Part shown: positions 1-32,432 of the stretch, piece after piece
Numbering within the stretch: the first letter of the stretch is position 1
How the letters are laid out: every line of letters begins with the position of its first letter
NCBI RefSeq assembly: GCF_003334255.1
Contig: NZ_QOWU01000058.1
Source of the DNA: Escherichia coli
GTDB taxonomy: Bacteria > Pseudomonadota > Gammaproteobacteria > Enterobacterales > Enterobacteriaceae
DNA: 32,432 nt
Strand: one strand, 5' to 3'
Notes under the pieces: generated by a model
The model's database searches: none
Told to the model about the DNA's origin: nothing
Seen by the model: the letters and a program-made list of their open reading frames with translations, nothing else
Made by a program: the position numbers and the translations under genes

Positions 1-180
1 TGCAGGGACTGTGGAAACGCGATTACTCATAATACAGTGTGTTGCCCGTATTGTGGTTCTGTCGACCCCTTCGGCTACTACCGGAATACAGACCGTATCG
101 TTACCATACTGCTGGCGCTGATTATTGTGGTCCTGCTGACTACTGTCAGCGTCAGTGTGTGTATACTGTGTAGCTGGTGA
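1..180 (+). CDS. 3' end of a small zinc-ribbon protein with a C-terminal hydrophobic helix (partial; start lies outside the window)
   Basis: Frame 1 reads through from position 1 to a TGA at 178-180: CRDCGNAITHNTVCCPYCGSVDPFGYYRNTDRIVTILLALIIVVLLTTVSVSVCILCSW. Two CxxC pairs followed by a hydrophobic stretch. Family not recognised. Confidence 0.4.
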   Translation, partial: CRDCGNAITHNTVCCPYCGSVDPFGYYRNTDRIVTILLALIIVVLLTTVSVSVCILCSW

Positions 181-1409
181 GATAACGGTTCATGTATCCC
201 CTGAGCTGACAGTGTACCGTGTATATTAAGCGTAACCGACAGGTTCTCCTTCATACCATATTAAATTTTCCAGGTATTGCCGCTGCCTTATTTCGTCCCA
301 TACAGGAAAACTCATCTGGGTTTCTGACAAATACGCGAAACTCACAGCCCCTCAATATCAACCACACGTTGTAAGCCGGTAATACCTGAAAATCAGCCCA
401 TTACTGCCCACGCCTCCGGCACCATTCCCTTTTGATTTCGAATTCTTTGTTGTCGCTATACCGCTTAATGTTCCCGGTCCTCCGGTGCAGATAACACCGG
501 AGTCATCGTAGCGCTGCTTCAATATTCAGGTGACATATTTCCAGACGGAAGCCGGCGCGCGATCGTAAAGTTTGTTAATTGTCAGTTCTGCCAGCCGGTT
601 GTCAACGGCAGAGTTAAAGGCTTCCAGCTCCGCAAGGGTAAGTTTATAACGCGTGTGGGAATTCACTTTTCCCGCGTCTCCTGACGTATTACGGGCTGCC
701 ACTTACCTGGTGTCCCGCAATACAGCCTTAGTGTTCCGTTATCGGGGATCCGGACGCACCGCAACAACCGGGGAAGTATTTCTGGTTTAGAGCAGTGTCA
801 AGAGGGATTTCTCAGCCCCTCACTCACCGGCTCAGTCTCAGGGCAGGAGCATTAATACGCTCAGTTCATGTCTTATACAGGAATGGGCACAGGGGGAGCT
901 GGCGTGTCACTGCTGATTTTACGCATCAGCGTTCATGTATCTGCACTCTGATACATGAACGATTCACAGCGCTCTGTTACCGGAGAGATTTACTCTCTTA
1001 GCTTACTCTGGCAAATCCTTTACGTTACTCTCTGATGACTTCTTATATTTATAATACCAATCAGACAGCCTTATCCCATCGGTGATATCAGTCTCCTCCT
1101 CGCCAGGAACGGGCTGACTCACTGTAACCACCTCCGAAAACAACTCTGCAATTATCAGAACGCCTGCTTCTCTCCCTGTCCTCACGAAAACTACCCCCTC
1201 TTTATCGCGCGTGCGTGCGGAAGCATCTTTTCGCAACAACCACCCGGTATACCGGTACGGCTCAGCCACCGCAACCTCCCCGTTTATCTCCTGGCGGTCA
1301 CATTCCCGATTATTTTTTACGTTTCTCCCCGGTTGTTATGCCGGTGAAGGTGGCGCGCTGTTTTCATGACCACACCGGCTGGTTTAACAACATCCGGAGG
1401 AACATTCTC

Positions 1410-1616
1410 ATGGCTACCCCAGTTTCACTGATGGATGACCAGATGGTCGACATGGCATTTATCACTCAACTGACCGGCCTGACAGATAAGTGGTTTTACA
1501 GGCTCATCAGGGATGGGGCCTTTCCGGCTCCCATCAAGCTGGGCCGCAGCTCCCGCTGGCTGAAAAGTGAAGTGGAAGCCTGGCTACAGGCGCGTATTGC
1601 ACAGCCCCGCCCGTAA
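1410..1616 (+). CDS. alpA: AlpA-family (phage/island) transcriptional regulator
   Basis: 68-aa product MATPVSLMDDQMVDMAFITQLTGLTDKWFYRLIRDGAFPAPIKLGRSSRWLKSEVEAWLQARIAQPRP with typical AlpA size and helix-turn-helix layout. GGAGG Shine-Dalgarno at 1396-1400 precedes the ATG at 1410. The longer 1215 start in the ORF track is probably a spurious upstream extension. Symbol denotes family homolog, not proven ortholog. Confidence 0.8.
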   Translation: MATPVSLMDDQMVDMAFITQLTGLTDKWFYRLIRDGAFPAPIKLGRSSRWLKSEVEAWLQARIAQPRP

Positions 1617-1710
1617 TTTCTGACCGTTATCCGTTCACCCGCAGCAGACGTAATCCCCGGCCTGCCGGCGGCATTCTGCTGCCTGTTATATCCCCGTGAG
1701 GAATATGAAA

Positions 1711-2313
1711 ATGAAACAACAGTATCAGACCCGCTACGAATGGCTCCACGAAAGCTACCAGAAATGGCTGACCGGCTTCACCCGGCACGCCGTATCCTGG
1801 GGCGTGTGTCATCCGAATATCTACTACTTCCATAATCTGACGCCCGGGTGGGTGTCATTCAATGGTGAAAAACCGGAGATTGCCATCGTACCCCAGAGCC
1901 TGCACCGGCTGATTTATGGCCCTGACAAACGGGCCACGCCGCCCCTGGATGATGATCTGATCGTGAATTTATGCACCAGTGAACATCTGCTGGTTCATCA
2001 TCCGATGCTGGAAGGCATTCTCCTGTCTGAATGTGAACGTCTGAGGCAGCGTTCTCTGGCAAATAAACTGATTAGCCTCTTCCGTCAGTTTGGTGGCACG
2101 GAGTTGCGCCTCAAACTGGTCTGGCTTTGCTGGCTTGATTTAATGACCGGAAACAGCCTTGAAGACTGGAAAGAGAACCTGAAACGGAAATCAGAAAAAG
2201 AGCTGGAGGAATGGATCATCAACCGTCAGAGGCAGAGCACAGCACTGACGGATCTGATGGATCAGTACGTGCTCCTGGCATACCGCACAACGGTTGACGA
2301 TAACCGCAACTGA
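1711..2313 (+). CDS. Conserved island protein of unknown function (possibly YfjJ/YagK-like; family assignment unverified)
   Basis: ~200-aa ORF directly downstream of the alpA-like gene, with GTGAGGA Shine-Dalgarno at 1696-1702 and ATG at 1705 or 1711. No diagnostic motif recognised by eye. Confidence 0.55.
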   Translation: MKQQYQTRYEWLHESYQKWLTGFTRHAVSWGVCHPNIYYFHNLTPGWVSFNGEKPEIAIVPQSLHRLIYGPDKRATPPLDDDLIVNLCTSEHLLVHHPMLEGILLSECERLRQRSLANKLISLFRQFGGTELRLKLVWLCWLDLMTGNSLEDWKENLKRKSEKELEEWIINRQRQSTALTDLMDQYVLLAYRTTVDDNRN

Positions 2314-3513
2314 TGCCGGTTGCTTCCGGAAGGTGTGACAAAATACGGAAATGATGATGCTCCCGGCCCCGCATGCTCACCTGCAGAGCGTGTTCGTCGT
2401 CATCATACTGAGCCATGACGGGCGTCTTAAGGGCATCCTGTCATTGCTGAGCAGGCAACACCACCAGAGGAGCCACGGACAGGGATGTTCTTTACAGCCC
2501 GATGCACGCCAGGTTCTCAGCAGACTGAATGTGCAGGTGCGGTTATTCACCAGAAATGGCATGCTGCGGTACATACCCATCCTGGTGACAATATGTACGT
2601 GGCGACAGCGATCCCGGCACTGTGGAAGAGACTCACTCAGCCTGCAGGATATTCTTTCCGGCATCCGGGAATGTCCGCCTGAATGCAAACAGGATGATAT
2701 TTGAATCCGTAATACTGTTCTTTCATCATAAATAATTTATGCAGATACAGTTAACCGTAACAGTAGCAGGTTTGTTTTCCCGGGAAATAATATCCGTCAG
2801 ACTGATGCCGGAACATATCTGAAACACGTTATGATGTTTTGTTATCAGAAATGTTGTATATTCTTATCCGTGGCGACAGTTTAATGCCCTCTGGTATCAC
2901 CTGATAATGCATATCCTGCGATGATTCGTTATATTTACGGGACACGCCTCTTTTCATTGTGCTCCTTTTCAGACTTCATTTTCCGTAAGTGTTCCCCGGC
3001 ATAAAGGAGGTACCTTTCTGGCGTTTATAACTCTCTTTATCGGTGACGCCGGTAATACAGGGAATACCACACCGACAAACGAGGTATTAACAGACGATAT
3101 TTCAGTGTCCATAATTTTTCTGTCCGGTTAAATAACGTCAGTCTGCTGCCCTCTGACTGTAATCATCAAAGCCGGAATGCATACCGGGTTACAACGTAAA
3201 AAAAGTGATGCTGGCCCCCGGTGCAGCTGGCGGGCGAAACATGTTTACCTTTCAATACCCCCTGTCTGCAGTCTCCACTCTTCCATCCTCTTAAGCTACG
3301 TCGGCCACATGAGTGCACTTCCATGATAACAGGTATTCCTGTCAGCATAACGAAGCCGGTTACCTTCCCTTCCTCCTGCATTTCCTGTCAGAATGACTGT
3401 ACAGCGCGCAGATTGCCTTTTTATTGACCACCTTAATATACCATTATAAACTTCTTTTTATCATGTTATTATCACCTTATTATGTTTAATTTTTAAGCAA
3501 CCGGAGAAAGAGG

Positions 3514-4431
3514 ATGGTTCAGAAAATTTTGTCGGATAAGGTTATGAATGAAAGAACAAATGCGTATTACTCTTATTATCTTGGAGAGCGTAATATCTCC
3601 GTACTACCCCTTAATGTTTATGATCCCCCGGAACGTTTTATCGCTTACATAAAAAAAAACAGAGAAAATCTGAACATCACACTTTCAGATTTTGAACTTG
3701 AACAAATAATTTCTGGTATGCGTCTGAAGGCCCTGGCCTTCCTGGTCCCCCTGGAAAAAATATCCTGGATCGCGGGCAGTGAACGCGCATGCTTATTTTC
3801 CTGGTATCTGTTGATGCAGTTTATCCAGAATAACAGGGCAAAAATAAGCGCAGACTTGCTTCAAAAGAATAAACTGTATCTTAAAGAAGAGTATCTGGAA
3901 GGGAATGCCTTCCCGTCGGACTCATCGACACAGTTCAGACAAATACTCAGAGTTCTCGATATTCTTTCTGATAAGAATTTGCGGGATGAGTGGATAATCC
4001 AGACCAAAGACAGATGGATGCGGGCATTTAAATCAAAGAGTCCTTTCAGTTACCTCCTCCCGGAGAACGAACATGAATGCATATGGACATGGAATTATTT
4101 GAAGGGAAAAAATATTGCACTGGAAAAACTGGCCAGTTTTCCTGGTTCTGCTGATATTTACCACGCAATTCACCTTTCATTTGACATATGGGTTACCTGT
4201 CCACTCACCTCACCTGACGATATAAAAAATTTCAGAAACAGTTTCAATAAGGCCAAGGCGCAGCGCAAGTACAAAAAAATGCAGGAAGATAAAGTCAATG
4301 TACAGTTTTTTCTTGACGCAGAAACCAGGGCGCAGCTCAAAGAATTATCGAGGGTCAGAAGACTCAGTACCGGCGAAATGCTGCATGACCTGATTGTTGA
4401 AGAGTATAAAAGGTACCGACATTCCAGATAA
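3514..4431 (+). CDS. Orphan hypothetical protein (305 aa) with a C-terminal ribbon-helix-helix-like segment
   Basis: Clean 918-nt ORF in a visibly AT-rich segment, with AGAGG Shine-Dalgarno just upstream of the ATG at 3514. The C-terminus VQFFLDAETRAQLKELSRVRRLSTGEMLHDLIVEEYKRY has the strand/helix/turn/helix pattern of RHH (CopG/Arc-like) DNA-binding domains. The N-terminal ~260 aa are unrecognised and contain no P-loop. Confidence 0.65.
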   Translation: MVQKILSDKVMNERTNAYYSYYLGERNISVLPLNVYDPPERFIAYIKKNRENLNITLSDFELEQIISGMRLKALAFLVPLEKISWIAGSERACLFSWYLLMQFIQNNRAKISADLLQKNKLYLKEEYLEGNAFPSDSSTQFRQILRVLDILSDKNLRDEWIIQTKDRWMRAFKSKSPFSYLLPENEHECIWTWNYLKGKNIALEKLASFPGSADIYHAIHLSFDIWVTCPLTSPDDIKNFRNSFNKAKAQRKYKKMQEDKVNVQFFLDAETRAQLKELSRVRRLSTGEMLHDLIVEEYKRYRHSR

Positions 4432-4457
4432 TTTCAGACATATATTATCTCCGTGAG

Positions 4458-4499
4458 TCCCCCACCACCTTTCCGGTGTGCGGGGGTTTTGTCTTTTTT
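4458..4499 (+). terminator. Candidate rho-independent terminator (GC-rich dyad followed by a T-tract)
   Basis: gtcccccaccacctttccggtgtgcggggg followed by ttttgtctttttt, immediately downstream of the 3514-4431 ORF. The stem is imperfect. Confidence 0.4.
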
Positions 4500-4515
4500 C
4501 ACCGGGAATACATGT

Positions 4516-5388
4516 ATGAATCCGTCTGATGCCATTGAGGCAATTGAAAAACCGCTCTCCTCCCTGCCTTACTCACTTTCCCGTCACATCCTGGAACATC
4601 TGCGCAAACTCACCAGTCACGAACCCGTGATTGGCATTATGGGTAAAAGCGGGGCCGGTAAATCCTCACTCTGTAATGCACTGTTTCAGGGGGAGGTCAC
4701 CCCGGTCAGTGATGTTCACGCCGGCACCCGGGAAGTGCGGCGCTTCCGTCTGAGTGGCCACGGTCACAGCATGATTATCACTGACCTGCCCGGGGTGGGC
4801 GAGAGCCGGGACAGGGATGCAGAGTATGAAGCCCTGTACCGTGACATTCTGCCTGAACTTGACCTGGTACTGTGGCTGATTAAAGCCGATGACCGTGCCC
4901 TGTCTGTGGATGAGTATTTCTGGCGACACATCCTGCACCGGGGACATCAGCAGGTGCTGTTTGTGGTGACGCAGGCCGACAAAACGGAGCCCTGCCATGA
5001 ATGGGATATGGCCGGCATTCAGCCTTCTCCCGCACAGGCACAGAACATTCGTGAGAAAACAGATGCGGTATTCCGGCTGTTCCGGCCCGTACATCCGGTT
5101 GTGGCCGTATCGGCCCGCACCGGCTGGGAACTGGATACGCTGGTCAGTGCGCTCATGACAGCGCTTCCCGACCATGCCGCCAGTCCCCTGATGACCCGCC
5201 TGCAGGACGAGCTGCGCACGGAATCTGTCCGCGCTCAGGCCCGTGAACAGTTTACCGGTGCGGTGGACCGGATATTTGACACGGCGGAGAGCGTCTGTGT
5301 TGCCTCTGTTGCCCGTACGGTTCTGCGTGCCGTCCGTGACACGGTGGTCTCTGTTGCCCGCGCTGTATGGAACTGGATTTTCTTCTGA
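4516..5388 (+). CDS. yeeP: YeeP/YfjP/YkfA-family putative GTP-binding protein (50S ribosome-binding GTPase-like)
   Basis: Walker A GKSGAGKSS, DLPGVG (G3) and TQADK (G4-like) motifs. Sits immediately upstream of the Ag43 gene as in CP4-44. Start chosen at the internal ATG 4516; the GTG at 4453 is an alternative. Symbol is by synteny and family; yfjP and ykfA are paralogs. Confidence 0.8.
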   Translation: MNPSDAIEAIEKPLSSLPYSLSRHILEHLRKLTSHEPVIGIMGKSGAGKSSLCNALFQGEVTPVSDVHAGTREVRRFRLSGHGHSMIITDLPGVGESRDRDAEYEALYRDILPELDLVLWLIKADDRALSVDEYFWRHILHRGHQQVLFVVTQADKTEPCHEWDMAGIQPSPAQAQNIREKTDAVFRLFRPVHPVVAVSARTGWELDTLVSALMTALPDHAASPLMTRLQDELRTESVRAQAREQFTGAVDRIFDTAESVCVASVARTVLRAVRDTVVSVARAVWNWIFF

Positions 5389-5499
5389 ACAGTCTGCCAG
5401 GGAAATGCCTGATAACATTACGTTAATCAACTGAAAACATGACACAAACCCCTCATACTCCTCCTGTTTCTCTTGCGTGACCGCCTTGTCATTAATAGA

Positions 5500-5545
5500 A
5501 TAAAACGATCGATAAAACAGGTATCAATCGTTGCTATCGATCGTT
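5500..5545. promoter_or_regulatory. Ag43 upstream regulatory segment with Dam GATC sites (candidate OxyR/Dam phase-variation switch)
   Basis: GATC at 5507-5510 and 5539-5542 within aacGATCgataaaacaggtatcaatcgttgctatcGATCgtttat, ~220-250 bp upstream of the Ag43 start. The OxyR/Dam switch of agn43 is established knowledge; that this exact segment is the operator is inference. Confidence 0.45.
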
Positions 5546-5759
5546 TATAGTGGTTAATGGTCTGCGAAAAGGCAGCTGAATCTCTTCATCATGCAGAACG
5601 GAATTGCACACAACGGACTGATACTTCTCTGGCGGATGAGAGAGGGGAAGCATTTATGTCCGGGAAAAACCACTTTATCTGACCATGCTGTTTTGTACCT
5701 GCCGGTATCCACTTTTGTGGGTACCGGCTTTTTTATTCACCCTCTGTAAGGAAAAGCTG

Positions 5760-8606
5760 ATGAAACGACATCTGAACACCAGCTACAGGCTGGTATGGAA
5801 TCACATTACGGGCACCCTGGTGGTGGCTTCCGAACTGGCCCGCTCACGGGGAAAACGCGCCGGTGTGGCGGTTGTGCTGTCTCTTGCTGCTGTCACATCA
5901 GTCCCGGCACTGGCTGCTGACACGGTTGTACAGGCGGGAGAAACCGTGAACGGCGGAACACTGACAAATCATGACAACCAGATTGTTCTCGGTACGGCCA
6001 ACGGAATGACCATCAGTAGCGGTCTGGAGTATGGGCCGGATAACGAGGCCAATACCGGCGGGCAATGGATACAAAATGGCGGTATCGCCAACAACACTAC
6101 TGTCACCGGTGGTGGTCTTCAGAGAGTGAATGCCGGAGGAAGCGTTTCAGACACGGTTATCAGTGCCGGAGGCGGACAGAGCCTTCAGGGGCAGGCAGTG
6201 AATACCACTCTGAACGGCGGTGAGCAGTGGGTACATGAAGGCGGGATTGCAACAGGTACCGTCATTAATGAGAAGGGCTGGCAGGCCGTCAAATCCGGCG
6301 CAATGGCAACCGACACGGTTGTGAATACCGGCGCGGAAGGGGGACCGGATGCAGAAAATGGTGATACCGGGCAGTTTGTTCGCGGAAATGCCGTACGTAC
6401 CACCATCAATAAAAATGGTCGTCAGATTGTGGCTGTTGAAGGAACAGCAAATACCACTGTGGTTTATGCCGGCGGCGACCAGACGGTACACGGGCATGCG
6501 CTGGATACCACGTTGAATGGGGGGTACCAGTATGTGCACAACGGAGGCACAGCCTCTGACACGGTTGTAAACAGTGACGGCTGGCAGATTGTCAAGGAAG
6601 GTGGTCTGGCGGATTTCACCACCGTTAACCAGAAAGGCAAACTGCAGGTGAACGCCGGTGGTACAGCCACGAATGTCACCCTGAAGCAGGGCGGCGCACT
6701 GGTCACCAGTACGGCGGCAACCGTCACCGGCAGCAACCGTCTGGGCAATTTCACGGTGGAAAACGGTAATGCTGACGGTGTTGTTCTGGAGTCCGGCGGT
6801 CGCCTGGATGTACTGGAAGGCCATTCAGCGCAGAAAACACGGGTGGATGACGGCGGAACCCTGGCAGTGTCTGCCGGTGGTAAGGCAACAGATGTCACCA
6901 TGACATCCGGTAGTGCCCTGATTGCAGACAGTGGTGCCACTGTTGAGGGGACCAATGCCAGCGGTAAGTTCAGTATTGATGGCATATCCGGTCAGGCCAG
7001 CGGCCTGCTGCTGGAAAATGGCGGCAGCTTTACGGTTAATGCCGGGGGACAGGCCAGCAACACCACTGTCGGACATCGTGGAACACTGATGCTGGCTGCC
7101 GGGGGAAGTCTGAGTGGCAGAACACAGCTCAGTAAAGGCGCCAGCATGGTACTGAATGGTGATGTGGTCAGTACCGGCGATATTGTTAACGCAGGGGAGA
7201 TTTACTTTGACAATCAGACAACACCGGATGCCGTACTGAGCCGTGCTGTTGCAAAAGGCAACGCCCCGGTAACGTTCCATAAACTGACAACCAGTAACCT
7301 CACCGGTCAGGGTGGCACCATCAATATGCGTGTTCGCCTTGATGGCAGCAATGCCTCTGACCAGCTGGTGATTAATGGTGGTCAGGCAACCGGCAAAACC
7401 TGGCTTGCGTTTACAAATGTCGGAAACAGCAACCTCGGGGTGGCAACCACCGGACAGGGTATCCGGGTTGTGGATGCACAGAATGGCGCCACCACAGAAG
7501 AAGGTGCGTTTGCCCTGAGTCGCCCGCTTCAGGCCGGCGCCTTTAACTACACCCTGAACCGTGACAGCGATGAAGACTGGTACCTGCGCAGTGAAAATGC
7601 TTATCGTGCTGAAGTCCCCCTGTATGCCTCCATGCTGACACAGGCAATGGACTATGACCGGATTCTGGCAGGCTCCCGCAGCCATCAGACCGGTGTAAAC
7701 GGTGAAAATAACAGCGTCCGTCTCAGCATTCAGGGCGGTCATCTCGGTCACGATAACAACGGCGGTATTGCCCGTGGAGCCACGCCGGAAAGCAGCGGCA
7801 GCTATGGCTTCGTCCGTCTGGAGGGTGACCTGCTCAGAACAGAGGTTGCCGGTATGTCTGTGACCGCGGGGGTATATGGTGCTGCTGGCCATTCTTCCGT
7901 TGATGTTAAGGATGATGACGGTTCCCGCGCCGGCACGGTCCGGGATGATGCCGGCAGCCTGGGCGGATACCTGAATCTGACACACACGTCCTCCGGCCTG
8001 TGGGCTGACATTGTGGCCCAGGGAACCCGCCACAGCATGAAAGCGTCATCGGACAATAACGACTTCCGCGCCCGGGGCTGGGGCTGGCTGGGCTCACTGG
8101 AAACCGGTCTGCCCTTCAGTATCACTGACAACCTGATGCTGGAGCCACAACTGCAGTATACCTGGCAGGGACTTTCCCTGGATGACGGCCAGGATAACGC
8201 CGGTTATGTGAAGTTCGGGCATGGCAGTGCACAACATGTGCGTGCCGGTTTCCGTCTGGGCAGCCACAACGATATGACCTTTGGCGAAGGCACCTCATCC
8301 CGTGACACTCTGCGCGACAGTACAAAACACCGTGTGAGTGAACTGCCGGTGAACTGGTGGGTACAGCCTTCTGTTATCCGCACTTTCAGCTCCCGGGGTG
8401 ACATGAGCATGGGTACAGCCGCCGCCGGCAGTAACATGACGTTCTCACCGTCCCGGAATGGCACGTCACTGGACCTGCAGGCCGGACTGGAAGCCCGTGT
8501 CCGGGAAAATATCACCCTGGGCGTTCAGGCCGGTTATGCCCACAGCGTCAGCGGCAGCAGCGCTGAAGGTTATAACGGTCAGGCCACGCTGAATGTGACT
8601 TTTTGA
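5760..8606 (+). CDS. flu: Antigen 43 (Ag43) self-associating autotransporter adhesin
   Basis: 948-aa product. Extended signal peptide [52 protein letters not shown], repetitive beta-helical passenger (GG/NGG/TxVxxGG repeats) and a C-terminal beta-barrel ending in TLNVTF. AAGGAAAAG Shine-Dalgarno precedes the ATG at 5760. The antisense ORFs in the track across this gene are artifacts. Confidence 0.9.
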
Positions 8607-8628
8607 TAATCAGGTCACTCTCCTTCAG

Positions 8629-8657
8629 GCCCCGGTCATCATGACCGGGGCTTTTTA
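8629..8657 (+). terminator. Rho-independent terminator downstream of the Ag43 gene
   Basis: Perfect 9-bp dyad ccccggtca / tgaccgggg (8630-8638 and 8642-8650) followed by cttttt. Confidence 0.6.
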
Positions 8658-8676
8658 CTTTCAGGGAGCAACAGAT

Positions 8677-8835
8677 ATGCCGGGTTGTACATCACGTTTA
8701 TTGCCCGAAGGCCCTTTCTCACGCGAACAGGCTGTTGCCGTCAAAACAGCTTACCGCAATGTGTTTACTGAAGATGACCAGGGAACATATTCCCGGCTGG
8801 TTATCCGTAATGCTGAAGGTCAGTTGCGCTGGTGA
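8677..8835 (+). CDS. Small hypothetical protein (52 aa) conserved in CP4-type islands; family uncertain
   Basis: AGGGAG Shine-Dalgarno at 8663-8668 precedes the ATG at 8677. Product [52 protein letters not shown]. The 8641 start in the ORF track overlaps the terminator hairpin. Confidence 0.4.
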
Positions 8836-8989
8836 TGCCGGAACACAGCTTAATACTCAGCTCGCCAGTTAAGGGCTTCTCAGACAATAAACGTCATTCA
8901 TTTCATCTGTCAGGCCGCGTCTTCTCCGGGAGACGTGGCTTTTTCATTTATTACACCAGTAAATCGTAACCACCGATAAGGAGCAAATT

Positions 8990-32432: not shown

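Follow-up and report, generated by a model that had tools for sequence, protein, structure and literature searches.

The first 180 nucleotides of the stretch of Escherichia coli DNA analysed here (the window, 32,432 nt) are the 3' nine-tenths of a genuine protein-coding gene of 66 codons. This small gene is an internal, fixed component of a module that also holds Gp2-, hha- and alpA-like genes, in CP4-type islands of Escherichia and close relatives. Its product is predicted to be a microprotein made of a zinc ribbon followed by a single membrane helix.

The small gene starts 21 nucleotides outside the window

Frame 1 of window 1-180 is stop-free on the plus strand until its end and translates as CRDCGNAITHNTVCCPYCGSVDPFGYYRNTDRIVTILLALIIVVLLTTVSVSVCILCSW*. 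Several complete genomes, among them E. coli S88, ATCC 11775 and MS7163, are 100% identical to window 1-1400. In S88 the gene is annotated over 201 nt (NC_011742.1 4842491-4842691), with a product, WP_001297219.1, that RefSeq calls a "hypothetical protein" and that is identical to our translation over all 59 residues encoded in the window. The S88 start is an ATG located 21 nt before the window and preceded by GAGGAGGGAG, with a GGAGG ribosome-binding site at a spacing of 5 nt, that is ~30 nt before the window start. The part of the gene that lies off the window thus amounts to 7 codons (21 nt), and the full-length protein is MVIRKKKCRDCGNAITHNTVCCPYCGSVDPFGYYRNTDRIVTILLALIIVVLLTTVSVSVCILCSW.

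The initial annotation had described a partial gene cut by the window edge, to be followed upstream. The gene does lack 7 codons in the window and its frame is maintained in S88, but only over those codons, up to a proper start. Since the ORF needs nothing more, it is no fragment of a larger protein, and we rejected that candidate, the gene being complete at 66 aa in genomes identical to the window. The features of the small gene and of its downstream neighbours are listed in Table 1.

Table 1. Positions of the small gene, of its parts and of two downstream genes in the window.
Feature	Position (nt)	Strand	Evidence
Codons 8-66 and stop of the 66-aa CDS	1..180	+	Translation; S88 annotation and start; dN/dS and codon periodicity
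Putative four-Cys zinc-ribbon knuckles, C8xxC11 and (C21)C22xxC25, with H17-N-T-V between	1..54	+	Invariant alignment columns
Juxtamembrane motif DPFGYYRNTDR, residues 29-39	64..96	+	Conserved columns; DPFG...R.DR in plasmid homologues
Predicted single C-terminal transmembrane helix, residues ~40-62	97..165	+	Kyte-Doolittle; AlphaFold2; subtype alignments
C-terminal tail CILCSW, with two Cys	160..177	+	Subtype alignment; alleles
Hha/YmoA-family gene remnant, convergent, constant downstream neighbour	526..702	-	ORF list
AlpA-family helix-turn-helix gene	1410..1616	+	ORF list; Pfam Phage_AlpA on the equivalent gene

Purifying selection acts on the N-terminal half of the protein

By extracting and aligning the DNA of seven copies of the small gene from different islands, we found that substitutions follow the codon structure. 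In the zinc-ribbon half (codons 1-39 of the alignment), codon positions 1 and 2 were 77-100% identical vs 49-87% at position 3, with Fisher p values down to 8e-7. Over the same half, codon 1 being excluded, Nei-Gojobori dN/dS ranged from 0.06 to 0.26, diverged copies differing mainly at third positions. The conserved cysteines and the codon periodicity of the substitutions show that the pattern seen in the translation is not due to chance. Moreover, the 198-nt intergenic DNA upstream of the gene is 81-98% identical among subtypes and third codon positions diverge more than it does, which argues that conservation acts on the protein and is not carried by regulatory DNA. The half encoding the helix and tail had dN/dS values of 0.4-2.8, and nucleotide identity between subtypes fell to 42-66% in the hydrophobic-tail region; nonetheless, the frame, the length (64-66 aa) and the hydrophobicity were kept.

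An Rfam search of the locus returned no RNA, and an antisense ORF (window 78-254, minus strand) was rejected because it is unconserved across subtypes. Scanning the locus for promoters and terminators gave no plus-strand promoter at the stringency of the tool and no terminator. One sigma-70-like antisense site (10 of 12) lies inside the gene, and the overall number of promoter-like sites, 2 for 1.3 expected, is within chance.

A predicted zinc ribbon joined to a predicted C-terminal membrane helix

The two CxxC pairs and the hydrophobic helix noticed by the initial annotation were borne out by the translation and by hydropathy. The first CxxC is encoded by nt 1-12 and the second, within CCPYC, by nt 40-54, while the best 19-residue Kyte-Doolittle mean, 2.99, covers residues 40-58 (window nt 97-153), with means of 2.9-3.0 across all subtypes. 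In an alignment of 11 diverged intact homologues, C8, C21, C22, C25 and H17-N-T-V were invariant and C11 nearly so, and in the juxtamembrane motif G32, Y33, Y34, R35, T37, D38 and R39 were invariant as well; residues 1-39 are nearly invariant among intact homologues. From this pattern we infer that the N-terminal ribbon would bind zinc through four cysteines. Within the helix, L44, L47, L52, S59 and L63 were invariant in the same alignment, and V58 and V60 nearly so.

In an AlphaFold2 model made with the family alignment, residues 31-65 are predicted to form a single long helix, and the block means of pLDDT are 92 and 91 for residues 41-60. The zinc-ribbon half was modelled with low confidence (block-mean pLDDT 55-64); in it, residues 6-7 and 14-15 form short strands, and 21 and 28 are single bridge residues. 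At most 4 residues follow the predicted helix, hence the protein is predicted to be C-tail-anchored. Its N-terminal domain of 39 residues carries a net charge of +4 (+3 to +6 in the other subtypes) and, according to the positive-inside rule, is predicted to be cytoplasmic; the cytoplasm is the compartment where a zinc site liganded by cysteines is stable. Thus, the product is probably a C-tail-anchored inner-membrane microprotein with its N-terminus in the cytoplasm.

The cysteine-rich end reported after the helix is present, in that two cysteines (codons at nt 160-162 and 169-171) lie in the last six residues, but it is no conserved feature of the family. These cysteines are specific to one subtype and vary within it, as in an abundant C61Y allele, and none is found in the other two subtypes, which end in YVLW or FVLLQ/P.

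The small gene is embedded in an island module

The neighbours of the small gene did not change among the eight contexts inspected, which include other E. coli chromosomal sites and a Salmonella contig. In all eight, genes for Zn_ribbon_11 proteins and a Gp2/YagK-YfjJ gene point away from the small gene on its upstream side, and the small gene is followed by a convergent hha-like gene and then, in its own orientation, by an alpA-like gene, after which the module continues with a GTPase gene and Ag43. No integrase or tRNA was found in the 3-9 kb shown upstream of the small gene in any of the eight contexts. Given that this internal position is shared by all of them, the small gene does not lie at the edge of an island.

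In S88, the upstream gene is a divergently oriented member of the inovirus-Gp2 family, equivalents elsewhere carrying Pfam YagK_YfjJ_C. It is followed by two genes whose zinc-ribbon products have 133 aa and 144 aa and whose equivalents carry DUF7828 + Zn_ribbon_11, and farther upstream by an IS66 element, IS fragments, the fecIRABCDE operon and more IS elements. The hha remnant is a pseudogene in the S88 annotation; an intact hha occupies this place in other islands. The initial annotation rightly saw no integrase in the window, which holds no tRNA either. However, it had placed the gene immediately beyond the island on its alpA side, where one would look for an integrase and a tRNA, and this does not hold: island genes continue in S88 for 21.7 kb upstream of the small gene, as far as the tRNA-Leu gene leuX, with no integrase annotated between.

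Several other observations were made on the module and its surroundings. In the 198-nt intergenic region upstream of the window (L001 11782-11979), a perfect 8-bp inverted repeat, TCCGTATG-GTT-CATACGGA, adjoins the ribosome-binding site of the Gp2 gene, and an AT-rich block, TTTTTTTAATGTAAAAAAC, which ends ~32 nt before the start of the small gene, could hold a -10 element. Conservation among subtypes stops within the small gene, at the junction of zinc ribbon and transmembrane helix, and the DNA 3' of its stop is unalignable among subtypes (window ~118-260 for the two together), though the hha-like gene is always next. A recombination or module boundary may thus lie inside the small gene. PADLOC gave no match for the three upstream module genes or for the two hypothetical proteins encoded downstream of alpA; the island GTPase (YfjP/YeeP family, window 4516-5388, plus strand) matched LeoBC (2.9e-8) and LeoA (3.5e-4) weakly, both of which are dynamin-like proteins.

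Window 1-11516 is 99.89% identical to S88, where an IS21-family element, ISEc12, is inserted just past window ~11516. For the other genomes that match best, the match is split and exceeds the query by ~2.6 kb or more, with ISEc12 listed under it. As the window is without this insertion, the source strain is a close relative lacking ISEc12 at that place. A 305-aa ORF (window 3514-4431, plus strand) that includes nine consecutive A at nt ~3652-3660 is intact in the window, and an intact copy of 305 aa is also found on a Salmonella contig (L010); the S88 counterpart has eight A and is frameshifted in the RefSeq annotation. In K-12 (L017 24473-26325), IS1F abuts yjhU where S88 and window 1-17000 hold a CP4-like segment. 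This segment comprises first the small gene, alpA and the genes for the GTPase, Ag43, DUF932 and antirestriction proteins, and then those for JAB/RadC and DUF987 proteins, a YeeU/CbtA remnant and mtnK/mtnA. Either an IS-associated deletion in K-12 or an insertion in the B2-type leuX island could account for this arrangement.

Three subtypes with abundant intact alleles

A word-indexed search of 5.8 billion proteins retrieved 78 relatives. Those with a named source came from E. coli, Shigella, Salmonella and Klebsiella, to which cluster look-ups added E. albertii. Intact members are 64-66 aa long and split by their hydrophobic tail into three subtypes, ending in ...IVTILLALIIVVLLTTVSVSVCILCSW, ...IFTALLALLVVVLLVTSAVSMYVLW and ...LLCLLTLLLVLILVTVSGVSVFVLLQ/P. 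Each intact allele that we looked up was present on about 370 to over 1000 contigs, the exact allele of the window and its C61Y variant being each on 1000 or more, and frameshifted forms were much rarer. An exhaustive HMM search of 1.84 billion representatives gave 25 matches with E < 1e-10, and those that we read belong to the same family; weaker matches were scattered small zinc-ribbon/transmembrane proteins. At this threshold, therefore, the family is narrow and enterobacterial.

The gene was found in 3493 of 5426 complete E. coli genomes, with two places per genome as the median and six as the maximum. It is rare on plasmids and absent from the CP4-6, CP4-44, CP4-57 and leuX/KpLE2 regions of K-12. 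It is likewise absent from 50,697 phage records, where the sole match covers 20 residues at the end of a 4.5-kb record. In a divergent lineage (L009 9016-9213 and L007 8021-8224), either the fourth zinc ligand is lost (CCPGYVS, JA0072) or the helix is disrupted (M15); the reading frame is still open in both, and such copies may be under relaxed selection. The alleles that have lost C25 or are frameshifted indicate that the small gene is dispensable in some backgrounds. A literature search on the WP_001297219.1 protein found nothing, and the protein appears to be unstudied.

Relatives in plasmid transfer regions

By tblastn against plasmids, we obtained a weak match on ~95 conjugative plasmids, with 41% identity over residues 1-39. 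On the plasmid that we inspected, it corresponds to an unannotated 73-aa ORF (NZ_CP122707.1 38630-38851, minus strand, equivalent to L013 2998-3219, plus strand), MMSSQLQNCVDCGKALSRTATTCGNCSSTDPFGKKRRSDRFYQWFAGLFITAIIIAGGLWYMGLLDVPGLLLR, which is antisense to a tra operon of F type and is flanked by traN and by a hypothetical gene beside trbC. A contig that carries I-type (Dot/Icm-like) transfer genes holds a further member, again on the strand opposite to them (L014 6001-6237). Comparing by hhalign the small family of the islands with that of the plasmids (72-78 aa, from F-type and I-type transfer regions) gave a probability of 98.4%.

The plasmid ORF aligns without gaps over CxxC-x10-CxxC (CxDCG-x9-CxxC) and S-x-DPFG-x3-R-x-DR and has likewise one transmembrane helix. 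It differs from the island protein by a few more residues past the helix and by the absence of the H17-N-T-V element and of C21. Its neighbour differs as well: the plasmid ORF overlaps a convergent gene for a hypothetical protein of 126-148 aa, whereas the island gene is flanked by Gp2 and hha. This 126-148 aa protein is 57% identical between the F-type and I-type contexts. It had no match in Pfam, NCBIfam or PADLOC, all its relatives are hypothetical, and no homologue of it was found in the window or in the island loci searched. The plasmid ORF product likewise had no match in the profile libraries tried. With these relatives, the family reaches conjugative elements.

A possible adaptor at the membrane and alternative explanations

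The likeliest reading, to which we give about an even chance, is that the small protein serves mobile elements as a zinc-ribbon adaptor that is anchored by its tail and faces the cytoplasm. Its basic N-terminus of 39 residues would stand in the cytoplasm, folded as a four-Cys zinc ribbon that continues through DPFGYYRNTDR directly into the single membrane helix. The protein being short with a terminal helix, its insertion would be post-translational, as for the proteins studied in PMC3426401 and PMC7549839. The strong constraint on the ribbon and the juxtamembrane motif, together with the loose constraint on the helix, suggests, at low confidence, that the helix would be mainly an anchor and that the ribbon would bind a partner. 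More tentatively, the ribbon may hold a cytoplasmic partner, either protein or nucleic acid, at the membrane; equally tentatively, this partner may come from mobile-element biology, for instance from the processing, transfer or establishment of element DNA. A weak and circumstantial hint at a role in the DNA transactions or the establishment of the element comes from the divergent orientation with a Rep-like gene of the Gp2 family and from the only distant homologues detected, which lie in the transfer regions of plasmids. On the other hand, the invariant or near-invariant helix positions (L44, L47, L52, S59 and L63; V58 and V60) leave room for a helix that may do more than anchor.

Two alternatives give the hydrophobic part the leading role. 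A small membrane-damaging toxin of an addiction, abortive-infection or lysis-like kind, with a tail that perturbs the inner membrane, would serve the stability of the island or the killing of infected cells. Type I toxins carried by prophages form a known class (PMC12648545), and the small size, basic N-terminus, hydrophobic C-terminus and mobile-element location of our protein would suit such a function. The recurring frameshift and Cys-loss alleles fit a costly gene, and the antisense sigma-70-like site inside the gene (10 of 12) and the convergent gene overlapping the plasmid homologue would also speak for a toxin. However, conservation is lowest in the helix, the presumed toxic part, and strong purifying selection acts on the zinc ribbon. 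Besides, no Rfam RNA, conserved antisense ORF or PADLOC match was found at the locus, the promoter-like sites are within chance (2 vs 1.3 expected) and intact alleles dominate, so that we consider a toxin unlikely. Alternatively, the protein might regulate a larger membrane protein by helix-helix contact, like MgrB, AcrZ and MgtS. A 2025 review (PMC12648545) gives this as the way in which bacterial small membrane proteins are most often known to act, and the C-terminal half of the helix has a conserved small/polar face with an invariant S59 and nearly invariant V58 and V60. Yet most helix positions vary among the three subtypes and it is the cytoplasmic domain that is most constrained. Moreover, the same review describes none of these proteins as zinc-binding, the word "zinc" occurring 0 times in it, and a regulator of this kind seems to us distinctly unlikely.

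The other two alternatives concern the gene itself. It could be a decaying or non-functional ORF of which the 5' conservation reflects an overlap with regulatory DNA of the divergent Gp2-family gene. The 81-98% identity of the 198-nt upstream intergenic DNA, the end of conservation inside the gene and the unalignable DNA after its stop would agree with this, as would the existence of pseudogenised copies and the degraded state of the island segment itself, with its hha pseudogene, its IS elements and no integrase. But three-base periodicity, with third positions the most diverged, is unexpected of regulatory DNA. The dN/dS of 0.06-0.26 and the persistence of frame, length of 64-66 aa and hydrophobicity despite 42-66% nucleotide identity between subtypes also argue against decay, which we regard as very improbable. 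Finally, the ORF runs off the edge of a window without integrase or tRNA, as would a larger gene of which the window shows only the C-terminal fragment, located where the island ends at its tRNA and integrase. Against the start codon found 21 nt upstream, a tRNA-Leu that is 21.7 kb off with island genes between and an internal position that recurs in 8 of 8 islands, such a fragment is hardly credible.

Returning to the membrane adaptor, a wider version of it would unite the island gene and its plasmid relatives in an unrecognised family of zinc-ribbon, tail-anchored microproteins of mobile elements with a membrane role in DNA transfer or establishment. The members of such a family might, for example, act as a tether for incoming DNA or for a Gp2 protein of Rep or relaxase type, or they might modulate exclusion or defence, but we regard this wider version as unlikely. 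In any case, about two thirds of the complete E. coli genomes encode a selected microprotein, frequently with several copies each. Its small gene marks a conserved and unexplained module of Gp2-like, small protein, Hha and AlpA genes in widespread CP4-type islands. The gene is common, ordinary and already annotated as hypothetical; what is mildly unusual is that a zinc ribbon and a tail anchor are paired in one protein. With a partner identified, the known small membrane proteins would gain a zinc-binding, tail-anchored type.

Comparison with known families and systems

The initial annotation had not recognised a family, and our searches concur. The best Pfam models, all below threshold, were zf-ChsH2 (i-E 0.014), UPF0547 (0.022) and DZR (0.074). 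In NCBIfam, the best hit was a rubrerythrin-like model (NF033497) at 0.0046, with 16.6 bits for a cut-off of 32. Among PADLOC models, the 66-aa protein matched no defence system, with only a zinc-finger stretch of Cas12f at E = 0.25, and a PDB sequence search with it gave nothing below E = 0.1. No named family, then, matches the protein. WP_001297219.1 itself has the same sequence and the same neighbourhood, and the paralogous subtypes are called hypothetical or "zinc-ribbon domain-containing".

The two CxxC knuckles are conserved in intact homologues, as is characteristic of zinc ribbons, although no family profile reached its threshold. Generic zinc-ribbon models (zf-ChsH2 PF12172, UPF0547 PF10571, DZR PF12773, Zn_ribbon_3 PF13248 and NF033497) likewise have two CxxC knuckles ~10 residues apart, but they lack the membrane helix and the juxtamembrane motif. 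Three PHROG families of phage proteins with no assigned function (38187, 10292 and 14275) matched residues 6-59 weakly (E = 2e-5 to 1e-3), and in them too an N-terminal zinc ribbon is followed by a hydrophobic segment. Their profiles are longer, however, with 136-178 positions and an extra C-terminal domain spanning 90-130 further positions.

ZAS anti-sigma factors carry an H-x3-C-x2-C motif in a domain of ~80-90 aa and are encoded beside an ECF sigma gene. Our protein resembles them by its membrane-anchored, cytoplasm-facing and predicted zinc-binding N-terminus and by the local string H17-NTV-C21-C22-PY-C25. It differs from them in that its domain has 39 aa, vs ~80-90 aa, in a small protein that lacks an extracytoplasmic domain. 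We rejected this assignment, as the spacing of H17-x3-C21 and C22-x2-C25 is unfit in either register, there is no zf-HC2 match and the module holds no sigma gene.

Regarding topology, the nearest known systems are E. coli C-tail-anchored and very short membrane proteins, whose insertion is post-translational (PMC3426401, PMC7549839). TssL is an example of a bacterial C-tail-anchored inner-membrane protein (PMC3426401) and YohP a small membrane protein inserted post-translationally (PMC7549839). Neither has sequence similarity to the 66-aa protein or a zinc ribbon, but the predicted topology class is shared, with a cytoplasmic N-terminal domain and a single helix at the extreme C-terminus of a protein, too short for co-translational targeting.

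Follow-up and report, generated by a model that had tools for sequence, protein, structure and literature searches.

A decayed alpA gene, its orphaned leader and a candidate promoter region in an unannotated gap of CP4-like Escherichia coli islands

The apparently empty tract at positions 2700-3513 of the window (the whole 32,432-nt stretch of E. coli DNA that was analysed) is, in our assessment, quite probably a mosaic left behind by a rearranged island backbone, and not a functional small gene or RNA. At its centre lies the relic of an alpA-type regulator gene (2941-3112, minus strand), identified by its homology and position; this is joined to the 305-aa gene at 3514 by the former alpA leader, and the last part of the tract before that gene is most likely, judging from its conservation, a promoter/operator region. 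The value of this result lies mainly in annotation, as about 1,300 complete E. coli genomes have the same unannotated gap of approximately 1.1 kb, whose label may now change from a candidate locus for an sRNA or a small protein to an alpA relic, an orphaned leader and the promoter region of an orphan gene.

The first 12 kb of the window form a CP4-like genomic island of E. coli. Its genes run from a Hha-family ORF (526-702, minus strand) through an intact alpA (1410-1616, plus strand) and, downstream of it, a gene for a 200-aa hypothetical protein (1711-2313, plus strand) to the gap; beyond the gap are the gene for a 305-aa hypothetical protein (3514-4431, plus strand), which is the first gene of a rightward operon and is followed by that of a YeeP-like GTPase, the IsrC/IS102 RNA (5505-5741; Rfam, 63 bits) and Ag43 (5685-8606), after which come DUF932, antirestriction, RadC and CbeA-like genes. 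The stretch 2300-3600 was found in 1,932 of 5,426 complete E. coli genomes, and 1,286 of these hold at least 80% of it; NCTC86 and the type strain DSM 30083 = ATCC 11775 are among the strains whose copy is ≥99.8% identical. The unannotated DNA is larger than the flagged tract and extends from about 2417 to 3513. Six E. coli records were inspected, and in none of them had PGAP placed a feature within 2700-3513; an occasional call in the gap is a 65-aa hypothetical protein at 2485-2682. As originally predicted, the tract was found to be free of any credible long ORF: the longest frames encode 71 aa (3166-3381, minus strand) and 68 aa (3221-3427, plus strand), and these were rightly regarded as spurious, being located on opposite strands, overlapping each other and matching nothing in NCBIfam or PHROGs. 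The same two collections and Pfam gave no match to any other ORF of the gap, and no tRNA or tmRNA was detected in a scan for such genes. The repeat search revealed no iterons or arrays, only short two-copy chance matches and one 23-nt inverted repeat, and the titles and abstracts retrieved by literature searches contained nothing on the spacer in front of the 305-aa gene.

The organisation of related islands was examined for comparison. In all eight relatives the 305-aa gene (49-78% protein identity) is the first of a rightward operon, with the GTPase gene next, and in six of the eight a leftward alpA lies directly across a spacer of 408-422 bp. The order 197-aa gene (leftward), alpA (leftward), spacer, 305-aa gene (rightward) is displayed by the loci L007 (Salmonella), L008 (Serratia), L011 and L017 and by their sister contigs. 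In L020-L026 the leftward alpA is located one gene further off and the spacer measures 600-1000 bp, and the E. coli locus L033 is arranged divergently in the same way, except that its first gene is another one (368 aa). The window differs from these loci, since its intact pair of alpA and 200-aa gene is co-oriented with the 305-aa gene and matches the relatives on the opposite strand only.

The alpA missing from this divergent position was recovered as a relic by nhmmer, a protein HMM, MAFFT alignment and synteny. A search with nhmmer, using a 197aa-alpA-intergenic profile of the relatives, yielded a single match, at 3015-3503 (E 2e-55), which spans the spacer and the first ~33 codons of alpA and aligns the alpA start codon at 3112-3110 on the minus strand. 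When the DNA profile was restricted to alpA, it matched 3080-3021 (minus strand) with an E-value of 5e-5, second in the whole window only to the intact alpA. With a family protein HMM built from the island relatives, three collinear frames were identified, corresponding to amino acids 1-17 (3112-3062), 18-38 (3065-3003; independent E-value 0.0026) and 48-61 (2988-2947). Codons 1-38 (3112-3003) are thus confidently recognisable, and the 3' half (3002 to approximately 2941) weakly so, its homology beyond codon 38 being divided between two competing frames. As observed in the MAFFT alignment, the Shine-Dalgarno (SD) sequence GGAGA has become GGACAGA, and deletions of 4 nt and 3 nt have occurred. 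The distance from the relic start to the ATG of the 305-aa gene is 402 bp, compared to 408-422 bp in the relatives. An intact ORF of about 68 codons with a ribosome-binding site is no longer present, as three frames are needed to follow the relic and stop codons intervene. Frameshift-corrected conceptual translation of the relic gave no match to the Pfam model Phage_AlpA (PF05930), and because this generic model misses it the relic was identified by its descent and not by a family signature. DNA homology to alpA and the syntenic position together indicate that 2941-3112 should be regarded as a pseudogene, pseudo-alpA, and not as a gene: it occupies the same position and strand as alpA of the relatives, is frameshifted, and has a damaged SD.

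The relic is DNA-homologous to, and syntenic with, the island genes for AlpA/Vis-type regulators, the small HTH proteins of P4-like cryptic prophages and islands (PF05930; alpA of E. coli CP4-57 is an example). Unlike these it is evidently non-functional, its SD being mutated, its frame broken, its 3' half barely recognisable and its translation invisible to Pfam, whereas the paralogous alpA of the window (1410-1616) is intact. Gene relics are known from CP4-44, a cryptic prophage of E. coli in which they include yeeP and other pseudogenes. CP4-44 belongs to the same island family (YeeP-like GTPase, IsrC/IS102 RNA, Ag43, DUF932, antirestriction, RadC and CbeA-like genes), and its relics have decayed in a similar manner, by frameshifts, deletions and IS insertions; in contrast to them, the alpA relic is unannotated in the RefSeq records inspected and is too decayed for standard pseudogene calling.

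An origin of the tract in a rearranged backbone accounts for both of the features that had drawn attention to it: the SD-like motif would be the antisense of relic codons, and the 42-codon ORF an accidental frame arising from the 3' part of the relic. The motif AAGGAGG is indeed present at 3004-3010 on the plus strand, and at a suitable distance behind it there is no ATG, GTG or TTG but only a CTG (3018-3020). Its description as an unused strong SD did not hold up. It is the reverse complement of a stretch within the relic codons …K-G-T-S-F (AAAGGTACCTCCTTT; …AAA GGT ACC TCC TTT), which align to K-D-G-A-F of AlpA, and three copies of it were counted in the window against 3.19 expected.

The 42-codon ORF (ORF42) was likewise correctly read at 2829-2957 on the minus strand, with precisely the translation that had been given and an AAGGAG (2967-2962, minus strand) 4 nt before its ATG. 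It begins in the 3' part of the relic and runs into the DNA downstream of it; in the alignment its ATG and the AAGGAG fall on the codons of alpA that specify LKSEVE, and it is in frame with relic codons 18-38, behind a stop codon. That ORF42 is a genuine small protein translated from the AAGGAG site seems to us extremely improbable. Such a protein would be in keeping with the good SD-like motif ahead of the ATG, with a frame left uninterrupted in each of the eight DNA copies aligned, and with its prediction by at least one gene caller. Against it, the start is already accounted for by relic alpA codons, PGAP never annotated the ORF in the records inspected, and the check for conservation turned out negative: among 5.8 billion clusters only 16 matched, all of them 74-100% identical to the query, so that no homolog was found beyond near-identical E. 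coli copies (both of the clusters that carry a source name are from E. coli). The clusters range in length from 31 to 68 aa. Several of the variants diverge abruptly through fusion or truncation, and three of them continue, from different points onwards, with a sequence that they have in common, which we take to reflect separate insertions of a single element. L004 and L005 have a frameshift at the C-terminus (53 aa), and in L006 a 15-bp replacement has exchanged 10 residues for 5 (37 aa). In the L029 lineage four non-synonymous substitutions were observed versus one synonymous, five substitutions being too few to formally exclude weak selection. ORF42 was consequently judged to be an accidental, non-functional open frame. 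A resemblance of its 'YQVIPEGIKLSPRIRIY' to the AlpA motif 'YRLIRDGAFPAPIKLGRSSRWL' was considered as a possible echo of that motif and rejected, as tblastn was silent and the site lies ~120 bp from the motif's due place.

Upstream of the relic on its own strand, positions 3113-3429 represent the former alpA leader, or divergent spacer, now orphaned. The segment corresponds by homology to the spacer between alpA and the 305-aa gene in L011 and L017 (~70% locally), an identity of ~70% that was found over 3182/3226-3513 as a whole, and besides the spurious ORFs at 3166-3427 it contains a degraded palindrome (3237-3246), in which the sequence GTGAACATGTTCAC conserved among the relatives has changed to AAACATGTTT. 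In global alignments of this distal spacer the window was 0.55-0.64 identical to four relatives. For L007, L011 and L017 these values are below the identity at 4-fold sites of the 305-aa gene (0.72-0.75), whereas L008, which is more distant, has a higher value in the distal spacer (0.55) than at 4-fold sites (0.46). Among the relatives that retain an intact alpA, the distal spacer is conserved about as well as 4-fold sites or better (0.65-0.70 versus 0.45-0.48 in the pairs L008-L007 and L008-L017). As the deficit relative to 4-fold sites is seen in the window and not among the alpA-bearing relatives, the old leader appears to have lost constraint in the lineage of the window. Disruptions of the segment have also been tolerated: strain G1/2 has an IS1 insertion at 3143-3152, IS1 lies under the match in at least five further listed records, and in a K-12-like variant no more than 64 bp are left in front of the 305-aa gene, which is intact.

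The pattern is reversed in the last part of the tract. Over positions 3430-3498 the identity to the loci of Salmonella (L007) and Serratia (L008) is 91-93%, in comparison to 70-77% for their coding sequence and 46-75% at 4-fold sites, a conservation above that of neutral sites; in global alignment the proximal 84 bp are 0.76-0.83 identical to the relatives, and no substitutions were seen in 3430-3513 in the L029-L032 lineage. Within this region lies a 24-nt core, GTTATTATCACCTTATTATGTTTA (3465-3488), which ends 25 nt ahead of the 305-aa ATG. The core (GTTWTTATMWCCTTATTWTGTTTA) is nearly invariant in nine of nine relatives, down to 49% protein identity. Each locus has a single copy, invariably situated directly before the 305-aa gene, and the window has no second one, with 0 copies expected by chance. 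The core contains two TTATTAT units 11 bp apart and overlaps candidate -10 elements, TGtTATTAT (3464-3472, plus strand) and TATTAT (3478-3483, plus strand). The best rightward promoter in the scan was TTGACC-17-TAAACT (3424-3452; 9/12), the -35 hexamer of which is absent from the relatives. A leftward candidate promoter, TTAAAA-17-GATAAT (3496-3468, minus strand), lies inside the conserved element, and the 305-aa gene has an SD, GGAGA, at 3503-3507 on the plus strand. In view of this cross-genus conservation 3430-3513 is most likely the promoter/operator region and 5' UTR of the 305-aa gene, the positions assigned within it being consensus guesses.

These data also bear on the suggestion that the tract is the long regulatory leader of the gene at 3514, which stands for the last ~85 bp and fails for the rest, where cross-genus conservation with the gene was not detected. 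In its broadest form the suggestion would make the whole 800 bp a regulatory region of the 305-aa gene, either as an H-NS/Hha nucleation site silencing the operon or as a long 5' UTR. The Hha-family protein encoded in the island (526-702, minus strand) and the consistently long spacers upstream of the homologs (410-1000 bp) are compatible with such a role, as is the low GC content of 2700-2899 (34-39%) and 3400-3499 (28%), to which the original prediction had pointed. The description of the tract as AT-rich is valid for these two parts and not for 3200-3399, with 50-53% GC; 2900-3199 is intermediate (43-44%). Conservation together with the gene across genera is limited to 3430-3513, in comparisons with three of the four relatives the distal part has diverged more than the 4-fold sites, the tract is interrupted by IS1 in several strains, and the gene is intact in the variant that has 64 bp upstream of it. 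Because only ~85 bp are conserved, because the 64-bp variant exists, and because IS1 is found at 3143-3152, we do not regard the tract as an 800-bp leader, and we consider a regulatory role for its entire length unlikely.

The possibility that the tract encodes an RNA was addressed by family and folding analyses. No Rfam family matched 2200-3700 at gathering thresholds; when hits up to E = 5 were admitted, the best had E-values of 1.6 and 3.5, with scores far below gathering. Folding of 120-nt RNA windows on both strands gave z-scores of -1.95 or weaker, and RNAalifold on the alpA leader (five sequences) returned a covariation term of +6.08, a positive and hence unfavourable value. The proposal that the tract may be an sRNA therefore gained neither an Rfam family nor a stable fold nor covariation. 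An additional scenario is that a non-coding RNA derives from the relic itself, for example if the old leftward alpA promoter were still firing, through 3460 to about 2800, and the transcript had acquired a regulatory role. The leftward promoter-like site at 3496-3468 within the element conserved across genera would be suitably placed for this, and the inverted repeat at 2637-2805 folds with a z-score of -2.77 on the minus strand (-1.55 on the plus strand), the sole mildly unusual fold observed. The Rfam search was nevertheless blank even with the relaxed cutoff, no terminator-like site was found in 2700-3513, the other fold z-scores are unremarkable and covariation support is absent; the divergence is neutral-like, and the DNA is disrupted by IS elements and indels. 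We accordingly rate a relic-derived RNA as very unlikely. A single-stranded DNA promoter hairpin of the Frpo type was tried as well and rejected, with DNA fold z-scores of -0.10 (plus strand) and -0.56 (minus strand) for 3113-3513 and of -2.06 for 2637-3112 (minus strand).

The mosaic make-up of the gap is evident at its left end. Positions 2314-2636 (block A), which lie outside the flagged tract and inside the same gap, are a non-coding module accompanying the intact pair of alpA and 200-aa gene: 2300-2636 share 87% identity with the DNA that comes after the homologous 200-aa gene in another type of E. coli island (L014), and this homology stops near 2636-2655. For 2637-3181 no blastn homolog was found outside the present island type, and for 2637-2940 neither a blastn nor a tblastx homolog. 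A plasmid search with 2637-3181 retrieved two near-identical E. coli records only, both of which we suspect to be mislabelled chromosomal sequence. The AT-rich DNA at 2637-2940 (34-44% GC) is probably another decayed remnant, located beyond the 3' end of the alpA relic. It may include a trace of the 197-aa gene at 2721-2800 (minus strand): nhmmer gave weak matches to codons ~40-69 of that gene, collinear and on the same strand (E 0.46 and 0.12), and a protein HMM for a remnant of the 197/200-aa gene gave nothing significant in 2637-2940. The inverted repeat mentioned above (arms 2637-2659 and 2783-2805; 23 nt, 83% complementary) is situated at the junction of block A with the next block. Its arms show no sequence variation, and other copies of the repeat in E. 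coli were not found.

Taken together, these observations can be accommodated by the following scenario. The ancestral layout would have been that still seen in the related CP4-like islands, with the operon of the 305-aa protein and the GTPase directed rightward, alpA and the 197-aa gene directed leftward, and a spacer of ~410-420 bp between them, and the window retains of it the spacer (3113-3513) and, at the expected distance and on the expected strand, the frameshifted alpA. Recombination with another island may then have brought in the intact alpA and 200-aa gene together with their own downstream module (1410-2636, plus strand), although the same arrangement might also have arisen by inversion, and the direction of the rearrangement is likewise conjectural. 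The old alpA would have become redundant and decayed, the old 197-aa gene would have been truncated or deleted, and 2637-2940 would be what remains of this DNA, beyond recognition. The working part of the tract would be confined to its last ~85 bp, with one or more sigma-70-type promoters, an operator-like core and an SD. Module replacement in CP4-like islands would also be documented by a case in which a redundant regulator gene decays in place beside its former divergent partner.

In the ancestor, the leftward alpA promoter, too, was probably driven by the conserved element or under its control, and this element is possibly a former divergent promoter pair. Temperate elements have compact switch regions of divergent promoters and operators, for example PR/PRM of lambda and Pe/Pc of P2. 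The conserved element resembles these regions in being a short AT-rich sequence between divergent operons headed by regulators, in which half-sites recur as direct repeats at a distance of one helical turn and candidate promoters stand back to back; the likeness is confined to architecture and, in contrast to those switches, the leftward partner in the window is dead. One speculative extension, to which we attach a rather low probability, is that 3430-3498 may be the operator of an undescribed switch common to CP4-like islands across Enterobacterales. In such a switch a ribbon-helix-helix-like C-terminus of the 305-aa protein would control promoters placed back to back, serving alpA (excision/regulation) on one side and the 305-aa-GTPase operon on the other, and the two arms would have been uncoupled here once the leftward alpA had died and a foreign alpA module had taken over. 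In any case, this ~70-bp conserved element before an uncharacterised gene that heads the GTPase/Ag43 arm is the one element of the tract that is worth an experiment.

The 305-aa protein itself belongs to a small orphan family of 28 clusters, with identities down to 48%, and was assigned to no family of Pfam, NCBIfam or PADLOC. A sequence search of the PDB found no match, and a search of the PDB with the predicted fold gave none with E below 1. The predicted model is all-helical (pLDDT 79.5), and the C-terminus has a weak Arc-like match (E 0.1), pointing to a possible ribbon-helix-helix in this part of the protein.

Sequence divergence between the window (1410-2636 onward) and other loci of an E. 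coli lineage (L029-L032) was seen to fall steeply along the locus: it is 7% in alpA, 5% in the 200-aa gene and 2.3-2.8% in the unannotated gap, and drops to 0.2% within the 305-aa gene that follows. This gradient indicates that recombination breakpoints between lineages of E. coli lie inside or close to the gap. Where homology to block A, the non-coding module accompanying the alpA/200-aa gene pair, comes to an end, an inverted repeat is found, with 23-nt arms (2637-2659 and 2783-2805) that are 83% complementary and enclose 123 nt. The minus-strand RNA of the repeat (2637-2805) displayed a fold z of -2.77; a search for further copies in E. coli found none.

The alpA leaders were compared among relatives in which an intact leftward alpA is divergent from the 305-aa gene homolog (L011, 4580-5000; L017, 4543-4964; L007 of Salmonella, 4366-4784; L008 of Serratia, 4593-5000). 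A perfect 14-bp palindrome, GTGAACATGTTCAC, is conserved in these leaders, as is a hairpin-like motif, CCGG…CCGGAGA, which overlaps the alpA Shine-Dalgarno sequence. Conservation of the ~330-nt leader is about equal to that of 4-fold sites or higher, and the leader may be a control region of alpA.

Upstream of the intact alpA, the window carries a 58-aa Hha/YmoA-family ORF on the minus strand (526-702); the same gene is annotated by PGAP in homologous loci. The presence of an H-NS co-regulator on the island itself bears on the idea that the tract is silenced by H-NS.

In CP4-like islands, the slot at the head of the rightward GTPase operon is variable in content (a gene for 305 aa in the window; for 290 aa and 368 aa elsewhere), and the first-slot genes of the window (3514-4431) and of two other E. 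coli loci (L014, 6479-7351; L033, 4888-5994) are annotated only as hypothetical proteins. No fold relative of the 305-aa protein was detectable in the PDB. A metagenomic copy of the gene (L019, 4582-5436) has a 63-bp in-frame deletion (window 4025-4087) that yields a 284-aa product; the protein can apparently vary in, or do without, the stretch near residues 171-191.

Between the GTPase gene and Ag43 lies the IsrC/IS102 small RNA (5505-5741, plus strand; Rfam RF00124, 63 bits), a known feature of CP4-44-type islands. The longest Ag43 ORF begins within this RNA, so that the two overlap there.

Follow-up and report, generated by a model that had tools for sequence, protein, structure and literature searches.

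The 305-aa open reading frame at 3514–4431 of the window (the whole stretch of 32,432 nucleotides analysed here) is a real gene that belongs to the conserved backbone of a very common genomic-island family and is not cargo. On balance, its product is probably a self-regulating, operator-binding regulator that forms part of the backbone of the CP4-44/CP4-57-type (AlpA/Gp2) islands. It has a new domain architecture within a known kind of DNA-binding protein. The gene and the parts of its product are as follows.

3514–4431, + strand: 305-aa ORF from the ORF list, ATG start, member of an unannotated gammaproteobacterial family of ~300-aa proteins
3514–3735, + strand: divergent N-terminal helical segment, residues 1–74 (AF2 helices 8–24, 39–48 and 59–76, pLDDT ~90)
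3736–4029, + strand: helical repeat A, residues 75–172 (family alignments, hhalign)
4030–4287, + strand: helical repeat B, residues 173–258 (family alignments, hhalign)
4288–4428, + strand: ribbon–helix–helix (RHH) domain, residues 259–305 (tandem-fusion AF2 model, Pfam, PDB profile matches, hhalign)

The product is 100% identical to that of E. coli genes annotated as ‘hypothetical protein’ (e.g. WP_000250228.1, strain HS), and GGAG and GAGG lie 1–11 nt 5′ of the ATG. Family members are labelled ‘Ybl124’ or ‘uncharacterized protein’ in UniProt, and the literature retrieved on the Ybl124 name, on the accession and on the surroundings of yeeP nowhere mentions the protein. A search with the whole protein against Pfam, NCBIfam, PADLOC and PDB sequences gave no significant match. 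The gene is far from being the orphan that the earlier note took it for: 1409 of the 5426 complete E. coli genomes carry it, and full-length relatives are known from Salmonella, Serratia, Enterobacter, Edwardsiella, Citrobacter and Yersinia, from Klebsiella plasmids and from many further Gammaproteobacteria. Clustered at 50% identity, the family falls into at least 265 groups, and all members with a taxonomic placement are gammaproteobacterial. Parts of a query spanning 3300–4600 matched 9169 places in 4159 of the 5426 genomes; most of these matches presumably fall in the conserved 5′ part of the downstream GTPase gene. CP4-6/CP4-44/CP4-57-type islands are among the commonest accessory elements of E. 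coli and carry adhesin, toxin–antitoxin and defence genes. A widely conserved but unannotated backbone gene of such islands is now defined, together with its domain architecture and a predicted operator.

We surveyed the position of the gene in 37 family loci drawn from many genera. It comes first among the rightward genes and points away from the leftward Gp2/AlpA block, an arrangement that extends from E. coli as far as Vibrio, Shewanella and Marinobacter and also to IncHI1B plasmids. Its most constant neighbour is a Gp2-like (rolling-circle Rep-like) gene, found in 31 of the 37 loci, always upstream and oppositely oriented, in 24 of them no more than 1.1 kb away; an AlpA gene is likewise found in 31. 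In the present island the Gp2 gene is not a direct neighbour of the ORF, and in strain HS it lies 3.7 kb upstream. Across the surveyed loci the surrounding genes belong to the island backbone (Gp2, AlpA, GTPase, DUF932, RadC, antirestriction, CbtA/CbeA); the 3′ neighbour varies (GTPase, glycine-zipper protein, integrase or housekeeping genes), and several members sit at an island edge adjoining the integrase. This constancy of place across genera speaks against the assignment of the gene to a variable cargo slot. The family is uncharacterised and lives in islands, and an RHH fold is predicted for it, so that none of the findings named in the earlier note as refuting its reading was observed. 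YfjH of the K-12 CP4-57 element (318 aa), which is similar in size and place, was considered as a homologue and rejected (hhalign probability 0.5%, BLASTP E 0.63), and the K-12 rnlB–yfjP spacer holds no remnant of the 305-aa ORF.

The low G+C content of the gene was confirmed: it is 0.408 (GC3 0.451), while the GTPase gene has 0.585 (GC3 0.632) and the window as a whole 0.509. However, the explanation by a separate horizontal acquisition does not follow, since six genera show the same fall of 16–18 points relative to the GTPase gene, and in 36 of 37 cases the family gene is richer in AT than its own locus. A low G+C content is thus a trait of the family itself.

The C-terminus was modelled by AF2 as an RHH dimer, using an artificial tandem fusion of two copies. 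The model (pLDDT 85–93) has the order E12–18/H20–33/H37–56 followed by E82–88/H90–103/H107–125, which in the protein corresponds to a strand at 261–267 (VNVQFFL) and helices at 269–282 and 286–305. Its sole two strands come one from each copy and must pair with each other, because DSSP assigns a strand only with a bonded partner. The best PDB matches of the fusion model were TraY, single-chain Arc, DndE and AvtR, all of which we take to have two RHH units per chain. In the full-length monomer model the tail has a pLDDT of ~55 and the strand is modelled as helix. Among Pfam families, RHH_1 was the best match of the query, a weak one (E 0.075, full model, residues 263–300), and reached 1.1e-3 in other family members; RepB-RCR_reg matched 4 of 46 members at E ≤ 1e-3 and 12 of 46 at ≤ 0.1 (best 2.6e-4). 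PDB profile searches gave SvtR (E 0.016), MatP (0.029) and CopG (0.22), and a PHROG Arc-like repressor matched at E 0.1. A predicted β-strand/helix/helix unit of ~45 residues, the hallmark of the RHH superfamily, is thus present, and the earlier claim of an RHH C-terminus is supported by several independent weak-to-moderate lines (AF2 fusion and its structural matches, Pfam, PHROG, PDB profile and hhalign).

The first ~260 residues, in which no motif had been recognised before, contain an internal duplication with conserved W and C motifs. Repeat A is marked by W85..R91-A-C93..W97, P134-S-D-S..D149 and W160..W168, and repeat B by P177-F..C189-x-W191-x-W193-x-Y, Y216..F223-D-x-W226 and F240..K248-A..R251-K-Y-K-K, the last in a basic helix that runs into the RHH. 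Aligned with hhalign, A and B matched at a probability of 97.6% (E 3.3e-12, 67 columns), while the best of 20 column-shuffled control runs gave E 0.022; judged from these profiles, they are clearly an internal duplication. Residues 1–74 aligned with repeat B at a probability of 44% (E 2e-4, 68 columns), which is suggestive only of a third, degenerate copy of the module. In the AF2 model this part of the protein is all-alpha, and structure and family searches found no fold relative of known function for it. Most conserved columns hold W, F, C, A, L, I, R or D, mainly aromatic or hydrophobic residues; among them we found no His/Asp/Glu constellation suggestive of catalysis, and nothing that looks catalytic or pore-forming.

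Two features upstream of the gene are candidates for its control elements.

2895–2909, + strand: distal third operator-like box, TATCACCTGATAATG, 575 bp upstream
3429–3488, + strand: candidate promoter and operator (repeat and conservation analysis)

The candidate operator contains three heptads phased at 11 bp (TTTTTAT at 3455–3461, TTATTAT at 3466–3472 and TTATTAT at 3477–3483) and a possible extended −10 element, TGtTATTAT, at 3464–3472. The box CACCTTATTAT at 3473–3483 recurs as CACCTTAATAT at 3429–3439, 44 bp upstream. The segment 3465–3488 is nearly invariant ahead of the orthologues of five genera, although the proteins share only 40–68% identity. A TTATTAT-N4-TTATTAT pair occurs once in the window, with 0 expected, and the operator-like box, at up to three mismatches, occurs six times against 0.57 expected, three of these in the upstream region. 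Over the 110 nt upstream of the gene in the 37 loci, we observed an autocorrelation peak at 11 nt (mean z 1.44; z > 3 in five loci) with harmonics at 22–24, while the control region was flat. The phased TTATTAT/CACCTTATT boxes are the type found in the E. coli subfamily, whereas most other members have the palindrome ACTACGTAGT. In 24 of 37 loci the latter, at up to two mismatches, occurs no more than 80 nt from the start, at 10.5 hits per kb near the start against 0.21 elsewhere, counts made on the same sequences from which the palindrome had been picked by eye. Box type covaries with the residues of the β-strand, a correlation that rests on one evolutionary switch. Some loci have arrays of 4–6 phased repeats with an iteron-like look.

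In the regulator reading, two C-terminal RHH domains would pair to form a β-ribbon that reads short repeated sites just 5′ of the start of its own gene, namely the TTATTAT-type boxes in the E. coli subfamily and the palindrome in most other members. Binding to these upstream repeats would repress the gene's own promoter; the autoregulation suggested in the earlier note is thus plausible. In the ancestral layout the protein probably also sets the output of the divergent control region shared with the leftward Gp2-like/AlpA block. The N-terminal modules, two clear and possibly three, would most likely serve in higher-order assembly of dimers along the phased sites or in binding of a partner or signal. 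That the protein binds the repeats, in which direction it regulates and what its N-terminal modules do are inferences from sequence and models. The repeats could serve another protein (AlpA, Gp2 or H-NS), as phased AT-rich repeats are a feature of curved promoters and of origins of replication as well. The predicted operator and regulator offer a testable handle on the control region of the island.

Among known regulators, the CopG/RepB-RCR_reg and Arc/MetJ repressors (PF01402, PF10723; clan Met_repress) share the β–α–α layout with the C-terminal 45 residues, although the query has no significant match to any of these family models. MetJ (met box AGACGTCT) and Arc bind short phased operator repeats near promoters, and the candidate operators of the family are likewise helically phased repeats or an ACGT-centred palindrome near its own promoter. 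The linkage to a rolling-circle Rep-like gene recalls copG–repB. However, the protein is about six times larger than those of the CopG type, its RHH stands behind a duplicated helical region of 255 residues, and the gene is divergent from the Rep-like (Gp2/YagK_YfjJ) gene and not co-transcribed with it. Membership in the CopG-type copy-control family was rejected on this size and on the orientation, divergent in all 31 Gp2-linked loci; the protein may act like a CopG-type repressor without being one.

It is also conceivable, though we consider it unlikely, that the protein is not a classical repressor at all but coats the phased repeats or palindrome beside the Gp2-like (HUH, rolling-circle Rep-like) gene, and so aids replication, TraY-like mobilisation or MatP-like compaction and segregation of the excised island. 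The constant, always divergent Gp2-like neighbour, the RepB-RCR_reg matches (a family of regulators of rolling-circle plasmids), the iteron-like arrays and the members at island edges beside integrases would fit such a role. MatP, the matS-binding protein of the Ter macrodomain, has a helical domain followed by an RHH, and the architecture described before as unusual therefore has at least this parallel. In MatP (PF06303 and PF17414; PDB 4d8j, 3vea, 7nyw) the order is the same as here, from helical domain to basic helix to RHH; the PDB profile match covers both the helical part and the RHH (~107 columns), and the short C/G-W-x-W-x-Y-L motif of repeat B, which may correspond to one at the start of the MatP helical part, scored 24.1 against the MatP N-terminus, with a maximum of 18.1 in 30 shuffles. 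However, the hhalign match to MatP covers the RHH alone (probability 81–90%, E 1e-5 to 1e-6, 36–37 columns), with a MatP side of three PDB sequences only, since the homologues listed (at least 120) are almost all 97–100% identical to E. coli MatP. The Pfam model of the MatP N-terminus matched none of 46 members, and MatP_C matched one (E 0.059). Unlike MatP, the family protein has two or three helical modules in place of one bundle, lacks the C-terminal coiled coil, as it ends at residue 305 in helix B of the RHH, and is encoded on islands and not in the core genome; the window contains no matS site (GTGACRNYGTCAC, up to one mismatch). Homology to MatP beyond the RHH is, on these alignments, unproven.

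TraY, the relaxosome accessory protein of the F plasmid, binds DNA beside the site processed by an HUH enzyme, which is comparable to the role considered here. It was the best structural match of the tandem model (E 1.8e-3, TM 0.56–0.68), but such a match is expected of any tandem RHH model, the two copies having been fused by design, and TraY has no extra helical domain. The location of the repeats, 10–80 nt before the start codon, is moreover typical of an operator. To our knowledge, replication or transfer of AlpA-type islands has not been demonstrated, and we know of no relaxase or oriT in them. A further step, which we regard as rather improbable, is that the family protein, the divergent Gp2-like HUH protein and the palindrome or repeats between them together constitute an unrecognised origin module for replication or mobilisation, with the helical region as a new DNA- or protein-binding fold. 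If true, such a module would explain the spread and persistence of AlpA-type (CP4-6/44/57-like) islands in Gammaproteobacteria.

Two features downstream bear on whether the regulator acts together with its neighbour.

4459–4499, + strand: intrinsic-terminator-like hairpin, CCCCCACCACC...GGTGTGCGGGGG, with U-tract (consensus scan, RNA folds)
4516–5388, + strand: YeeP/YfjP-like GTPase gene (NCBIfam GTPase matches)

The hairpin sits between the two genes. The intergenic RNAs of E. coli, Serratia and Edwardsiella all fold into a GC-rich hairpin followed by a U-tract, with different stem sequences, so that the structure has been preserved through compensatory changes in the three genera folded. This suggests that the 305-aa gene is a transcription unit of its own. 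The GTPase gene lies directly 3′ of the family gene in only 10 of the 37 loci, all from Enterobacterales, and this, together with the conserved terminator, argues against the GTPase as a functional partner.

The earlier note favoured a single-gene anti-phage or abortive-infection effector with an autoregulating RHH tail, possibly working with the adjacent GTPase. We now consider this very improbable. In its favour, the family is carried on islands and is uncharacterised, the interval from alpA to the GTPase gene contains the defence genes abpAB and rnlAB in related K-12 islands, the PADLOC models LeoA and LeoBC match the GTPase weakly and at P-loop level, and the gene is AT-rich and probably silenced, like many defence genes. 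However, the ORF matches none of the PADLOC-DB v2 families at E ≤ 1, no phage homologue was found, and the all-alpha fold and conserved residues have no catalytic or pore-forming look. The gene occupies a conserved backbone position and its neighbours are backbone rather than defence genes; in K-12 CP4-57 the defence genes replace it in the slot and do not accompany it, and the GTPase is an infrequent neighbour behind a terminator. A plausible-looking but unsupported entry can thus be struck from the catalogue of putative defence genes.

A role as an antitoxin-like or anti-defence RHH protein, neutralising an island-encoded partner in the manner of HicB or ParD, is hardly credible: many RHH proteins are antitoxins, one member has a weak CopG_antitoxin match in Pfam and the island holds antirestriction and CbtA/CbeA genes, but the family gene has no small co-transcribed companion (its upstream neighbour is divergent and its downstream neighbour variable), no conserved partner toxin was found across the surveyed loci, a terminator follows the gene, and a protein of 305 aa with a duplicated domain is unlike known antitoxins.

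In the Rfam search, the sole match was IsrC, located downstream of the GTPase gene.

The ORF singled out in the earlier note (family gene hereafter) was confirmed in the ORF list, together with the C-terminal sequence quoted for it. A purine tract (GGAG/GAGG) lies 1–11 nt 5′ of its ATG. The gene and its immediate surroundings are as follows.

3459–3488: near-invariant 30-nt box (TATCATGTTATTATCACCTTATTATGTTTA)
3514–4431, plus strand: family gene, 305 aa (ATG 3514, stop 4429–4431)
4459–4499: terminator, a GC-rich hairpin with a U-tract, 3′ of the family gene
4516–5388, plus strand: YeeP/YfjP-like GTPase gene

The gene had been described as an AT-rich orphan. It is indeed AT-rich, its G+C being 0.408 (GC3 0.451) against 0.585 (GC3 0.632) for the GTPase gene and 0.509 for the whole window. 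The family gene is, however, AT-richer than its own locus in 36 of 37 family loci, and the drop of 16–18 points relative to the GTPase gene is repeated in six genera. Low G+C is a trait of the whole family and is therefore uninformative on the separate acquisition that had been proposed. Nor is the gene an orphan. We found it in 1409 of 5426 complete E. coli genomes (95–100% identity, 1–4 copies, chromosomal in all), where it is annotated as ‘hypothetical protein’ (e.g. WP_000250228.1, strain HS, CP4-44 site). Full-length relatives of 48–78% identity occur in Salmonella, Serratia, Enterobacter and Edwardsiella, and a profile search of 1.84 billion cluster representatives returned 265 at E ≤ 1e-3, most of them of ∼300 aa and matching end to end. 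The only proteins that Foldseek matched in AFDB50 were of this ∼300-aa kind; their sources are Enterobacterales, Vibrionaceae, Aeromonadales, Oceanospirillales and Moraxellaceae, and they carry the names ‘uncharacterized’, ‘Ybl124’ or, in rare cases, ‘CopG family transcriptional regulator’. Klebsiella IncHI1B/FIB plasmids bear a 23%-identical copy; no homologue was found in phage records. The K-12 protein YfjH was also compared and is not related.

Next, we surveyed the neighbourhoods of the 37 loci, 28 of which came from a sub-alignment scan with one genome per species, by tblastn with island backbone proteins.

Neighbours of the family gene in 37 loci (tblastn)
Gp2-like (YagK/YfjJ-type) gene: 31/37, upstream and on the opposite strand in all, within 1.1 kb in 24
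AlpA: 31/37, within the locus
RadC: 28/37, within the locus
DUF932: 18/37, within the locus
GTPase: 10/37, directly downstream, Enterobacterales only
Integrase: 10/37, within the locus; close downstream and on the opposite strand in about 6

Islands of Serratia, Edwardsiella, Enterobacter, Citrobacter and Yersinia share one layout, although the family protein of Yersinia has just 21% identity to the query. A leftward block (Gp2-like gene, AlpA, Zn-ribbon proteins) is followed by 0.4–1 kb of non-coding DNA and then by the family gene as the first rightward gene; in these five genera the GTPase, DUF932, antirestriction, RadC, DUF987 and CbeA/CbtA genes come next. Because the Gp2-like gene is present in 31 loci and the GTPase gene in 10, the constant feature is the divergent Gp2-like/family gene pair and not the GTPase, which had been suggested as a functional partner.

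The proposal of a variable cargo slot holds only in part. Cargo can indeed occur between alpA and the GTPase gene, as in K-12 CP4-57 (yfjI, yfjJ, abpAB, yfjM and rnlAB, the family gene being absent), but the place of the family gene is conserved across genera. E. coli HCM-25C-3 (NZ_AP038238.1) has a natural deletion variant (locus L014, 8457–9046) in which only the last 46 bp of the family gene remain, fused to the 205-aa ORF that lies upstream; the region 5′ of the gene is lost as well, while the terminator and the GTPase gene are retained. In these two islands the family gene has been replaced or lost, and it is not itself a cargo. In Edwardsiella tarda (locus L005, 12697–15938), the GTPase gene is followed by an insertion that encodes a 770-aa HTH_3 plus dynamin-like protein and a 310-aa protein, so that the site of variable cargo in these islands may lie 3′ of the GTPase gene and not at the family gene.

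Whole-protein searches of Pfam, NCBIfam, PADLOC and PDB sequences gave no significant match, and PHROGs gave a weak Arc-like repressor match (residues 243–299, E 0.1). Evidence for the ribbon-helix-helix (RHH) C-terminus proposed earlier is weak item by item, yet convergent. The full Pfam RHH_1 model matched residues 263–300, with E ≤ 0.1 in 6 of 10 close homologues (best 2e-3). In the 46-member broad alignment, RepB-RCR_reg matched 4 of 46 at ≤ 1e-3 and 12 of 46 at ≤ 0.1, with RHH_1, CopG_antitoxin and MatP_C also among the Pfam matches. The profile search of PDB sequences returned the RHH proteins SvtR (0.016), MatP (0.029) and CopG (0.22), and hhalign aligned the family RHH with that of MatP at 81–90% probability. 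We also modelled the dimer as a single chain of two copies of residues 250–305 joined by a Gly-Ser linker, with 35 homologues fused likewise. Both halves showed strand 261–267, helix 269–282 and helix 286–305 (pLDDT 85–93); since the model has no other strands, the two would pair with each other. Its best PDB matches were TraY, permuted single-chain Arc, DndE and AvtR, proteins known to have two RHH units per chain. The RHH is, in our view, a well-supported prediction.

The full-length AlphaFold model, built with 14 homologues, is all-alpha (mean pLDDT 80, ∼90 over residues 10–255) and ill-defined over the C-terminal 45 residues (∼55), as expected of a domain predicted to fold only as a dimer. 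An alignment of 46 sequences (18–78% identity) showed, in order, the motifs F.W....RAC.W.W, PS..ER...I..FFD.W, PF.WL...E.QC.WAW.Y, E.Y.AI.A.FD.W and K.LF....NKAW.QKK.R. Conserved positions are chiefly Trp, Phe, Cys, Ala, Leu and Ile, with one Cys per repeat, and none points to a catalytic centre. From hhalign of residues 75–172 against 173–258 (probability 97.6%, E 3.3e-12, 67 columns; best E 0.022 in 20 column-shuffled controls), the two helical halves are homologous, an internal duplication; residues 1–74 may be a third, degenerate copy (probability 44%).

The DNA flanking the gene contains a candidate operator. The 3459–3488 box is near-invariant 5′ of orthologues in Serratia, Edwardsiella, Enterobacter and Citrobacter, though the proteins behind it are only 40–68% identical; a second box, CCTTA(A/T)T, 44 bp upstream, is kept in the first three. 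The conserved box has three heptads (TTTTTAT, TTATTAT, TTATTAT) at 11-bp phasing, overlapped by a possible extended −10 (TGtTATTAT); the TTATTAT-N4-TTATTAT pair occurs once in the 32-kb window, with 0 expected. Other lineages keep the phasing with different sequences (six TT.ATTA at 11 bp in Yersinia, four units in Shewanella, three 12-mers in Providencia). Over the proximal 110 nt of the 37 loci, autocorrelation peaked at 11 nt (mean z 1.44, harmonics 22–24), and the peak was absent from a control region farther upstream. In 24 of 37 loci, of many genera in the majority branch, the 80 nt before the start codon contain a perfect 10-bp palindrome, ACTACGTAGT (≤2 mismatches; 10–80 nt 5′ of the gene in L011, L030, L023–L028, L031–L033 and others). 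Relative to the remainder of these loci it is enriched 50-fold, a post hoc figure because the motif was chosen by eye from the same sequences; the palindrome could be an operator or origin element. The E. coli-type subfamily has the heptad box without the palindrome and the beta-strand (V/I)NVQF(F/Y)L, the strand elsewhere being LNTYL-like. This covariation, only a single independent contrast, fits the protein reading these sites. The 3′ terminator is conserved, with differing stem sequences, in E. coli, Serratia and Edwardsiella, and therefore the family gene looks like its own transcription unit.

The most economical reading, to which we lend somewhat better than even credence, is an RHH protein of the island control region that would bind an operator and regulate its own expression; the duplicated modules of its N-terminal part would arrange several dimers along the phased sites or bind a partner. 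The main rival, compatible with this autoregulation, is an architectural or origin-accessory role (MatP-, TraY- or CopG-like) tied to the Gp2-like protein, an HUH, rolling-circle Rep-like protein; we consider it rather unlikely. The defence or abortive-infection effector previously proposed is highly improbable: the protein has no PADLOC match, the GTPase shows only P-loop-level LeoA/LeoBC matches, and the neighbourhood is backbone, not defence, with no conserved partner. That the protein acts as an antitoxin is very unlikely, because the gene has no co-transcribed partner. The gene is real and so, by prediction, is its RHH; its framing as orphan cargo or defence candidate was wrong.

The predicted mode of the autoregulator is like that of CopG/Arc/MetJ-type repressors, but the protein is outside every described family. 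MatP is the closest described architecture (helical bundle, basic helix, RHH), with measurable similarity in the RHH. Its helical part shares only a 22-column W-x-W-x-Y-L motif (probability 38%; homology unproven), its defining coiled coil is absent from the family protein, and matS sites are absent from the window. These analyses delineate a widespread family, so far unannotated, in the backbone of AlpA/Gp2-type islands, and predict its operator; its domain architecture is new, the kind of protein known.

Several other features of the window were recorded.

526–702, minus strand: Hha/YmoA-family nucleoid-associated modulator gene, left part of the island
1696–2313, plus strand: 205-aa ORF directly after alpA
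2314–3513: 1.2-kb stretch without annotated gene in RefSeq strain HS
2829–2957, minus strand: 42-aa ORF with a good Shine-Dalgarno, within that stretch
2895–2909: third operator-like box copy (TATCACCTGATAATG), inside the 42-aa ORF
5505–5741, plus strand: IS102/IsrC sRNA (Rfam, 63 bits, above gathering score), between the GTPase gene and an Ag43-like autotransporter gene (5685–8606)
5701–5728: terminator-like hairpin

The Hha/YmoA gene and the consistent AT-richness of the family gene suggest H-NS/Hha silencing of the region. The 2314–3513 stretch may be a decayed gene, code for a small protein or be regulatory DNA. The 205-aa ORF, which has no NCBIfam or PADLOC match, may be another uncharacterised backbone gene; ORFs of similar size (174–198 aa), function unassigned, adjoin alpA in Serratia, Enterobacter, Citrobacter and Yersinia islands. 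Beyond the island genes, 12857–29398 carries genes of metabolism: methylthioribose kinase, MTR-1-P isomerase, a fuculose-phosphate-aldolase-like gene, a DeoR-like regulator, GntP, a YjhG/YagF-type xylonate dehydratase with a DapA-like aldolase, galactitol PTS IIC and an M42 aminopeptidase.

Follow-up and report, generated by a model that had tools for sequence, protein, structure and literature searches.

The window, as we call the whole stretch of 32,432 nucleotides of Escherichia coli DNA analysed here, contains a gene encoding a GTPase (4516–5388, plus strand) directly downstream of an orphan ORF. An earlier note, made from the sequence alone, had suggested that this gene may be a functional island copy of yeeP, a pseudogene in K-12, and that the two genes may be either transcriptionally separate or linked by attenuated read-through across a terminator-like dyad. 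The locus raises two questions, namely whether the gene is intact and from where it is transcribed.

The GTPase, its relatives and its island

The CDS was identified as an intact member of the YfjP/YkfA/YeeP family by ORF translation, RefSeq, Pfam and alignment. It runs from ATG at 4516 to TGA at 5386–5388, 290 codons without internal stop, and in E. coli S88 the same coordinates carry WP_001352614.1, annotated by RefSeq as 'GTPase family protein'. S88 is near-identical to the window over 3400–5600, and E. coli ATCC 11775 matched at 100% over 3450–4431, the stretch used to query the orphan. Pfam gave a match to MMR_HSR1 (E = 3.8e-14), and the G motifs could be read directly in the sequence (all on the plus strand). 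The G1/P-loop GKSGAGKS (residues 43–50, 4642–4665) has the form GxxxxGK[ST], and its G43, K44, G46, G48, K49 and S50 are invariant among the 37 family members aligned. The same alignment showed invariance of the G3 motif DLPG (D90, L91, P92 and G93; 4783–4794) and of the G2 threonine T71. At G4, whose canonical form is [NT]KxD, the protein has TQAD (residues 152–155, 4969–4980); Gln replaces Lys in every family member and the specificity Asp is retained, Q153, D155 and K156 being invariant. The frame open across about 290 codons, with intact GKSGAGKSS and DLPG, had been described correctly. By its sequence, the protein is a small TRAFAC GTPase of the YfjP/YkfA/YeeP family. Its AF2 model (pLDDT 87.5, with the switch I region of low confidence) resembles an Era/EngB-like G domain placed between N- and C-terminal helices that recall IRG and dynamin-like proteins, and the protein may dimerise in a GTP-dependent manner or have a role at membranes.

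Alignment with the intact K-12 paralogues YfjP and YkfA (51% identity) was collinear from end to end (290 vs 287 aa), with no frameshift or truncation relative to either full-length protein, and all 60 residues invariant in the family are present in the window GTPase. The K-12 gene yeeP (b1999, CP4-44) is indeed a pseudogene: its homology begins only near window position 4838, at about codon 108, and the 141 residues left are 97% identical to the window GTPase. About the first 108 codons, including G1–G3, are missing there, whereas the window copy is full-length; on this alignment, K-12 yeeP is a 5'-truncated remnant of the window gene at the orthologous locus.

The dN/dS ratio of the gene (0.07–0.2) indicates purifying selection and because of it we consider the gene probably functional; in addition, the seven alleles compared from E. 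coli and E. albertii were all open. The suggestion of a functional island copy was strengthened by these values, but not as something noteworthy, intact copies being the rule. The GTPase has a match in about 4,546 of the 5,426 complete E. coli genomes, its whole CDS was covered in 51 of 60 evenly sampled genomes, and two intact paralogues exist even in K-12. The gene is already known and annotated in most E. coli genomes, and in this species it is normally intact. As to function, the literature on YfjP, YkfA and YeeP yielded just their use as neutral integration sites and one persister-resuscitation screen, in which deletion of K-12 yfjP had no notable phenotype (bioRxiv 10.1101/2021.04.10.439273).

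The gene is the first of the conserved backbone of CP4-44/CP4-57-type integrative islands, in the order GTPase, Ag43 or other cargo, DUF932, antirestriction, RadC, DUF987 and CbeA/CbtA. A phage or plasmid home was rejected, since a search of 50,697 phage records for the GTPase came up empty and, of 72,556 plasmid records, 70 contained it, some of which (several) were chromosome-sized. In other islands, genes for defence occupy the slot upstream of the GTPase (abpAB and rnlAB in CP4-57, type I restriction-modification in another strain), and PADLOC returned weak matches of the GTPase to LeoBC (E = 2.9e-8) and LeoA (E = 3.5e-4). Both observations would be compatible with the orphan and the GTPase forming a system of the Eleos/LeoABC type, in which dynamin-like proteins defend against phage. 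However, the PADLOC match was limited to the G domain, at residues 10–126 of the 601-position LeoBC profile, the GTPase has 290 aa with neither stalk nor paddle, and there is no LeoA or LeoBC partner gene. Moreover, the orphan ORF gave no match in Pfam, NCBIfam, PADLOC, PHROGs or PDB, and the GTPase, absent from the phage records, belongs to the conserved backbone and not to the variable cargo. All these data make such a defence system highly improbable.

The spacer between the orphan ORF and the GTPase gene

The distance between the two genes, previously given as about 85 bp, was measured as 84 bp. The orphan ORF (3514–4431, plus strand, 305 aa) is AT-rich and lies outside the conserved sequence described below, except that its stop codon TAA (4429–4431) falls inside it. 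Some 95 bp (4422–4515) accompany the GTPase gene in about 80 Enterobacterales species regardless of the upstream gene. In an alignment of orphan-carrying with orphan-free E. coli genomes, homology began at window positions 4410–4430. The sequences further upstream fell into 49 unrelated clusters among 74 GTPase loci, and in about 27 of these 74 the nearest long upstream ORF was on the opposite strand. As the upstream contexts are unrelated and the neighbour is often divergent, a promoter most probably lies within this cassette.

Elements of a promoter were found there, all on the plus strand. A −35-like hexamer, TTCCAG (4422–4427), shares its sequence with the final codons of the orphan; in the family its consensus is TTnnAA, and in the K-12 paralogues it reads TTGAAA. 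Conservation among 77 distinct leaders starts sharply at this hexamer, in agreement with the alignment of E. coli contexts. The −35 of the cassette promoter is exactly the boundary between the variable cargo slot and the conserved module. The −10 hexamer TATTAT (4443–4448) conforms to TATYAT, which has five of its six positions invariant in the 77 leaders. Its counterpart is the TATCAT in the RpoD holoenzyme sites TTGAAA-15-TATCAT which genomic SELEX defined for ykfA and yfjP (operon yfjPQ) (PMC3946193). Conservation also places the predicted start within T(−1) G(+1) A A (4454–4457), a motif with almost no variation in the family. Transcription would begin at G4455, 7 nt past the −10 and a G in 77/77 leaders, giving a 5'UTR of 61 nt. 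The window −35 with its 15-nt spacer is weak for sigma-70, and a sigma-70 consensus scan with a spacer range of 16–18 nt did not call this promoter.

The 15-nt promoter spacer (4428–4442, plus strand) stands out in the information profile by the conserved box ATAATTTCAGACATA, whose TTTCAGA is more than 90% conserved in the 77 distinct leaders, and it is possibly a protein-binding site. There is a single TTYAGAYAKATATYAT box in the window, and elsewhere the box was seen only ahead of GTPase genes or what remains of them, on which grounds it was rejected as a regulon motif. The box is also partly complementary to the ribosome-binding region (4500–4515, plus strand), in which the sequence has an SD-like GGGA at 4504–4507. 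The duplex of the window had an energy of −14.7 kcal/mol (p = 0.01), and for the family as a whole z averaged −2.0, with p ≤ 0.05 in 45 of 81 leaders.

Between the predicted start and the ribosome-binding region, the dyad and T-tract reported previously at 4458–4499 were found as a hairpin at 4459–4486 and a T-tract at 4487–4499, both on the plus strand. The hairpin, CCCCCACCACC-TTTCC-GGTGTGCGGGGG, is GC-rich, with a ΔG of about −16.4 kcal/mol, and the tract TTTTGTCTTTTTT, with 11 T in 13 nt, would form the U-tail. A GC-rich stem-loop with an immediate U-tract on the transcribed strand is the arrangement of an intrinsic terminator. Folding of the whole spacer against shuffles gave a z of only −2.0, and the strong argument for the reality of the predicted hairpin comes from comparative evidence and not from that statistic. 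When each sequence was folded separately, hairpin and T-tract appeared in 76/81 leaders (69 distinct sequences), and the distance from the stem end to the ATG is constant in all relatives (about −26 to −30).

Pair counts were made on the cleanly aligned YfjP clade, where 10 of 12 pairs were compensatory, with changes on both sides, and 91% of cells were paired; none of 500 shuffles matched this result and slid controls were 30–52% paired. The YeeP clade, to which the window belongs, was judged by per-sequence folding, which retained the hairpin in 39 of 40 leaders, with at least nine complementary variants of the inner stem. In this clade the stems carry bulges and indels, and MAFFT followed by RNAalifold gave almost no consensus structure. 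The window allele itself carries one bulge and one mismatch, and its hairpin is weaker than that of the E. coli consensus. Rfam searches of the window and 13 related loci returned nothing at gathering score, and in E-value mode only chance-level matches. The hairpin and U-tract probably constitute a leader terminator of the GTPase gene.

Published transcript data from K-12 bear on this region to some extent. No yfjP, ykfA or yeeP entries were present in the Term-seq and SMRT-Cappable-seq supplements. In RNA-seq (PMC3734233 supplement), ykfA transcript units started 80–84 nt before the ATG in four conditions, which is near the predicted start at −68 and includes the hairpin, and the boundary of the yfjP unit lay 0–8 nt before the ATG, downstream of the hairpin. 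In the same supplement, ykfA and perR were merged into one unit in LB and in two further conditions. These data are of low resolution and suggest that the terminator is leaky.

Expression of the GTPase

The cassette is independent of the upstream gene, conserved and covarying. Since homology with and without the orphan starts at 4410–4430, the dyad does not belong to the 3' end of the orphan. As promoter box, hairpin and T-tract are conserved in about 80 species and in 49 upstream contexts, the GTPase gene is most likely transcribed from its own promoter.

The reading that we consider likely is that the GTPase has its own compact cassette, in which a sigma-70 promoter is combined with a leader terminator that blocks upstream transcription and attenuates its own. 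The promoter (−35 TTCCAG, 15-nt spacer, −10 TATTAT) would start the transcript at G4455, and the hairpin would begin just 4 nt later, within the 61-nt 5'UTR. It would stop transcription arriving from the variable cargo slot, here the orphan ORF, and presumably attenuate transcripts of the GTPase's own promoter. The result would be low or conditional expression of the GTPase and, in relatives, of the adjacent DUF932 gene. An independent promoter had been proposed as a criterion against simple co-regulation with the orphan; one is most likely present in the conserved cassette, but the hairpin would still terminate orphan transcripts.

The dyad could instead be the orphan's own terminator, the GTPase being expressed mainly by attenuated read-through and both genes forming a two-gene operon or a functional pair. 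They share orientation, are only 84 bp apart and have no further terminator between them. In addition, homologues of the orphan form 28 clusters, exclusively in Enterobacterales, and wherever the context was readable they lie directly upstream of a YfjP-family GTPase (8/8 family members checked). This adjacency spans 48–100% orphan identity and both GTPase clades, and it occurs in 1,299 of 1,350 orphan-carrying E. coli genomes. However, the orphan is present in just about 29% of GTPase-bearing E. coli genomes and in 1 of 80 species loci, and the GTPase keeps the conserved hairpin and promoter box irrespective of it. Furthermore, the cassette separates even distant orphan–GTPase pairs, sometimes with about 105 nt of extra spacer, the G+C content breaks sharply at the cassette (0.36–0.43 in the orphan vs 0.56–0.62 in the GTPase), and at many GTPase loci the gene upstream is divergent. 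We therefore regard expression by read-through as unlikely. The orphan protein, whose synteny is strict, might also act specifically as a partner or regulator of this GTPase, a possibility to which we give little probability.

The hairpin and U-tract might also serve as a stabiliser of the 5' end, or as the body of an Hfq-type trans-acting leader RNA of about 40–50 nt. A 5' stabilising hairpin is known from the ompA 5'UTR, and in the window clade the hairpin stands about 4 nt past the predicted +1, as in such elements. The YfjP clade has a conserved single-stranded 5' segment of 13–15 nt (GAACATACC...) before the hairpin. Hfq usually binds RNA through a GC hairpin with a U-tail, as found here (background in PMC9765468). 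However, the distance between start and hairpin varies by clade (about 4 nt vs about 13–15 nt), a would-be seed in the window clade would have just about 4 nt, and there was neither an Rfam match nor, in the literature searched, such an RNA or a RIL-seq-style name. Termination best accounts for the strictly conserved T-tract and its fixed position, and a stabilising or trans-acting role seems to us very unlikely.

A switch of the Q/AlpA type was considered as well. In it, a factor encoded by the island or the host would bind the promoter spacer and load onto RNA polymerase, which would then read through the leader terminator and those further on, activating the whole backbone. The layout resembles lambda PR'-tR' and P. 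aeruginosa PalpB-tB, where a binding element between −35 and −10 is combined with a promoter-proximal intrinsic terminator before the first gene (PMC7969949; PMC9371919). The spacer is conserved far beyond the needs of a plain promoter, and an alternative, RNA-based antiterminator would not fit into so short a leader. Moreover, GAACAT at +1 to +6 of the YfjP clade matches the −10 consensus at A2, A5 and T6, as does the PalpB pause element CACGAT. However, the window clade (GAGTCC at +1 to +6) has no convincing −10-like pause element, the confinement of the box to the GTPase promoter leaves no regulon, and no Q-like or P. aeruginosa AlpA-like protein, nor any other factor relieving termination, was found. 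The AlpA of the island is a 68-aa PF05930 protein without detectable similarity to the eight-helix Pseudomonas antiterminator, which has residues to at least 142; in a phmmer search against PDB it matched 8c3t and TorI and not the P. aeruginosa AlpA structures. Its homology with that antiterminator was rejected, these being different proteins under one name. Such a switch is in our opinion doubtful.

The promoter and leader terminator of the GTPase might have a wider effect if the cassette were the single control point of the 10–20 kb island backbone, through an island or host factor that binds the spacer and gives a terminator-resistant RNA polymerase. We offer this as a speculation with little probability; if true, GTPase, DUF932, antirestriction, RadC and CbeA/CbtA would be switched on together, for instance upon excision or transfer. 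YfjP-family GTPases head the backbone of very common enterobacterial islands (CP4-6, CP4-44, CP4-57 and relatives), and no explanation of backbone expression or of the role of the GTPase was found in the literature searched. What is new here is that the spacer appears as a conserved promoter-and-terminator leader of the GTPase matching no Rfam family. The cassette of about 95 bp, whose sigma-70 promoter is backed by SELEX and whose probable leader terminator covaries, gives a testable handle on expression of the island backbone.

Comparison with known systems

The nearest known systems are the K-12 paralogues YfjP (b2632, CP4-57) and YkfA (b0253, CP4-6), which have the G motifs and C-terminal helices of the window GTPase and, like it, stand at the head of the GTPase–DUF932 backbone. 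The leader of promoter, hairpin and T-tract is common to the three genes. However, the window clade differs in a shorter leader, with the hairpin directly after the start, and in the presence of Ag43 between GTPase and DUF932.

Comparison with the ribosome-associated MMR_HSR1 proteins Era, EngB and EngA showed that NCBIfam scores were far under every curated cut-off (e.g., 51 bits vs 237 for Era). Unlike these proteins, the window GTPase has no KH or other RNA-binding domain, has TQxD instead of NKxD at G4, carries additional N- and C-terminal helices and is located in a mobile island. The IRGs (Irga6/IIGP1, Irgb6), LeoA and BDLP have about 400–700 aa, against 290 aa here. Relative to IRGs and bacterial dynamin-like proteins, the window GTPase lacks the stalk, the paddle and the membrane-insertion domain, and sequence identity is 14–20%. 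The Pfam matches to IIGP and Dynamin_N were marginal (E = 0.006–0.02), and the resemblance is a likeness of fold and not family membership.

Finally, the cassette has in common with lambda PR'-tR'/Q and PalpB-tB/AlpA a constitutive sigma-70 promoter, a conserved element between −35 and −10 and a probable intrinsic terminator before the first of a long block of genes. However, the terminator of the window lies only a few nt past the predicted start, and the similarity with these two systems is an analogy of layout only.

Integrity and distribution of the GTPase gene

The GTPase gene of the YfjP/YkfA/YeeP family, on the plus strand, is open over 290 codons from the ATG at 4516 to the TGA at 5386-5388, with a P-loop GKSGAGKS (4642-4665), a G3 motif DLPG (4783-4794) and, at residues 152-156 (4969-4983), a G4 motif reading T/S-Q-x-D-K across the family. 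The open frame of about 290 codons claimed in the earlier note, with both P-loop and DLPG intact, was confirmed, and the alignment proposed there as a check on intactness agreed: over its whole length the protein aligned with YfjP and YkfA, both intact paralogues of K-12 (51% identity), and kept all 60 of the 60 positions invariant in a 37-member Enterobacterales alignment. Because it matched MMR_HSR1 in Pfam (E = 3.8e-14; RsgA, FeoB, Dynamin_N and IIGP more weakly) and its NCBIfam matches (Era, MnmE, Der and EngB) all fell far under the curated cut-offs, the predicted product is a TRAFAC GTPase and the orthologue of no housekeeping GTPase. The G4 motif of the whole family is T-Q-x-D, not [NT]KxD, with the specificity Asp kept, and its Gln and following Asp-Lys were invariant in the 37 members; this variant may alter nucleotide preference. 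In addition, the seven alleles from E. coli and E. albertii were all open, with pairwise dN/dS of 0.07-0.2, and therefore the gene is under purifying selection.

From the alignment of 37 sequences AlphaFold2 gave a confident model (pLDDT 87.5, pTM 0.86), in which a G domain is accompanied by helices at the N-terminus and a long helical hairpin at the C-terminus. The model's best Foldseek matches in the PDB were the immunity-related GTPases Irga6/IIGP1 and Irgb6, followed by Toc34, Era and GIMAP7 (E ~1e-7 and TM 0.5-0.58 across the best matches). The resemblance is one of fold; the 290-aa protein has neither stalk nor paddle domain. The literature search found no paper assigning a function to a YfjP-family GTPase; yeeP is chiefly mentioned as a neutral integration site, and in one screen for persister resuscitation a yfjP deletion showed no phenotype of note (bioRxiv 10.1101/2021.04.10.439273).

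In K-12, yeeP (b1999) carries a pseudogene annotation, in agreement with the earlier note: alignment of its DNA to the window starts only at about 4838 (about codon 108), and over the 141 residues that are left it shares 97% identity with the GTPase. A 2.2-kb query around the gene was matched in 4,542-4,546 of 5,426 complete E. coli genomes, at a median of two places per genome. When 60 genomes were sampled evenly down the ranking, the best match covered the whole CDS in 51 and showed the K-12-type 5' truncation in five. Intact copies being so frequent, they represent the normal state and K-12 yeeP the exception. The gene was rare in a search of plasmid records and was not found in 50,697 phage records. 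RefSeq names it "GTPase family protein", as it does thousands of cluster members in the protein database. The finding is thus real but ordinary: an intact, common, annotated island gene, of which K-12 carries a remnant.

Other features of the island were also recorded. An Rfam match to IS102 RNA (RF00124, 63 bits) lies upstream of the Ag43 gene at 5505-5741, in the place taken in K-12 by the sRNA IsrC, between yeeP and flu. A strong terminator-like hairpin (5701-5728; 12 bp, 8 GC, then TTTTTT) stands just before the Ag43 coding region, so that the Ag43 leader, like that of the GTPase, seems to end in a putative terminator. GATC-rich repeats at about 5490-5560 presumably correspond to the known OxyR/Dam phase-variation region. 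An AlpA-family gene (PF05930) and the next ORF (1696-2313; module 1410-2313) share the strand of the GTPase both in S88 and in the window; the loci of most other species (L011, L014, L019-L022 and others) have this pair on the opposite strand, 1.5-3 kb upstream, and the module of the window is therefore inverted relative to them.

The promoter-like cassette

The GTPase gene begins 84 bp after the end of the orphan ORF (3514-4431, +), in line with the approximately 85 bp noted earlier. E. coli genomes devoid of the orphan become homologous to the window from query positions 1011-1031 (window 4410-4430), exactly where this ORF ends, and alignment of eight contexts gave unrelated upstream sequence and near-identity from CATTCCAAATAATTTCAGA on. 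The layout upstream of K-12 yfjP and ykfA is that of the window: a TTCAGAnAnATATCAT box comes first, then a hairpin, which differs in sequence, then a T-tract and some 25 nt that contain a Shine-Dalgarno sequence and lead to the ATG. Among species-representative genomes, a scan yielded 80 GTPase loci, nearly all with this layout, from Escherichia, Citrobacter, Klebsiella, Enterobacter, Salmonella, Yersinia, Serratia, Photorhabdus, Erwinia, Dickeya and other genera.

When 77 distinct leaders were anchored on the TATYAT hexamer, information content was about zero upstream and rose steeply 22 nt before it. The conserved stretch comprised a -35-like TTnnAA, a 15-nt spacer (TTTCAGA in >90%) and the hexamer, and exactly 7 nt past the latter an almost invariant T-G-A-A fits a pyrimidine(-1)/purine(+1) start. 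By this profile the window has a putative -35 TTCCAG (4422-4427), -10 TATTAT (4443-4448) and +1 at G4455, all on the plus strand. The 400 bp upstream of 74 loci fell into 49 unrelated clusters, and in about 27 of them the nearest long upstream ORF was on the opposite strand, with which annotated examples agree; hence the promoter has to be within the conserved cassette. These comparisons demonstrate, at the level of sequence, a promoter-like cassette belonging to the GTPase gene itself. Genomic SELEX with RpoD holoenzyme reported TTGAAA-15-TATCAT sites for ykfA and yfjP (operon yfjPQ) (PMC3946193), a motif that, by its sequence, is the same element.

RNA-seq of K-12 places the start of ykfA transcript units 80-84 nt upstream of the ATG in four conditions, at low resolution (PMC3734233); these units include the hairpin, and the predicted start is at -68. 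In three other conditions ykfA was merged with the upstream perR. The transcript-unit boundary of yfjP was 0-8 nt from the ATG (PMC3734233). Such low-resolution data fit a leaky leader terminator and are not decisive.

The window has a single copy of the box, and across all loci retrieved the box occurs only before GTPase genes, counting two extra copies at K-12 ypjI and a second GTPase paralogue of Kosakonia. In K-12 CP4-57 (L003, 20455-20580), a second promoter-hairpin-T-tract cassette precedes the pseudogene ypjI, whose first ~20 codons (MSNSEGW*SF*QTLSGLPQW) are a YkfA-like GTPase N-terminus broken by stop codons; ypjI is therefore the remnant of a further GTPase copy. In Enterobacter mori (L090, 5020-5130), a YeeP-type box and -10 TATTAT are followed by a YfjP-type leader (CCGAACATACC...ACGGCAGAACC hairpin) before a 287-aa YfjP-type GTPase, and this hybrid suggests recombination between island variants inside the conserved box.

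The leader hairpin

The terminator scan flagged a dyad in the spacer, CCCCCACCACC-TTTCC-GGTGTGCGGGGG (4459-4486, +), directly followed by the T-tract TTTTGTCTTTTTT (4487-4499, +). Folded alone, the hairpin has a dG of about -16.4 kcal/mol; since the whole-spacer fold reached just z = -2.0 against shuffles, the dyad is suggestive, not compelling, on the window sequence alone. Rfam gave no family match to the leader. Under strict criteria (a single GC-rich hairpin, then at least 5 T in 8 nt), 76 of 81 leaders qualified, with 69 different hairpin sequences and the stem end always 22-30 nt before the ATG. In 36 cleanly aligned sequences of the YfjP/YkfA clade, the 12-bp stem covaried strongly, with standard pairs in 91% of cells and both-side changes in 10 of 12 pairs; none of 500 column shuffles reached the observed values, and sliding the partner by 1-3 columns lowered pairing to 30-52%. 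The YeeP clade, to which the window belongs, kept the hairpin in 39 of 40 leaders, with at least nine complementary versions of the inner stem (including AUCC/GGAU, UUCC/GGAA, AGCC/GGCU, CUCC/GGAG and CACC/GGUG). The compared leaders thus show a hairpin conserved as a structure, of predicted terminator type, between promoter and start codon.

The window allele of the leader (4432-4515) also forms a long imperfect palindrome, ATTTCAGACATATATTATCTCCGTGAG pairing with TTCACCGGGAATACATGTATGAAT around the hairpin; one arm of the palindrome covers the -10, the other the start codon. Across leaders, the box tends to complement the ribosome-binding region (mean z = -2.0; p <= 0.05 in 45 of 81), in registers that differ among subclades (e.g. 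TCAGACAGA with TCTGTCTGA); this would be relevant only to transcripts begun upstream of the cassette.

The orphan ORF and the proposed working of the cassette

The 305-aa orphan product had no match by family, sequence or fold in Pfam, PDB and fold searches; its AlphaFold2 model is all-alpha, and its C-terminus (VNVQFFLD...LSTGEMLHDLIVEEY) looks, by eye, like a putative ribbon-helix-helix motif. Its homologues form 28 clusters, all from Enterobacterales. Of the 1,350 E. coli genomes that carry the orphan, 1,299 have it next to the GTPase gene; it precedes that gene in only one of the 80 species loci. Every homologue with readable context (Salmonella, Serratia, Enterobacter, Edwardsiella and a divergent E. 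coli type, all at 48-78% identity; L024, L088, L090-L098; both GTPase clades) was the immediate upstream neighbour of a YfjP-family GTPase, the cassette lying between the two. This order is kept from 48 to 100% orphan identity, and most GTPase loci have no orphan; the dependence is one-sided, of the orphan on the GTPase and not the reverse. It may reflect a functional link or mere inheritance in one insertion slot, and we consider a functional partnership rather unlikely. At the cassette GC content jumps from ~0.40 to ~0.60, and in the window, Serratia and Edwardsiella the last orphan codons and stop overlap the -35 region.

The earlier note had suggested that, given the dyad, the two genes may be transcriptionally separate or linked by attenuated read-through. 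This reading is corrected in one point: the structurally conserved dyad has its place in the promoter-leader-terminator cassette of the GTPase itself, so each gene is most likely transcribed as a unit of its own. Transcription would start at about 4455 and the hairpin would form between +5 and +32; some polymerases would terminate at about +38 to +45, the others producing an mRNA with a 61-nt 5'UTR. Since the orphan stop codon is within the cassette and no other terminator follows, the hairpin would end orphan transcripts too and would in addition shield the conserved backbone from upstream cargo. The leader before the hairpin (~4 nt in the window's clade, ~13-15 nt in the YfjP clade) is too short for an alternative RNA antiterminator, and regulated read-through, if any, would therefore need to be protein-mediated.

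The island AlpA was considered as a Pseudomonas-type antiterminator and rejected: it is a member of PF05930, of 68 aa, and has no relation to the Pseudomonas protein. A candidate antitermination factor was looked for and none was found, and the window's clade has no credible -10-like pause element. For these reasons, likeness to lambda PR'-tR' and P. aeruginosa PalpB-tB is taken as an analogy only. The cassette, the most useful product of this analysis, is a well-supported and apparently uncatalogued case of a familiar regulatory layout, resembling that of those two systems, in which binding of a factor between -35 and -10 renders the polymerase terminator-resistant.

Follow-up and report, generated by a model that had tools for sequence, protein, structure and literature searches.

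A natural agn43 regulatory region of Escherichia coli in which one substitution replaces the middle Dam site of the OxyR operator

The agn43 (flu) gene of Escherichia coli, encoding the Ag43 adhesin, is controlled by the textbook example of a one-operator epigenetic switch. Dam methylation of three GATC sites blocks the binding of OxyR, bound OxyR in turn blocks Dam and represses the gene, and replication reopens the competition between them (PMC4872104; PMC13337833). Both agn43 allele groups normally hold three GATCs with similar spacing (PMC2808357). Models of the bistability of this switch rest on several methylation steps, and natural alleles in which one step is removed, or slowed about 100-fold, are ready tests of such models. 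Here we ask whether such an allele is present in a 32,432-nt stretch of E. coli DNA (contig NZ_QOWU01000058.1, assembly GCF_003334255.1; hereafter the window), in which a preliminary description had reported only two GATC sites upstream of the Ag43 gene, and what the missing site would mean for phase variation.

The DNA segment in question (5389-5759, 371 nt) is intergenic, running from the stop (5388) of a YeeP-like GTPase family gene up to the start codon of Ag43 at 5760. It is, by homology, the agn43 regulatory region, because the downstream CDS is of the auto_Ag43 type, the leader belongs to the IS102/IsrC RNA family, and the operator aligns with those of K-12 and ATCC 11775. The upstream neighbour (4516..5388, + strand) is named as annotated in RefSeq for ATCC 11775, whose locus is nearly identical; the GTPase-family matches of its protein in NCBIfam are weak, all of them below the cut-off. 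The Ag43/Cah autotransporter adhesin gene (5760..8606, + strand) is intact and encodes a protein of 948 aa, as compared with 1,039 aa in K-12. This protein matches the equivalog HMM NF033177 (auto_Ag43) with 1990 bits against a cut-off of 1200, its residues 1-948 covering profile positions 1-948 of 948, which places it in the family. The 371-nt region is present in 4,011 of 5,426 complete E. coli genomes (megablast). Its top match, at 99.7%, is ATCC 11775 / DSM 30083, in which the island likewise lies next to the mtnK-yjhU region, is 99.9% identical over 11.5 kb and carries an annotated Ag43 CDS with 0 differences from that of the window.

Within the 371 nt, GATC occurs at 5507-5510 and 5539-5542 and nowhere else (32 nt from start to start), exactly as the preliminary description had it. 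Between them lies CAATCG (5525-5530), which that description had proposed as a possible decayed third site, and alignment with ATCC 11775 identifies it as the middle one. The two sequences differ over the 371 nt at a single position, A5526 in the window and G in ATCC 11775, and the G creates TCGATCG (TATCGATCGTT), a middle GATC. In an ungapped reading, the sites of K-12, ATCC 11775 and the window are spaced alike, with 19 nt from I to II and 13 nt from II to III. Since these spacings match, 5507 corresponds to GATC-I, 5539 to GATC-III and CAATCG to the former GATC-II. The comparison with K-12 that had been suggested as a check thus gives an operator with the same geometry, holding GATC at the middle position where the window has AATC. 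MAFFT placed gaps in the K-12 operator, and its alignment misleads at this point; the correct register is ungapped, with the spacings in agreement.

GATC-I (5507..5510, + strand), whose G is the presumed transcription start, and GATC-III (5539..5542, + strand) are both intact, while the former GATC-II (5526..5529, + strand) now reads AATC. On this comparison, GATC-II is lost through one derived G-to-A transition, G5526A. The -10 box, the two OxyR half-site matches, GATC-I, GATC-III, the leader, the terminator and the CDS are all unchanged from ATCC 11775. An operator of the agn43 type is characterized by three GATCs, spaced 19 + 13 nt, in the OxyR-protected region; that of the window retains two, with the spacing of the three positions kept. 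Two GATCs in 371 nt are by themselves unremarkable (about 1.4 are expected by chance), and what makes the missing site significant is homology (1,196 copies are canonical and 1 has AATC, see below), not the GATC count. Over the 11.5 kb shared with ATCC 11775 we found 11 substitutions and one indel, none of which, apart from G5526A, touches a GATC. The chance that one of these 12 differences falls on an operator GATC base is about 1%, a value calculated post hoc.

The frequency of such variants was determined in the 5,426 complete E. coli genomes with 32-mers in which the variant base was central, so that the 28-nt word of megablast must include it. The canonical GATC-II context was found at 1,196 places in 1,009 genomes. 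At the same site, AATC was present in 1 genome (NZ_CM136177.1), TATC in 4 and GATT in 2, while CATC was found in none of the 5,426. Site III read GATT in 3 genomes and GATA in 1. Site I read GATT in 17, including uropathogenic (UPEC) 'clone D' and STEC strains, and GATA in none of the 5,426 by the same 32-mer search. These searches covered 8 of the 36 possible single substitutions of the 12 GATC bases. An unbiased scan of metagenome contigs, performed with an operator query carrying NNNN at all three sites, yielded 45 contigs, 43 of them canonical, one with AATC (L040) and one with TATC (L022), both at site II; the same operator had no match in the viral contigs scanned. The canonical form accounts for about 98-99% of the copies of this operator subtype. 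Judged from these counts, the three-GATC form is the wild type and the AATC allele of the window is rare and derived, which contradicts the possibility, left open in the preliminary description, that two GATCs might be the common wild-type arrangement. Nor does a canonical operator lie elsewhere upstream of flu, as that description had also allowed: the only similar cluster (12387-12421) is situated 3.8 kb past the flu stop.

AATC recurs on different allele backgrounds, once in a complete genome unrelated to the window and once in a metagenome contig of short-read style. This recurrence also argues against an error of sequencing or consensus calling at a Dam-methylated motif, in which case the strain would truly carry GATC. 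Long-read assemblies are known to contain systematic base-calling errors at methylated motifs, and the change is indeed a single base at such a motif, in a phase-variable site where methylated and unmethylated molecules would be mixed. However, the other 11 differences from ATCC 11775 spare every GATC, and four independent assemblies agree exactly on the TATC variant. We therefore consider an error of this kind very improbable.

The candidate sigma-70 promoter elements around the operator can be compared with those of K-12. The -10 hexamer TAGAAT (5496..5501, + strand) is identical in the two sequences and sits in both of them 5 nt upstream of the G of GATC-I. A stretch of 16 bases spanning the -10 box and half-site 1 (ATAGAATAAAACGATC) is likewise shared, as are the position of the operator upstream of the Ag43 gene and the 19/13-nt spacing. 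A putative -35 hexamer, TTGCGT (5473..5478, + strand), lies 17 nt before the -10 box and was recognized from its position and from homology; it matches the consensus at 3 of 6 bases, and K-12 has TTGTCC at the same position. With so weak a -35 element, a consensus promoter scan of the region called no promoter.

OxyR half-sites were scored against the dimer consensus ATAGnTnnnAnCTAT, with 10 defined positions per half-site; just seven 15-mers in the whole window reach at least 8/10. Candidate half-site 1, ATAGAATAAAACGAT (5495..5509, + strand), scores 8/10, is identical in the window, ATCC 11775 and K-12, and ends with the first three bases of GATC-I. Candidate half-site 2, ATCGTTGCTATCGAT (5527..5541, + strand), also scores 8/10 and lies 32 nt from the first, flanked by the G of GATC-II at position 0 (the base mutated in the window) and by the C of GATC-III at position 16. 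This pair, at offsets of -12 and +20 from the G of GATC-I, is the best one in the window, ATCC 11775 and K-12 (16/20), and the two positions within half-site 2 at which the operator types differ are both 'n' in the consensus. One base of each GATC falls outside the half-sites, namely the C of site I, the G of site II (G5526) and the C of site III. The predicted half-sites overlap the GATC sites and the promoter, as would be expected for OxyR recognition of an agn43-type operator. The arrangement typical of the gtr and opvAB switches (at least three half-sites, two mutually exclusive OxyR positions, and GATC pairs in the outer half-sites) is not seen here, the window operator having one well-scoring pair and a third candidate (5523-5537) that overlaps half-site 2 and is without a partner.

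The position of the mutated base can be compared with published mutagenesis of related switches. In the gtr switch (phage P22, Salmonella), GATC pairs 13 nt apart sit in one OxyR half-site (Broadbent et al. 2010, PMC2909390), which is the geometry of GATC-II and GATC-III in the window. Mutagenesis of gtr and opvAB changed the outer GATC base, which stopped methylation while sparing OxyR binding or the OxyR consensus (PMC2909390; PMC4856963), and in opvAB single GATC-to-CATC changes shift the sizes of the ON and OFF subpopulations toward the state with OxyR on the unmethylatable site (Cota et al. 2016, PMC4856963). The window resembles these CATC and GATG mutants in that the outer base of a GATC overlapping an OxyR half-site is changed. 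It differs from them in that they are laboratory constructs, usually double, of switches in which OxyR chooses between alternative sites and can activate, whereas G5526A is a natural single change, to A and not to C, in a one-site repressor switch. The identity of the new base is of some consequence. E. coli Dam is least strict at the first base pair of GATC and in vitro acts on AATC about 100-fold and on CATC about 1000-fold more slowly than on GATC (Horton et al. 2015, PMC4417163), which makes the AATC of the window an approximately 10-fold better residual substrate than the CATC of the gtr and opvAB mutants. Because Dam still methylates AATC, albeit about 100-fold more slowly, the altered site may be regarded as leaky.

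These data suggest how the substitution would act. Since G5526 lies directly 5' of predicted half-site 2, outside the 15-bp consensus, OxyR binding would be largely kept, while Dam methylation at site II, now AATC with GATT on the opposite strand, would be lost or drastically slowed. The fully methylated ON operator would carry methyl groups at two sites only, and OxyR would recapture it more readily after replication. The switch would still work, with a bias toward the OxyR-bound OFF state and a less stable ON phase. Methylation also enhances agn43 transcription. The agn43 gene downstream is intact, and the regulatory change has a target to act on. We hold it somewhat probable that the window carries the normal Dam/OxyR operator of an intact agn43 gene with a derived G5526A, forming a two-site switch (or one with a leaky third site) that is biased OFF, a direction that we infer from the above steps. 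The operator would in that case be a natural two-site or leaky-third-site variant of the K-12 agn43 switch, and G5526A probably shifts how often agn43 is switched on. The proposal of the preliminary description that loss of the site could alter switching or OxyR occupancy is thus a reasonable one, consistent with what has been published for related switches. Wallecha et al. are said to have concluded in 2002 that methylation of fewer than three sites may already block OxyR; the effect could then be small.

The favoured reading also has to be weighed against an overlapping register of OxyR recognition (5523-5537, ATCGATCGTTGCTAT), which scores 8/10 in the canonical operator and 7/10 in the window, and in which G5526 is the conserved G of ATAG. 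Were this register used, the substitution could weaken OxyR binding rather than, or beyond, methylation control, leading to ON-biased or locked-ON Ag43 and constitutive aggregation. ATCG at 5523-5526 is shared by the K-12-type operator and the operator type of the window though it lies outside the primary register, and position 5526 falls inside the OxyR footprint, which we take to extend from about -16 to +42. Nevertheless, we judge this outcome improbable: consensus scoring reveals no well-matching partner for the alternative half-site 22 or 32 nt away, the -12/+20 pair scores 16/20 in all operator types, and the mutagenesis of gtr and opvAB picks exactly the outer G, outside the OxyR consensus (PMC2909390; PMC4856963).

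The mutated base also lies within the predicted leader RNA. The agn43 leader RNA (5505..5741, + strand) matches Rfam family RF00124 (IS102/IsrC) with 63.1 bits against a gathering score of 46, over model positions 1-206 of 206, and belongs to this family, as does the K-12 leader. In MG1655, isrC is annotated at the homologous position, beginning at the G of GATC-I and ending at the leader terminator. Most of the leader, and the sequence between the GATC sites, differs from K-12, an allele-group difference that the window shares with ATCC 11775. Three 5' stem pairs of the RF00124 match are flagged as non-canonical, one of them containing the mutated base. The final part of the leader holds an intrinsic-terminator-like hairpin followed by a T-run (5701..5734, + strand; 12 pairs, 8 of them G-C), just upstream of the ribosome-binding site and 25 nt short of the start codon. 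It is conserved in K-12 and corresponds to the 3' stem of the RF00124 model. Synthesis of the full-length agn43 mRNA would therefore need read-through of this hairpin, a known feature of leader control. An effect of G5526A through leader RNA structure is unsupported, the predicted minimum free energy fold of the first 54 nt being the same with A and with G (-11.7 kcal/mol). Only an alternative local hairpin between sites II and III is predicted to be lost (from -7.0 to -1.8 kcal/mol).

Other natural operators of the same subtype have likewise lost one site by one substitution: AATC (L003, L040) or TATC (L022, L049-L052) at site II, GATT at site I (L054-L057), and GATT or GATA at site III (L058-L060). 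They differ from the window in the site or the base, in background (at least 18 differences per 1.4-2.2 kb) and, in several cases, in lying beside a disrupted flu. The first four variants all affected the G of GATC-II; a mutational or selective hotspot unique to this base was rejected when controls revealed losses at sites I and III and GATT at site II. Single-site GATC loss appears, from these sequences, to occur at all three operator sites at low frequency. When allele backgrounds were compared over 1.4-2.2 kb around the operator, the nearest relative of the window proved to be the canonical ATCC 11775, with 2 differences. The two other AATC alleles (L003 and L040) show 26-52 differences from the window and from each other, and the nearest neighbours of each are canonical. 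Four TATC alleles (L022, L050, L051 and L052), from the USA, the UK, Australia and a metagenome, form one clonal group, identical over 2,240 nt and with an intact agn43, while the TATC of PCN061 (L049) has a separate background. The G of GATC-II would accordingly seem to have been lost on at least five allele backgrounds (three times by G-to-A and twice by G-to-T). Alleles with GATT at site I also occur on several local backgrounds. Short gene-conversion tracts between agn43 copies may be a source of shared alleles.

Low-frequency loss at every site and the persistence of a TATC lineage with intact agn43 in the USA, the UK, Australia and a metagenome would fit a near-neutral polymorphism, with two Dam sites being enough for essentially normal phase variation and G5526A a drifting variant, sometimes part of the decay of the locus. 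In 4 of the 15 variant loci examined (L049, L056, L058 and L059), flu is frameshifted, truncated or deleted, while it is intact in the others and in the window. The existence of single-loss alleles at all sites, some of them beside a disrupted flu, also tells against the OFF-biased switch, since it fits weak selection or neutral decay as well. On the other hand, three equally spaced GATCs are kept across divergent allele groups (PMC2808357) and in about 98-99% of the subtype, and this conservation argues for purifying selection on all three sites. Moreover, the CDS of the window is intact and identical to that of ATCC 11775, and single GATC changes clearly matter in related OxyR/Dam switches (PMC2909390; PMC4856963). 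We regard neutrality as unlikely, though with an appreciable chance of being correct. More doubtful still is the idea that loss of operator GATCs is a recurrent, selected retuning or hard-wiring of the agn43 switch, with AATC acting as a leaky, slow third step that changes its kinetics, and with a GATC-free 8.6 kb insulating it from Dam and SeqA at neighbouring sites.

The window allele has an intact adhesin gene as well as a relative that is near-isogenic but retains all three sites (ATCC 11775, with the canonical GATC-II), and it offers a test case for the relation between the number of Dam sites and switching rates. If the proposed bias is true, carriers would differ heritably in aggregation and biofilm behaviour with the protein unchanged, which would matter when Ag43 phenotypes are interpreted across isolates. 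The practical consequence is small, as the difference consists of one SNP in a well-understood system. A full-text search of the literature found no description of natural loss of an agn43 GATC; most subscription-journal papers lay outside its scope, and an earlier description is possible.

The distribution of GATC elsewhere in the window shows two further patterns. Across the 8.6 kb from 3772 to 12386, the 2 operator sites are the only GATCs, where about 29-33 would be expected; other palindromes of 4 nt occur at roughly their expected frequency. This segment spans genes for a hypothetical protein, the YeeP-like protein, Ag43, DUF905 and DUF932 proteins, an antirestriction protein and RadC/YeeS-like, YeeT-like and YeeU/CbtA-like proteins. 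In the K-12 CP4-44 element GATC is likewise scarce in yeeP, in flu (none, with 8.2 expected) and in yeeS-yeeW (none, with 7.7 expected), but yeeR has 12. Several metagenome loci lack GATC over the 4-6.8 kb that follow the operator. A literature search returned no paper on a GATC-free region around agn43. A mobile module that avoids restriction or MutH could explain the pattern, as could an insulating effect on the switch.

The second pattern is a cluster of three GATCs at 12387-12421, spaced 18 + 13 nt, with a truncated cbtA-like gene on one side and mtnK on the other. In sequence the cluster is similar to the operator of K-12 agn43 (ATTGATCGTT...CCGATCGATAAG), and OxyR half-site-like matches (7/10), in a register equal to that of agn43, occur at 12375 and at 12406. 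The spacing alone is non-significant (23 of 100 shuffles), and no promoter-like site was found beside the cluster, which is identical in ATCC 11775. Its location, downstream of the island module instead of upstream of flu, rules it out as the canonical flu operator; it could represent either a relic or another Dam/OxyR operator.

Some differences from ATCC 11775 were also noted elsewhere in the island. A 2.6-kb ISEc12 element (IS21 family), present in ATCC 11775 (11603-13905 of that locus, L061) and many close relatives between a DUF987 gene and a yeeU-like antitoxin gene, is absent from the window at about position 11516. A 1-nt deletion at 10067 lies upstream of the antirestriction gene. Finally, 4 of the 11 substitutions are bunched within 28 nt (10928-10955) inside the RadC/JAB-like gene, a clustering that suggests a short tract of recombination or gene conversion.

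Follow-up and report, generated by a model that had tools for sequence, protein, structure and literature searches.

The window (the whole 32,432-nt stretch of Escherichia coli DNA that was analysed) contains an agn43 (flu) gene with its upstream regulatory region and its usual left neighbour. The plus-strand open reading frame spans positions 5685–8606, and reading of the sequence places the conserved start codon at the ATG at 5760, the same start that RefSeq annotates in strains S88 and ATCC 11775. The coding sequence from this ATG is 2847 nt long and encodes 948 amino acids plus a stop, with no internal stop codons. The features of the locus are as follows.

4516–5388, + strand: YeeP/YfjP-like GTPase gene, commonly found to the left of agn43 in CP4-44-like islands (open reading frame and annotation elsewhere)
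5473–5501, + strand: putative sigma-70 promoter, −35 TTGCGT at 5473–5478, 17-nt spacer, −10 TAGAAT at 5496–5501 (homology with the K-12 agn43 promoter)
5505–5545, unstranded: Dam/OxyR switch, GATC-I at 5507–5510, AATC at 5526–5529, GATC-III at 5539–5542 (alignment of alleles)
5505–5741, + strand: agn43 leader RNA, IsrC / Rfam IS102 (RF00124, 63.1 bits against a gathering threshold of 46, model positions 1–206)
5748–5752, + strand: Shine-Dalgarno sequence AAGGA, 7 nt upstream of the ATG (sequence reading; conserved in all alleles)
5760–8606, + strand: agn43 (flu) coding sequence, Ag43/Cah family autotransporter adhesin, 948 aa (NF033177 match; identity with S88 and ATCC 11775)
8627–8653, + strand: terminator-like hairpin and T-run after the stop codon (hairpin scan)

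A GTPase family protein is annotated at the same place in S88, ATCC 11775, UTI89, CFT073, and Sakai, and the gene sits in the usual island module YeeP-agn43-DUF905-DUF932-antirestriction-RadC-YeeT-YeeU. A tRNA scan of the window found none; the integration site of the island therefore lies outside it.

The protein matches the NCBIfam equivalog model for Ag43/Cah (NF033177) with 1990 bits against a cutoff of 1200, and residues 1–948 align to model positions 1–948, the full length of the model. It is 100% identical to WP_000820566.1, which E. coli S88 and the type strain ATCC 11775 both encode and which is annotated as 'Ag43/Cah family autotransporter adhesin'. The 2847-nt gene is likewise 100% identical in at least 10 complete genomes, these two among them. 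Gene matches with at least 80% coverage occur in 3,957 of 5,426 complete E. coli genomes, and the 90%-identity cluster of the protein has 26,437 member sequences. Pfam domains in the protein are ESPR, seven AIDA repeats, AC_1, and Autotransporter, and all elements of a type Va architecture are present (signal peptide, AIDA beta-helix, type 1 autochaperone, and 12-stranded barrel). Positions 5760–8606 thus almost certainly hold an intact agn43 gene for the short canonical 948-aa form of Ag43, a type Va self-associating autotransporter.

The initial annotation had described an Ag43 gene of 948 aa, about 90 residues shorter than that of K-12, and had presented it as a noteworthy short variant. 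The length was correct, as K-12 Flu (NC_000913.3) has 1039 aa, a difference of 91. The novelty did not hold up: this is a standard characterised allele, with the exact protein in the type strain and a near-twin in UTI89 for which structural and aggregation data exist. Because the E. coli type strain encodes an identical protein, the 948-aa Ag43 found here is, by sequence, an already known and ordinary form. A search of the literature returned no experiment on this exact 948-aa allele.

Subdomain layout and allele class

The coding sequence divides into the following regions.

5760–5915, + strand: extended signal peptide (ESPR), aa 1–52, predicted cleavage ALA-ADT (Pfam PF13018, aa 6–51, E 1.1e-12)
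5916–6680, + strand: SL subdomain, aa 53–307, type SL1a (identity to UTI89 98%, K-12 88%, Cah 71%)
6681–6935, + strand: EJ subdomain (elbow), aa 308–392, type EJ2 (83 of 85 residues of the C6 representative's EJ2)
6936–7205, + strand: BL subdomain, aa 393–482, type BL2, 90 aa (87 of 90 residues of the published BL2)
7206–7598, + strand: autochaperone region, aa 483–613 (Pfam AC_1 PF18883, aa 497–599, E 2.2e-18)
7599–8603, + strand: translocator, aa 614–948, pore helix and 12-stranded beta-barrel (Pfam Autotransporter PF03797, aa 674–924)

The boundary of the 52-aa signal peptide was taken from Table S1 of PMC10058404, and the passenger comprises residues 53–482 (430 aa). The passenger can be aligned to the solved structures 7KO9, 7KOH, and 4KH3. 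The best of the scored alignments is to 7KO9 (1130 bits, gapless over residues 52–613), the crystallised construct of which covers residues 53–613, from the first residue after the signal peptide through the autochaperone region; 7KOH, from EDL933, scores 949 bits. For the translocator, a sequence search of PDB chains produced no match even at E 10, so an AlphaFold2 (AF2) model of aa 612–948 was compared with known structures using Foldseek. The model (pLDDT 88, pTM 0.85) has one helix and 12 long strands, and its best matches are EspP (3SLJ) and AIDA-I (4MEE), with TM scores of 0.70–0.80.

The difference in length from K-12 was expected to lie in the repetitive passenger, and this is essentially right: all indels relative to K-12 fall within residues 403–528. 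The large ones, of 41, 15, and 37 aa after residues 475, 487, and 506, are sited at the end of BL and the start of the autochaperone. Much of the gap comes from the short 90-aa BL2, the foot of the L; published lengths are 143 aa for BL1 and 90 aa for BL2 (PMC10058404), and the BL2 foot has four rungs versus seven (PMC8993888). The K-12 alpha/beta processing site (AID-PTNVT) has no evident counterpart in this protein, and the region of the site shows large length differences and very low identity.

A protein 91 aa shorter than that of K-12, with its gaps clustered at residues 403–528, could also be read as a K-12-type 1039-aa allele that has recently lost internal sequence and is left with a truncated or damaged passenger. 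The probability of this is close to nil. The sequences flanking the gaps are only 47% (BL) and 56% (AC) identical to K-12, whereas both are 96% identical to Cah. Since BL and AC are far closer to Cah than to K-12, they represent an alternative EJ2-BL2-AC module and not a deletion, and this module is known across thousands of genomes. In addition, in crystals the short form is a complete L-shaped helix whose foot has four rungs, and the NCBI family model is itself 948 positions long. A simple deletion of the K-12 allele was ruled out on these grounds.

The initial annotation had offered the O157/Cah type as an example of a standard allele to which the protein might belong. Its length is nearly that of the O157-type calcium-binding homologue Cah (948 versus 949 aa; class C2, SL2a-EJ2-BL2), its EJ, BL, AC, and barrel regions are 86%–98% identical to Sakai Cah (EJ 86%, versus 73% for K-12), and the NCBI name, 'Ag43/Cah family', is shared. 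Even so, identity with Cah is highly improbable and was ruled out on the SL subdomain. This class-defining, interface-bearing arm is not of the SL2a type: at 71% identity to Cah (62%–74% in the bins covering 101–300) it stands well apart from the values for UTI89 and K-12. The one-residue Cah insertion after residue 153 is missing, and the 7KOH score is below that of 7KO9.

The allele is, as its subdomain identities indicate, a mosaic that joins a K-12-like SL1a arm to a Cah-like short EJ2-BL2-AC module. The 948/949-aa form is one of two canonical Ag43 architectures, with SF-II passengers of ~430 versus ~500 aa (PMC10058404). EJ2 (85 aa), BL2 (90 aa), the 430-aa passenger, and the total of ~948 aa agree with SF-II classes C6/C4. 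The K-12 class C1 layout of EJ1-BL1 (BL 143 aa, passenger ~500, total 1039) does not fit, with BL 47% identical. The SL subtype was called by identity comparison with published representatives instead of by phylogenetic network, and the class representatives in the supplement of PMC10058404 were located by peptide matching. SL is identical at 245–248 of 255 positions to the C6 representatives and at 249 of 255 to a C1 SL1a representative, versus 218–223 of 255 for C4 (SL1b) and 214 of 255 for C5 (SL1c). The diagnostic SL1a block was found, and the SL1b/c block ...TASNTTISSGGLQFVGAGGKATDTIINEGGGQSLKGLALN is absent from SL.

By these comparisons the allele belongs to subfamily SF-II and is a C4 allele under the 2019 scheme (Ageorges) and a C6 allele under that of 2023. 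C6 is the commonest of the classes (36.5%), and no C6 protein has been characterised according to the same source (PMC10058404). Class names do not correspond across papers: UTI89 Ag43 is labelled C4 (PMC8993888), yet by sequence both it and the present allele group with C6 (SL1a). Knowledge of the class is useful for predicting behaviour, here slower and looser aggregation than for Cah or Ag43a, with mixed aggregates possible with SL1-type partners.

Predicted self-association and the barrel RGD

We infer secretion, aggregation strength, and phase variation of this Ag43 as follows. From the family and from UTI89, the 52-aa extended signal peptide would take the protein through the inner membrane. 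The 12-stranded barrel at the C-terminus would then insert in the outer membrane and export the passenger, which would fold into an L-shaped three-stranded beta-helix. Passengers on adjacent cells would pair head-to-tail through hydrogen bonds along the SL long arm, leading to cell clumping. UTI89 Ag43 causes autoaggregation and settling on expression, and its nine-residue interface has been validated experimentally (PMC8993888). All nine residues (G13, G30, T32, N60, D79, T80, T98, N100, and N137) are conserved here, so that, at sequence level, the F face of the SL arm has its hydrogen-bonding Asn, Thr, and Asp residues. By analogy with UTI89, this allele should autoaggregate through one interface only, a weaker one, and settle more slowly than Cah or Ag43a. 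Since 17 of 562 residues differ from the crystallised UTI89 passenger, and one of these (S87, T in UTI89) adjoins interface residues, the strength of aggregation is extrapolated.

An RGD tripeptide had been reported in the C-terminal region, and it is there.

8394–8402, + strand: RGD, aa 879–881, where barrel strand 9 ends and extracellular loop 5 begins (sequence and AF2 model)

In AF2 model numbering, a strand at 252–268 is followed by a short hairpin at 271–284 and then by three strands to the C-terminus; the extracellular placement of the tripeptide comes from a strand count that starts at the periplasmic C-terminus. This position, at the extracellular end of strand 9 and the base of loop 5, is what would favour a functional integrin-binding motif giving host-cell adhesion. 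We consider such a role very unlikely. Each of the seven other alleles in the comparison, among them K-12, Ag43a, Ag43b, Cah, and UTI89, has the barrel RGD at the equivalent position, and alignment indicates that it is no distinguishing mark of the present allele. Its surroundings in the translocator, beside the L5 hairpin, are modelled as well ordered (pLDDT ~92) and not as a flexible exposed loop, and DGD or NGK takes the place of RGD in the nearest non-Ag43 homologues. Three-residue motifs are also often expected by chance. A second RGD, in the K-12 passenger (VRGDAV, residue 208), is lost here and reads RGN.

The upstream region and a two-GATC switch

The leader contains a terminator-like hairpin at 5701–5728, GCCGGTATCCAC-TTTT-GTGGGTACCGGC, followed by a T-run (to 5738), TTTTTTATTC. 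The hairpin is kept in all aligned alleles, and isrC is annotated at the equivalent place in K-12; together with the Rfam match, the region has the makeup of an IsrC/IS102 leader RNA with an intrinsic terminator. The putative promoter was assigned by homology, with the K-12 alignment as the sole basis. Its −10 element, TAGAAT, is identical in all seven alleles aligned. A generic sigma-70 consensus scan of the window did not call this promoter because the −35 element matches the consensus at three of six positions.

Expression is expected to be phase-variable, with Dam methylation and the OxyR repressor in competition at the leader, although this allele has only two GATC targets. A G to A change at 5526 removes GATC-II and leaves two of the usual three sites, at −253 and −221 relative to the ATG. 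Three sites are present in all eight reference alleles: they are spaced by 19 and 13 nt in UTI89, Cah Sakai, K-12, Ag43a, Ag43b, and O157 644-PT8, and S88 and ATCC 11775 have G at the base equivalent to 5526. The literature consulted likewise describes the switch with three sites. The promoter, the site spacing, and the other two GATC sites are all conserved, and the base at 5526 is the sole difference from S88 and ATCC 11775 across the 76-nt switch region.

The exact 76-nt sequence had no match among 5,426 complete E. coli genomes. The same AATC occurs in three metagenome contigs, upstream of different agn43 alleles, and this recurrence makes a sequencing error unlikely.

As one of three GATC sites is lost, normal phase variation cannot be assumed. 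A possible but doubtful reading, compatible with an intact and ordinary protein, is that loss of the middle GATC shifts the Dam/OxyR balance. Besides the contrast with the eight other alleles, the isolation of the change within the 76-nt region and its recurrence in metagenomes, this reading draws on the statement that the number of GATC sites has a bearing on the drop in affinity, both in agn43 and in pap (PMC2909390). The direction of a shift could be either way. A bias toward OFF is conceivable, with one methyl group fewer to exclude OxyR; a bias toward ON would follow if, instead, OxyR bound the altered sequence less well. Aligned in the K-12 register, the OxyR consensus leaves the position of the changed base unspecified. 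The simpler expectation, weakly favoured by this, is that a methylation target is lost while the OxyR contact is kept. A scan of the operator for the OxyR consensus gives no clear register, several of them scoring 13–14 of 20, and so does not predict the effect of the base change. Two methylated sites may suffice for OxyR exclusion, and the variant may be neutral.

That the two-GATC operator represents a naturally occurring, functional version of the Dam/OxyR switch, with measurably changed ON/OFF rates or heritability of state, is a suggestion that the sequence allows and that we hold as less than probable. If true, it would provide a natural test of the number of methylation targets the switch needs, and if switching is shifted, the base change would amount to natural tuning of a textbook epigenetic switch. 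The protein finding itself matters little; the regulatory base change is the only part of the locus that could repay work.

Comparison with known Ag43 alleles

Strains S88 (O45:K1:H7) and ATCC 11775 / DSM 30083 carry the identical protein and 2847-nt gene (WP_000820566.1) in the same chromosomal neighbourhood, with more than 26 kb at 99.9% identity. Unlike the window, both strains have the G of the middle GATC and carry an ISEc12 element (IS21 family) inserted downstream; the first 11.5 kb holds ~12 further SNPs or indels. The window is therefore neither S88 nor ATCC 11775; it lacks their ISEc12 insertion and differs at ~13 sites.

The closest allele with a solved structure is that of UTI89 (UTI89_C1139; WP_000820443.1), for which 7KO9 is the alpha43 structure (Table 1 of Vo et al. 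2022, PMC8993888). It is likewise 948 aa long, with zero indels and 96.6% full-length identity, compared to 89.1% for Cah and 81.6% for K-12. Subdomain identities are 98% for SL, 95% for EJ, and 97% for BL, and the nine self-association residues are conserved. There are 32 substitutions, of which 17 fall in residues 52–613; they include S87T, a cluster at 206–210 (FVRGN versus TVYGD), and Q358W/R361L. The flanks are alike, with a GTPase gene upstream and DUF932, antirestriction, and RadC genes downstream, but the islands differ: the UTI89 gene is in a pathogenicity island (PAI) with sfa/iro, and the present gene is next to fec/mtnK/yjhU. UTI89 has all three GATC sites, whereas the present allele has two.

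Cah of EHEC O157:H7 (EDL933 Z1211, Sakai ECs_1396; PDB 7KOH; C2) has 949 aa. It shares the short EJ2-BL2-AC module and the barrel, at 86%–98% identity, and a regulatory leader of the same type; it differs in its SL arm, which is SL2a and 71% identical. K-12 Flu (b2000; C1) resembles the present allele in its SL1a-type arm (88%), barrel (96%), signal peptide, barrel RGD, leader hairpin, and Dam/OxyR switch layout. It differs in having 1039 aa with a long EJ1-BL1-AC module (BL 143 versus 90 aa), an extra RGD at residue 208, three GATC sites, and a leader ~31 nt shorter.

Gene model and allele class

A single long + strand ORF was identified at 5685–8606 by six-frame ORF listing, with agn43, the gene for the self-associating autotransporter Antigen 43 (Ag43), starting inside it.

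5760, + strand: agn43 start ATG, at a conserved autotransporter N-terminus, preceded by AAGGA

From this start agn43 has 2847 nt (948 codons plus stop) and zero internal stops. It is the RefSeq-annotated start of the identical S88 and ATCC 11775 genes, and the NCBI Ag43 model aligns over its full length when translation begins here. The product scores 1990 bits against NCBIfam NF033177 (equivalog, model length 948, cutoff 1200). Pfam domains are as follows.

aa 6–51: ESPR
aa 100–455: seven AIDA repeats
aa 497–599: AC_1
aa 674–924: autotransporter beta-domain

The best solved-structure match is 7KO9, gapless over residues 52–613, followed by 7KOH, 4KH3, and 7KOB. 7KO9 and 7KOH are the Ag43 passenger plus autochaperone of UPEC UTI89 and EHEC EDL933, respectively (Table 1, Vo et al. 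2022, PMC8993888). All sequence-testable defining features of the Ag43/Cah family are present, which places the window protein in it. The gene is common: at least 80% of it is covered by a match in 3,957 of 5,426 complete E. coli genomes (megablast), and 100% identical copies occur in at least 10, including S88 (O45:K1:H7) and the type strain ATCC 11775 (DSM 30083), where the product is annotated as "Ag43/Cah family autotransporter adhesin" (WP_000820566.1). In a 5.8-billion-protein collection, 26,437 sequences fall into the 90% cluster of the 948-aa form.

Reference genes were taken from the annotated genomes of UTI89, Sakai (Cah, the O157:H7 homologue), K-12 (flu), CFT073 (Ag43a and Ag43b), and O157 644-PT8 (third copy). 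Passenger subdomains (SL, EJ, and BL; arm, elbow, and foot of the L) were bounded according to Ageorges et al. (Table S1 of PMC10058404).

Table. Full-length identity of reference alleles to the window Ag43
O157 644-PT8 copy: 98.4%, no indels
UTI89: 96.6%, no indels
Cah (Sakai): 89.1%, 949 aa
K-12 Flu: 81.6%, 1039 aa
Ag43a: 74.9%, 1040 aa
Ag43b: 74.0%, 1039 aa

Table. Subdomain identity to UTI89, K-12, and Cah, in that order
SL arm (53–307): 98%, 88%, 71%
EJ (308–392): 95%, 73%, 86%
BL (393–482): 97%, 47%, 96%
Autochaperone region: 97%, 56%, 96%
Barrel: 96%, 96%, 98%

These subdomain identities show a mosaic of SL1 with EJ2-BL2. This combination was named C4 in the 2019 paper, the class to which UTI89 Ag43 was assigned by Vo et al. 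(PMC8993888). In a 2023 genome-wide study, three SL1 subtypes (a, b, and c) were distinguished and the classes were defined anew: those with EJ2-BL2 are C4 (SL1b), C5 (SL1c), and C6 (SL1a) (PMC10058404). When compared with the representative sequences printed in Table S1 of PMC10058404, the window SL matches 245–248 of 255 residues for C6 and 249/255 for one C1 SL1a, vs 218–223/255 for C4 and 214/255 for C5. The window EJ matches 83 of 85 residues of EJ2 and the BL 87 of 90 of BL2. By sequence, the allele is therefore C6 under the current scheme and C4 under that of 2019, the outcome of the class alignment proposed in the initial annotation. C6 is the most prevalent class (36.5% of Ag43 sequences; PMC10058404). 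The window protein, identical to one in the species' type strain, sits within this commonest class. According to PMC10058404, the C6 class has no characterised member. UTI89 Ag43, labelled C4 in PMC8993888, groups by its SL with the C6 (SL1a) representatives, so this statement seems to reflect a naming mismatch and not a gap.

A K-12 (C1) type was excluded by the BL (47%), the autochaperone region (56%), and a length 91 aa shorter, and a Cah (C2) type by the SL arm (71% to Cah vs 98% to UTI89 and 88% to K-12). The initial annotation had allowed for a standard characterised allele such as the O157/Cah type; a standard allele it is, of another type than Cah.

Passenger length and predicted self-association

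The protein had been described as a 948-aa Ag43 roughly 90 residues below K-12, with the difference presumably in the repetitive passenger. The K-12 flu product (NC_000913.3) has 1039 aa, a measured difference of 91 aa, and the placement was essentially right: all indels relative to K-12 fall within query residues 403–528, with large ones after 475, 487, and 506. A deletion inside K-12-type sequence was rejected, as an alternative short module is present instead. BL2 has 90 aa vs 143 aa for BL1, and the autochaperone subtype also differs (PMC10058404); in crystal structures the foot of the short form has four rungs vs seven (PMC8993888). The description holds, though nothing in it is out of the ordinary or new. 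The K-12 alpha/beta cleavage site (AID|PTNVT) has no evident counterpart in the window Ag43, where the region is of very low identity with large length differences. For short Ag43 proteins the processing site is not established (Vo et al., PMC8993888).

Self-association would begin with ESPR-dependent Sec export, followed by barrel insertion and passenger export. The passenger would then fold into an L-shaped beta-helix and pair head-to-tail with passengers of neighbouring cells. In UTI89 the interface is a single patch with 13 hydrogen bonds, formed by G13, G30, T32, N60, D79, T80, T98, N100, and N137 (numbered from A53), and changing seven of these nine residues to glycine abolished aggregation (PMC8993888). 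All nine are identical in the window protein. Settling is slower, and aggregates are smaller, for cells carrying the UTI89 allele than for Cah or Ag43a cells (PMC8993888). We infer the same of the window allele by analogy, extrapolating across 17 passenger substitutions relative to UTI89, one of them (S87) near the interface.

Translocator and RGD motif

The C-terminal RGD reported in SSRGDMSMG was found at residues 879–881. It occupies the same position in K-12, Ag43a, Ag43b, Cah, UTI89, and the other alleles compared, and so does not set the window allele apart. Residues 612–948 were modelled with high confidence in both the local and the overall structure, giving a pore helix and 12 long strands that match the EspP and AIDA-I translocators (TM 0.70–0.80). 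In the model the RGD is well ordered, with very high local confidence. It closes strand 9, and a short hairpin follows it within the loop that leads to strand 10. With the C-terminus in the periplasm and three strands after the RGD, its predicted location is extracellular, in loop 5. In other autotransporters, loop 5 packs against the passenger base. A translocator alignment of 22 sequences reached down to 26% identity, and DGD or NGK stands at this position in the nearest non-Ag43 relatives. Nothing suggests an integrin-binding role.

The passenger of K-12 Flu contains a further RGD (VRGDAV, residue 208), where the window Ag43 reads RGN. K-12 FVRGDAV is FVRGNAV in the window (6375–6389, aa 206–210) and TVYGDAV in UTI89, making aa 206–210 a hotspot of difference among otherwise near-identical SL1a arms. 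Another variable site is a segment between barrel strands 8 and 9 (window 8265–8345, aa 836–862), the most variable part of the beta-domain among alleles and the one stretch of the translocator model with low confidence. Strand parity would make it a long turn on the periplasmic side, unusual for outer-membrane barrels.

Upstream switch and genomic neighbourhood

One thing is out of the ordinary, a single-base change in the regulatory region, and it alone merits a brief note. Features flanking agn43 are as follows.

5505–5545: operator, the Dam/OxyR phase-variation switch region
5505–5741: agn43 leader, Rfam IS102 (IsrC sRNA) match
5701–5728: strong terminator-like hairpin ending the leader, ~30 nt before the start codon, kept in all aligned alleles
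8627–8653: hairpin and T-run after the agn43 stop

A 340-nt upstream alignment was made of seven alleles (window plus six references). All six references have three GATC sites spaced 19 and 13 nt apart. The window operator retains the first and third; the middle site reads AATC (G to A at 5526). S88 and ATCC 11775, with identical coding sequence, have G at the corresponding base. A 76-nt query centred on 5526 had no exact match in the 5,426 complete E. coli genomes (best, one mismatch). In a scan of metagenome contigs, a 26-mer with AATC was found on three contigs from two assemblies. Together, these searches show that the change is genuine but rare, and make sequencing error unlikely. The agn43 alleles that follow AATC differ among the three contigs (an EJ2 module in one and an EJ1 module in another; the third has a 111-nt operator equal to the window's), indicating that the change moved between alleles or arose more than once. 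A second AATC context from these contigs had no exact match in the complete genomes.

Contigs OATL01000868.1 (L010:7909-10057) and OATL01000404.1 (L011:11338-13759), from one metagenome, are identical in their two-GATC operator and in the Ag43 N-terminus to about residue 278, continuing as an EJ2-type passenger in one and an EJ1-type passenger in the other. The pair is a clean natural case of the proposed shuffling of SL and EJ-BL modules in Ag43.

Methylation of the three GATC sites keeps OxyR off (published summaries), and site number matters for the drop in affinity (PMC2909390). With the middle GATC lost, there would be one methyl group fewer to exclude OxyR, and the simplest expectation is some bias to OFF. 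The loss is no less likely to be neutral. An OxyR consensus scan of the operator was ambiguous, with several registers at 13–14/20.

The agn43 gene lies within its usual island module, with a YeeP/YfjP-like GTPase gene upstream. Downstream are a frameshifted DUF905 gene, DUF932, an antirestriction protein, a RadC-like JAB protein, DUF987, and YeeU. The DUF905 gene (8641–8835) has the same sequence in S88, ATCC 11775, and O157 644-PT8, where it is annotated as frameshifted. At 24295, a 7-bp deletion (GAGCCGG) relative to ATCC 11775 splits sgcR into ORFs at 23830–24435 and 24294–24614 (− strand), and sgcR is probably a frameshifted pseudogene here.

The agn43 leader is ~31 nt longer than that of K-12. 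S88 and ATCC 11775 are collinear with the window at 99.9% identity, with ~13 differing sites. In both genomes a 2.6-kb ISEc12 (IS21 family) element interrupts the junction of the DUF987 and YeeU genes, whereas this junction (~11511–11516) is uninterrupted in the window. The missing ISEc12 and the differing sites show that the window comes from a strain related to, but different from, S88 and ATCC 11775.
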